63,784 bases of DNA from Octopus bimaculoides. Lineage: Eukaryota. This document shows positions 1 to 63,784 of the stretch, in pieces. Location of the stretch: NCBI RefSeq assembly GCF_001194135.2, contig NC_068989.1, positions 40,610,992-40,674,775 on the forward strand, written 5' to 3'. Position 1 is the first letter of the stretch, and the number at the start of each line of letters is the position of its first letter. Below the pieces are notes generated by a model. The model was given only the letters and a program-made list of their open reading frames with translations, had not been told where the DNA came from and made no database searches. The position numbers and the translations under genes were made by a program.

Positions 1-699
1 ACATGTAAACAACACGTATTTTATAGTTTATAAGCAGTGAATATGCATTTAATGCGATAAACAGCACATTACAAATTAAATATTTCTCAAAATAAAAAAA
101 AAACTTTATAGCACTAAGTTTAGATTTATCCAAAAACAAAATAGCACATAACAAACTGAATATTTCTAAAAAGCAAACATCTCCAATATTAACTGGATAA
201 CGGAGCAAGTCCTCCGCACGAGTGTAGAACAAACTCCACCTAGGACAAAACCCCCATAGTTAAAGTGTGAAAGTGGACAAAACCCCCTCGGTTATATTTT
301 TCGGTTATTTTTCATTTTTTTCCCCTATTACTTGTTTCAGTCATTTGTCGGTGGCCATACTGGGGTACCACCTTGAAGATTTTTAGTTCAACGTATCGAA
401 CCAAGGCATTTTTTCCTTTTTCCTTGTTGCAATTATTAGACTGCGACTATGTTGGGACACCACCTTGTAGTCTTTTTAGACGACTGTACGGAACCCAGAA
501 TTTTTTTTTTAAGTCAAAACCATCTCACTGATATATTTCGTCTTTTGTGGGGGTTTTTTCTTTGTACTTGTTAAATCATTAGACTGTGATAATGCTGGGG
601 CACCGCCTGGAAGAATTTTTTGTCGAATGTATCGACACCAAAACTTTTGTTAGGTAATTTTCAACCGGCACATGAAGTTAAGCCTAGAAGGTCACTCAA

Positions 700-2118
700 C
701 ATGGTAGAAATAACAAAACAAGTAAGAAATTCCAAACACTTGGTTTTAATGTATTTGTAGCATCTTTGCTTTCATTTGTAAAAGAACTGCGAGAAAATTC
801 AGCCGACAGGATTGCACGCTATGAATCATTAGCAAAACGTGTATGTAAATATATCACCTCAAATTATTCTGATGTTTTCAAACGCATTGTTACAAAGAAA
901 TTTGCGGATGGAACAAGTGATAGGGCTTTTTGAAATGGGTTGAAAAATTTAGGATAGAAGTTCTAAATCAAGTCTATGACTGCTTGATAATCCAGTTAAG
1001 CAAGAGGATGTAGCCATATGAGCAGACTGCGAAAAGGTCCAAGTTTCTGTCATAACTGATGAACAATTCAGAATTTGATGAGGAGAGTATCAAACTTGTA
1101 TCGCCTTACAAAGACAATATTGACCACAAATAAATAAATGAGTGTTATCAATTCAAAAAGTACTTACGCGTTAGGAAATCGTGGAACATAGAAGAAAATT
1201 CACCATCAAAAATGCAATGCACAGAAGTTCTTCAGTTTATTTGTGAGCAACAATTAATTGATGTGTTCCCTAATACTCTTTTCTACTCTAGACACAAGGT
1301 TCTAATTTTTTTTTTTTTTGGGGGGGGGGCAGTCGATTAGATCAACCCCAGTACGCAACTGGTACTTAATTTAGCGACCCCGAAAGGATGAAAGACAAAG
1401 TCAACCTCGGCGGAATTGAGTGTTCCCTAATATTACCACTGCACTTAAGCTGTATTTGTCAATGCCTACCACGAGCTGTGAAGCAGAAAAGAATTTCTCA
1501 AAGCTTTCCTTTATAAAGAATAAATTTCGGTCTACCATGACTGAAGAGCGCTTAAATTCTTTATGCATATTGTCTCTAAAAAATGATATTGCAAGGAAAC
1601 TCTTGCATGACAAAACTGTAAGGGAATAGGTTGCTATTAAAAAAAAACAGAAAAAGAGTATTTTGTAATTTTCATATCTTAAATATCAAATTAATATTAG
1701 ATTATATCAACTGTGGTATTTGTTATGTTTTATGTCTTTATTCTATGATGCATCACGCATGTACATAAAGTTTCCCTGGAAAATATTTGTTCACACCAGT
1801 GACTTTGAGTATCACAATCTGAAATGTAGTGCTTAAAATTGTAAAGAAAATTGTGGCGATCTGCCAGGGAACAACCACATTGACAAAGATATTGGTGATT
1901 ACCCACACCTTGTTTCTGGTGGAAAGTGTGCTCACTGTCAGACTCATCTTTAAGGACTCCACATCACCACTTGGGCTATCAGGGCCTCAAGGCTGGAGTT
2001 CGTTGCGGGGGCAAGAACATTCTTTGACCCTTGGATGTTATCCTACTGTTGTTGGTCATATAGGGGGCCCCCATAACATTTTAAGCTTCAGGGCCCCAAT
2101 ATTGTAGATTCGCCACTG
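700..2118 (+). mobile_element. Degenerate hAT DNA transposon, 3' part (dimerisation domain and right terminus)
   Basis: Frame 1420-1629 reads VFPNITTALKLYLSMPTTSCEAEKNFSKLSFIKNKFRSTMTEERLNSLCILS, a typical hAT C-terminal dimerisation motif. Upstream broken frame EVLQFICEQQLIDVFPN. Right end ...ttcgccactg at 2118 (CAGTGGCG-type terminus). The left boundary is approximate. Confidence 0.75.
1276..1419 (-). mobile_element. 5'-truncated SINE inserted in the hAT coding sequence
   Basis: Core matches the other SINE copies (ctttcatcctttcggggtcg..aagtaccagt on the minus strand). Flanked by a 13-bp TSD gtgttccctaata at 1263-1275 and 1420-1432. Confidence 0.85.
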
Positions 2119-2299
2119 CCAACCATAGTTTTCTCAGACTATAATAGTCAATGTATTCGTATTCTTTGTAAAAAGATGGTAATGTGTAAATAAATGGAGA
2201 TGTAATTGACGATTATCGAGTGACCATGTAAAGGCCGCTGTCAGTTGAGAAAAGTGACATAATGGATCAGAGATCCAGAGGCTGGTGAGTGAAAATATT

Positions 2300-2474
2300 C
2301 GCCAATGTGATGGATTACATCGACCCCTGTGCACAACTGGTACTATTTTATCGACCTCGAAAGGATGAAAGGCAAAGTCGACATCGGTGGAATTTGAACT
2401 CAAAACATAAAGACGGTCGAATGCCACTAAGCATTTTTTCCGCAGTGCTGACGATTGTGCCAGCTCGCCGCCTT
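2300..2474 (-). mobile_element. tRNA-derived SINE (aggcggcgagctggc head family)
   Basis: Minus strand reads aaggcggcgagctggcacaatcg...gagttcaaattcc (B box)...ctttgcctttcatcctttcgaggtcgataaaatagtaccagt. Confidence 0.85.
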
Positions 2475-3290
2475 AATAATATTAATAATAATATTAATTA
2501 ACAATTTCATCTACTAAAAGTACAATGCCTGAACAATCTTTTGGGGGATTAAATTGACACTCTCAATCACCACATTTGTCTTGATTTGATTCGAGATTAT
2601 ATGTTGATAAAAACGGATTGCAACGTGGTCGATTCCTACAAACATTAGTGCGCATATGCACTACTATATCTGCAGTATTATATTTGTACTGGTACACCTC
2701 ACTATTTGTTAATCGAATAGAGCCCCTTGCTCTAAGCTAGTAATATACGTACCAACTTCATCTTACATATTAGCTTTTCTTCTCCTCGTCATTCTTATAT
2801 TGTCACCTTAAAACCTTGGACAACACATCTTCCCCAATATTTCGTACCCAAAACTATATATAGTAGCTATTTACTCCCTGCTTAACATTTCTTAAAAAAA
2901 AAACACTCAGATGTTCAACCATAGCGAGTAGTGTGGTTGTGACTGACATGTGCGCCGTTTATCCTGCAGTTATTATGGAATTAAAATATATTAGTCATGA
3001 AACATTTTTTTTTAAAATTAAGTCGGGGAACGAGAAGTACCTGTTATTATGTTTTCATCTTTTAACAAATTGAGATTGATCTGAATGTTGCGAAACCCCA
3101 GAACTTCGGGTGAATTCCTGAAGCATAAACCGTAAACGAGAAGCAAACTGGGAAGGTGGACGTTCATAGGAATCCTTGTAAAGGAGCAGACTTAGTTAAA
3201 TGTACCCAAGGAACAAGTCATGCTATTACATCAAGTGAAGTGATAACACTACACTACAGTATTCGCTTTTGTTATATTTTTTATTTTTAA

Positions 3291-3507
3291 AGGCGATGAG
3301 CTGGTAGAATCGTTTGTGCGACGGGAAAAATGCTTGATGGCATTTCGTCCGTCTTCATGTTCTGAGCTCAAGATCGACTTTGCTGAGGTTGAATTTGCCT
3401 TTCATCCTTTTGAAGTCGATAAAATAAGTACCAGCTGAGTGCTAGGGTCGTTGTAATCGACTTACCCCTCCCCCTAACCTGCTGGCCTTGTGCCAAAATT
3501 TGAAACT
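3291..3507 (+). mobile_element. tRNA-derived SINE with ggccttgtgccaaaatttgaaac tail
   Basis: Head, core and tail align by eye with copies at 27008-27215 and 33897-34112. Confidence 0.85.
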
Positions 3508-5555
3508 ATTATGTTTTTACTTTTAATAAAAGTAGTAGTAGTTGTAGTAAAAGCTTCCTCTCAACCCATTTAACGGCAAGTTTCGCAACCGTACTCGTAG
3601 ATTCATCCCATTCACATTCAGCAAAATCTCACGATTGAATTAAGATTCGAGAGCTTTCAGCGGACCGCTGGCCAAGTGATGAACACTCGTCTTTCCAGGA
3701 GCCAAGTCGTAAAGTCACGCACCACAACGTAGGGGGAAACAATAGGTGGCACTAATGACGGACGATGCATGTTATTCGATACGGTTTCGATGGGTTACTA
3801 TTTAGTCTGCTCCTTGAGCAGAGACCGCTTCTGAAAACGTGATCCCGATTCTGCCTTTCCATTAAACACAGTGGCTATGAAGCAATGGAAAGCTGATTTA
3901 AATCGATCTGAATGATGAGTAGTTACACTCAAGATCTAAGATAGTAGCAAACTACTGTGATATGTAGACAAGCGTGTAAACAGTAAAAGCAGTAATATAA
4001 ACTATTAAAACGAAAAATTCTTCAAAGAGGGAGACCTCTTAAGGTTGCTCGTGGAGACCCCGCAAAACCACGGTCCCCCTGGCCACTAGGGTAAGTGCAC
4101 ACTCCACACTGTCTTCCTTTAGTGTTATGATAGAAGTTGTACCTACTTCTCGATAAAATGAGGTGTTTGGGAATAAATACTTCGTTCGCAGGAATATAAA
4201 GGTTAAGCGTCAAAGAATGAATTGACAAATTTCCATTGATTTGTGTATATCTTTCCAATCACTCAAAGGCAACATTAAATGTATGGTGATACAGTTCTCT
4301 CAGCAGCAAATGGAATTAGCTAATGGTTTAATGTTCTGAACGAAACCGATTAAACTATAATCTTGCGGTGGGGCTCAAAGGAATAAATTCATGTTGTAGT
4401 CCAATTCCAGTAATCGATTACTTCGTGACATTGGAAGTTAATGATTACAAAATAAATTCTTTACTAGGAGATGACTATCGGCAAAGAATCAAGTTAGTTC
4501 ATTGTTAAGAATTACTGCGAGTAAATAATCAGTAGTAGAAGAGTCAAGAAGTGTATTTTTTTAACAGATGTATATGTACATGTCGGAAACTACTTTTGAT
4601 TCAGCTTATATGATTGTGAGAACGTCAGGATATTAAGCAAATGATTAAATTAATAATACTAACAAATGGAAATGCTCACACCAATTTCGTTTTTAATAAA
4701 GCATAAGACGTTTGCTGATTCGTTGAGTGTGAATATAAATTCAAGAAAAATACAATAATTGACTTAACATACGATTGGTATTAGATAAGTACAAAAATAA
4801 AAAAGAATCCGCCAATTAATTAAACGTATTAATGTCTCAAGTATTGCTGAGGCAGAGATATAAATGATATAGTGAAGGAGCGTGAAATTCTTCCCAGATA
4901 AATTCAAATAGTTCTCTGTAAGTTGAAGATCTTGAAGAAGTTATAAATGGATTTGATAAATACATTGCATATTAAATTCTATATTCCAGGTTATATGCAA
5001 ATCAATAATATAAAATTGAAGGGAGAAAAAAAATGTAAATTCTTTGGTTGCATATGTTTCGAAACTGATTAAAATGAGATACTCTATTTGGATATAATCG
5101 CATCGAAGTAATCATATTACCAACTACAAACACAAGATATTCTGTTATTTTCTATTCTAAAATTCTAAAATTATTATGTATCGGCTTTTAGCGTGCGTCA
5201 AGGATCTTCTCAATTATGTTGTAATGCTTCGGTTAATAATAGGCAAATGCAGTGCAATACATACGTACGAACATAAATATGAACGTATCCAATTAATTAA
5301 TGGCACAGGGGACGATGTATATCATCAAATGGTTTTCTTAAATGTTCGTATACTCTGTCACGTGTATACATTTGCTACTTATGTTGAAGAACATAGAAAA
5401 CTTCAAGCACACATTCGTGAAATGATATCTGAACGCTTAAATATCAAAGAAATGACAAAATTCACTTTATGTAGGAAAATAGAAACATACACACACAATA
5501 TTAAGGCAGAAAGAAAACATATATATATACCTAAAGTATGTGTGTGTTTTATGTA

Positions 5556-5590
<35 letters not shown>

Positions 5591-5777
5591 GGGTTGGAAT
5601 GATAGTGTATAGAAGAAAATATTATTCAAAAGAATTCCAACTCGGTTTGTTTTTATGTTTAATTTATATTCTTATAAAATTAATGTGAGATATGGAATAT
5701 ATAATATATATAGTAAAATGAAATGAAGTATTGAATGCCTTATTGAATAAATGAAATATTGAATATTAAATATATAA

Positions 5778-5819
5778 GGACTAGTATACTTTCCTGCTTT
5801 CTAACAATCTTCAAGGTCC
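5778..5819 (-). ncRNA. Hammerhead-ribozyme-like motif (left arm of foldback)
   Basis: Minus strand: GGAC CUUGAAGA UUG-UUAGAAAG-CAG GAAA G-UAUA-C UA GUCC. Confidence 0.4.
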
Positions 5820-5878
5820 CGTGTGATAGAACTGTTTTAACTGTAGTTGACTTACAGTTAAAACACTTCTGTCACACG

Positions 5879-5920
5879 GGACCTTGAAGACTGGTAGAAA
5901 GCAGGAAAGTATACTAGTCC
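5879..5920 (+). ncRNA. Minimal type I hammerhead-ribozyme-like motif (right arm of foldback)
   Basis: GGAC / CUUGAAGA / CUG-GUAGAAAG-CAG / GAAA / G-UAUA-C / UA / GUCC. Helix I is GGAC:GUCC, loop III is palindromic, the triplet is CUA, and the core has one extra U. Confidence 0.5.
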
Positions 5921-6066
5921 TTATATTATTTAATATTCAATATTTCATTTATTCAATACTTCATTTCATTTTACTATATATATTATATATTCCATATTCT
6001 ATATCTCACATTAATTTTATAAGAATGTAAATAAAACACAAAAAAACAGATGTTGAAATTCTTTTG

Positions 6067-6105
<39 letters not shown>

Positions 6106-6175
6106 AACATTCGTTTAAAGATAATGCAATATATTTACGTAAAATTTCAGATTTACTACTATAAGAATATTGAGA

Positions 6176-6218
6176 GTAACTTCGAAATTTCCCCGTTTGT
6201 CGGCTTCTTCAGACCGTG
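6176..6218 (-). ncRNA. Degenerate Penelope-type hammerhead-like motif
   Basis: Minus strand: GGU CUGAAGA A GCCG-ACAAA-CGG G GAAA U-UUCGAA-G UU ACU. Canonical CUGAnGA and GAAA boxes, palindromic loop III. Confidence 0.45.
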
Positions 6219-6899
6219 AAATCTTTGCAATCACTGATATGCTTTGATTCAACCTGTAGGTGACTTCTACGGTTTAGAATGCAGAGTGTCTTAGTTCTGT
6301 ATTTATAGAACATATATCATCTTGAAATATAAGATACTGGTTGTGTTGGATGAACTAAGTAACTATATATATATATATGTACATATTATCATGATTCTGT
6401 GTAAGCAGGAGGTAGATGGAAATGTGAAGATTGAGGAAAGCGACAAGCATGATACTATTCAGTTGAGGGATGGAGTGAGATTTGGAGACAGACAATAATA
6501 TTTAAGGGGCGTACTGAGGTGAAACGTTTGGAACATGGATGTAAATATCGAAGTCACAAACAATTTTTCCTTATATAAAATACTTACAAAACCTTTCACG
6601 CATATATGCAAACAAACAAAAGCTGAAAGTGTGTGATCTGAGAAAAAATACATACAGGACTGATGAAATCATCCATCCAATCTCATTCAGCGTGTGAATT
6701 AAATGAAAATGTCCCAGATATATGCTGGAGTCTTTCTTCAAGAACCTCGTCTCGTCAATGAGGAATTCTCTTATACAGCAGGTATACACTCGGAGACAAT
6801 GACCTCATAGTTCGAGGAACTGGAGCACACTTTTGGAATCAATGACTAAGCTCATACAAAAAGTTGTTGCACACGAATCTAAAAGTGTGCACAAATCTA

Positions 6900-7400
6900 A
6901 AAGTGTGCTCCGCCAAAGTGACCCTATTTGTTACAAAGTATATCAGCAAAACCAATGTTATGGTTATCTTTGCTACTGACAAAGCACTCAAATGTGCTAG
7001 GTTGGATTTGGCCAAATGATTTCAGACAGCCTACTACATCTGTAGCAGTAATAATGTCATGGAGAAATCTTTTGGTTCTGACATCTACCAATGACGACCG
7101 ACCAAGTATGTTTGGCCGAGAAATCAATTGGACAAATGGGCAAAGACTTCTCTGAAACCACAACTCATGAGGTAGTACGAATAATATCAGAAACAAGCTC
7201 AAAAGCTTTTTCAAGACAATTTTGCTCGATAATTTCTATCCGCAGAAGTCCTAGAGAGCGACATTTTGGCAATAATTTGTAACCTCCAGTATATATCATG
7301 TACTCGAAGGAATAAGTCATTCGAGAGATGAACTTGAAGACATCAGTGCAAGCGATTCTGTTGATCGTATTCACAGGCTCATGTTACACAAAGAATGTAT
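6900..7400 (-). pseudogene. Highly decayed coding remnant, possibly Gypsy integrase
   Basis: A minus frame gives FLGQTYLVVV, resembling the Gypsy integrase segment HIDFAGPFLG..YLVVVD. Many stops and frameshifts; support is weak. Confidence 0.3.
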
Positions 7401-7639
7401 TTTCCTTTGTTACTTCTTCCATCCGTTCGTACAGGGAGACAAGAAGTTCATTGTCCAGTTGAACGAAACGTCACCTCATATTATTGTTGAAATTCCAGAA
7501 AATGTGAAATTTGTTAAATTAATGTAAGTTTTAATGGTAATCACAGGAGTCCGGTAAAGACTGTTCCATTAATTCTTGATGAACAACCTTCAAAGATGAT
7601 TTGCTTACAGTGACCAAAAGTTTGTGCTGTGCGTACTCT

Positions 7640-7760
7640 CATTTCCTCCTTCAAATCAATATCGCCTGTACAAGTGCACAGTGTACCACACGTTGGATGT
7701 CCAAGTGGATGCAGAGCAAAGCCATATGATGTGTTTTGCTCAAGAACATAACACAACACC
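7640..7760 (-). mobile_element. SINE fragment (second family; ccttgagcaagacactt-type core)
   Basis: Similar to 31760-32020 (ttgctcaagaacacaaca motif). Confidence 0.5.
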
Positions 7761-10700
7761 TGGTCCAGAAATCCCCCCTCCCTCTCTCTCTCTCTCTCTG
7801 TGAAATACACAATTATTTACTGCAATATCCAATATGAGCTGACGGGCGAAGTCATTAATCTCCAAACAACCCTCTCATAATCATTCAGGTACTTCTGCTG
7901 CGTCAGTTTGCTTTAGATATATCCATAACGTATATGGTCTCCTAAATACTTAAAATGCTTAACTAATTTTTTTCTTACGTTTTTGTTTTTTCTTTCTCTT
8001 GTACTCGGCGTAAGTATTTGGAAAGATTTATAACCGGAGTAGAGTCTACCACTTCGATAATTCACCAGTTAGTGAGACAACAGAAAAATGAAAAGCATAT
8101 AATATTCAGTAAATAAGACATTGCTACAGTTTCGCCTTTTCCGAAATGCTGAAATTAAATTGGTTATGATATATGAAATTACCAACAATATCGATGTATT
8201 GCAAATACCATCGTATTTTCTTATACTATTTACTGGTTGTACTTTAATATGCACATATCTCTGCAATAAATTGTACTTCTAAAGAATACAGCATGTCACA
8301 TTGATGATTACGTATTAACCTCGACAGATTTATGCTGTAAAAGGAAACAAAAACTGAAAGCGCATCTTTCAACACTATTTCAAGCATATTAAATTTTTGC
8401 ATAATTTTCCTGCTATCCATCATTTTACGCTACTTTACGGCCGATCATAAGACTAATATATAAATTCTTTAGTGAGAAGATTTTTCTTCTATTTTCTTTT
8501 TTTATTTTACTGCGTGTGCAGGGAAAAGATTTAAGTTTTCTTATAATTCTGTCAATCGTAAGTTAGTTTCAAATTAAATCTTTTTTAGTTGTTCACATTG
8601 TCTTCAGTACTTTCAAAATTGAATTGTTTTAGTACCGGTTTATATGGTTGGTGTATCAATGTCGAGTCTTTCACATTGTGTCAAGATGTTTATTGATTTA
8701 ATGGACCACGACAACTCATGCAGTGCTTAGTTAATATATTTCTCCTGGGATATTCTTGAATGTGAAGCATTTCTAAAGATTTGATTGGCATTTTGAATCG
8801 ATCACAACAGCAGATGTTAAAAGGATTGAAATTTTCTTTACGGCTGTCTGTTCTATCGAAGAATCTAATCAAAATTGATTGATCATTATAATTTCTAACC
8901 CTGTGATTATAGATTCTCACAAATGTCGAAAGCGTTAAGTGGTGAAATGTAAAAACGAAAAAAGCAATCATTCACAGGATGCAACAATTTTAGAAAACTA
9001 ACAATTGGATATTGATGATAATTTGATTTATTATAGAGAAATGAATAATTTTATTTTAACCTGTTCTTTTCACCTGATACGGAACACTGAACCTTACTCA
9101 GTAGAGACCTTTGTAGAGCGTGACTAGACGTTATCTAATAGTTTAGTAACCGACGGAAAATGTAGAAATATTTGGTTTTGATGCAAAATAAGAATTGCTG
9201 GATAGTGCGAAATGAGATTGAATTTGTATTCCAATAGCAAAGTATCAATGAAAGACAAAACTAGATGCTTGTTTCTTCACACCATTTCAAACGTATTCAA
9301 TTTTTGCATTATTTATTTGCTTCGTGGGACTATCGCTTTGAAACTGTCATAGAAAGGAGAGAATTATATCTTCTGCAAATGGCCACCACTGAGATACGTT
9401 TCACAACACCGCCTCAGGAATATCTGTCTCCACCATTAACTTTCGTAGGTCATCAGTTTCATCTTGTGTATCGCTGCCAATAACACCAGTGTACCTGAAT
9501 GGTCGTCGTCAACTGTTGGTTAGCGGAAATATCTCAAATATAAACTTTGACACGATCTGCTGTTCACAACAGCAGTGGTCAGCATTTCACACCCTGCGTT
9601 TTGAACATGCAATGAAATTGAAAACAATTTGCATTAAAATTGTTGGACGTCAAGTAGTGTAAAATAATGTTTGGCAGTAAAATCAAATTGAAGTTCAACA
9701 AATTTGCAATACTATTGAAATATGAGCATTCGTTTTCCTTTTACCTACATACATAATTTCCATACATTTCGAAGCACCATTTTTACAGAAATATATAGAT
9801 TAAATAGACTTACTGTTCAACCAGTAAATATTATAGGAAAACGTGCCATAGTAATTGCAATACATTGATAATCTTCAAAATTTCATATAAAATCCACAGT
9901 AATTTGGTAATCGTAATTGGATACCATTCGAGAGTGCTGACACAAGGAGTACACAAGTAAGATTGATGTTTGTTTGATATTTTGTTCAAAAACCCAAAAT
10001 CGTCCATTGAAAATGTAGGTTACGTGTCATATTTGAGTGGAGTATAGGGAGAGACACTTAATAAAGTCTTTAGTCGGATTAGTATTTATAATCTTACATA
10101 TTCAGGTACATTTTGTGTAATGAGTTTAGGTGTATAGTTTGATTCGCTCTGTGTTTGTACATCTGCCATTAGAAAAATAAATCCTGTTTTCCAGAAATTA
10201 ATACACCATATTGTAAACTCCTATACAGAATTTAAAACTCTGCGAGAGTCTTAACTTCTGTCTATTCAAGGTCTTATATGCATTCAGAATAAAGGCAGAG
10301 AATCCTAGGTTGCACAAGACCGTTGCCATAACTCCTCACACCAACAGGCTCTACTCTATGGTCTACAATATTACTACCTCATCTCCCTACCTTTATGCCG
10401 ATATAACAGTGACTGCCGCTCCTCAGAGCTGTCTGGTTTTTTGCCATCTCCATCCAGGTACTTCGATTTAATTGGCACTACTCGTCGTATACTCCATATT
10501 TTGTCTATGACAGGCTCTACACTACATTTACGCCTGTCCTTCATTTCCCAAACGTTGCAATCATCGTCACACAATTGTTAAAGAACGACAACAACAAGGT
10601 CGATCTAACATGTCACAATATGTGCGGTGGCAATAGATACTGCTCTCTTTTCGAGACCAATGAAAATTCAGTATTTTTTGTGCTTTAGATATTCATTGAA

Positions 10701-12489
10701 AGCGAAATAGCTTATTGTATCATCAATATTACACACGTTTTTCACATCGCATACTTAAGCAGCAAACTGCTTTTCAACAATATTATAAATAAAAAAACTT
10801 GTCCGTTCTATTGTTTCGGTTACTTTCCACTGTCTCAATTCTGTAGATAATAACTAAATCAAGCAAATATTATTTGTGATGTCACTTGACCTGCAACAAA
10901 TCCCAGGCTAATTTCCTTCTCTTAAATCACATTTTCCTCTCTTAAAAGACGAACGAACTTCGATAATGTAATCTTAGATATATACGCTGTTTGAGAAACT
11001 GAACTTTAGTGACTGAGGGATATTTTATATTAAGTTTCATTGATATAAATGATTTGAAATACTAGCCATCATCAATAGTCTGAGAAATGGAGATTTTGTA
11101 CGTATTTATACTTCAATATGACGCGGTTTATGACATTTCAAAAGGAATTCCACTAAGTTTGTTGACAGTTTTCTTGTTTTACTTACTTGAAACGGTTATT
11201 AATATTTCAACGTTCACTTACTCCAGGAATAGTCTTAGACCTGATGAAATAGTTGGATAAAAATATCTGATTTTCATATTTAGCGAATATATCTTAAATA
11301 CATTTCAAATAGTGCAGCCTGAATAAATATTTGTTTTCAATATCTTAGTTTTAACGAATTAAAATAATACTGTTACTGTACACGATTCATTGTCTTAGAT
11401 ACAAATCTAATCAAGAAAGGCAATGGCGACAAACTCGAAATTTAAGGTAATTAGAACTTCTTAAAAATAGAATCGAATAGAAAGTGGAGTTTTATTTTTG
11501 ACAGTATTCTGACAACTCCAGACATGTTTCCATGCTACTAAATTTCATCACTGAAAATCTGTCTAGCAGTTAATGACAGACTTTAGAAAACAACGGGATA
11601 TTCTTTTAAATAAATTCCATCTATATATTTTCTCTTTTGAAAGCCAGTGTATTTGCAATACTTAGTATTCAAGTATTATAGCACTACTTTCTTTTTTTCA
11701 CAATACGTTTCCTTAAAGTTTAACATCATTTTAAGATATAATGCGATATAGTACTTAATATTCAAGTAAAAGAATGGATTCTAAATGAAATATAGAAAGA
11801 TATAAAATATAGCCACTAAAAAAAAAACACCTTAGAAGACAATACTTATGAAATAATAACATAGCGTCTCCTTTAAAAATATAGGCAGTTGATAATATTC
11901 AATTTAACCATTTCCATTTAATTTTTCATTTTGCTGAAACTCAAAAGTGTAAAAAGAAATGATGTTTATATATTCATCTATTACATGGTATAGATGTAAA
12001 ATATTATATATGAAAGCTGTTTTATATAAGTATGTTGTAATTATCAAATTTCAGCTTAGATTGGATAAATCATTATTGCCTTTATCATTAAGTAAAGTGC
12101 AACAGTATTATTTTCTCAAACCATACATTGAGGAAATAAAACATCAGAGACATAAAATTATTTTCTTCTATAATTATTACACATACTTTGGAAGGTTTCT
12201 TATTAGAGTTGCAAACTGCCCCTGCAGAAAAAAAAATGGTATTGCAATTATATTTTGTCTCTTTAATGTATTCCCTTGAATATTAAACTCAGTCAATATA
12301 GAAAGCGTTATGAAATATGATACAGAAATTGTAATATAATTTGACTCTTCTTGGTGTTTGGATGCGTATAAAAATTCCGTAAATATATATGAAAGATGGT
12401 ATTAGGTCGACATATAGAGAATATTTTCTAGCAAATAAATTATCCTATTTCGATAACTTTCTGCTGTTTTACGCCAGTTGTCAGTGGTG

Positions 12490-12640
12490 CTGGGGGACAC
12501 AAACACACGCACACACACACACATATATTCGGCGCGCTTTGGTTGGTCCGTGACTATAGCAGAAACCTGCCCAAGGTGCCACACAGTGGGACTGAACCCG
12601 GAGTCATGTGGTTGGGAAGCAAGTATCTTACCACACACCT
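12490..12640 (-). mobile_element. tRNA-derived SINE with ccttgggcaag core-like segment
   Basis: Minus strand: gtgtggtaagatacttgcttcccaaccacatgactccgggttcagtcccactgtgtggcaccttgggcagg. Matches 44403-44570. Confidence 0.8.
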
Positions 12641-13499
12641 ATATTTGGAGACAAGAGGGGAAGAGATTCATCTTTATATCAACACGAGAGTGACACTCGG
12701 TAGAGATACTTCAACACTCTATTCTGAAACATTTACATCTACTGGATAATAGGCACCTAAAAGTCGACATTGAATGTGGACACGTCAGAATACCAAACAA
12801 TTTTGGAACAATTGAGTAAGTTTGTTTTGGCATCTTGCAAAAATATAGTTAAAAATTCGTGGCTTTCTGGCTATGCAGATATGATTCTGAAACATATTAC
12901 CTGAAACCATACTATCATTGAAGTCGTGTGAGTGTGTATGTGAGAGAGAGATGGATAGATAGATAGATAGAGAGAGAGAGAGACTCTTTCTTTATCATGT
13001 ATGTGTATCAATATTGCTTAGAATATGTCCATTCCTATGAGTGTATATTCCGTATTGCTTACGTTGACTTTACCTCATCCAAAATTCAAATGCTTATGAA
13101 AAATTATGGTTTTCGTTCATCTGCATAGCAATCATATAATTTCCAAACTGACTATGGAATTTTAACGGTGACCGATAGTATTATAAAATTGCAATTACCC
13201 CATGTTATTAAATGATAAGCAAATACGGTTAATAGACTTTATATATCGATAAAAGCGAGACGGATAAAAATGTACTACGTTATGTTTTTTGACTGAATAA
13301 CAAGAATGTTTGTATTAGATTCCTAAGAGAAGTCTGCGAAATTGATCATTTCTGTAATGGTAATCGATGGCATGAACTCATATTCACTGTCTTGAGATAG
13401 TTGAAGAAATTTGGATGTGCATGCACACACAACGGTGTATTTATGGGGAGAGAAACTGGACAAAATAATGGGAACAATTTATTACACGAAATAATTGTT

Positions 13500-13560
13500 A
13501 ATATATACATATGTAACATATATATATATATATATATATACATCTCTATGTATATATACA

Positions 13561-13606
<46 letters not shown>

Positions 13607-14336
13607 NNNNNNNNNNNNNNNNNNNNNNNNNNNNNNNNNNNNNNNNNNNNNNNNNNNNNNNNNNNNNNNNNNNNNNNNNNNNNNNNNNNNNNNNNNNNNN
13701 NNNNNNNNNNNNNNNNNNNNNNNNNNNNNNNNNNNNNNNNNNNNNNNNNNNNNNNNNNNNNNNNNNNNNNNNNNNNNNNNNNNNNNNNNNNNNNNNNNNN
13801 NNNNNNNNNNNNNNNNNNNNNNNNNNNNNNNNNNNNNNNNNNNNNNNNNNNNNNNNNNNNNNNNNNNNNNNNNNNNNNNNNNNNNNNNNNNNNNNNNNNN
13901 NNNNNNNNNNNNNNNNNNNNNNNNNNNNNNNNNNNNNNNNNNNNNNNNNNNNNNNNNNNNNNNNNNNNNNNNNNNNNNNNNNNNNNNNNNNNNNNNNNNN
14001 NNNNNNNNNNNNNNNNNNNNNNNNNNNNNNNNNNNNNNNNNNNNNNNNNNNNNNNNNNNNNNNNNNNNNNNNNNNNNNNNNNNNNNNNNNNNNNNNNNNN
14101 NNNNNNNNNNNNNNNNNNNNNNNNNNNNNNNNNNNNNNNNNNNNNNNNNNNNNNNNNNNNNNNNNNNNNNNNNNNNNNNNNNNNNNNNNNNNNNNNNNNN
14201 NNNNNNNNNNNNNNNNNNNNNNNNNNNNNNNNNNNNNNNNNNNNNNNNNNNNNNNNNNNNNNNNNNNNNNNNNNNNNNNNNNNNNNNNNNNNNNNNNNNN
14301 NNNNNNNNNNNNNNNATATATATATATATATCCAAG

Positions 14337-14370
<34 letters not shown>

Positions 14371-14430
14371 TGTCCATATATATGTGTATGTCTGTATGTA
14401 TATATCCATCTACATATATGTATATATCCA
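13500..14430. repeat. (TA)n microsatellite flanking an assembly gap (N 13607-14315)
   Basis: Direct reading. Confidence 0.95.
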
Positions 14431-14520
14431 TAATCTACAATCTGCACTAAAGTTTCATTAACATTGAGATAGCACAACTCCAAAACATTGGTTGGCCTAA
14501 TACTTTTGACCAAGGCTGTA
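14430..14520 (+). mobile_element. Possible Tc1-like terminal fragment
   Basis: Ends cctaatacttttgaccaaggctg-TA, a typical Tc1 TIR/TA pattern. Short. Confidence 0.4.
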
Positions 14521-14749
14521 TATATATTATTTTATATCTTTTAATTGCATATCTTTCACTTTTCTTTGTACAATATTATTGATCTGTATTTCTTAGTCAC
14601 GCATCATACCAATTTTTTATTTTCTATATGTATATATATTTTTACTTTTATATACATATTTATATTTATTGTGTTTCTTTTACTTTTTTATATTTTTATA
14701 TAATTCTTATTTACATTTGCAAATCCCCTATCGTACCTTTTTTATGAGC

Positions 14750-16810
14750 TACTCCGTGTCGGTCACCGGAGTGATATTTGATCACTTTATAGAGTGTTTG
14801 AGTGTTGGTTTGGTGTCTGAAATGAGATAGCTTATCTCATGGGCAGGTAGAAGCTCTTTAACCTTGGTTGGTAATCTATCTAGGAGAGGGAAATCTCCGA
14901 AATAAAAACCTGAGGTCTTGGAAGTTCCTGGTTTTGTCAATTTCCATGTCACACCGGCGAAAGTCTTCTTTGGCCAATAGGTGGAGGTAGTGTAGTGGAA
15001 GCTACATCCACTGAAAATTGTTCATCTGCACAGGTACTTCTTGTACTCCAAATCTTGGTAAAATCATTGAATTGGTTGATTGGCAGAAACCAAAAAATGC
15101 AGTTGTAACTTACTATACAATGTCTCAAACAGATTCAGTAAATGGCAGAAAAAGCTTGGGAACGTCAGGGGAACAGGTCTGGCACAGCAAGTGTCCCAAT
15201 GTATCACAGGCTTGACCCGGTCGTCATCCTGGCACTGTGGACAAACAATCTTCAAGAAAACGTAAAAATAAACATCCTTTGAATTTTGGTTGTTGGAATG
15301 TGCGCACACTTCTTGATGATAATTTCAACAAGAGGCCAGAAAGACGTACTGCACTTAATACGTGTGAGATTAAGAAATATTCCCTTGACATAGTTGCGTT
15401 CTCTGAAACTCGTCTCTCTGGTGAGAGTCAAATAAATGAACTTACATATGGATACACTATCTTTTGGAGAGTCCTATCTAAGGGTCAGCGTAGAGAATCT
15501 GGTGTTGGGTTTGCTCTCAAGAATACATTAGTCTCTTCCTTTGCAGAATTTCGAAGTGGGATATCTCAGCGGATCACGTCATGCCCTATTAAACTGACAA
15601 AAGTTAGGTTTCTTACCGTTGTCAGTATTTATGCATCAATCATGTCCCATTCTGATGAAACTGTAGAACAGTTTTATGATGATCTAGCACAATTATTGAG
15701 GAAAGTACCAATTTCTGACAAGCTGGTCATATTGGAAGATTTCAATGTAAGAGCTGGAAAGGATTGTTTCATGGCCTGTTTTAGGTCGACATGAGATTGG
15801 AAAATGCAATAAAAATGCAGTAGCTCTTTTGACGTTTTGTACTGAGAATAATCTGGTCACCAACACCAAGCAGAAAAGTAAATATAAAACCACCTGGATG
15901 CACCCAAGATCTAAGCACTGGCATCTCATTGATTATATCGTTATCAGAAAACGTGATATAAAAGACGCTTCTAGCGTTCGGGCCATGAGAGGGGCAGAGA
16001 GCTGGAGTGACCATCATCTAGTGCGTACAAAATTAGATTTTTCGATAATGCCTAAAAATCGACAGTCTGGTCTTAAGGCAACCACCTCAAACAAAGCTGC
16101 AGGCATCACATCAAATAAAGCTATGATTTTCAGGAAACAGTTGAGGTGGTGTAGCCATATTGTTCGAATGACAGATGAACGCATGCCGAAACTGCTGTTT
16201 TATGGTGTGCTTACACAGGGGAAACGATATCAGCGTAAACCTAAAAAAAGGTTTAAGGATGGCATAAAGACTACTATGAAGTCATTGAGAATGGTTCCAG
16301 AAGATATAGAAACCCTTGATTCGGATCGAGTTGGATGGAGAACATAGGTGCGGAGTAGAGTGAAAGCATTTGAAGTGGCCAGGAAAACACAAATAAGACT
16401 CAAAAGAAATCTAAGGAAGAATGTAACGATGGAGAAGGTGAATGAAAATGACCTTTTTGTGTGCACAGTCTGTGACAGACAATGCCTGTCTTTTGCTGGC
16501 CTCAAATCTCATTTGCGAACGCACGGAAAACGAACCTCCACTAACTATTCTGCCTATATGCCTGTGCACACATTTGAGTGCAGTGTATGCCAAAAGGTTT
16601 GCAAATCCAACGGAGGCCTCGAGACATTTTAAGATCCACAAAGAGCAGAACTTATCTGCAGCTCTTGGTGGTCCAAATCGGAGGTGCAAACTATGTGGGT
16701 GTCTTTTCAGAACATTGCCTGGTTTAAAAAGCCACATCAGATGCCATGATTGTGCTAAGGTGTAGGTGCAGGAGGTGGTCAAACTCTGCAAAAGTAGTAG
16801 ATAACCACCA
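14750..16810 (+). mobile_element. RTE-clade LINE, internally deleted (APE endonuclease and C-terminal C2H2 fingers, RT absent)
   Basis: 15237-16060 encodes APE motifs (GCWNVRTL, DIVAFSETR, VSIYA, ILEDFNVR, HWHLIDYI, SDHHLV). It is joined directly to the post-RT QLRWCSHIVRM..MPKLLFYGVL..KRFKD, then C2H2 fingers (CTVCDRQC..LKSHLRTH; CSVCQKVC; CKLCGCLF..HIRCH) and a short gtagtag tail. The 5' boundary is approximate. Confidence 0.9.
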
Positions 16811-16811
16811 C

Positions 16812-18020
16812 CATAACACGCTCACCCGGTTTACAATGTCATCCTTCGCGTCCGCATACAGATCGCAAGCAAAACAAACAGGGGGGAGGGAGAACCATAT
16901 CTACATCATGTGTGCTTACATTTCTTTTCTGTTTTGTTGTTGGAGGGGAATGGGTAGGTTTGGTGTCTGCATGGGGAGGGTGTGGTAAAAAGGGAGAGGG
17001 TGGGCACTGGGTGAGTTGGGGTTGACAAGTACTTTCCTTCTTTCTTTTTCTTTCTCCTCCCGGCTGTTTCCCATTCCCTATCTTTTAATACTGGAGTTTC
17101 TCCTTCTACTTGTACTTCTTGTATCCTTTATTGTGGTGGTGGCTGTCGCTCTTCTACCATTTTAGGTGGTGGAGGGCAGTTCGTTCTTATGTGGCCTTTC
17201 TGGTCACATTTAAGCAGCCAGGAATCCTGCCCTCCACCCACACTTTCAGGCTCAAATCACCGATCCACAGGTTTTCCGCTAATCCTTCGAACGTCTCCAT
17301 ACTAGCCTGCATAGTTATTTCAATAATTTTTCCTTTCCATGCTGTACCATCTGTCACTTCAGCTTGTAAAACCGTGATTTCCTTCTCCTTTTCTATGAGA
17401 AGGGCCGCCACAACCCAAGCCTCATCAATTTCTGGTGGAACCCCTTCAACTTTTATTTTTGCTATCCTCTTACCCATATAGGACGGTAAGAAGGCTGTCT
17501 TATCAGTTTTTAATATTTTGACTGCATTGGCTACCGCTTTATCTACCGTTCTATAATGCACAATTGCAGTTCCATATTTACTTCCTCTCCTCAGATAGAT
17601 GATATCGGGCCAGACCACCGCCAGTGCCTTATCAATCTCACTTTCGTCCACATGATCCACTCTCCCTTTCTCTACGGAGTATACTTTGTATACTACCGTC
17701 TTCCTTTGCATCACCCTTACTGCCATTTTACAGTCCTCTTTTAGGTTTATTAAATTCACTGACCTTTTCCTTAGTTCTGCTGCTTCTGCAAAGCTTCTTC
17801 TTTTTAAATTTTCGTCCATCCTTTTGATAGCTCTGACCAGTTTCTCCTCTGAAGAGGACAATTCTGTTTCACTGGGGTCCGAACATACGCGACTTCCACT
17901 CACCATCTCTCAGTATTACCGAGAGACGGCACAACAACTAAAAAAAACCGCTGCAAACGCAGTACAAGCAAATACAAAATATAGTCAAACAAACAAGCTC
18001 GAACAACTCACAGAGACGGG
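16812..18020 (-). mobile_element. ORF1-only retroelement copy B (subfamily II), 3' end lost at the RTE junction
   Basis: ORF 17906-17187 contains RRGSKYGTAIV, FLPSYMGKRIAKIKVEGVPPEI and WVEGRIPGC, continuing after a 1-nt frameshift as KCDQKGHIRTNCP. The 5' end abuts cggtat (18021-18026, minus). Confidence 0.85.
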
Positions 18021-18026
18021 ATACCG

Positions 18027-19724
18027 ATTTCTTTATTACCCAAAAAGGGATATACAAAGAATTTTTAAGACATCACAAAACATAAATTCGGTACAAAATG
18101 CAACAAACATAAAATCGGGGAACTAAAAATTACAAAAGCGAATGATAATAGAAGAAAAATTAAAATAAAATGATAATATGCAAGAATGAAAAAAATGAGG
18201 CGCAATGTTCACTCGATCCCCGAAGTCGGATGGTTACATTTATCAAGCTTTTCACTTTTACGTTCAACGTCATGTAAACGTTTTAACGGTTTCGTAACTC
18301 AAAAAATTCAAACACTCGGGTTACCTTTCTCCCATTAAACATTGTTACTTCCGTCCTTATCAACTGCAAATAATCAGTTCTAGGGGGTGGTGTCTCCACC
18401 AACCAAACCCTTATCGTTGTTATATTTTCACCAAGTTCTTTTATGTACTACCAGAAGTTTTCCTCGTGTATCAAAATGCATTTCTCAGCACATTTCTCCG
18501 GCATCTTCACTATTATTATTTCCTCCAACTTCGCGACTTTTCTCTCCATCTCCTCACTCTTCTCGTACTTTATCAAAACCCCCTTGTATTTCACATCTTT
18601 ATCCGTTCTCTCCTCCTCTTCTTGTACATTATTAGTTTCTGGCTTTTCTGTCTCTTTTTTTGTTTTCTGTTGACCGTTCCTTTGACTTATTTTTCCTTCG
18701 CTTTTTAGGGTTTCCGTTTTCGTTCTTCTCCTTTGTTTTCTCTGTTTCACACTTCTGTCTCACTTTCATTTCGTCAGTGTGGTCTACAATGTTTTCCTCC
18801 TCTGCTTGTGCTTTCTCTTGCTGTAGCTGTGTAAACTCATATAGAGGGCATTTGGTCTTCATATGACCTCTCTCCCCGCATATGTAACAATTTGGTTTCC
18901 TTCCCTCGACTACAACATTTAACGTTCTCTCGTCTTCCAATTCTATCTGGTAGGGAATTCTTTCTATGTCCTTGAATGTGGCAAAAAGCCACATTTCGAG
19001 TCCAAATCCCCACCAGTTGCGCACTTTTGTTTCTGCCACTGGTCCCAATTCCGGATCCTCCTTGGTTGCAGCCAGTACTGTTGCAACCAACTACTCCGGT
19101 TTAATTTCTGGTGGCACTCTCGGAATACGTATTCTCACAATTCTTCTTCCTCTATAACTTGGTAGCAATCCTATTTTTGTATTTCTTAACATGTTGGTCG
19201 CATGTTTGGTTGCCTCTTCTATGGTGGCAAACCCACCTCAACCATACCGAAGTTTCTTCCTCTGCGGATGTACATGGCTTCATTTACAATTTCACCCAGG
19301 CACTTTTCAATTTCCTCTTCCGTCACCATTTCAATTTTACTGGTCCCGACAGCCTGTGTACGATACACAGCTGTTCTCAGAATTTTGTCTTCCTTTGTCT
19401 CTTTTTCGGGCGGACGGGGACAATTTGTATGAGTCACCCTATACTTCTATCAAATTCCTGCTTCTGCTCACCTCCTCCATATCTAGCTTGATCAACTTGG
19501 TTTCCAGCGGCACTGGCTTCTTCACCGCAGTGACCCTGGCGTAGCTCTCCATACTGGAGACACTACCACTCGCCACAGCTTGGAAAAAAAACGCAGCGGC
19601 TCGCATGAAACGTAACAACAATAATTGCACAAAAATCACAATTATTTACAGAGACAACTTTCAGTAATTCACACAGTTTTGACAAAGTAACACAACAGTA
19701 TTCACAATAATTCACAGAGATGGG
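18027..19724 (-). mobile_element. ORF1-only retroelement copy A (subfamily I)
   Basis: Broken ORF of about 19578-18283 contains RRGRNFGMVEVG, LLPSYRGRRIVRIRIPRVPPEI and VEGRKPNCYICGERGHMKTKCP. Ends ...gggtaataaagaaat. Bounded by cggtat at 19725-19730 and 18021-18026. Confidence 0.9.
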
Positions 19725-19778
19725 ATACCGCTAAGCATTTCGCCCGGCATGCTAACATTTCTGCTAGCTCGCCGCCTT
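19725..19778 (-). mobile_element. SINE 5' head interrupted at CGGTAT by copy A
   Basis: Minus strand: aaggcggcgagctagcagaaatgttagcatgccgggcgaaatgcttagcggtat. Confidence 0.9.
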
Positions 19779-21728
19779 GTATATATTATCATACTAACAC
19801 GCATTATATCCGCACATTTCTTGTTTCGGTTTCTCACTACCAATTCAACTCACAGTTCTTTCATAGGCCCAGGTTTATAATAGTTGGGATTTGCCCGTTG
19901 TATGTATGGGTGTATTTAAAGATGAATATTTATTGAAGCGTTTTTTTTTAAAGAAAGATTTTGAATAACAAATGAGCATACTCGACTGTTCTACTCAAAT
20001 ACGAAAGAGGCTTAACGTTTTGCCTATCTGACATACGTGCTCCTTTTAACATACTTCTGCACAACCCCTTTCACCTCATTTGCGTCATCAAAGACATTGA
20101 GACAAACGAACTAAAGCAAACAGGTTCGATCTTTTAACAATTATCTCCAGAGGAAGTGATTTAACCATTATTACGTTGAATTTGTTGTTGATATAATTGT
20201 TTATTCTGAACAACGGATTATGTGCTCATTTACGCACTAGTAGTATTTGAAATAATGAACTCTATCATATCTCTTTCTATTTATTGGGTTAATGTGTCAT
20301 TAAATGGTCGAGCTCATTTTTTAAAATTATCTCTATGTTTAACATTACTTTGAGCTTCCAGGTTCATTTCCAGTTGTAGCTGTTATCAACAGGAGTATGG
20401 CATCCACATTGCTGAATTACAATACATGTAAACGAAATCAAAATATATAATGGTATTATTCTTTCATGTTCTGAGAAATCTTACATTTATCTCATTTACG
20501 AAATTAAAGACAAGGAGTCGGTCTCTATAATGAACCGTTGAAACTTATTTAGCACTCCATCATAATCGACATGAATGTTTTCTACCTACAGTTTTATATA
20601 TTGATCCCTTGAAAGTAAAATAACTGGTACAAATCGATGACACTTCACTCAGAATAATGAAATTCTAACGATCAGTTTGTCTGGAATTTTCTTGGAAATA
20701 CGTTTCCTGAATGTACTAAAACAAGCTGGTAAAATTGATAAAGTATCATTGATGAATAAAGTATTGATTATTTTATAGAGGGCCTAAAGCTTCTAGCTTT
20801 ATGAAATGGGGACAGTTGATTCATCATAAGAACGCCACTTATCGATCTTGGAGAGATGAAAAGTAAGGTTGATCATCACAGGATTTAAAGGCAGATGTAA
20901 AGTAATATAATTAAATACCATAGTAGTTTTTATGACGGAAATTCACACTTTGTATTTGTCACTGCTAGTATCATTAACTTAATTACAATCTGAGCCAATA
21001 ATGAGTGTTTTGACCATAGGTCTGTTGGACACGACTGATCTGGACAACAACAACTCTATGCAGTCATTTGATCTGCAAGAAATAGTAATCATGTTCTCTC
21101 GAATTACATCATAACATCTTAAGATAATTTAGTTCTAGACACACTAACATGACCTCAGTCGTCAAGAGCAGAATGTCTTTGATCATAAATCTGGTTAATG
21201 TAAAAGGTCTGTTTAATGGAAGCTAAACTAGTATTAAATGACAATAACTAGTAAAATTAACCATGTTTTGTAACATTGACACGAGTTCACAGATACTGAA
21301 GAAGAATTCGATCACTCCTAAACAAAATAATTATTCTGAACTTTTGCCAACAGGTCACGAATTTGATAGTTTTGTCAATTGCATTTATTGCAATATCAAA
21401 AAATATATATTGTTTTATTACCTTAACTTAATAAATGTGATAAATGCAGTAATAAATGAGTGGTATTTTCGAATACTTTGAGATTTGAAACTACAATCAA
21501 ACGAGCATAACTATTTAATGCAAAGCAAATTTCCTCTGGAGGAATAGATTTATACATTCGTAAAGTATTACACATCTGAAAAGCAGAAGCCGTAGATATT
21601 TAAATCATCTTCCAGTATATTTCATTTATTTTTCTCTTCATTGAGACAGAAAAAAAAAACAGATGCCACCCTGTAAAATAATATAAGTAAACGCTATAAG
21701 ACTTCCACTCAATCGTTTCTACCAAACC

Positions 21729-22496
21729 GTATAAAACAAAAATTTTCGGTATCTCAAATCGAGTTTGAAGAGAGATAGCGAAGTCTTAAAAAAAAAAATT
21801 TTTTTAAACATGGAACCGAAGAAAGTGGTAAAATGATAGAATCGAACAAGGAAGAAATATGGGAAGTCGCTCAAGGAAGAAAGCAGAGGAAACGGAAGAA
21901 GGAAAGTCGGTGTGAACCCCAACCTATACCCACCCCACCCATACCTTCTCAACCCTAACCTCCCCCTGCAGACACCAAACCCATCTATTCCCCACGGACA
22001 CAAAAAAGAAAAAAAAGCACAAACACACAAAAAAAAACACAATCCTCCCCTCCCAAATTGTTACGCTTGTGTTTTAGTCAAAGGAGATAACATGGAATTG
22101 GTAGAAAATGTAAAAAATGGAAGGACACGAAATCTATAAAGACAAAAGAGAAGGAAAAGGAAAATATAGTACTAAGCATGTTGGTGCTGGAATGTCGGTC
22201 AAGAGAGCTAGACGAGCATAAGGAAGGCGTTAAATACAGAATGTTGTTATGTGACATAAAGGAGGTTTCGAAGAGTATTAAAAAAGAGGAACTGGAAGAG
22301 AAATACGGGATAGACATGAACAGGATGTAAAAGGAAGTAAACGATGCTACTGAGGTGGGGTAGGTGGCACAATTTCATTTATCATTTTCATTCTCATGCA
22401 TATTTATCATAGTTTAAGTTTTTTGTAATTGTTTTATGTTCCCACATGACTTGTATTGTCCTCTCTTTGTGCGTCTGTTTTGGAAATAATAAAACG
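21729..22496 (+). mobile_element. Internally deleted ORF1-only-family copy D (768 bp)
   Basis: Shares tatctcaaatcgagtt near its 5' end with E, the ccccaacc..cagacacc..attccc segment with B and E, and the 3' cccacatg..ttgtattgtcc..aataa end. Flanked by an 18-bp TSD. Confidence 0.8.
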
Positions 22497-22514
22497 AATC
22501 ATTTCTACCAAACC

Positions 22515-23981
22515 ACATACATCAGAAACCTTCTGCATCTCAAATCGAGTTGCTGCGAATTGTCGTATGGAAAACTTTGTGCTGTTTTGTGCTGCTTTGC
22601 ATCGGCTTTTGTGTTTGTGCTGTCTCTCCACATTTGAGGAGGGATGGCTAAGTCTTTAAAAAAATGTTTTATTCAGACCTAAGCGGGTCAGACTTGTCAT
22701 CAGAATTATCGTCATCCGAGGAGGAGCTCGTGCGAGCGGTGGAAGTAATGGACAAGTGCTTGAAGAAAAAGAGTCCCGCAAAGGCGACAGAGATTCCTAA
22801 AAATGAGATAAACCTGAAAAATTTAAGAAATTTCGAAAAATGTTAAATAGGGAAGGTGGGGACGTGAAATTGTCACCACCTCAGGAAGTTATGAGAAATA
22901 TAGAAGAAAAGAAGATACTCCATAAAGGTTATTCAGTAAAAGAAAAAAGAATTGAAAGTGAACCTGCGGAAGTGATAGAAGAGGCATTGAGGCCACTTTG
23001 GCAAGATATAAAATATCTTGCCAGAGGAAGCTGATATGGCACTGTCGATGTATATTTTAAAAACAAGGAAAAGGTGAAGGAGAACTCGGCATACCCATTG
23101 AAATCGGAAAAGGTGATCATCCTAACTACGTACCTTGGATGAAGTTATAATGACGGTCAGTGGAGGGCAGAGTTCCACGCTGCTTTAAATGTAGCCAGAA
23201 GGGCCACATTAGACCGGACCGCTCCTTCACAAACCAAAATAATCAGAGGAGATGAGATTAAACAAGATAAAGGAGCAAAAAGAAGGGAGGCCGAAGAGTT
23301 CTAGAAAGGAAGAAACCAGAAAGGGGGAGGAAATAGCAACAGAGTATAAGTGGGAGAAAGTCACCGTAAGGAGGAGAAAGAAGGCAAGTGATTGGAACTG
23401 TAAACCCCAACCCACACTACCCAGACCCTCTCAGACCCCCTCCCCCAGCAGATACCCATTCCCACCCGACACAAAAAGAGAATGCAAACACACACAAAGA
23501 ATTTCAGACACCCTTCCCGAAGTTAAAAAAAAAGGGAAAAGAAATGCAAAGCTTTCATGCTATATAGATCCAATAACGAATTGATAAATGAGTTTTATTC
23601 ATGGGACGAGGTAAAGAAAGTAGGAACTACTGGATTTGATAACATTGTGGAGTGGCACTGGTGTGTGTTCCCAACAAAGGAGTAAGTGAAGATAATATAT
23701 ACGTCTGAACACGGTTACAGTTATTGGGAATTAGATTATGACTGGGATTTACTACCAAATTACATATGGGACAAGCTATTGGAAGAAATGGGTTTTGATA
23801 TGTTAGAGGGATTAGGTTTTAAAAAGTAGAAAGTGGGACTGTTCGTAAGTGGGGCGAGTGGTTCCATTTCCATTTTTTATTGTCATTCATATTATTATAT
23901 TTTTTTTATTTCATTGTTAGATGTCCCACATGTCTTGTATCGTCCCGTCTATGTGCACCCCTTGTGGGCAATAAAGTTAAA
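22515..23981 (+). mobile_element. ORF1-only retroelement copy E (subfamily II)
   Basis: SELSSSEEELVRAVEVMD aligns to B (TELSSSEEKLVRAIKRMD). Also YLARGS*YGTVDVYF and VEGRVPRCFKCSQKGHIRPD. 3' end ccccttgtgggcaataaag. TSD at 22497-22514 and 23982-23999. Confidence 0.85.
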
Positions 23982-26772
23982 AATCATTTCTACCAAACCA
24001 TTACAACGAATTTGGATAAAACTCAAAGAGTAAATGATGTGGGAAATTAGAACAATTAATGATATCTGTAATGAATGCAGTAAGCTAGCACTAAAGTGTA
24101 TTAGTGCAGGCACGATTCTGTCGGTAAAAAAAGTGCACTGGTATGTTAGCCGAGTGTGCGAATTCAAAGTAGCAGAAAGGTTCTTGATGTAGAATAACAA
24201 TTGTAGGATTTTGTTGGATTTCTCCTCGAATATTAATCATACTATTTTAACAAGAAAAACATTTATTGAGGAGAGGAAACATAAACGTAAAATACCATAA
24301 GAGTGGATACTAAAAAAACAGAACATTGAGTTATCAAAGCCTAACGCGAGAGATTGGCAGATTGTAGAAGCTTACAATGACCAGTTGCTCTGGTGGTAAT
24401 GGACCACAGCCAAATTGATGCTACGTAAGAGACTAAAGGATATTAGCTTGTCGATTACATAGATCAAAGTGCTCAACTAATACTTCTTTCATTGACCCCG
24501 AAAGAACGAGACACAATTGACCTCAGTGGTATTTGAACTCAGAACAAGACTAGCCAGTATTATTCCTACAGACTACTGATTCTATATGGTACATATGTTA
24601 TAGAGAACAAGATGGTAAAAGCCAAAGACAACTCCGCTCGGGATTTGTAGTGTGAATTTATAGAGAACTAAAAACTATGAATCAATTTGCCAGAATTTTT
24701 CCCGATTATTGTAGACTTCTATTAATATTAACATTCAACACAGGTATTGCAATCGTTTTGGTTAAAAAGAAACTGCTATTTCCCTCAGAAAAATCACTTA
24801 AGTATTTGCCAATGTGTTTTGCCTTGTGTATGTACTGAGCTTTCATTGGAGAGTCACAACTTGATACAGAATGATATCAATTATTTCACTTGTTTTTGAC
24901 ATGGATGACGTCTATAAAAGTGAAATGTCTTGTCCAATTATTTCAGCAAAGCAATTATTTATACATCACTTCAGGCATGTCTGTCTTTTTTTCATATGTT
25001 AAACCTACACAGATACACACAACGATAATGTGAAATGAATTTCTACGTGTTCAAACGTTAACACTGGCTGCCAGATTTCATAATGAAATAAGCATTATAA
25101 AACTAGATGTATGAATGATACGAAGTGACAATGCAACAAGAAAAGTGTGAAAATTAGCTTAAATAGAGAATTATTAAATGCAAACACAGACCAGCAGTAT
25201 TTCGTGAACAACAACAAAATTCTAGAAATATTAGATTTTTTTTTTTATATCAATTTTTACATTGCTTAAAATCTTGCAGAAAGAAATCTGGATTCGTTTA
25301 ATTATATGTTGTGGTGTTTAACCCATCCACACACTTATCAATTAATTATTGGACAAGTAAACGAGCCTTCCTTGTCAGTTATGATTATTTATTTATCTTC
25401 CCGTCCAGTGACGTTGGCATTATTATAATGTTCGTTGTTTTCTTCTTACTAAGTTATTTATAAATGTTTCATACACTAAGTGGCCACCAGTCAAAGAGAT
25501 GGGTACGAGTGTCTCCTTTCACTCTCTTTCCTGTAGGGATTAAAATAGATTAGTGAAATTTGTGACGAAGTTTTCGCTTTGAAACTTTCTAATCAATTAT
25601 GGTGCCCATCATTGCAGTTGAAATAAAAGGAAACCTATCATTCAATCAAACTCTCATGTACAACATCCAAACGCTATTTGAAGAGGAAGATGGGGGAGAG
25701 GGCAGTTCTTTCTCCCGGTTCTCAAACGTGAAAGAGAAGGATGTGGGTAGATTAAAGGCGGCTATCTCAGGTAGACCTTGAAATTATTCGAAAATCTGAA
25801 ACGACTGTGATATAGGAGATATAGCACATTTGTCGAAGAGATAAGCTGTCTTTTGCTAAGCACTTTCTCTACAACCTGTTCCTTTAACAAAGCGGCAGTC
25901 CTGGACAATAATTGAGGGACTAGTATTAGGAATATATTTAGTTGATCATAGTGTACCACCACTTGAATAATGTGGCTAGCGGTGGAAATAAGATAAGTTC
26001 GTGAGCCTCAGCAAGGAAAAACTAAGCAAATTAATCCGCAGGACTGTTGGCTCAGGGATTAAGGCCAACTTTCAAACAAACTTGACCTAGATTTGATACC
26101 AGTTAAGGAATTGATTATTCGAGATAAAAACTACTATCACACTGATGCTGCCAGCCGGGTCTGTCAGATACGCACAGAGCAACGGAAATACTCTTTACAT
26201 GAATATAGCTGGCTTGAGAAATAATGTTGAACAGCTGTTGTTTAAAGCTGAACATTTTTATTGTTACTCAAATAAATCGTGAAAATCGCTCTGCTGAGTC
26301 TTTTGATCAGAAAGAGGAGTGGAGTTTTGCTCTGCCTACTGGGTATGTCAAAAGGAGCAGTGTGCTGGGCGTGATAAATAAGACAAGACTGATATTTCTT
26401 CCCTTTAGTCAAATGCTAGTCTATTCTTTTCGTATACCACTTAAAAGCAGTGAAGGGGCAAGTTCTTGCACCCAATTTCTCAAAATTAAGAGACTGACGT
26501 ATGACGTGAATGACAACAGCGTGAGACTGCAAAAAGAAGTCAACAACTGAAAGACGGCAATTACATTTGATAATTAGTGTAGTCCAGGATTTGTTGGATT
26601 ACTTGGTTGGCTCTATAGCTGGATACCACCACCCCTGCTGCTACAACTTCACTCTATTGTATATTTCCTACTCGATTTTCATGTTCGTTGTACGTTTGAT
26701 AATTTATTGTAATTTAATTTTTGTGATACCACTTTATCCTTCATAAAATTATTATTATTAATAGTAGTAGTA

Positions 26773-27410
26773 AGGCGATGAGCTGGCAGAATCGTCAGTA
26801 CGCCAGATGAAGTGCTTAGCGATATTTCATATGTCGCTACGTTCTGAGTTCAAATTCCACCGGGGTTGACTTCGCCCTTTATTATTCCGTGGTGGATGAA
26901 TTAAGTAGCAATGAAACACTGGGGTCGATGTAATCGACTAGTCCCCTCTCCCAAAATTTCAGGTCTTGTGCCTATAGTAGAAGGGATTAATATTAGTAGT
27001 AATAGTCGGGTGGTGAGCTGGAAGAATTGTTGTCGCACCGGGATAAACCCTTAGCAGCATTTCGTCCATTTTCACTAAGTTAAAATTTCACCGAGGTTGA
27101 CTTTACCTTTCATCCCTTTCTGGAACGATAAGATAGTACCAGTAGAATACTGAGGGTCGATGTAACCGACTTAAACTTTCTCCCGAAATTATTGTTATTC
27201 TGCCAAAATTCGAAACCATTATTACTAAGACGGTGAGCTGCCAGAATTGTTAACACGTCAGACAAAATGCTGACTTCAAATTCCACCAAGGTCGATTTTG
27301 GTTTCCGTGCTTTTGAAGTTAAGATAAGCACCTGTTGAACACTGATGAACTTAACTATCCCCCTCCTCCAAAATTTCAGGATTTGTGACTATAATAGAAA
27401 GAATTATTAC
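26773..27410 (+). mobile_element. Three head-to-tail SINE copies
   Basis: Heads at about 26773, 27008 and 27228, each followed by core and tail, and separated by short (TAG/TAA/TTA)n tracts. Confidence 0.85.
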
Positions 27411-28083
27411 TACTGTTAGTTCAAATGCTGCCATGATTTACTTTATCTTTCGCCCCTTCAGGTTCGTTAAAATAAAGCAGAAGTTTAGAATTCTGGCCGA
27501 TCGTATCGGCTACATTATATTGTGATATAATTTATCTTTAGAGAGAGCAAGAGTAGACCGTTCAAATCTGGCTTCCACCAATCATCTTAAACACCCGCAT
27601 GTAAATTCTGTCATTAATCACAAACAAAATGTCAGGATTTTTTTTCTCACAGAAATCCATTTCACAAATTGATATATTGTTAGAAAGCAGGTTTTAACAA
27701 TTGTTTTAACAATTTGTTGATTTTTACATTAACTATGAAGCATAAATCATGATAGTCTAAAGTTTTGTTAATCAAAATTACAATTAGCAGTGACAAAACA
27801 TATATCGTTTCGCTTACTGTTTCCTATAATAAACGTGTGGGTGAACGTATTTGGAAGCAAGCAATTAAATCCATCATAATATATTAAAAGTATCTAAATT
27901 AGTAATCTAAAAGGAACTTTTAAGTCTTTGACATGCTGAAACCAAGATATGAAGTGGTGCAACGCAATAAGTTAATTCATTTGCAGTTGCAACTGCTCTG
28001 GCGTCGATCGACAAAAGAGAAAGGTAATTTGTCGAAAAATTGGCGAAACCATTGGCGATTTAATTCCTGTTAAAAGGATCAGA

Positions 28084-28644
28084 GGATCTTTTTTAAATCG
28101 GGGGCCACATTTTTCATTAACGAAACACTTTGAAACTTGGAACACTGGTAGAATGTGTCATATAAAACATCTTTTTCTCTTAGTCTTCTTAAAAAAAAAA
28201 AGAAATCCCTAAGTTATTCCATGTTAAAGTTGTCGTATTTCTGTAATTTCAACCAATCACTGACGTCCATTCAGCCGATATACATTAAGTGCCGACTACA
28301 TAAACAAACGATTCTGAAACAATTCTATCGGTGATAGGATTAGGGTTAGGGTAAAACAGCAAATTTAAAAAGAAAAAAAGAAAATCGAAGCTATGGAAAT
28401 TAAATACGCTTTACACAGCTTAATCAGCCAAAGGAGTAAATGTAAACAACTGAATACTTGTCAGTGATTGGTTGCAATTATCGAAATAAGACAATTTTTT
28501 ACATGAAATAAATTCGAATACAAAAATATTTTTCTGTTCTATAACACAAAATAGATAAGTATACGAAGTTTGAAAGTCTTTCGGTACCAAAAACACTACG
28601 TAAAACATTAATGAAAAATGTGGCCCCCGTTTTAAAAAAGATCC
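28084..28644. mobile_element. 561-bp MITE with ~36-bp TIRs and 8-bp TSD
   Basis: Left TIR ggatcttttttaaatcggggccacatttttcattaa; right TIR ttaatgaaaaatgtggcccccgttttaaaaaagatcc. TSD ggatcaga at 28076-28083 and 28645-28652. Confidence 0.9.
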
Positions 28645-31600
28645 GGATCAGATATCAGTATATAACCAACACATTCGTTCAAATATACAAACACACACAC
28701 ATATATCAGACAAGTTAGATATGTCAATTGTATATGTACAAAATATAAAGAAATGCAGAGGTCACTGTGGTAAAAGGAAACTATGCAGAAGACTGTAGTA
28801 TGTATGTGTGTATATGTCTCTCCGTTTGACAAACGATGTCGATGTCCTTATGTCGCATTATGCTTGTGGTTTAGGGAAAAAGTGGCCCATAAAATAGGTA
28901 CTACGCTTATAAAAAATAAATACAATGCATGATGCAAGTATAAGAATATGGGACTCACACACAAATTAAAAGTACATGTTAGAAAAAAGAATCTGGTAAG
29001 ACTGGTACTTTCATCTGAGTGTATCGGCATCACAACTAAAATCTCACAAAAGTGTTCATCAAAAGTGTTTAAAGTTTATATAAAAATATTTGTTGCAAAT
29101 GCTGCTCTGGATCTCAACTTTGAATAAGCTGATCTACAATCAAAGATATTTTACTCATGACTATTTCGTCTTCAATCTTTCAGCGTAAACTGGTATCCAA
29201 TATGTATCTATTTTGATACAATGGGCTTTAATTTGAGGAGGTCTTAGCTAGTATGTCGTAGCTGTGGATGGTCAGTGATTGTAAGATTTTTCTGTATTTA
29301 AAATTTAATTTGTGATGGAAGTGGGACAGTATTTTTAGCCGTTATAACCTCTATATTAGTGCGCAGATAAGGACGTTACGGTTGAAGTATTGATATTTTC
29401 AATTGCTGCAGTTTAGTACTTGAATGATATGGAGGAGTAAAAGAAATACGTTTTCTGGGTCGTAATTTGTAGAAGCACTTTAATGCATAACCTAAGTGGT
29501 GAGAAAGTAATCAACGTAAGATAAGTGCATTTATTCTTCGAGTTTATTGTAGTGTCGTATTTTGATTACGTCATAGGATCAGTTAAAACTTTAGTAATAG
29601 TGTCACAAGTGACACACACACAACTCCCTTATGCTGTATAAAACTCGACATCGTCTCTTTGCCTGGGTGGGGGATAAGTGTAAATTTGTAGCTGAATGAT
29701 AAGACCTATGATATGTCTTTAGTCGTGTAGTGTCATTCTTCTTGCCGAATGATCGCCAGTTGACTTAATTCGAATATTAGAATGTTATCACCAAAATTGA
29801 TTTGTTTCTGAAAATAAACCGGAATTATTCACGTGAATCGATATGAACAGACCCCCACCCCATATGAATTCAATACAGAATGTTTAAATTTACGAATATT
29901 AGCTCTCAAAATGTTATCTAAACAATCAGTTGAATTCTTAAAGATACAACTTGCATTTGTTATTGTTTAGATCCAGGTCGATGAAGAGGTAAAATACGAT
30001 CTAATATAAATGCCATTAACGTCATGTTTCAATAAATTGCATGTCTTAATCCGTCTCCCACTTCAATATCATCACTACATGTTTGATGTATGCCTTTAGC
30101 GGTACGCGCTGTATTGGAAACATTCATGGTAAGACTGCTAGCTGATAAATGTTTACCTTCTTCCCACCAATCAAATGTCCTTAAAAATGGTATCAGCGTT
30201 TCCCTGGTCCTCTAACTAAGTCACAAGATGTAGGGGAAATCTATAAAGTTGGTCGAATTCTCGGCAATAGATGAGGATGCTTCACTAAAACTTGAGGCAA
30301 GATAGAACAGATTCCAGACTGCGAAACATATAAAGACATCCCTTGATTATGCTCATGGTCGCTATGATGGTTTTATAGCTGGGGTTACCAAATGCCCCAG
30401 TTATTGGTGAGGAGCCGCCACTAGATGGGCTGTGTAATGTTCATCACAATGTGAATCACTTTCACGTTGTGTAGTCGATGTATTGATATATTCTTCGGAG
30501 ATTATTATGGGCCATCTTCTTAGATACTTCAGTTTGACTGGAGGTGTTTTTTCTACCAAAATTATTCGGTGTGGAGCTGGCAAAATTAGCTGATTTTTAA
30601 TAAGGGAATAGTCAATCAAGAAGGGTGTCTGGAATAGAGCGATTAGGAAAACGCCGTCAGACTATTCGAATACAATATCAGAGAAATATTGAATAATGGT
30701 TGTTGATTAGAAACCTGCACAGATGAGATTAGTTAATTAGGAATAGAGAAAGAAAAAAATATTTCCAAAAATAATGCCTCAAGTGAATTGTGAGTTGAAA
30801 TAAATTCCTTCCAAAACAGTTCGTAAATTAAAATACCTGTGGCATGATAGTTTCCAGACCGAGACACAGAAGTACAAAGAGAAGCAGCGAAACTGAGTTC
30901 TAGTCAGGGTTTTCTAGTTACTGACATACTATGTGATGAAGTGGATGAATTCTACAGATGTCATGTTGCTATACAGAATATAGTCTGGCCAGCAAGTATG
31001 AAATAGAAATACAACAAAAATTGTATCTAAAGAAAAATTAAAATGACAGGTTTGACATTTTTTCTGTTAGAAACCTAAATCTCGCTTGTCATATATTTTT
31101 GAACGGTGATTATAATTCCAAATAAGCTGTGTTTGAAATAAAAGGACAGTGTCACGTCCAAGTTGCCTTTCATTATCATTGTGCTAGATCATAGCTAACC
31201 TAGGGTTAAACATTAACTCCATACTTGCTGTCAATTACAGCAATAATTATACTCTAACGTCTGGATAGTGAAAGACTCTCTCCTGAGTGAACATGACAGT
31301 TAGTGGAGAGTATCGGATGATCTATTGTGTTAAAACCTAGGTTAGATTTTCTAATTAATTCTGATCGTCTGATATTACTTGGCTTTATCAGGTACATTAA
31401 ATCACCTTTGCTGGAATGTGCAGTTATTAATATTTAGCAGTGGGTATAAATTATATTGTGTAGCTATCGCAATATAAAAGTTACGTTATATGTCATTGTT
31501 GAAGGCCAGCCAACTCTCTAACAGGTTTATTAACGAGCGCATCTATATCTTCCTAACCAATTTTATTTCTCTATATCTATATTGTCTAATGTAGCATGAT

Positions 31601-31759
31601 GTGATTTGAAGGATATTTACCTGCTGTTTTTTATTAGATCATATAGTTAGATGTTATGTATCAATACGTGTATATCGTGCATTATTGGGTAATGTGTGAA
31701 GGCCTCCTTCGATCAATAAGTCACCATGGGATTGCACGTAGAAAGTTCCCCTCCGAGGT

Positions 31760-32020
31760 ACATGTTCGAGCAAAGTTGTTTGTGGAAGACCAGCAGTCAC
31801 CCATACATACCAGCCTTCTCTCTCCACGCCACTGATGTTATCCAAGAGAAAGGCAAAGGCATCAATGCCATCTCAACTCATTTCTACAGTTGAGTGAACC
31901 GCAACGTGAAATAAAGTATCTTGCTCAAGAACACAATACACAGCCCGGTCTAGGAATCGAAGTTACTACCTCAAGATTGTGAGTCCAACGCTCTAAATAT
32001 TGACCCACGTGCCTTCATGA
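31760..32020 (-). mobile_element. tRNA-derived SINE (gaaggcacgtgg head type)
   Basis: Minus strand: gaaggcacgtgggtcaatatttagagcgttggactcacaatcttgaggtagtaacttcgattcctagaccgggctg...ttgagcaagatact. Confidence 0.7.
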
Positions 32021-33185
32021 TAGGTATATAGTAGATGTAGTATTGAATTGTTGCTGTTGTGATCCCGAATCAAACTTGATTGAGCGGATTTTCGATCATA
32101 AGAGCCCTGTCTATCCCGGCCCCATCTCAATCACTGGTATGTAGATCTACGTCCCCCGTCATTACGTTATTTTCTAAGATGGTAGGGTGTTACTGGAAAG
32201 AAATTTGGTTGCTAATATTAGCAAACCAATCGACCAGGATGAGAACTCCCACCTCATTGCCTGATAAATAGTTCACATCAGCAGTAATTTCGGTATATAT
32301 AATATATTGATACGTAGAAAAGTGTATATAATAGTGTTGCAGTGATTGGAAATCTTCTAGAAAATAGATAGACAAAATAACAGCTAGAAAACTAACAAAG
32401 GAAACCTACTACGCGTTATCTGGACCAGATAAAAATGAAATCGAAGTTGGCATACCATTTACATGAAACTTCTAGCTAGAAAATAGTTGGAAGATTATCA
32501 CAGCTACAACACGTTTCATCATAAGTTACTTTGAGTATTACCGACCAGGGGTTAAATAACAACAACATCGTATATTTTGTTGGTGTTATAAGCAATGACT
32601 GAACACATCTATTACTGAAAGCATGCACTCCAGTTATGACAAACTAGTCGATTTTATTTTCGAAGCAGAGTGTAGACCGGACTGATTTATTTAATATGTC
32701 CGTTTTCATTTCCAACACAGGAGCGCGAGTTTTGATAAAAATTTAAATGCTGTTTTCTCTAGCACAAAAAGTGATCATGTGCAAGCGCTTTTCTAGTTCG
32801 TTTTAGTTTCCATAAGTGAACAATCTAACCCTGTCCACGTTATCGATTATGGGTGAAATTAGAAGCTACAAAGAGAAAGCAGTGAAATAGTCTTGCGGAA
32901 AATCGATATTCTATCAAATTCTTTACTCAATGACAGCATAACTCCAATTCTCACGTGCATTCCTTTTCATTTTCGGCAGCATATTGTCACAGAAGATTAG
33001 TTAGTTCCTAACAGAGAAATTGTTACATGTTCACCCATTATTTACATTTGCTATTCAAATCCATTCTTCTCTTACTTTTATCACTTTCTATCTATCAGTT
33101 TATATATTATATATAATGATTTCCTAACAATGTAATCAACAATGCACTTCCATATACCTATAAACACATATTTCTAAATTATATA

Positions 33186-33219
<34 letters not shown>

Positions 33220-33429
33220 ACTATATATAAACACACACGCACACATCTTCAATAGAGGTGTTAAGAAAATATAATATTATCCAAACAATTCCCTGTATAT
33301 CTTAAATTCTGTCACGTATGTGTGCACTGCTTATTTTATCCCTACTTATTTAACCACAATACGCATTAGGTTCTCAAAACAAATGAGACTTGAATAATCT
33401 CTCTCATCTCTTTTCATATCATGAATTTA

Positions 33430-33700
33430 TGTTTCTAAACACTGCACAAGCATGTTTCCGCAAATGACTCATGCGTCCAGCTTTTGATTTGGATACTTTT
33501 TGCAGATATAAGTGCATTCTTGTGTATTCTTATGGACCAATTCAAGCTTTCAATAGACATCCAAACCTTGTTACAAATTGGACACTTGTTTTGGTCTTGG
33601 AGGAGCATGTTCCTATATGAGTTCTTATATTGGCTCCGCCATATGACTGCTCATGACTAATTCAGCTTCGGTTACGAGTAACACTCAAAATCACTAGACA
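33430..33700 (-). pseudogene. RTE-like LINE 3' remnant (C2H2 finger)
   Basis: Minus frame NKCPICNKVWMSIESLNWSIRIH, comparable to the fingers of the RTE at 16450-16750. Confidence 0.5.
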
Positions 33701-33896
33701 GTCGGTCCCGCTTTCGAGCCCGTTTTTGCTAGTTTTTCCTGTTGAATCCTGTTCTGTTTGAATGCTTCGCAAACTTACTTCATTGTATCCACGCCACTTT
33801 GATTGATACAATGCAAGCGTTTCCCATTCTTAATTTCCAATGTTTAAAAATTCGAATATTGCCTTTATCACACTTTAATGTCTCATCTGCGGTATA

Positions 33897-34112
33897 AGGT
33901 GATGAGCAGGCAGAATCGTTAGTACGCCGGGTAAAATGCATAGCGGCATTTCGTCCATCATTAAGTTCTGTGTTCAAATTCCGTCGAAATAGATTTTTCT
34001 TTTTGATCCGCACTGGGTCGATAAAATAAGTACCAGTTGAGTACTGGGGTTGATATAATCAGCTTACCCCTCTCGCAAATTTGATGGTCGTGTGCCAAAA
34101 TTTGAAACCAAT
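33897..34112 (+). mobile_element. tRNA-derived SINE (cggcat variant, gtgccaaaatttgaaacc tail)
   Basis: Head, B box, core and tail are all visible. Confidence 0.85.
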
Positions 34113-34739
34113 ATTTCTTCGATTTATACTGTGGGCGCTTGTGTAGTGCTAGTTCGCCATTAAGTATTTGCTTAGGAATCCTTATATTATCCATTATAAT
34201 TAAATTCGACGCGTTTGATTCAAAATAATGTTTTTTTTTTTGTTTTGTTTTTTTTTCAAAACTGGCATCTTACAGTTTGCAAGAATTATGGTGTCTGGAT
34301 TTTTGTCTTAGTATGAGCCTTAAACAGCCTTGGTGGAATCAACCAAGTGATTCAATATAATGGCGAGAGGCAGTTCATGTTTTCTAAAACATACAAAAGA
34401 AGGCTCTCTTCTGTCCTCTCACACTTATTTCCAAGTTTTCCAAAAGCAGTCGTTACTTTCGCAATCTCTTGATGAATTGCAACATCTAAAGACTAATTAG
34501 ATGATATAATGAATCCAAGACGTATACACATTCATTCAGAGCATAAGTACACACTCAAGTGCCGTAGTGAAAGTAATGAAGAAGGTGTTTATAAGTCATT
34601 TAAGAACACACAAAAACCGTTAAATTCACTTCAAAATTTAAATTTAATTTGTGTCAAAATATTTTCGTCGCTTTGAGACCGCGACTAGTTCACTGACAAA
34701 ATTCTGTGCTGCATCTCTAAAAGTAACGGTTAGTTCATG

Positions 34740-34774
<35 letters not shown>

Positions 34775-34804
34775 TGTATATGTATGTATGTATATGTATG
34801 TATG

Positions 34805-34836
<32 letters not shown>

Positions 34837-35530
34837 TATGTATGTATGTATATGTATGTATGTGTGTATGTGTGTGTACATGTGTGTGCGTATGCATCTG
34901 TGTACATGCGTATGCATGTGTGCATGCTTATACGCATGTATGTATGTACTTATGGATGTACGTGAGTAATAAGGTAAGTGTGTAGACNNNNNNNNNNNNN
35001 NNNNNNNNNNNNNNNNNNNNNNNNNNNNNNNNNNNNNNNNNNNNNNNNNNNNNNNNNNNNNNNNNNNNNNNNNNNNNNNNNNNNNNNNNNNNNNNNNNNN
35101 NNNNNNNNNNNNNNNNNNNNNNNNNNNNNNNNNNNNNNNNNNNNNNNNNNNNNNNNNNNNNNNNNNNNNNNNNNNNNNNNNNNNNNNNNNNNNNNNNNNN
35201 NNNNNNNNNNNNNNNNNNNNNNNNNNNNNNNNNNNNNNNNNNNNNNNNNNNNNNNNNNNNNNNNNNNNNNNNNNNNNNNNNNNNNNNNNNNNNNNNNNNN
35301 NNNNNNNNNNNNNNNNGAGATGTATATATATATATATATAGGAGATGTATATATATATATATATAGGAGATGTATATATATATATATATAGGAGATGTAT
35401 ATATATATATATATAGATGTGTATATATATATAGGAGATGTATATATATATATATAGACACACATAAATATTAATGTCCATAAATGTGTGACTAAGTGTG
35501 TGTGCATGCACACGCGCACACGCCCGCATG
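34740..35530. repeat. (TATG)n/(TA)n microsatellites around an N gap
   Basis: Direct reading. Confidence 0.95.
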
Positions 35531-36554
35531 CGGATGCTTTCAGCTGGTTACGAACCTAACTGAACTGCTAGACAGTTCTCATATTAAACTTTTCCGTATC
35601 TGTTTTTTATATTTACTTGTCTGCACTACATGAATTTGTTTCAGATGTAATCCCATATTGTTCCTACAAATAAACAAATGTTATATGCAGATACGTTTCT
35701 ACATACAAATAATGACAAATCCACTTCTTAGTACTCCAACACACATTTAGAATGAAGCGGTGTATGCAACAGCACACATGCCAAAGTTATAAACAATTGT
35801 GTGTATGTGTATGTTTATATTTCAGGTATCTATTTAATCACGTTTCTTCTGGTTTACATATGTAATGCAAAATGCACGGTAATGATTTGAAATTCGAGTC
35901 TTCCATGCCAACAGTTTATTTATATTTTAAGTTCAGGATATATATGTATGTGTGTGTGTATAAATACAGACATACATATATCATACAGAATGAAAATACC
36001 TTGGGGAAGGAAAATTAATATGTGTACGCGTGTGAGTGTTCAGACGCTAGTATGTGTATCCTTAGTCACACTGTAACATATTTGCAAAGGAAAACATTGC
36101 TTAAAGTTTTGAAACGTGGCATGTTATATTTCAAACTTCACTTACAACTACAAAGACGATTGTTCCAATAAACAGCGCAACTGTTTCACGATTCATCAGT
36201 TACACACGCACGCGTACATATGCGCACACACGCTCGCAGGCGAGGCACGCTTGCACTCATTATGTAATGAGTTTTCAGCGCCATCCAAGTTTGATAATCT
36301 CATGAGTGTACAGGAGATCAAGATGTCTTCTGGGTATTGGATGGCTGTTGGTTAACTCAGGTCACATGGTGTTAATACATCGGGTGTGTTCTCAGTTACT
36401 GCTCAGGATTCCTCGGATCGAAGGCTGACAGAATGCTGGTAACGACACACTATCTCAGGAAAGGGATTCAGTTTGCTAAGTACAGCAGTTAGTTGGTGAG
36501 TACATGGACTGGCCCATTCTTGATGTGTTTGTATGTAAATATATAGGGAGAATT

Positions 36555-36705
36555 CACACAAAAAAACAACAACAGACGAAGACAGGTGGTGTAGAAAAGA
36601 AATAGATGTATTAGTATAACGCTCGGGAATTGAAAATTTTTTAACGTTTCGAGCCTACCCTCTTCCACAGAAAGAAACACGAAGAGAAAAATAAAGGAGA
36701 ATATA
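36555..36705 (-). mobile_element. Penelope-type terminal repeat fragment
   Basis: Homologous to 63475-63660 (aacaacagacgaagacaggtggtgta...gctcgggaat...acgtttcgagc). Contains a hammerhead-like motif. Confidence 0.6.
36638..36675 (-). ncRNA. Hammerhead-like motif, non-canonical core CUGUGGA
   Basis: Minus strand: UCUUU CUGUGGA A GAGG-GUAG-GCUC GAAA CG UU AAAAA. Confidence 0.35.
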
Positions 36706-36799
36706 TATATATACATATATATNNNNNNNNNNNNNNNNNNNNNNNNNNNNNNNNNNNNNNNNNNNNNNNNNNNNNNNNNNNNNNNATATATATATATAA

Positions 36800-36960
36800 A
36801 ACCACCGCCTGACAACCAGTGTTGGTGTGTTTCCGTCACCGAAACTTGCGATAGAATAAGTAGCAGGCTAAATATTCCTGGGGTCGATTCATTCGGCCAA
36901 AAAATCTTCAAAGTGTTGCATGGCCACAATCAAGTGACATACAAGTAAAAGAATAAAATA
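36800..36960 (+). mobile_element. 3' module of the microsatellite-containing SINE
   Basis: tgacaaccagtgttggtgtgttt...gatagaataagtag...ggggtcgatt...catggccac...acaagtaaaaga. Matches 44170-44360 and 54530-54725. Confidence 0.75.
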
Positions 36961-36991
36961 ACACATTTGTGTGTCTGTGGGTTTATGTGTG

Positions 36992-37065
<74 letters not shown>

Positions 37066-37203
37066 GAAACACATACACGCGCGCACACACATATACATAC
37101 AAATGGTTGTGTATATATATTTATATGTGTGTGTGTATGAATATATATATATATACCAGAGGTAGAGTAATATGCTTTATTAAAAAGCAGTAAAAATATC
37201 ACA

Positions 37204-37248
37204 AAAACTGTTACTCAGAGTTTCAAGTTCAGTTCGTCGGACAGTTTT
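37204..37248 (-). ncRNA. Penelope-type hammerhead-like motif with U4C change
   Basis: Minus strand: AAAACUGU CCGACGA ACUGAACUU GAAA CUCUGAG UA ACAGUUUU. 8-bp helix I, near-palindromic helix III, GUA triplet, degenerate helix II. Confidence 0.45.
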
Positions 37249-37590
37249 GTTTAGAATGGAACAAAAATAAGGTTATAAAAAAAAAAATGCAATTAGTTCA
37301 ATAGATACATATTTGAAAATGGCTTTGTTTCACTAGTCCTTTCAACTAACGGTCTTTTCAACGTCCAGTTGCATGCAATAACAAATTTCCGTATAAAATC
37401 ATTATTAAAAAATTGAAGAAAACCTTAAATCAAAAATAGTTCATTAGGAATATCCAGGGTAAATAATTAGCAGTAAAATATTAATCAATTAATGTATTAA
37501 AAATTATATACGTTTAAAAAATTTGTTCACGCTAAATTACATATACATTTAGCAGTATATACATATACCAAACCATCTATAATATTCATA

Positions 37591-37976
37591 TTGTTGTTGG
37601 CACTCTATCGCTTACGACGTCAAGGGTTCCATTTGATCCGATCAAGGGAACAGCCTGCTCGTGAAATTAACGTGCAAGTGGCTGAGCATTCCACACACAC
37701 GTGTACCCTTAAAGTAGTTCTCGGGGATATTCAGCGTGACATAGTGTGACAAGGTTGACCCTTTGAATTACAGGCACAACAGAAACAGGAAGTAAGAGTG
37801 AGAGAAAGTTGTGGTGGAAGAGTACAGAAAGGTTCGCCACTACCCTCTGCCGGAGCCTCGTGGAGCTTTAGTCGTTTTCGCTCAATAAACACTCACAACG
37901 CCCGGTCTGGGAATCGAAACCGCGATCCTATGGCTGCGAGTCCGCTGCCCTAACCACTGGGCCATTGCGCCTCCAC
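37591..37976 (-). mobile_element. Full-length tRNA-derived SINE (octopus OR-type by recall)
   Basis: Minus head gtggaggcgcaatggcccagtggttagggcagcggactcgcagccataggatcgcggtttcgattccc (A and B boxes). About 385 bp, ending in (CAA)n. Confidence 0.85.
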
Positions 37977-38429
37977 AATATACATNNNNNNNNNNNNNNN
38001 NNNNNNNNNNNNNNNNNNNNNNNNNNNNNNNNNNNNNNNNNNNNNNNNNNNNNNNNNNNNNNNNNNNNNNNNNNNNNNNNNNNNNNNNNNNNNNNNNNNN
38101 NNNNNNNNNNNNNNNNNNNNNNNNNNNNNNNNNNNNNNNNNNNNNNNNNNNNNNNNNNNNNNNNNNNNNNNNNNNNNNNNNNNNNNNNNNNNNNNNNNNN
38201 NNNNNNNNNNNNNNNNNNNNNNNNNNNNNNNNNNNNNNNNNNNNNNNNNNNNNNNNNNNNNNNNNNNNNNNNNNNNNNNNNNNNNNNNNNNNNNNNNNNN
38301 NNNNNNNNNNNNNNNNNNNNNNNNNNNNNNNNNNNNNNNNNNNNNNNNNNNNNNNNNNNNNNNNATATATACACTAAACATACAGACGCATGCATGTAGC
38401 TGCATACATATACAAATATATATAGGCAA

Positions 38430-38479
<50 letters not shown>

Positions 38480-38875
38480 AATGCATATATATGTATGTAC
38501 GCACACTCACGCACGCTCACAAAACCTCCTGGCGTATGCTTATGCAAGTTAATTGTTACAGGCGAAAAACAGAGGAGGAAAATAATCAGAAAATATTCAG
38601 AATGGGGGAAGGAAGAAAACAATGGAAAAGAAGAAAAAGAATTAAAAGAAAGAGAAATGGAAAATTAGAGAAAGAAATGGAAAATAGATAGGGGTAAAGA
38701 TTGTTACGTAACGGCATTCGAAACGTAAGAACGGTTAGATACTCTAGCTTTCGCAACGAACGCATAAAAACGCACATATAAAATTATATGCATATCTACA
38801 TAAGTACAAACATGCATAGAAATATACACACATATATAAAAGTATATACACATATACATACACACTTATATATGC

Positions 38876-38909
<34 letters not shown>

Positions 38910-39559
38910 NNNNNNNNNNNNNNNNNNNNNNNNNNNNNNNNNNNNNNNNNNNNNNNNNNNNNNNNNNNNNNNNNNNNNNNNNNNNNNNNNNNNNNNNNNN
39001 NNNNNNNNNNNNNNNNNNNNNNNNNNNNNNNNNNNNNNNNNNNNNNNNNNNNNNNNNNNNNNNNNNNNNNNNNNNNNNNNNNNNNNNTACATACATACAT
39101 ACATACATACATATGTATACACAAACCCACATACAAACATATACATTCCTGCAATACATACATACACATAAATATACAGAGGCATATCTTCACATCAAGA
39201 TAAATATATACACGATAACGTATATATGCAAACAATTTTAAAAACTGTCCGTTATATATAATATTAAAATGTAAAAATAAGAAAATTGTACATTAATTTA
39301 ATATAACATAATTAAATGCGTGAGTAAACAGTAAAAATTTTTAAAAAATCGGCGAAGCTTATGCTTAACATTTGGAAACAGTCGAAGGCTTTCTTAAACG
39401 TGACGTCGAAATATACACTAGCATTGCAATGCAAAATAGCTATTAGGTGTAAAGTGAAATTCGAATGCAACAGTTAACGATTTTTTGAAAGTCAAAACAT
39501 TTTACCTGTATGGTATTTTGTCGGTTGACATTTTAAACTTTGCGGCGTACCTGCAGGAA

Positions 39560-41088
39560 TTTAAGAGCTCGCATCTCTGGTTTAAAGCATTTTTATCCTG
39601 GAACAGGATGAAGAACTTTTATGAGAGACAATGATTACATTTCATAGGGCTTTTATAAGCTCCATGTCTGTATGCTGATGCTTTTTCTAGAATTTCCCAG
39701 GTTACACTGAAAGGACGGGTTTCGTTCTCTTTCAATTCCCAGACATGTTTTGCAAGACTTGTCGTTGTCCTGTTCTCGAGGTATCGGAAAGAATTTCGGT
39801 GGGAATATAATCGAGTCATGAATGAATTTTCCGAAGCCGCTGTATATGTTTTATATTCTTGCCAGCCATTTACTTGCACTTGGCTCTTTTCCTTCCAACA
39901 AACAGCAAGTCTTATCTTTGAAGCTGCAGTTCCTCAGATTAGATTCGGCATTGTAGTTGTCTGTAATAATTTTCGTGTTGTGCTGGCTAATGAAAAAGGC
40001 GAGGTTTTTGCAACAAAAATAGCTAACCTTCAGTATTCTGCCATTACAATGCTCAGAAACTAATTTTAAGAATTCCCTACCTATATTTGTTTTTACGGCA
40101 ATATTAAATGCAGGGTTAAACCACAAAACTTTCCTAGTTTTACTTCTACGTGGTCTATTATTGCTAGAATTAAATGAACTATACTGGATCTTCTCCGAAA
40201 ATCCACTTTTCCTTAATGCATTGTTGTAATACGGCGCAGCATTTTGAAATGCTGTCTTATCTGAAGAAATTAATGAAATTCGCCTTCCTACATTACTGAC
40301 TAGGTCCTTACGAATTACGGGTGGATGATTAGATTCTTTGCTAATATAACATAGCTTTTCGTTGAGCTTACGATAGAGTTTAAATTTATCTGATTGTGAA
40401 TCTAAGTTGATATCTAAAATCTATGCTTTTAAGGTTCCTTTCTATCGTAATCCGTAAGCCCATTTTTGGAAGAAAGTAATCAGATTCTTTCTAAGGTTAC
40501 CTATGATTGTCATCCCTGTTTAATCTTGCATCTATAAAAGGGAATTCTAGATGCAGATTATGCAAAATATAAGTTCCTATAAGCATACATAACTCCGCCC
40601 CATCATATGATATGCCCCCATCGGTACATCGAAAAGAGAATCCTCACTCATTTTGACCCAGGTGGAATCCTCGTTAAAAGGAAGGGATTTCCTTGCATGA
40701 AAGATAATATCTATTTCCGAGCTATCAATGGTGACATACTTGGCGAACTCTAATACTTTTAGAAGCAAAGGCCTAGATATTGACGGGTAAAATTCGACAA
40801 TATCAAACTACGTAAATTTGCAGTTATTCTTATGGCTAATCCCAATGAACCAATCTATCACTGTCTTACTATTTTTCCAAAACCGCAAATTTAAATCTCT
40901 ATTTAACTTGCTTAAAATACGATTTAAAATATATTTGCTAATCATGCCTATTTCAGTTTTAGCTGGGTTAATTAGTCTACATTTAGGGTTTCTATTGAAA
41001 TTAGCTTTCTGGTCTTTTAGGGTAATAAAGGGTTGGCGTAGGGGGAGGTATTCTATCCTATCACTAGCTTTAACGTCGTTAGCATTGT
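39560..41088 (-). mobile_element. Penelope-like retroelement remnant (RT and GIY-YIG-type endonuclease)
   Basis: Minus frames: FITLKDQKANFNRNPKCRLINPAK; FDIVEFYPSI; FDVPMGAY; WFNPAFNIAVKTNIGREFLKL; YTAASENSFMTRLYSHRNSFR..SLAKHVWELK..CNHCL. Multiple frameshifts. Confidence 0.85.
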
Positions 41089-41089
41089 A

Positions 41090-41447
41090 TATATCTGTGT
41101 GTGTGTGTGTGTGTGTGTGTGTATGAATATATATGTATATACCTGTGTGTGTGTATGAATATATATGTATATACCTGTGTGCGTGTATGAATATATATGT
41201 ATATACCTGTGTGCGTGCATGAATATATATGTATATACATGTGTGTATATGAATATATATATGTATATACATGTGTGTATATGAATATATATATGTATAT
41301 ACATGTGTATGTATGAATATATATGTATATGCATGTGTGTGCATGAATATATATATATGTATATACCTGTGTGTGTGTACGAATATGCATGTATATATCT
41401 CTGTGTGTACGAATATATATGTATATACCTGTCTGTGTGTGTGTGTA

Positions 41448-41487
<40 letters not shown>

Positions 41488-42900
41488 TATATAATGTANN
41501 NNNNNNNNNNNNNNNNNNNNNNNNNNNNNNNNNNNNNNNNNNNNNNNNNNNNNNNNNNNNNNNNNNNNNNNNNNNNNNNNNNNNNNNNNNNNNNNNNNNN
41601 NNNNNNNNNNNNNNNNNNNNNNNNNNNNNNNNNNNNNNNNNNNNNNNNNNNNNNNNNNNNNNNNNNNNNNNNNNNNNNNNNNNNNNNNNNNNNNNNNNNN
41701 NNNNNNNNNNNNNNNNNNNNNNNNNNNNNNNNNNNNNNNNNNNNNNNNNNNNNNNNNNNNNNNNNNNNNNNNNNNNNNNNNNNNNNNNNNNNNNNNNNNN
41801 NNNNNNNNNNNNNNNNNNNNNNNNNNNNNNNNNNNNNNNNNNNNNNNNNNNNNNNNNNNNNNNNNNNNNNNNNNNNNNNNNNNNNNNNNNNNNNNNNNNN
41901 NNNNNNNNNNNNNNNNNNNNNNNNNNNNNNNNNNNNNNNNNNNNNNNNNNNNNNNNNNNNNNNNNNNNNNNNNNNNNNNNNNNNNNNNNNNNNNNNNNNN
42001 NNNNNNNNNNNNNNNNNNNNNNNNNNNNNNNNNNNNNNNNNNNNNNNNNNNNNNNNNNNNNNNNNNNNNNNNNNNNNNNNNNNNNNNNNNNNNNNNNNNN
42101 NNNNNNNNNNNNNNNNNNNNNNNNNNNNNNNNNNNNNNNNNNNNNNNNNNNNNNNNNNNNNNNNNNNNNNNNNNNNNNNNNNNNNNNNNNNNNNNNNNNN
42201 NNNNNNNNNNNNNNNNNNNNNNNNNNNNNNNNNNNNNNNNNNNNNNNNNNNNNNNNNNNNNNNNNNNNNNNNNNNNNNNNNNNNNNNNNNNNNNNNNNNN
42301 NNNNNNNNNNNNNNNNNNNNNNNNNNNNNNNNNNNNNNNNNNNNNNNNNNNNNNNNNNNNNNNNNNNNNNNNNNNNNNNNNNNNNNNNNNNNNNNNNNNN
42401 NNNNNNNNNNNNNNNNNNNNNNNNNNNNNNNNNNNNNNNNNNNNNNNNNNNNNNNNNNNNNNNNNNNNNNNNNNNNNNNNNNNNNNNNNNNNNNNNNAAT
42501 ATATATGTATATACCTGTGTGTATATGAATATATCTGTATATACCTGTGCGTGTATGAATATATATGTATATACCTGTGTGTATATGAATATATATGTAT
42601 ATACCTGTGTGTGTGTACGAATATATGTATACACCTGTGTGTGAGTACGATTATATATGGATATACCTGTGTGTATGTGTACGAATATGCATGTATACAC
42701 CTGTGTATGTGTACGAATATGCATGTATACACCTGTGTGTGCGTATGAATATATATGTATGTACCTCTGTGTGTGTGTATGAATATATATGCACATGTGT
42801 GCACCTTCGAGTGCTCTATGCGTGTGTGCGTATGTACCTTTACGTGTGTATATGTGTGTGTGTGTTTATATATCCTTATATATAATTATGCTCGTGTGTC
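41090..42900. repeat. ~30-34-bp minisatellite (gaatatatatgtatatacctgtgtgtgtgtat) spanning a 1-kb N gap
   Basis: The same unit is repeated on both sides of the gap 41499-42497. Confidence 0.9.
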
Positions 42901-43029
42901 TTACATATATTTACGCTATGTTCGCGCTAAATCTAACATTTTGCATAGAAGGAAATGGAAATACTGTATCCTATTCAAAAGTAAGAGTAGTTTTAAAATC
43001 AAGAAAATATCATCTAGAATATGGTTGGG

Positions 43030-43400
43030 AGATAACTGTGTACTCAGTGTAGCTGCCCTCATCTTCCACCACGGCCTCAAGACAACTCCAAGCACTGGCT
43101 TTTTTCACTCCGTCCCTGAGATCTTCGAACACCACCATGGTTTTGGCTACCAGCTCGTCCTAGCTGTTGCAAACAGAGGAGTTATTGTCTTTCTCAACCG
43201 CACCCCACACATAATAGTCCATGATATTATAATCGGGATAATTGGGAGGCCAGAAATTTGGTTTGGTGAAGACTTATAAAAAATCCTTCGGCAAACACTT
43301 CTGACTCTTTCCGGAGGTATGGCAAGAAGCCTCCATGTCAGCTAACTTTTTCTCAACTAACTCTAATCTTTTATGGCCTCCAACACTGTTGAATGTTCAT
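43030..43400 (-). mobile_element. Tc1/mariner (maT/DD37D-like) transposase 3' fragment
   Basis: Minus frame PNFWPPNYPDYNIMDYYVWGAVEKDNN..DELVAK..LEAVVEDEGSY. Confidence 0.8.
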
Positions 43401-43639
43401 TAAAACATGAAGCTGTCCCTGAAAGATCAAAAAACATGAAACTTGTTAAACTTATCCCAAACAACGTGTAAATACATACTTTTGTGTATAGATATGTATA
43501 TATAACTTTATGCATGTTTATGTGTAATATTTATATATACCCTTACGCATGTGTAAATTTATGTATATATACCTTTATGCATGTTTGTCTGTGTATATGT
43601 ACCTTTGTGTGTGTGCGTGTGTACGTTTGTTTTTGAAAA

Positions 43640-44720
43640 AATCTGTTATATTGCATCAACCTGGAGAATTAGTCAGTGCACTTCAGATACTGGTTAAGAG
43701 TAGATTTCTTAAAGTGTTGACTTATTTTGAGTGTCTGGGTACCATGGTATATGATGGAAATCTAGACGCAGAGATCACTTCTACTCAAAGGCAGCAAAAG
43801 CCTTTGGCAGCCTAGAATCTGAAGTCTTGCCACAGTGTCATATCAGAGTTGACAGAAATATCAACTAATATGTCTCATATTGTCTGTCAGTGTTGTTGTA
43901 TATTGTTCTCAGACGCGAACAATATACATGAGTTGTGAAAGATTTCACCAAAATTGTCTCCGCCACCTACTCAAAATAAGGTAGTACTCATTCTTGACAC
44001 TGAAGTTATTGAAGTTAGAATCACATCGGCCCAAGCTATGCTTATTAAGTGTCAACTACGATGTACAAACCATCTCATCTGTATGTATATGAGCAATTCT
44101 CAAACAAACGCTTTATGGTGTACTTATGCCAGAAAACAGAAAAAAATTGTAAGCTGAAGAAAGGATACAGTGTTACTTTTCTACTCTTTCACTTGTTTGT
44201 CATATGACTGCGGCCATGCTGGGGCACCGCCTTTAGTAGAGCAAATCGCCCCCAGAACTTATTCTTTGTAAGCCTAGTACTTATTCTATCGGTGTCTTTT
44301 GCCGAACAGCTAAGTTACGGGGACGTAAACACACCAGCATCGGTTGTCAAGCGGTGTTGTGGGGGGCAAACACAGACACACAAATACACACACATATACA
44401 TATATACGACGGGATTCTTTCAGTTTCCGTCTACCAAATCCACTCACAAGGCTTTGGTCGGTTCGAGGCTATAGTAGAGGACACCTGACCAAGGTGCCAC
44501 GCAGTGGGACTGAACCTGGAACCATTTGGTTGGTAAGAAAGCTACTTACCACACAGCCACTCCTGCGCCTATTCTGTAAAATCAAATTTGAAATGCCTTA
44601 AATTATGTTACATCACTTATCTTGCATCATTTGCAGCAGATAGGGAAGCGTGGAGATCTACAATATGGAGTTGTATTAAATATTCTGAGCTCAACAGAGC
44701 TCAAATGAAAAGAAAATCCC
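43640..44720 (+). mobile_element. RTE LINE 3' fragment interrupted by a SINE
   Basis: YFECLGTMVYDGNLDAEITS; AMLIKCQLR; after the SINE, AADREAWRSTI. Confidence 0.7.
44170..44570 (-). mobile_element. Full-length tRNA-derived SINE with internal (TA/TG)n tract
   Basis: Head aggcgcaggagtggctgtgtggtaagtagc..ggttcagtccc, core caccttgg, microsatellite, then 3' module ending aaacaagtgaaaga. Confidence 0.85.
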
Positions 44721-45779
44721 ATAAAGATGAGATTAAATCAATATCGTTGAAAGAGTTTCTCATTTCTTTTTATAATGTATTAGCCGGGTTGTAGACATAT
44801 GAATCTACTTACAGACATACTCNNNNNNNNNNNNNNNNNNNNNNNNNNNNNNNNNNNNNNNNNNNNNNNNNNNNNNNNNNNNNNNNNNNNNNNNNNNNNN
44901 NNNNNNNNNNNNNNNNNNNNNNNNNNNNNNNNNNNNNNNNNNNNNNNNNNNNNNNNNNATATATATATATATATATATATATACATATCCACACATAAAT
45001 ATAGATGCATATAAGCATAGGTATATACGTGTGTGTCTATACATGTATATGTGTGTGTATGTGTACATATCTACACACAAATGCCTATACAAACACATAT
45101 ATGTACCTATATTCGTACACAAGTATGCATACCTATGTATAATGGTAGTTGTGTGTGTGTGTGTGTGAAGCAAATATATAAATTATAAACTAAATAGGCC
45201 AAGATAAGTGAATGGAAACAAAAGTCAAGATTGAAATATTTACTAAAACCTCGACTTCACTCTCTTTTCGCATCAATATATCTTGCCTTTTATGAAAATA
45301 GATTGATACTCTAAGATGTAAAAATATAAACTAGAAAGATTTGATGTGTTTCTTCTCTGTAATTATTATTTTTTTTTCTGTAGAGGAAACGTGATCACTT
45401 TATTACGGCAGCGGGATATAAATTAGTTGCCCATAAAACTTAATTTCAGTTTGCATGTTCCCCTTCACAGTCACTCAATCATTAATCATTAATGGTATCA
45501 CTCGCTCAATCATTAATCATCAATGGTATTACTCGGGAAACAATTTATATGCCTGCACCCTTTTACACTCGCACGTTCATTCAAACGGTGTATACATAGA
45601 AATAATTATATCTAAATATGTGTACGCACACGCGCGCGCGATTCTGTTATCTGAGCCTGAACGCGTCAAGTTTCTGTTAGAAGCCTTCGAAACAATGATG
45701 TCGTCCTTTATTTACGTGTATACATGTATACATATTGTATATCAAACCCAAGGAGTTTTGTTCATTTGCATTATTGTTT

Positions 45780-46340
45780 GTCTCTACATATGTACATGTA
45801 CGTATGTGTATATACATATTGATGGATGGATGCATGCATGTATTCGTATTTACATATGGATGGATATATTCATGTATATATACAGATGGATGTATAAATG
45901 TGCATATACGCATGGGTGTATAGATATGCATATACACATGGATGGATGTATGTGTATATACACATGGATGTATGTATGTATGTATTCGTGTATGTGTATA
46001 TACGTATGTATGCATATATGTGTGTATACGTATGCATGTATGTGTATATACGTATGTATGCATGTGCATATACGTATGTATGCATGTGCATATACGTATG
46101 CATGCATGTGCATATACGTATGCATGCATGTATGTACATATACGTATGTATGCATACATGTATGCATACATATACGTATGTATGCATACATGCATGTATA
46201 CGTATGTATGCATACATGTATGTGTATGTATGCATGCATGCTTGTGTATGTACGCACGTATGCAAGTGTATATGCGCATGTATGCATGCGTATATACCTA
46301 TGTATGCGTGTATGTATGTTTGTGCATATACGTATATAGT
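45780..46340. repeat. Degenerate (TATG/CATA/TACG)n microsatellite field
   Basis: Direct reading. Source of several spurious long ORFs. Confidence 0.9.
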
Positions 46341-47793
46341 GTCTCTCTACCAGCACGTGCATTACTTCCTCCTGAATGTCTCTAAAAAAACGGGGAAATA
46401 CATCGAAATAACCAAAGATTGAATTGTCTCTGAATGAACTACTATGTAGGATAAAATTAATATATTGCACAAAAGAATTTTCTCCGAAAATTTGAGTTTT
46501 AAATAATGTATTTAAGTTTTCCGACAAACTCTCGTGTTTACAAACTTTTCAAAATATAGTTTTAGCTTCCAGTTACATGGTAGCGTTTGCTTTTTTTATA
46601 TTATTAACGTTGACAATCTTATGTGTGCAATTGTTGTTTAATTAATTATTGGAAGTTAGTAGATAGCGTATTCTTAAAGTAAGCTTAGTTTTAGTTATTT
46701 ACTTGTTCGACATTATTGCGTATGAGATAAATATAACAAGGAATAAACCTGATATCTTTTGTTGTAAACAAATAGACTACATGTTTTTCAGGCATTTTCA
46801 GACGAAGCACAATAATTTCACGAATTGAAAACGGAGATCTTAAATCGTTTTCTTTACGTCTACAGAAGATTTCAAGAAACCAAATCTACAAGCACAAATC
46901 GTAAATCATTGGTGAACATAGATCAAATTGGAACCATAACCTGAAAAGTTATGCTGATATCTTTATTTATTTATTTATTTATTTATTTCCCTTTATTTTT
47001 ATTTTCCCGTCGGAGATACCTATCGGTTTAGGTTCACCTCGCACAATTATTTTCCTCTCACTCACACTCTGATTCTTCTTCTCTCAACTCCCTCTCTCTC
47101 CCTCTCTGTGTCTGCGCGCCCGCATATATTTGTTTCCACACACAGAGTATACATTTAAAAGTATATATCTGTAGACATATTTACGTGCTTGCATATGTAC
47201 GGAAGTACATACATATAGATCTTCCGGGTGAGATTCTTTGTCTATATCTCTCTTCGTATAAGCTTACGTTTGTGTAGATATACACACTCACACACACACA
47301 CAAATTTTTGCATATACAACTCCCAGCTTACCTAAATGTGGGTGTCCCAGTGAAACCTCCAAAAGGAAAGAAGAAACTTTGGAGTAACACCGAAGATGTC
47401 CAATGTAGGCAAAAGAAATATCGGGTATAAAAGGAGATATATACGCAGATTTTACCTGCTAGGTAACTACTGGCATGGAGAAGATGGCACAAACTATCAT
47501 TTTGTACATCAAAAGTGCTGCCAAAATTGCATGGATCTAAATCAGGACTTTTTTCCAGGAGGAGGACAAAGAAGAAGTTGCACTTTGTCTGCTCTTAAAA
47601 GACGATATGCAAGCATACTTCCTGCTACTGCAAACTGCTAATTTCGCCTAAATGTGAAAATAGTAGCAGCAGGACAAAAACATATTTTGTACATATAGTA
47701 GCTGACGTAGCTACGGCAAGCAAAGGCTTGGAACCACGCAAGGCGGCGAGCTGGTAGAAACGTTAGCACGCCGGACGAACTGCTTCGCGGTAT

Positions 47794-49408
47794 AACGGCT
47801 CTGTGAATTATTGTGAATACGGTTGTGTTATTTGGGAAAACTGTCTCTTGTGATTTTTGGGGAATTGTTACGGTTACGTTTCACGTGAGCTGCTGCATTT
47901 TTTCCCAGCTATGGCGAATAGTAGTGTCTCCAGTATGGAGAGCTACGCCAAAGCTACTGCGGTGAGGAAGCCAGTGCCGCTAGAAACCAAGTTAATCAAG
48001 TTGGATATGGAGGAGGTGACCAGAAGCAGGAATTTGATAGAAGTTGAGAGAGACTCATACAAATTGTGTCCCCCAAAAGAGACTAAAGTAGAAAAAATTC
48101 TGAGGACAGTTGTGCATCGTACACAGGCTGTCGAAACCTGTAAAATTGAAATGGTGACGGAAGAGGAAATCGAGGAGTGCCTGGGTGAAATTGTCAATGA
48201 AGCCACGTACATCAACAGAGGAAGAAAGTTCGGTACGGTAGAGGTTGGGTTTGCCACCATAGAAGAGACAACCAAACATGCGACCAATATTTTAAGAAAT
48301 ACAAAAATAGGATTACTACCAAGTTATAGAGGAAGAAGAAGTGTGAGAATACGTATTCCGAGAGTGCCACCAGAAATTAAGCCGGAGTAGTTGGTTGCAA
48401 CAGTGCTAGCTTCAACCAAGGAGGAGCCGGAATTGGGACCAGTGGCGAAATCAAAAGTGTGCAAATGGTGGGGATTTGGACTCGAAATGTGGCTTTTTGC
48501 CACATTCGAGGACATAGAAAGAATTCCCTACCAGATAGAAGTGGAGGACGAGAAAACGTTAAATGTAGTAGTCGAGGGAAGAAAATCAAATTGTTATATA
48601 TGCGGGGAGAGAGGTCATATAAAGACCAAATGCCCCCTATATGAGTTGCCACAGCAAGAGAAAGCACAAACAGAGGAGGAAATAATTGTAGACCACACTG
48701 CGGAAATAAAAGAGAGACAGAAGTGTGAAACAGAGAAAACAAAGGAGAAGAACGAAAATGGAGCTACTAACCCTAAAAAGCGAAGGAAAAATAAGTCAAA
48801 GAAACGGTCAACAGAAAACAAAAAAGAGATAAAAAAGCCAGAAACTAATAATGTACAAGAAGAGGAGGAGAGAACGGATAAAGATGTGAAATAGAAGGGG
48901 GTTTTGATAAAGTACGAGAATTGCGAGCAGATGGAGAGATAAGTCGAGAAGTTGCAGGAAGCAATAACAGTGAAAATTCCCGAGAAATGTGCTGAGAAAT
49001 GCATTATGATACAAGAGAGAAACTTCTGGGAGTACATAAAAGAACTTGGGGAAAATTTAATAACGAAACGGGTATGGTTGGTGGAGACACCACCCCCTAG
49101 AACTGATTATTTGCAGTTGTTAAAGACGGACGTAACCATGATTAATGGAAGAAAGGTAACGCGAGTGTTTGAATTTTTTGAGGTACAAAACCGTTAAAAT
49201 GTTTACATGACGTTGAACGTAAAAAAGTGAAAAACTGGATAAATGTAACCACCCGATCGAGTGTTCATTGCGCCTCATTTTTTTTCATTCTTGCATATTA
49301 TCATTTTATTTTAATTACCCCGATTTTATGTTTGCGTTTTGTACGGTCTTTATGTTTTGTGATGTCTTAAAAATTCTTTGTATAGCCCTTTATGGGTAAT
49401 AAAGAAAT
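47794..49408 (+). mobile_element. ORF1-only retroelement copy C (subfamily I, 1615 bp)
   Basis: Single frame 47911-49197 (429 codons, three in-frame stops): SYAKAT, NRGRKFGTVEVGF, LLPSYRGRRSVRIRIPRVPPEI, VEGRKSNCYICGERGHIKTKCP, K/E-rich C-terminal region. TSD cggtat at 47788-47793 and 49409-49414. Confidence 0.92.
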
Positions 49409-49543
49409 CGGTATTCGTCTGCTGTTACGTTCTGAGTTCAAATTCCGCCGAGGTCGACTTTGCTTTTCATCCTTTCGGGGTCGACTTTGCTTTTCATCCT
49501 TCCGGGGTCGATAAATTAAGTACCAGTTACGCACCAGATTTTA

Positions 49544-49660
49544 TGAGGGGTGCTGAAAAGTTGTTGGCTTTGAGTAAAAAGAATCAAATAATTATGATTT
49601 TATTCAACATATTCCCCTCTCAGATTTACACAACTATTGCAGCAGTACTTCAGTTTTATA
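49544..49660 (+). mobile_element. 5' fragment of a mariner-type MITE inside the SINE
   Basis: Near-identical to 50426-50541. TA at both ends. Confidence 0.75.
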
Positions 49661-50425
49661 ATCGACTTAATTCCTTTGTCTGTCCTTGTTTGTCTCCTGT
49701 ACGTTTAGCCCCTTGTGGTCAATGCAGAAATAAGTTGACAGATACAGGGGTGGCCACTACTAACATCCACACAGGCGTCACGCCAATATTTCTAGTAAAC
49801 ATCGGCACCGGATTTATCTACCAGCTGTAGATCAAACTATATGGTATGAATGGTTGAGCAGCGGGTTCTAGGACGTGCATTGTCCTTATAATATAATTGC
49901 ACAAACGTATCAAATGTGAGCAGACACCCTTATCATATCGTTTTATCTAATGCGAACACTATTTGGTGCTTCAAACTTGCTAATGTATTCTGCATAATAC
50001 CATTATTTCGTTTCCCAAAATGGCTCTTTCAAAAATGATGCCGTCTATTTGTTTTTGAGATGTCTATTTAAATGGATTATGGTGGATTGCTGTCTACTTC
50101 AAAACAACATTCTGGTTGAGAAGGATTTATAAAGCATCGAATATTTAAAATATATGCATATGTAGAATGTTATATGTATTTACTTTTATTAACGGATTAT
50201 TATATTGCAAATGTGTTACTTTGTTCTTATTTCAATCTTTCTTGAACATCAATATTTCAGTCACAGCAATATTTATATAATATGGTTCTGAAAACAATGT
50301 ATATGTATTGATAATCAGTTAGAATTATAAGTGGGTTTTTTTTTTTTACATATGCTTCCTAATTATATATTTTTCCCCTATTTCCCTGTTTTAAATAGAT
50401 CATCATTAATAGGATTTCATTTTAA

Positions 50426-50629
50426 TGAGGGGTGCTGAAAAGTTGTTGGCTTTGAGTAAAAAGGATCAGTTAATTATGATTTTATTCAACATATTCCCCT
50501 CTCAGATTTACACAATTATTGCAGCAGTACTTCAGTTTTATAAGCTCTGTAAAAGAACTTGGATGGTTGGGCCTTCAACCAGCTCTTTCACGACACCCTT
50601 AAAGCCAGGAACGTTTCAGCACCCCCCTC
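50426..50629. mobile_element. ~200-bp mariner-type MITE
   Basis: TIRs tgaggggtgctgaaaagtt and ggaacgtttcagcacccccctc. Confidence 0.75.
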
Positions 50630-50808
50630 TGGAATTAAAACAAAAGATAGGATTGTAGTAGAGCCTGAGAACCACAGCAACAGCAAATATTCACTATAGA
50701 AGAATAACTTTTAACGTTGTTATATTTTCAGATCCCACTGAAATTCTATAAAACTTCATAATAAAAAGAGCAAAGCAGAAAACAGAAATTTCATTATCAA
50801 AACTGAAA

Positions 50809-51227
50809 ATGAATTTGACAGCCGGTGAATATTCGGACATTTACCAAGGTGGAATGTATGATTACAGTTATGATCTTTATTTCTACGAGGACCTCGAAAA
50901 GTTGAGACTTCCTGGAGTGCAAGAATCTTACTTCTGTTTAACAGTCACAGTTTACAGTTTAACATTTTTACTCGGATTACTGGGAAACTCGTTGGTGATT
51001 TTTGCCGTGTGTGGCGATCGCAAGCCACGTAGTGTAACATCTTTATTCATGGTTAGTCTTGCCGTTGCTGATTTGATGTTTATACTGGTGTGCACACCTT
51101 ATGAATTGGTACGTTATTTCAAACCGCACGCAGAGGGTGGAGCACCAGTTTGCAAATTAGCATCCTTTGTGGATATGCTGTCAGCAGTTGCCTCCATTTT
51201 GAACTTGACATCAATTAGTGTCGAGAG
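50809..51227 (+). CDS. First coding exon of a rhodopsin-class (class A) peptide-receptor-type GPCR: N-terminus, TM1-TM3
   Basis: Intact ORF with LGLLGNSLVI (TM1 GN), FMVSLAVADL (TM2 LAxAD), conserved Cys at the TM3 start, and SISVER. Acceptor ttttcAG at 50731. Donor AG|GTAAGT at 51227/51228 (phase 2 inside the ERY motif). The ligand family cannot be assigned by eye. Confidence 0.93.
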
Positions 51228-52289
51228 GTAAGTGACACATTAACTCATTCAATGGATCAGTACTATATATTTTTATATTTTTCTCGGGCTTGTATTTAAT
51301 ATTTATTTTCAGGCCAGAACTCAGTGTGAATAATAATCGAAGACGTTCAAACTATACTAGAGTTAGGGTTACTTTATTTAGTGTTTTCTATTTTACGATA
51401 TTAAAATGTTATTTGGGTAAATTTTGACTGCTAACTTTAGCATTAAGTGGGACTGTGCAGATGCCATTTACCTATTGTTAAATTACACGACTCGATTACA
51501 TTTTTTATAACGGATCTCCGTCGTTTGACGATTCATTTGTGTGATCAACTAAATAACCAGTACCAGAATTAACACTGAAGGACATTACATTTAGTGCGAA
51601 AGGCCATTAATACTAGTTTACATAAAATAAATTTTGACGAATGGTGTTACTATTCCGACTGGTACGCTATTTTTTTCCATAATAAACCACCAGAACGAAC
51701 AAACACAAATAGCATTCTTTCCAACTTTACAGACCGCATTCGTAATGATCCCAAACATAGATCACTTGCGCAACGAAATTATCATAGAATAAAAAGAGAC
51801 CTGGACATGTGAGTGACACGATCGCTTAACACAATCACTAAACCTCACAGTATCTTTCATCCACACGACCAACACCATTCTAAAAGGCAACTTTTCCCTA
51901 ATCAATCTAGTGAAACTTTAAAAAAATGAAGCACAATTACGAAAATAATAGTAGCAGCAATAATCTTGTTAGTACATATTAATGTCATGAGATGCATTTC
52001 AATACAGATGAAGGTAAACGAAAAATAATCCAAACACTGATCGTGTCTACCACTTTTGACTTCACTGTGGATACCAGCGGATATATACAGCAAATCAAAA
52101 AAGACATGAAGTTAGTATAATATTATTATACTTCTATGCTGCATCTGGTAGTATTAATTACTGCATAATATGTCACACATTATGTTACTAAACTAGATAG
52201 CGCCATAAGATATCTATACCTTTGTGCTATATTTTCATGTTTTGAGTATTCTATATCATAATAATAGTTTCTATTATAAGCACAAGGAC

Positions 52290-52730
52290 TGGATTTTGTG
52301 GGGAGGGAGACAATCGATTACAACGACCCCAGTGTTTCACTGGTATTTAATTTATCAACTCTGAATGGATGAAAGGCAAAGTCGAACTCGGCAGAATTGG
52401 AACTCAGAACGTAGCGACGAGCAAAACACCGCTAAACATTTCGTCCAGCGTGCTAAGGATTCTGCCAGCTCACCGCTTTCAATAATAACAATGATGATAA
52501 TAATAATAATAATAATTATCCTTTCTACAACAGGTATAAAACCTGGAATTTTGAAGGGATAGAGCTAGTCGACTACATCGACCCCAGTGCATGACTGATA
52601 CTTATTTCATCACTGCCCAAAGGATGAAAGCTAAAGTCAACCTCGGCAGAATATGAACTCAGAATGTAAAGACGGACGAAATGCTGCTAAGCATTTTATT
52701 CAACGTCCTAATGATACTGCCAGCTCACCA
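52290..52730 (-). mobile_element. Two tandem SINE copies in the GPCR intron
   Basis: Two head/core/tail units separated by (ATA)n. Confidence 0.8.
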
Positions 52731-52999
52731 CTTTAATAATAATAACGATAATACCGTCAATGAAGCAGCTCATACAAAAGCAATGAATGAATTCTGACGG
52801 AGTATTGGTGGGTGTATACGGTAGAAATTTAATGCTTGACAGTATTTTAGTTTCATACCGCCACGTTGTCAGTGGAAATGAGCTAGGGTGTGTTTTGTCG
52901 GTAGGCAAATGCCACACTCAAATATTTCTCGACTTCAGAAACCCGTGAATTTAGGGAACAAGAGTGAGAAAGCCTTTGGCAAAAATCATGCTCCCAAAC

Positions 53000-53125
53000 C
53001 ACAAGTTTCTGAGTTCAGTACCCTTGCGTGGCAACATGGGCAAGTGTCTTCTACTATAGCCTCGAGCAGACTAAACCCTTATGAGTGGATTTGGTAGACG
53101 GAACCTGAAAGAATCCCGTCGTGTG
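53000..53125 (+). mobile_element. SINE fragment (ccttgggcaag-core family)
   Basis: gggcaagtgtcttctactatagcctcgagcagactaaacc...gagtggatttggtagacggaa. Confidence 0.75.
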
Positions 53126-53130
53126 TGTGA

Positions 53131-53166
<36 letters not shown>

Positions 53167-54529
53167 CAGTATGTGTTTGTGTTTTGACTAACACATACAT
53201 TTCCACAATTCTCAACCGATTTTCACCAACATTTACACACACACATTACTTATGTTCCAAGGATGGTCATGGACTATAACATATTGTCCAGAGCTCCCAC
53301 GTAAATGGACAAACCGGGCAAAGAGGTGGTTTACACGTTTTTTTTTTCTAATTCGTTGTATGTAAATAGGTTTTCTAAGTAGGGTTTTCTATACATTTTG
53401 AATCTATATGGTCGTATATTGGCATTAAAGAATATTTTTTAGTCAGTTTTCACATTTTTTAAATTTTTTATTTGTATGTTGTAATTGTTTATTATTACCT
53501 CGTTAGAGAGTATCATCAAAGTGATAGGATTTTGTCTATTTATTTCGAGTGTCCACCTGCGACGGTGATTAAATTGACTAGGAACTGTGTATGCGATGAA
53601 TATCCAATAGCAATCAATCTTAATCTCCATATTTAAACTACATCAAACTTTGGAAAGCTTACCTTTACCTATTCTGAGTTACTTGAAAGGTGATGTACCC
53701 TTTCTTCACTTCTATTAGTCGATACCTTTGTTTACCTACCGATGCGTTGTTTCACTTTAAATATGCTTATTTACTCATCCATTACGATATTTCTAACGCA
53801 ACATTTTTTCACTGCGAACTGCTAAAGATTCAAAGCAGCATTCGTGAACTGAAGTCAAACTCTTCCCGTTGTCATTTTTCGTTACCTGAAGTCAATTTCA
53901 GAGTGGTCGTACAGTGTACGCACATAGCAAATATATTTTTTTAACTCTACTTTTTCAAGTAGATATAATATTGCCATTTTTAAAGTACCAATCATACNNN
54001 NNNNNNNNNNNNNNNNNNNNNNNNNNNNNNNNNNNNNNNNNNNNNNNNNNNNNNNNNNNNNNNNNNNNNNNNNNNNNNNNNNNNNNNNNNNNNNNNNNNN
54101 NNNNNNNNNNNNNNNNNNNNNNNNNNNNNNNNNNNNNNNNNNNNNNNNNNNNNNNNNNNNNNNNNNNNNNNNNNNNNNNNNNNNNNNNNNNNNNNNNNNN
54201 NNNNNNNNNNNNNNNNNNNNNNNNNNNNNNNNNNNNNNNNNNNNNNNNNNNNNNNNNNNNNNNNNNNNNNNNNNNNNNNNNNNNNNNNNNNNNNNNNNNN
54301 NNNNNNNNNNNNNNNNNNNNNNNNNNNNNNNNNNNNNNNNNNNNNNNNNNNNNNNNNNNNNNNNNNNNNNNNNNNNNNNNNNNNNNNNNNNNNNNNNNNN
54401 NNNNNNNNNNNNNNNNNNNNNNNNNNNNNNNNNNNNNNNNNNNNNNNNNNNNNNNNNNNNNNNNNNNNNNNNNNNNNNNNNNNNNNNNNNNNNNNNATAT
54501 ATATATAGTGTGTGTGTGTGTCTCCCCTC

Positions 54530-54725
54530 CCAGTATCGCTTGACAACCGATGTTGGTGTTTTTACGACCCCGCCACTTACCAGTTTGGCAACAGAATCTG
54601 ATGGAATTAGTACTAGGCTTCCAAAGAATAAGTCTTGGATTTGATTTCGCTGACTAAAAAAAAAAACTTTAAGGTGGTGCTCCAGTATATGGCCGCAGTG
54701 AAATGACTGAAACAACTAAAAGAAG
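54530..54725 (+). mobile_element. SINE 3' module after a microsatellite and gap
   Basis: cgcttgacaaccgatgttggtg...aatgactgaaacaactaaaaga. Confidence 0.75.
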
Positions 54726-55127
54726 AAAGGAGTATGTCTACTTCGGCAATTGAACGTTCTGAGACCAATCAGAATCGGGTTTCGATAACTTGCTTTTTGT
54801 ATCCTACTGCCGTTGTCGATTAAGTCACTATCAGTTATTTAACAAGTATGCATCGATGGTAAACCTCATCTGGTGTGATGATCATAGTGGTTCCGATTCT
54901 TGTTTAGAGGAATTTACTTCACTTCTATAGAGTTAATGCAAAACATAAAGCCACTTATCAAACACATTGTTCCTCAATTCTTTTATTATAGATTTCTATC
55001 AATATAACATATTATTGAAAAGTAATATTTATTGCCACATCAATATGGCTGTTCGACCATCCTACCGTTTTAAACCCCAGGACGCGTTGTATAGTGAAAC
55101 TGTACACCCCTCCCGGTAAAAAAAAAA

Positions 55128-56990
55128 TGTGGTAGTAGGCAGCCATTATAAATAGACCAGTAGCCGGTCGACAGAAAAAGGTCGAAGGTCAGGAGTACAT
55201 GTAGACTGAATTTATGCTTGTTGAATTGTGATCATGGTTATTGAACTTGTATTTTTCGTTGAACTGTTGAAGATTTTGTGTGGCTTCCCCATTTATGGGT
55301 GAAGCAGAGAATATTGGAAATGTGCAGTCGCAAACTGGAAGCTATGCTGCAGTAACAGGCAGAAACCTATCGGCCGAGCTCTTGCAGATAAGAGATTTGG
55401 AAGTCGGAAATAAAGACTTCTAGAAATTTAACCAACTATTGAAGAAAGAAGGTGATAGCCTGAGGCTAACGCTAGCAAAAGAAACAACAGAGAAGGCAGA
55501 GAGAAAGACAATAACCTACCGTACGTTAAATATAGCTACAAATAAAATAGAAATTGATAATGTCGACGAGATAGAGGAGTGCTGGAAGGATATTAAAGAC
55601 GTAATAACGTTTTTTAATATAGGAAGAAAATACGGCACGGTGGAGGTACGCTTCGTTAATGAAAACGAAGCGAAAAAATACTCCACCGTAGCCTTGAAAT
55701 CATCGATATGGGCACTACTACCGACGTACTGCGGAATGCGCGCAACACGAGTTCGAATCGGTCGGGTGCCACCTGAAATTGAAGAAGACTGTCTGGTGAC
55801 GGCAATTTTATTCAATGCGGAGGAAAATACAGGAATTTTTAAAATTTCAAAGACAACAGAGGTCAACTCGTGGGGTATGGCCTTGGGGTCATACTGCATA
55901 TCACCTTGTCAGACCTCCACAATATTGCAGAGGAGGTGGTTCTACCTGATGAAACCAGGCTGAGGTTAATGGTGGAGGGCAGGCTACCAGTATGTTACGG
56001 TTGCGGTGTAAGGGGGCGCATAAAAGCAAAGTGCCCCCAGAAGCAAGGACAAGTGGCAGAGGATTGTCAGGGGGAGGACAAAAGTACGGTGGTAGTGGAA
56101 AAAGAAATAGCAGCAGCCGAAACCGAGAGAGAAGGAAAGGGTGAGTCACCACCCAAAAGGAAAAGAAAAGCAACACAGGAAAAGAGAAAGAATGAAGTAA
56201 CACCAAGTCAAACGCTAGAACCCGAACCAGAGCCTTCTACAAGCAAAGATGAGGAGAAACAGAAAGAACGACCGAAAAGAAGAACAGAGTCAGGAAATAT
56301 ACCAACAGAAAAATATGACAAAAGAATGGTCGTTTATAAAAGAAACAGAGAGAGAAAAACAGGTAACAAAGATAAAAGGCGTTGTAAGAGTCAGATTGTC
56401 AGACGAAAACACCATAGCAGTGTTGCTGGATGATGGAAAAGCGACAAAGCTGACGGAGAGATTTGGTGAAAGAATTGAATGTACGACGATTAAAGTGAAA
56501 TACGATGAGATGCCAGTTGTAGTGGGTCTTGCGGACGTGGATTTTTTCTGGGATTACTAAAACAAGGTAAAATATAATTTTAATAAATCATGATAAATAC
56601 TGAACAGTTAGAACAGTTAAATGGAACGTTTTGCTTTGGTGGGTGGGAAGCCATTTCATCATCATTAATTAATAATCCATAAATCATTCGTTTATTTTTC
56701 TTTCCCCATGTACGTCTTTTGTATTGTCCCACTGTAAACTCTGTATAAAATGGCTTTATGCCAATAATAAAGAGAATAGTACGTGTAGACTGTTGATACT
56801 CGTGTCTGTGCTGATATAGTAATTATATTGTGTTACTAAGTGGACGTTATAACGATCCCACCTTTTGAGGATAATAACACTGTTACAAGTGGTGGGTCGT
56901 ACAGTGCCAGATAGAACCATTCTATTGATGACTTCTGAATATAAAAACACCTCCCAGAGCGACAACCGTCGTCAAAAGACAGGTACAACA
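55128..56990 (+). mobile_element. Gypsy 5' LTR (~278 bp; 55128-55208 plus 56794-56990) split by copy F
   Basis: Starts TGT and ends ACA, directly followed by a PBS. Removing F and one TSD copy gives a contiguous LTR. Confidence 0.75.
55209..56778 (+). mobile_element. ORF1-only retroelement copy F (subfamily III, 1570 bp)
   Basis: GSYAAVTG, NIGRKYGTVEVRF, LLPTYCGMRATRVRIGRVPPEI, VEGRLPVCYGCGVRGRIKAKCP. Ends aataataaaagagaat. 15-bp TSD agtac(a/g)tgtagactg at 55194-55208 and 56779-56793. Confidence 0.9.
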
Positions 56991-57002
56991 GTGGCGACGA
57001 GG
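56991..57002 (+). promoter_or_regulatory. Primer-binding site complementary to the 3' end of tRNA-Ser(GCU)
   Basis: TGGCGACGAGG is the reverse complement of CCUCGUCGCCA, the 3' end of metazoan tRNA-Ser(GCU) as I recall it. Confidence 0.7.
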
Positions 57003-57229
57003 GAAAGCTAATTCACGCGGAGTGAAAAGGAAAACATTCATACGAAGAGTTTAAACTAATTCACACGAAAAAATAAATAACTCAACTAAAAAGAAACAAA
57101 AATCTTGTGCAAACTTACGAAAATCATAAAATATCATAAAATAGACTTGTTAGCTGTGATAGTTGTGTTGCAAACCAAAAACAACTGAAGGAACAACGAT
57201 AACAACAACAATGGTAGTAGGAGCAAATA

Positions 57230-57900
57230 TTGCACCCAATGAAGTTGATAACCAAACCGGAGAATACGTTTTCACCTGACCATGTAGCAAATGCTATAAG
57301 CGAATTCATATGTGGCCCCCGAACAAGGAATAACCTTCGAGGCTTACTTTCGAAGATTTCAACAAATTTTTGAAAACGAGTGTAAGTTGATATTTTGTGT
57401 AAAATGTTTAGTGAAGTGAACTCATTGTTTAATAGTAGATGGAAATGTTTAAACATAGAAATGAGCGAAAATGAAGACTTCACTACTCACACAGACAGTC
57501 AACAAAGAATATGAGAGATTTAGGCTACATATGCTTACTCCAGATTTTTTCAAGTGTTTGATTTTTGCAGAAGGATTGACAGCTAGAAGGGATGCAGAAA
57601 TCCGAAAGAAAATTCTATCAAAACTGGAAATGAACCAGGATTTGACACTGCAGAAACTGTTGGAAGATTGTGACAGGATATGAAAATGAAGGTATGACAC
57701 GGAAGAAATTTCAACGGAAAATGTGTTCGCACACAAGACTACTGCAAAAAAATATTAGGATGTAGACCTATGCATGGCCTGTGGAGGGATGCACCTGAAA
57801 AAAGATTGTCCTTATAAAAACAGTGTTTTCGCTGCGGGTTTACAGAACATATAAAATAGCACTGCAATATTAGAATGATAGGAAAATGGAAGAAACAAGA
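57230..57900 (+). pseudogene. Decayed Gypsy gag
   Basis: FKCLIFAEGLTARRDAEIRKKILSKLEMNQDLTLQKLLEDCDRI followed by degenerate knuckle QCFRCGFTEHIK. Confidence 0.75.
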
Positions 57901-58234
57901 AGAAATAAGTAGTTTGTCTGCAGGAAAAGTTATGAATACAACAAACAGAAAATTCTTGAATGTGAGAATCGCATTCATAAATGAGAAAACATAGGAACAA
58001 ATGAGTAAACCAAAATCATGTAGTTCAAACAAAATAGCGTACGGTGTTACTAGAAGAAAATGATATTTCAGGGATGAACGTGGTTGTAATGTAATGTTCG
58101 AAGGTCGAACCAAAAACGTGTATGTTTATGTGNNNNNNNNNNNNNNNNNNNNNNNNNNNNNNNNNNNNNNNNNNNNNNNNNNNNNNNNNNNNNNNNNNNN
58201 NNNNNNNNNNNNNNNNNNNNNNNNNNNNNNNNTC

Positions 58235-58350
58235 GATTTTACCTTTCATCTTTTCGGGCTCGATAAAATAAGTACCAGTTGAGCTGTGAGGTCGATGTGA
58301 TTAACCGTCCCCATTGCCCCGAAATTGCTGGCCTTGTGCCAAAATTTGAA
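58235..58350 (+). mobile_element. SINE 3' half
   Basis: Core plus the ggccttgtgccaaaatttgaa tail. Confidence 0.75.
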
Positions 58351-59927
58351 AAAAATATTACGGATAGGTGCATACATATATACACACAAAAACACACGTT
58401 TCTACATTGATATCTCTTGCACTGAGGATTGCGTATTTACACATGCAATTCTGAAATATCTAAATCTGCAATCACATATGGATATTTACTTTGATATCGA
58501 TCGTGTTTTGTTTCCAATATATCTAACTGGTCATCTCCATATATATTTTTGTTATTTCATTTCAAAATATCGATTTACTTAGCTATTAATGTAGCAATGT
58601 ATGTATTGCGATATGTATTTTATCATTGCTAAATAGCGCAATGCTAACCTTAATTCATTCACATTTATTTCGAGAGAGATGTTACGCATATACATCCATT
58701 ACGTTTAATGCTGGTCCTTCTGTTTGTACTCTTCCGTTTCGTTTCTCTTAAACAAAATACATTATACCGTTCTATTATAACATACATATCATTATAATAT
58801 CGGTTTTTCTTCAACTGATGGTATATTAAATATAAAGTTTTAGTGGTCACATAAACAGATGCAATCCCATTATCTGTATACTTCTTCGATGTATCAACAT
58901 TTAACTATTCACACATACATATTTAAAACAAACACTCGCATACATATATTTATATATACGTTTATGGCAGTCAGTATCGCGCACGCGTGTGTATTTATAT
59001 ATAAAATAGACAGGTAACCTGAAATTAAGCACCGAGAGGAAAGTCAAACAAAAATGGCATGGAGAATTAATAAATACGTAAAAAATAATCATTCTTTGCT
59101 GTCTAAACATGGAACAAAGCAATAACGGATATAACACATACACACATTCACTGCCTCTGACTGAATCATCGATTCAAATAAATAACTAGCGCTTATGTTG
59201 TATTTATTTCCATTCCATGATTTATCTCTTTACTTCTACTTAGAATTTCTTATGATACTTTAAATCTGGTTTTAAGTTGAATTTGCGCTAATCTCGAAAT
59301 AGAAAAACACTTTTTCTCTCATTTTATTTAGTGTTTAATACCCATGGGTTATACAACTGTTCTTCTCTAACAATTTAAGTTTCTTGTAACGTTTAATTAA
59401 AATTGTTTGCTCAGCCTATTTTGCGCAATAAACTTTCATCACCTTTTCATGTAGACTAATAGAAACATTACTTGCTGTTGTGCTCGTGCCATAGAACAAA
59501 TGCTCGTGGCTGATGGAGTTTATATTTTGTATTTAATTTATATATTTCTTTACTGTGGTTCCAATGTTCGCTTGCAGTGAAGTTTGAAGATCTCTTTCAT
59601 TTTAATTTCTATATCTTCTATTTCATAATTGCGTGTGAATATTGATCTTTTGTGTTAAGAGAAATATACTTTCGAGGTTTTAGTGAGTGTATATAACTCC
59701 ACATTAGTGTATGAGTGTATACATAACTTTTTGGGTATGTCTGTAAAAATGTAGATATTTACAGATAGTTATGTATGGATAAATAAATATGTATGCGCGT
59801 GGGCGTCGTTTTGGTTAATTCGTTTGTGAGTGTAATTCTGATATAAGATAGCGTGTTTACAGTTAGTTCTACAGTAAATCAGATTTTTTGAAGTATTTTC
59901 TCCCTTCATCAATGTTTATATTGTTGT

Positions 59928-60155
59928 AAGAGCTGGTAGAAACGTTAGCACACCGGCGAAATGCTTAGCGGTATTTCGTCTGCCGTTACATTCTGACTTC
60001 AAATTCCGCCGAGGTCAACTTTGCCTTTCATCCTTTCGTGGTCGATAAATAAAGTACCACTTACGCACTGGGGTCGGTGTAATCGACTTAATCACTTTGT
60101 CTGTCCTTGTTTGTCCCCTCTATGTTTAGCCTCTTGTGAGCAATAAAGAAATAAG
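59928..60155 (+). mobile_element. Uninterrupted SINE of the cggtat subfamily (empty target site)
   Basis: gcttagCGGTATttcgtc at 59963-59980. Tail ttgtcccctctatgtttagcctcttgtgagcaataaagaaataag. Flanking taagagct duplication. Confidence 0.9.
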
Positions 60156-60196
60156 AGCTATGACTTCGTAGTAACTAGTTAATGTATGCAATGTGC

Positions 60197-60241
<45 letters not shown>

Positions 60242-60269
60242 GTGTGTGCGTGTACTNNNNNNNNNNATA

Positions 60270-60307
<38 letters not shown>

Positions 60308-60361
60308 GTGTGTGCGTGTACTGTGTGAGCGTGCATAAAACAATGTCGTGAATTGGCTGCA

Positions 60362-61028
60362 TCTTAGAGCATTAGATAGAATGTTGTGCACTTGGTTTAC
60401 CGTGTCCCCCAAACATGTACTGAGAGCGATAAAAATCAAACATCCAGTCAACATCATAGTGTTTGGAGTGATCACTAGTGATGGCGACGTTCTTCCTCCA
60501 TTTATCTTCCCAGAATGCCTCACACAACATGGAGGCCCACATCAAGTGCCTTGGGGAGGTAGTGCTGCCCTGGATCAAGAGGGTGGCTGCTGGAAGACCC
60601 TATGTCTAACGACAAGACTCTGCAGGATGCCACAAAATAAGGAGAACCCAGTCATGGCTGTCAAACAATTTCTGCGCCCACATCACTCCTAACATCTGGC
60701 CACCTAACTTCCCGGATTACAACCCCCTTGATTATTATGTGTGGGGAGCAGTTGAGCGAGAGAACAACAAAACTCCTTGTAACACCAACGATGAAATGAA
60801 GGCAAGCATTATGACATCATTCACCAACTTAAACAAGGAGACCGTCCAGGAGATTCCGAAGTCGTCTGGAGGCAGTGGTTGAAGCCAATGGGATTTTATT
60901 GAAGAAATTTACTCTTTAGTATTTCAAGATATTTTCATGTAATTTTGGTAGATATATCTGTTAAAAGGAGATGTCAGTGTTATTTTCATCTTTTGTAATT
61001 TAACGACAGTTTATTCACCACACTCTGC
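60362..61028 (+). mobile_element. Tc1/mariner (maT/DD37D-like) 3' half
   Basis: KHPVNIIVFGVITSDGDVLPPFIFP and WPPNFPDYNPLDYYVWGAVERE. Terminal ccacactctg. Confidence 0.85.
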
Positions 61029-61220
61029 ATATATATATGCAGCTGAGGAGTACATTTTCATTGCACATCTTATGTGGTGTTCTCACTACATAAATAAATG
61101 AAGTTTGTACGAAACGTACGTACTGCTATAACCTAATACATTCTTGTTGCTTTTTTCAAATTTTATTAACCAAATCGAATCTTTTGATTAAATTTATATA
61201 ATAATAATAATAATTATTAT

Positions 61221-61264
<44 letters not shown>

Positions 61265-61265
<1 letters not shown>

Positions 61266-61540
61266 GGTGTATGATTAGGCTGTTGGATTCCTCGCGAGAT
61301 TCGTAGAACTGATGTTGTGTTGTGTTCTTGAGCATAACACTTTACCTCATGCTGCTCTGCAATCACTTCGACACTTGACGCGAGGCACTCAGTGCACGTG
61401 TCCACACTACGCCGATTTGATGGAAAGCGTGAGCTAATGTGCGGCACGAACATTTGATTACTATAAACAATTCATTTGAAGAGGTCGTTCAGCAAAAGGT
61501 GAACGCTCATTCGTCGTCTTCGACGGGAGAGTCCACCGTA
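61265..61540 (+). mobile_element. Decayed OR-type SINE 3' part
   Basis: gaggcactcagtgcacgtgtccac..gcacgaacatttgattact..tcgtcgtcttcgacgggagagtccac resembles the 37591-37976 family. Confidence 0.5.
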
Positions 61541-62522
61541 TGTATGCATGCATGCATGCATGTATGTATGGTGCCCCAGTGCGCCCACGTTCTCTGTCTC
61601 ACCTCTTTCTTTCTCCCCTAAAACACAAATAAGTACGTCTGGTTGTGCACCCACGTGCTCGTGTTGTCTACGGCTATCTGTGTACACTGGCAAATATGCG
61701 TGCTCTACGAGAATGCCTGCCCACATATGCGCGTTCTCTCTCTCTTTCTCTATGTATGTATACTCATTCGCCCACGCTCATGTGTGCGCGTATACACATA
61801 TACGTAAGTGTTCATGAGTGTGTACGTGGCTTTCAATGATATTCATAATACATGCATGTGTATATAGGTAAAATAGGTTTTTGCATGTGGAAATATGCTC
61901 ATGAATATGAAGCATGTACATCTACAGATATGCGTGCATTCGTATTTTGCTGTGATCGTGGAACTACATATCTGTATGCACGTGTGTTAATGTATCTGTG
62001 TTAATATCAGTCATGTTCAAATTTATATTTTAGAATGCATGAGTTCATATTTAGATAATTTGTTTTTTTAATTCATAGCATTGTTGACGTCTGCTTTTTG
62101 TTGTTTGTAGACATTAACCAATGCACTTGTGTAATAATTTTTTATGTGGTCAATTGAATGTGTGGTTGCAAGGGTAAACATCAATTGTGCTCACTTTTAA
62201 TCTGTTGGTGCATATATACGTGTGAGATAATGCATGCATGCCTGCGAGTGAGCTTATTTTTGTGTGCTCGCTTATGGACTTTCCAAACGGTGCCATGTAT
62301 TATCTCTCTCTCTCTACCTCTCGCTCCCTCCAACTCTCTACCTATCTATGTATCTATCTATGTATATATATATATATATATATAAGGTTATGAAGGGTAT
62401 TGGATTCAACCAAACCCAAAGATACAGGTAATACCGAGTAAGTGTTGTATACCAGCTAGTTTTGCCCCTGTCGTTGTATAAACATGAGTGGGGAATATAA
62501 CACAGGTTGTGTATTAGCGTGT

Positions 62523-62644
62523 GTATGTATAAAGAGAGAAAAGGATAGAGAGACCAATAGCAAAGTTAGAAATATACTTTATCCATAAAATATATTTCTA
62601 ACTTTGCCATTGGTCTCTTTATCTTTTTCTCTCTTTATACATAC
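62523..62644. repeat. ~120-bp hairpin (54-bp arms)
   Basis: gtatgtataaagagagaaaagga..caaagttagaaatata pairs with tatatttctaactttg..tctctttatacatac. Confidence 0.85.
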
Positions 62645-63474
62645 ATAAATATATATATATATATATATATATATTAATGTCCGCATGTATACGTAAGATC
62701 TTAATGTATTTTGCGTATTAAGTTGCTGTATCGTTGTTCGGTGTCAGTTGTGGTTGAAGCTTATGACCTTTAGTTAATGTTTGTTCTACATGTTTTTGTT
62801 ATAGTCTGATCGATTGATGGTGAACGTGGAAGAGTTAGTAGTATTCAAGTTTACCGACTTCATCTATAGTAACGATTATGATCAGTTTATCTTGTTCGGA
62901 CATGCAGAGTACGTTATAGCAGTGTTACGTGTGTGAATGTGTAAATGAGGCAAATTCATCTTGCTCTTTGTGTCCTAAGCGCGTAAGTGCTATAACATTG
63001 CATATATAGACAATACTTCACTCAAGGCACCGTGTGTTGACGTCCCATCTCTCGTTGCCGAACAATTTCAGCATTTATTAGAATAGTACCTAGAACTATT
63101 CAGATGTGTCCGTTTGGTTATTGAATATTACCATATTAGAAGAGCTGATGATCTACGCTAAGTTGTGTATACATGTATGCGATAGCTAAGGGGAAGAGGG
63201 AAGTGCTATAGTAGTAAAGAGAAAAAGGCCTGACAACAGGATTCGTAACAGCGACGTTGTAGGGTTTAAGCCAAGTTACCTTATGTAGGTTCCTTTTCCA
63301 TGCTTTCTTCGTTTGTGTCGTGTATTAGAAAAAGGGAAGAATTATATCACCTGATTGAAGCTACTTTTTGTAGTTTGTCATTGCTCGTATTCCTCGAAAA
63401 TTCTTTCGTTGGCAGGCAGTTGCAATATTAATTACGATAGTGTGTGTACTTGCATGTATGTGTATATGGGAGAA

Positions 63475-63660
63475 TATACAAAAAATAACAACAGACGAGG
63501 ACAGGTGGTGTAAATAACAAAAGTATATATTAGTATGACGCTCGGGAATACGGAAAGTCTTTGACGTTTCGAGCTACGCTCTTCAACAGAAAGAATACGG
63601 AGACAAGGAGAAAAACACGGAGAAAAAAAATTGAATAGTGTTCAGTCAACGGTCAATCAT
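63475..63660 (-). mobile_element. Penelope-type terminal repeat
   Basis: Homologous to 36555-36705. Contains a hammerhead-like motif. Confidence 0.6.
63558..63594 (-). ncRNA. Minimal type I hammerhead-like motif, core CUGUUGA
   Basis: Minus strand: UCUUU CUGUUGA A GAGC-GUA-GCUC GAAA CG UC AAAGA. 5-bp helix I, 4-bp helix II, palindromic ACGU helix III, GUC triplet. Confidence 0.5.
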
Positions 63661-63784
63661 AATAATGGCCGATCATAACAATGACTGACCGGAAGTTAGA
63701 AATTCTTATTTCAGGAGAGCTAAGAAAGGGGGAGATAACAAACGGTGATCGGGAACGAGGGGCTGTGTGTGGGAGGTAGACTGC

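What the first reader, a model, noticed from the sequence alone, without database searches (positions are those of the whole stretch)
47740..49414. ORF1-only retroelements found at one exact nucleotide (CGGTAT) of a SINE head
Seen: copy C splits a SINE after gcttcgCGGTAT, and CGGTAT recurs after its 3' end (47788-93, 49409-14) where the SINE resumes. Copy A, 28 kb away on the opposite strand and with unrelated outer flank, starts after gcttagCGGTAT of another SINE head (19725-30). An empty site is at 59969-74. The site lies between the SINE's A-box-like and B-box motifs. Known: Tx1-clade LINEs are often sequence-specific and some target other repeats. Inference: a SINE-targeting, Tx1/L1-derived non-autonomous retroelement, i.e. 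a parasite of a parasite. I do not know of this being described in cephalopods.
Basis: partly seen in the sequence, partly recalled or inferred. Interest (0 to 1): 0.85.

Follow-up and report, generated by a model that had tools for sequence, protein, structure and literature searches.

The report
Octopus gag-only retroelements that target SINEs
Short octopus retroelements that encode only the RNA-binding ORF1 protein insert at one exact nucleotide inside a SINE, apparently by borrowing the enzymes of a site-specific L1/Tx1-type LINE, so this is a real and neat case of a known behaviour aimed at a new target.

Summary
Copy C (47794-49408) splits a SINE after CGGTAT, and CGGTAT is duplicated at its 3' end. 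Taking out the insert and one CGGTAT restores a colinear SINE. Copy A starts after the same CGGTAT of another SINE head. Its 3' end is followed by CGGTAT and then a second, distantly related ORF1-only element (X), which is a tandem insertion at one site. A third O. bimaculoides copy (L001) has the same 3' junction, in a SINE of a different subfamily.

Host SINEs differ far more than the inserts do (about 63% against 85% identity), so a composite amplifying as one unit is unlikely.

In O. vulgaris, relatives form head-to-tail arrays that keep a 15-19 bp target duplication at every joint. They sit either at a second site in the SINE head (CAGAAACGTTAGCACGCC) or in a Helitron-like repeat. Some arrays end in a 5.2-kb autonomous LINE (ORF1, then APE-RT-zf-RVT; closest solved relative is human L1 ORF2p). 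That LINE shares its 5' start, its ~45-nt 3' tail and its target with the ORF1-only units.

The ORF has tandem RRM-like folds plus a CCHC knuckle, with dN/dS about 0.2.

Verdict: Tx1-like site-specific retrotransposition by ORF1-only non-autonomous elements. It is a new variant of a known kind.

The parts
47740..47793 (+). 5' part (head) of the type-2 SINE that hosts copy C. It ends in the target hexamer CGGTAT (47788-47793).
   Evidence: aligns to positions 1-45 of the uninterrupted SINE at 59930.
47794..49408 (+). Copy C, an ORF1-only element. It has a ~118-nt 5' UTR and one decayed ORF (47911-49197; stops at 48388 and 48893). Its 3' UTR ends ...gggtaataaagaaat.
   Evidence: zf-CCHC; 82-88% identical O. 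bimaculoides proteins that read through; conserved 3' tail.
49409..49414 (+). Second copy of CGGTAT, the target-site duplication of copy C.
49415..49734 (+). Remainder of C's host SINE (type-2 tail). It carries an internal ~27-bp duplication and about 120 bp of unrelated sequence (about 49535-49658).
19725..19782 (-). SINE head that precedes copy A. It ends in CGGTAT (19725-19730).
18027..19724 (-). Copy A, an ORF1-only element of the same family as C (86-91% identity).
18021..18026 (-). CGGTAT lying between the 3' end of A and the 5' end of X.
16990..18020 (-). Element X, a second ORF1-only family. Its ORF runs 17906-17187 and the CCHC knuckle continues after a frameshift to about 17100. It is about 31% identical in protein to the A/C family. 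Its 5' end (cccgtctctgtga) resembles A's. Its 3' part is lost to a nested LINE fragment; the end coordinate is approximate.
59930..60155 (+). Uninterrupted type-2 SINE with an empty CGGTAT site at 59969-59974. Its 3' tail is homologous to the tails of the ORF1-only elements and of the LINE.
21712..23999 (+). Y1 (21729-22497, internally deleted) and Y2 (22515-23982). These are two X-like ORF1-only units, head to tail. The 17-nt ATC[G/A]TTTCTACCAAACC lies before, between and after them.
55194..56792 (+). Element Z (body 55209-56777), a solitary ORF1-only element. It is flanked by a 15-bp duplication, AGTAC[A/G]TGTAGACTG.

Best explanation
[quoted passage not shown] The protein has tandem RRM-like folds, one CCHC knuckle and a C-terminal extension. 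They also kept the 5' start and the ~45-nt 3' tail of a site-specific LINE of the L1/Tx1 group.

Proposed mechanism. Their RNA is packaged by their own ORF1p. The ORF2 protein (APE endonuclease plus reverse transcriptase) of a related autonomous LINE then copies it, recognising the shared 3' tail. The endonuclease nicks the bottom strand of a SINE head just 5' of CGGTAT, and the top strand six bases downstream. Target-primed reverse transcription then places the element there, flanked by a CGGTAT duplication.

The duplication rebuilds the target, so later insertions at the same site stack elements head to tail (A followed by X).

What is shown: the exact junctions, the duplications, the restorable empty sites, the tandem stacking, the shared termini and target with an autonomous LINE in O. 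vulgaris, and purifying selection on the ORF.

What is inferred: that ORF2p is supplied in trans, that the endonuclease sets the specificity, and that a CGGTAT-specific autonomous LINE exists in O. bimaculoides.
For: (1) There are four elements at one nucleotide. C has both junctions. A has its 5' junction with the SINE head. X has its 5' junction. L001 has its 3' junction.

(2) Removing the insert and one duplication restores a colinear SINE for C. The same holds for the O. vulgaris cases L006 and L005. L006's host SINE keeps its own 14-bp duplication around the whole structure.

(3) Hosts differ. C's host has a type-2 tail and L001's a type-1 tail. The host remainders are about 63% identical against 85% for the inserts, and C's host is 89% identical to an empty SINE.

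(4) In O. vulgaris L006, two different ORF1-only families sit in tandem in a SINE head, each followed by CAGAAACGT[C/T]A[G/C]CAC(GCCG). In L005, a 5'-truncated type-2 SINE sits at the same site with a ~17-bp duplication.

(5) Five loci on five O. vulgaris chromosomes (L003-L005 and L009 at the CACATGG... site, L010 at a site about 14 nt further on) carry arrays of 1 to 5 or more units at one spot of a Helitron-like repeat. L007 and L008 lie in the same repeat, but their joints were not read. Every inter-unit joint read keeps a copy of a duplication of about 18 nt: CACATGG... at the first four loci, CTTCCAGTCT... in L010. In L003, L004, L005 and L009 the arrays run directly into a 5.2-kb LINE that has the same tail and a homologous 5' start.

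(6) The LINE's ORF2 has Exo_endo_phos, RVT_1 and zf-RVT domains. Its best solved relative is human L1 ORF2p (E = 8e-65 over residues 4-866). Its ORF1 is 31-40% identical to the ORF1-only proteins.

(7) The ~45-nt 3' tail is conserved among the LINE, all ORF1-only families and the type-2 SINE.

(8) dN/dS is 0.16-0.29 between ORF1-only copies and families.

(9) The predicted fold matches tandem-RRM proteins, and Pfam finds zf-CCHC. This is type I ORF1p as described for Tx1-like elements.

(10) There is a precedent. Tx1-Mar LINEs and SINEU show tandem insertions sandwiching a 16-bp duplication inside a Mariner (PMC4494074). L1-Tx1 families are listed as recently active in O. vulgaris (PMC13282606).
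Against: Only three O. bimaculoides loci could be examined, and no genome-wide junction census was possible.

No autonomous LINE with the AAAGAAAT tail or CGGTAT specificity was seen. The partner is extrapolated from an O. vulgaris LINE that uses a different target.

The SINE heads of A and C (86% identical over 56 nt) are too short to show independent hosts for that pair.

The two type-2 SINEs in the window share the tail but are not themselves in SINE heads. Tail sharing therefore does not enforce the same site.

X's 3' junction and L001's 5' junction are missing (a nested LINE fragment and an assembly gap). RT phylogeny was not done.
Confidence: 0.8

Rival explanations
1. Composite element. 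A SINE head plus the ORF1 body (with or without the SINE remainder) arose once and then amplified or duplicated as a unit. The shared junction would then be inherited, not repeatedly targeted.
For: The SINE heads of A and C are about as diverged (86%) as the inserts (86-91%). In O. vulgaris, the arrays and their Helitron-like host recur together at every sampled locus. This leaves some room for co-mobilisation there.
Against: C's host has a type-2 tail and L001's a type-1 tail, and the host remainders are only about 63% identical against 85% for the inserts. A is followed by X, not by the SINE remainder. L006's host SINE has its own duplication and holds two different families. A type-2 SINE uses the same site in L005. 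Array length and composition differ between loci.
Confidence: 0.05
2. Self-directed targeting. The ORF1-only elements choose the site themselves, through the C-terminal part of their ORF1p or by RNA-target pairing, and borrow only a non-specific ORF2p. This would be analogous to HeT-A Gag guiding telomere targeting.
For: The ORF is under purifying selection, and its C-terminal extension was not found by BLASTP in the LINE's ORF1. Closely related elements use at least five different targets. No CGGTAT-specific autonomous LINE was seen.
Against: Unrelated ORF1 families that share a site share the target: A and X; L006 elements 1 and 2; OvUnit and the LINE. In contrast, the X-like ORF1 family is found at three different targets. 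A protein-less type-2 SINE lands at the same SINE-head site. No RNA-target complementarity is visible at the junctions.
Confidence: 0.1
3. Ectopic gene conversion or recombination between SINE copies spread one original insertion, with its CGGTAT repeats, into other SINEs.
For: It would give the same position and the same flanking hexamer in different SINE copies. SINEs are abundant (11.6% of the O. vulgaris genome).
Against: The homology arms are short (46 nt on the 5' side). The 5' ends differ between copies (aacggc against cccatc), as expected for separate retrotransposition events. Different families are stacked at one site. The whole superfamily shows family-specific targets and duplications of 6-19 bp, together with an endonuclease-encoding partner.
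Confidence: 0.03

Closest known systems
Tx1-clade site-specific LINEs and the elements they mobilise: Tx1L in the piggyBac-type Tx1D of Xenopus; Tx1-Mar LINEs and SINEU in Mariner-N4_AMi of crocodilians (Kojima 2015, PMC4494074)
   Same: APE-type, L1-like ORF2. Insertion at one exact sequence inside another transposon. A target duplication of similar size (16 bp there, 6-19 bp here). Sequential tandem insertions that sandwich the duplication. Non-autonomous partners that share the tail and the target.
   Different: The target here is a SINE head, at two distinct exact positions, and in O. vulgaris also a Helitron-like repeat. The main passengers are protein-coding ORF1-only elements rather than SINEs. 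Placement in Tx1 by RT phylogeny was not tested.
HAL1 ('half-L1') elements of mammals (named from my own knowledge; the term appears in papers listed)
   Same: Non-autonomous LINE derivatives that keep ORF1 and the termini but lack ORF2, and depend on ORF2p supplied in trans.
   Different: HAL1 derives from mammalian L1, which has a type II ORF1p and a poly(A) tail, and it is not site-specific. The octopus elements have a type I ORF1p (RRM-like folds plus CCHC) and a specific non-poly(A) tail. They are site-specific and split into several old families kept under selection.
HeT-A of Drosophila telomeres (from my own knowledge)
   Same: Encodes only a Gag-like/ORF1 protein with CCHC knuckles, needs RT in trans, and forms head-to-tail arrays at a defined kind of site.
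   Different: HeT-A belongs to the Jockey clade and adds to chromosome ends without endonuclease cleavage or target duplication. The octopus arrays are internal, carry duplications, and lie inside other transposons.
LINE-SINE pairs with a common 3' tail (Kajikawa and Okada 2002, as cited in PMC4494074)
   Same: The type-2 SINE, the ORF1-only elements and the LINE share a ~45-nt 3' tail, including a small CCC...GGG hairpin-like motif.
   Different: Here the tail-sharing SINE is also the landing site for the same group of elements.

Membership tests
L1/Tx1-group non-LTR retrotransposons (autonomous partner) | ORF2 with an N-terminal APE-type endonuclease, an RT, and a C-terminal Cys-rich motif | tested here: met
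   L004:7661-10843 has Exo_endo_phos, RVT_1 and zf-RVT. Human L1 ORF2p is the best solved relative, E = 8e-65 over residues 4-866. This was seen only in O. vulgaris loci, not in the window.
Tx1 clade specifically | RT-domain phylogeny groups it with Tx1 reference elements rather than with L1 proper | not testable with these tools
   No reference Tx1 or L1 RT sequences were available here. The only indirect hint is that RepeatMasker-type annotation lists L1-Tx1 families as active in O. vulgaris (PMC13282606).
Tx1 clade specifically | Sequence-specific insertion into a repeated target with a target duplication, and tandem insertions at one site | tested here: met
   CGGTAT site. CAGAAACG... site. 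Helitron-like host site.
Type I ORF1p (Khazina and Weichenrieder classes, as summarised in PMC5203782) | At least one RRM plus a CCHC zinc knuckle | tested here: met
   zf-CCHC at E = 1.3e-4. The AlphaFold model has two beta-alpha-beta domains with block-mean pLDDT 63-92 (51 in one linker block). These match tandem-RRM proteins (NONO/SFPQ, IMP3 RRM12) at Foldseek E of 1e-5 to 1e-3. Pfam RRM models do not hit, so the RRM call rests on the fold alone.
ORF1-only non-autonomous LINE derivative (HAL1-like) | One ORF homologous to a LINE ORF1, no RT or EN, and termini shared with an autonomous LINE | tested here: met
   The ORFs are 31-40% identical to the LINE ORF1. There are no RT or EN hits. The LINE 5' start was read by eye as resembling that of OvUnit (junctions), and the 3' tail is shared. 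For A and C, the shared tail and 5' motif are with relatives. Their own partner was not seen.
ORF1-only non-autonomous LINE derivative (HAL1-like) | Derived from mammalian L1 (type II ORF1p, poly(A) tail) | tested here: not met
   The ORF1p is type I and the tail is specific, ending AATAAAGAAAT. It works like HAL1 but is not a HAL1 family member.
tRNA-derived SINE (the target) | Head derived from a tRNA, with internal pol III A and B boxes | tested here: inconclusive
   By eye, there is an A-box-like TGG[C/T]AGAA[T/A]CG and a B-box-like GAGTTCAAATTCC. ARAGORN finds no tRNA in the window, and Rfam finds no tRNA match at E <= 10.
tRNA-derived SINE (the target) | Short, dispersed, flanked by its own target duplication, with a LINE-related 3' tail | tested here: met
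   There are at least 10 copies in the window. L006's host SINE has a 14-bp duplication. The type-2 tail is homologous to the LINE tail.
Composite retrotransposon amplifying as a unit (SVA-like) | Head and body co-inherited, with the same host context in all copies | tested here: not met
   Host SINE subfamilies differ and diverge more than the inserts do. A is followed by X, not by the SINE.

The most novel reading that the evidence does not exclude
The ORF1-only elements, rather than the borrowed endonuclease, carry the address. On this reading their ORF1p (through its lineage-specific C-terminal extension) or their RNA directs a generic ORF2p to a chosen sequence. That would explain how close relatives came to use at least five different exact targets. 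A weaker version that is better supported: the SINE-targeting LINE lineage also amplifies the type-2 SINE, and so makes its own landing sites.
Probability: 0.1. Interest if true: 0.85.

Novelty: new variant of a known kind. Interest (0 to 1): 0.6.

Why it matters
Site-specific LINEs are the natural models for programmable RNA-templated insertion of DNA. Here a single animal lineage offers several closely related families with different exact targets: two positions in a SINE head, a Helitron-like repeat, and two further sites. Their duplications range from 6 to 19 bp. An apparently intact autonomous partner is present (its ORF2 is open over the 1061 codons held), alongside many protein-coding passengers still under selection.

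That makes two open questions directly testable by comparison and by domain swaps. How do APE-type endonucleases change specificity? And what does ORF1p contribute when ORF2p comes in trans?

It also bears on octopus genome annotation. SINEs make up about 12% of the O. vulgaris genome. Insertions that split the putative A and B boxes would be expected to silence SINE copies. Fragments of the ORF1 gene have also been absorbed into gene models.

Tried and rejected
(1) A protein search with X's ORF1 found nothing.

(2) Look-ups of the best O. bimaculoides proteins (P0006, P0001) found no contig on record.

(3) A scan of metagenome contigs for the 21-nt 3' junction gave one hit, a bacterial contig. 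This is a chance match.

(4) ARAGORN and Rfam did not recognise the SINE head as a tRNA.

(5) A deep profile search found 889 representative relatives. The eight named ones among the ten I looked up are all from octopods: Octopus vulgaris, O. sinensis, O. bimaculoides and Argonauta hians. None of the seven long representatives I scanned against Pfam carries an RT, so this gave no clade name. Some are chimeric gene models.

(6) Template switching of the U6/L1-chimera kind was rejected as the origin of 'SINE head plus element'. The SINE remainder follows the element, and the empty site can be restored.

(7) Segmental duplication of A and C was rejected, because they lie on opposite strands with unrelated flanks.

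(8) A conserved RNA structure in the 3' tail was looked for. Only a 3-bp hairpin (CCC-UUGU-GGG) is supported, which is too weak to build on.
Full report
**1. What is in the sequence**

The window is octopus DNA. The ORF of the insert finds 82-88% identical Octopus bimaculoides proteins.

At 47740-47793 a SINE head ends in ...gcttcgCGGTAT. A 1615-bp insert follows (47794-49408) and ends ...gggtaataaagaaat. CGGTAT then recurs (49409-14) and the SINE continues. Joining the two flanks minus one CGGTAT gives a sequence colinear with the uninterrupted SINE at 59930-60155, apart from one missing T.

Copy A lies on the other strand (18027-19724). It is 86% identical to C by BLAST and 91% over aligned columns. 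It starts right after ...gcttagCGGTAT of another SINE head.

CGGTAT occurs 13 times in the window. The signal is therefore its position inside the SINE, not the hexamer.

**2.

A's 3' end is also followed by CGGTAT (18021-26). What comes next is not the SINE remainder. It is the 5' end of another element, X, which begins cccgtctctgtga; A begins cccatctctgtga.

X encodes a protein with the same architecture, about 31% identical to the A/C family. So two families sit head to tail around a single CGGTAT.

A third O. bimaculoides copy was fetched through an annotated protein (L001, chromosome CM046624.1). It has the same 3' junction, aaagaaat|CGGTAT|ttcgtccgtc... Its 5' end falls in an assembly gap.

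**3. The element**

The ancestral ORF spans almost the whole element, about 430 aa. Database copies read through the two stops seen in C. Pfam finds one CCHC knuckle and nothing else.

An AlphaFold model built on 22 homologues is confident only in the core (block-mean pLDDT 63-92, 51 in one linker block). That core folds as two beta-alpha-beta domains that match tandem-RRM proteins. RRM plus CCHC is the type I ORF1p described for Tx1-like elements (PMC5203782). There is no RT or endonuclease.

Between copies and families, dN/dS is 0.16-0.29. The protein therefore matters for propagation.

The window holds six such elements:
- A and X, in tandem at CGGTAT.
- C, at CGGTAT.
- Y1 and Y2, a head-to-tail pair with the 17-nt ATC[G/A]TTTCTACCAAACC before, between and after them.
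- Z, solitary, with a 15-bp duplication.

**4. Repeated targeting or a composite that amplified?**

The SINEs in the window and loci fall into at least two subfamilies with different 3' tails. C's host and the empty copy are type 2. L001's host is type 1.

The host remainders of C and L001 are about 63% identical, whereas the inserts are 85% identical. C's host is 89% identical to the empty SINE. The hosts are thus older than the inserts and unrelated to them.

For A against C, the 56-nt heads are too short to decide. But A is followed by X rather than by a SINE remainder.

**5. Relatives in O. vulgaris show this is a general property**

A profile search added O. vulgaris proteins, and ten loci were fetched in all, L001 to L010.

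In L006, one SINE with its own 14-bp duplication holds two different ORF1-only families in tandem. Each is followed by CAGAAACGT[C/T]A[G/C]CAC(GCCG), and the SINE then resumes. This is a second exact site, inside the A-box-like motif, with a 15-19 bp duplication.

In L005, a 5'-truncated type-2 SINE sits at that same site in another SINE head, with a ~17-bp duplication.

Another family, OvUnit (about 1776 bp), forms arrays of 1 to 5 or more units on several chromosomes. Every joint read keeps a variant of an ~18-nt sequence (CACATGGAGGAAATCAAT). The single-unit locus L004 shows it as a plain duplication. A sister family in L010, and the LINE copies in L007 and L008, use a site about 14 nt further on in the same host.

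The host is a ~930-bp repeat. It starts TC..., ends ...CTAG after a GC-rich hairpin, and lies in (TA)n. That looks like a non-autonomous Helitron.

**6. The autonomous partner**

In L003, L004, L005 and L009 the arrays run directly into a ~5.2-kb LINE, after one more copy of the duplication. L007, L008 and L010 hold copies of that LINE too. The LINE's 5' start resembles that of OvUnit (read by eye from the junctions). Its last ~45 nt match the ORF1-only elements and the type-2 SINE.

Its ORF1 is 31-40% identical to the ORF1-only proteins. Its ORF2 has Exo_endo_phos, RVT_1 and zf-RVT. The best solved relative is human L1 ORF2p, at E = 8e-65 over residues 4-866. R2 proteins are far behind.

This places the group in L1/Tx1. 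A 2026 annotation lists 13 recently active L1-Tx1 families in O. vulgaris but says nothing about site specificity (PMC13282606). I could not run an RT phylogeny, so 'Tx1' rests on behaviour and ORF1 type.

**7. Mechanism**

The best reading is target-primed reverse transcription by an ORF2p supplied in trans. The shared 3' tail recruits the enzyme, and the endonuclease sets the site. For the window, the nicks would be 5'-...GCTTAG^CGGTAT^TTCG-3', staggered by six bases.

Because the duplication rebuilds the site, later events stack elements head to tail.

The target follows the co-resident partner, not the ORF1 family. Unrelated ORF1 families at one site share the target, while X-like elements occur at three different targets. 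A protein-less SINE also uses the same site. This favours specificity from the endonuclease over specificity from ORF1p, but it is an inference.

The closest precedent is Kojima (2015). There, Tx1-Mar LINEs and SINEU insert into a Mariner with a 16-bp duplication, and tandem copies sandwich that duplication.

**8. Limits**

Only three O. bimaculoides loci could be read. Further look-ups failed, and a metagenome scan gave a chance bacterial hit.

No CGGTAT-specific autonomous LINE was seen. The tRNA origin of the SINE head is not confirmed by ARAGORN or Rfam.

The deep profile search found 889 representative relatives. The eight named ones among the ten I looked up are all octopod, and none of the seven I scanned against Pfam carries an RT.

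**9. Verdict**

The behaviour is known: site-specific L1/Tx1-type retrotransposition into other repeats, with tandem stacking, by non-autonomous passengers. What is new is threefold. The target is a SINE head, hit at two exact positions. The passengers are ORF1-only elements under selection. And close relatives have switched targets quickly.

I found no description of this in the held literature.

Noticed in passing
window 21712-23999 (+): Two X-like ORF1-only units (Y1 internally deleted, Y2 about 1.47 kb) lie head to tail. The 17-nt ATC[G/A]TTTCTACCAAACC occurs before, between and after them. This is a further exact target of unknown origin.
   Followed up: partly
window 55194-56792 (+): A solitary ORF1-only element (Z) is flanked by the 15-bp duplication AGTAC[A/G]TGTAGACTG. 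Its ORF1 is 43% identical to the O. vulgaris LINE ORF1 over the first RRM-like part.
   Followed up: partly
window 15237-17000 (+): A fragment of an unrelated LINE is nested in element X and removes X's 3' part. It has an APE endonuclease, an internal deletion, and a C-terminal region with C2H2 fingers.
   Followed up: no
L003-L005 and L007-L010; for example L007 1633-2340 plus 11222-11452: The O. vulgaris arrays all sit in one ~930-bp repeat. It starts TCtttatatat..., ends ...gacccggcaacgacgggtctttaatgCTAG, and is flanked by (TA)n. It has 146-bp internal tandem repeats. It looks like a non-autonomous Helitron used as a landing site, much as Tx1D is for Tx1L.
   Followed up: partly
L005 430-800: A 5'-truncated type-2 SINE is inserted in the head of a type-1 SINE at the CAGAAACG site, with a ~17-bp duplication. 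So the SINE that shares the LINE tail is also placed by the site-specific machinery. Yet the two type-2 SINEs in the window are not in SINE heads.
   Followed up: partly
window 49470-49658: C's host SINE carries an internal ~27-bp tandem duplication (gtcgactttgcttttcatcctt) and about 120 bp of unrelated sequence inside its body.
   Followed up: no
proteins P0065, P0081, P0142 (O. bimaculoides v1 gene models): ORF1 fragments of this superfamily are fused in silico to astacin, LDL-receptor class A and C2H2 zinc-finger gene models. These look like annotation chimeras caused by intronic copies.
   Followed up: no
window 18008-18020 and 19712-19724 (-), compared with 59975-59985: The first bases of A and X (cccRtctctgtg) faintly resemble the SINE sequence just 3' of the target (ttcgtctgccg). 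I have no explanation for this.
   Followed up: no
SINE body, for example window 60010-60100: From memory, the SINE body (ctttcatcctttcggggtcgataaattaagtaccag) resembles the CORE/MIR-type central domain. It may correspond to the OR2 CORE-SINE of octopus cited in PMC4758252. This was not tested.
   Followed up: no
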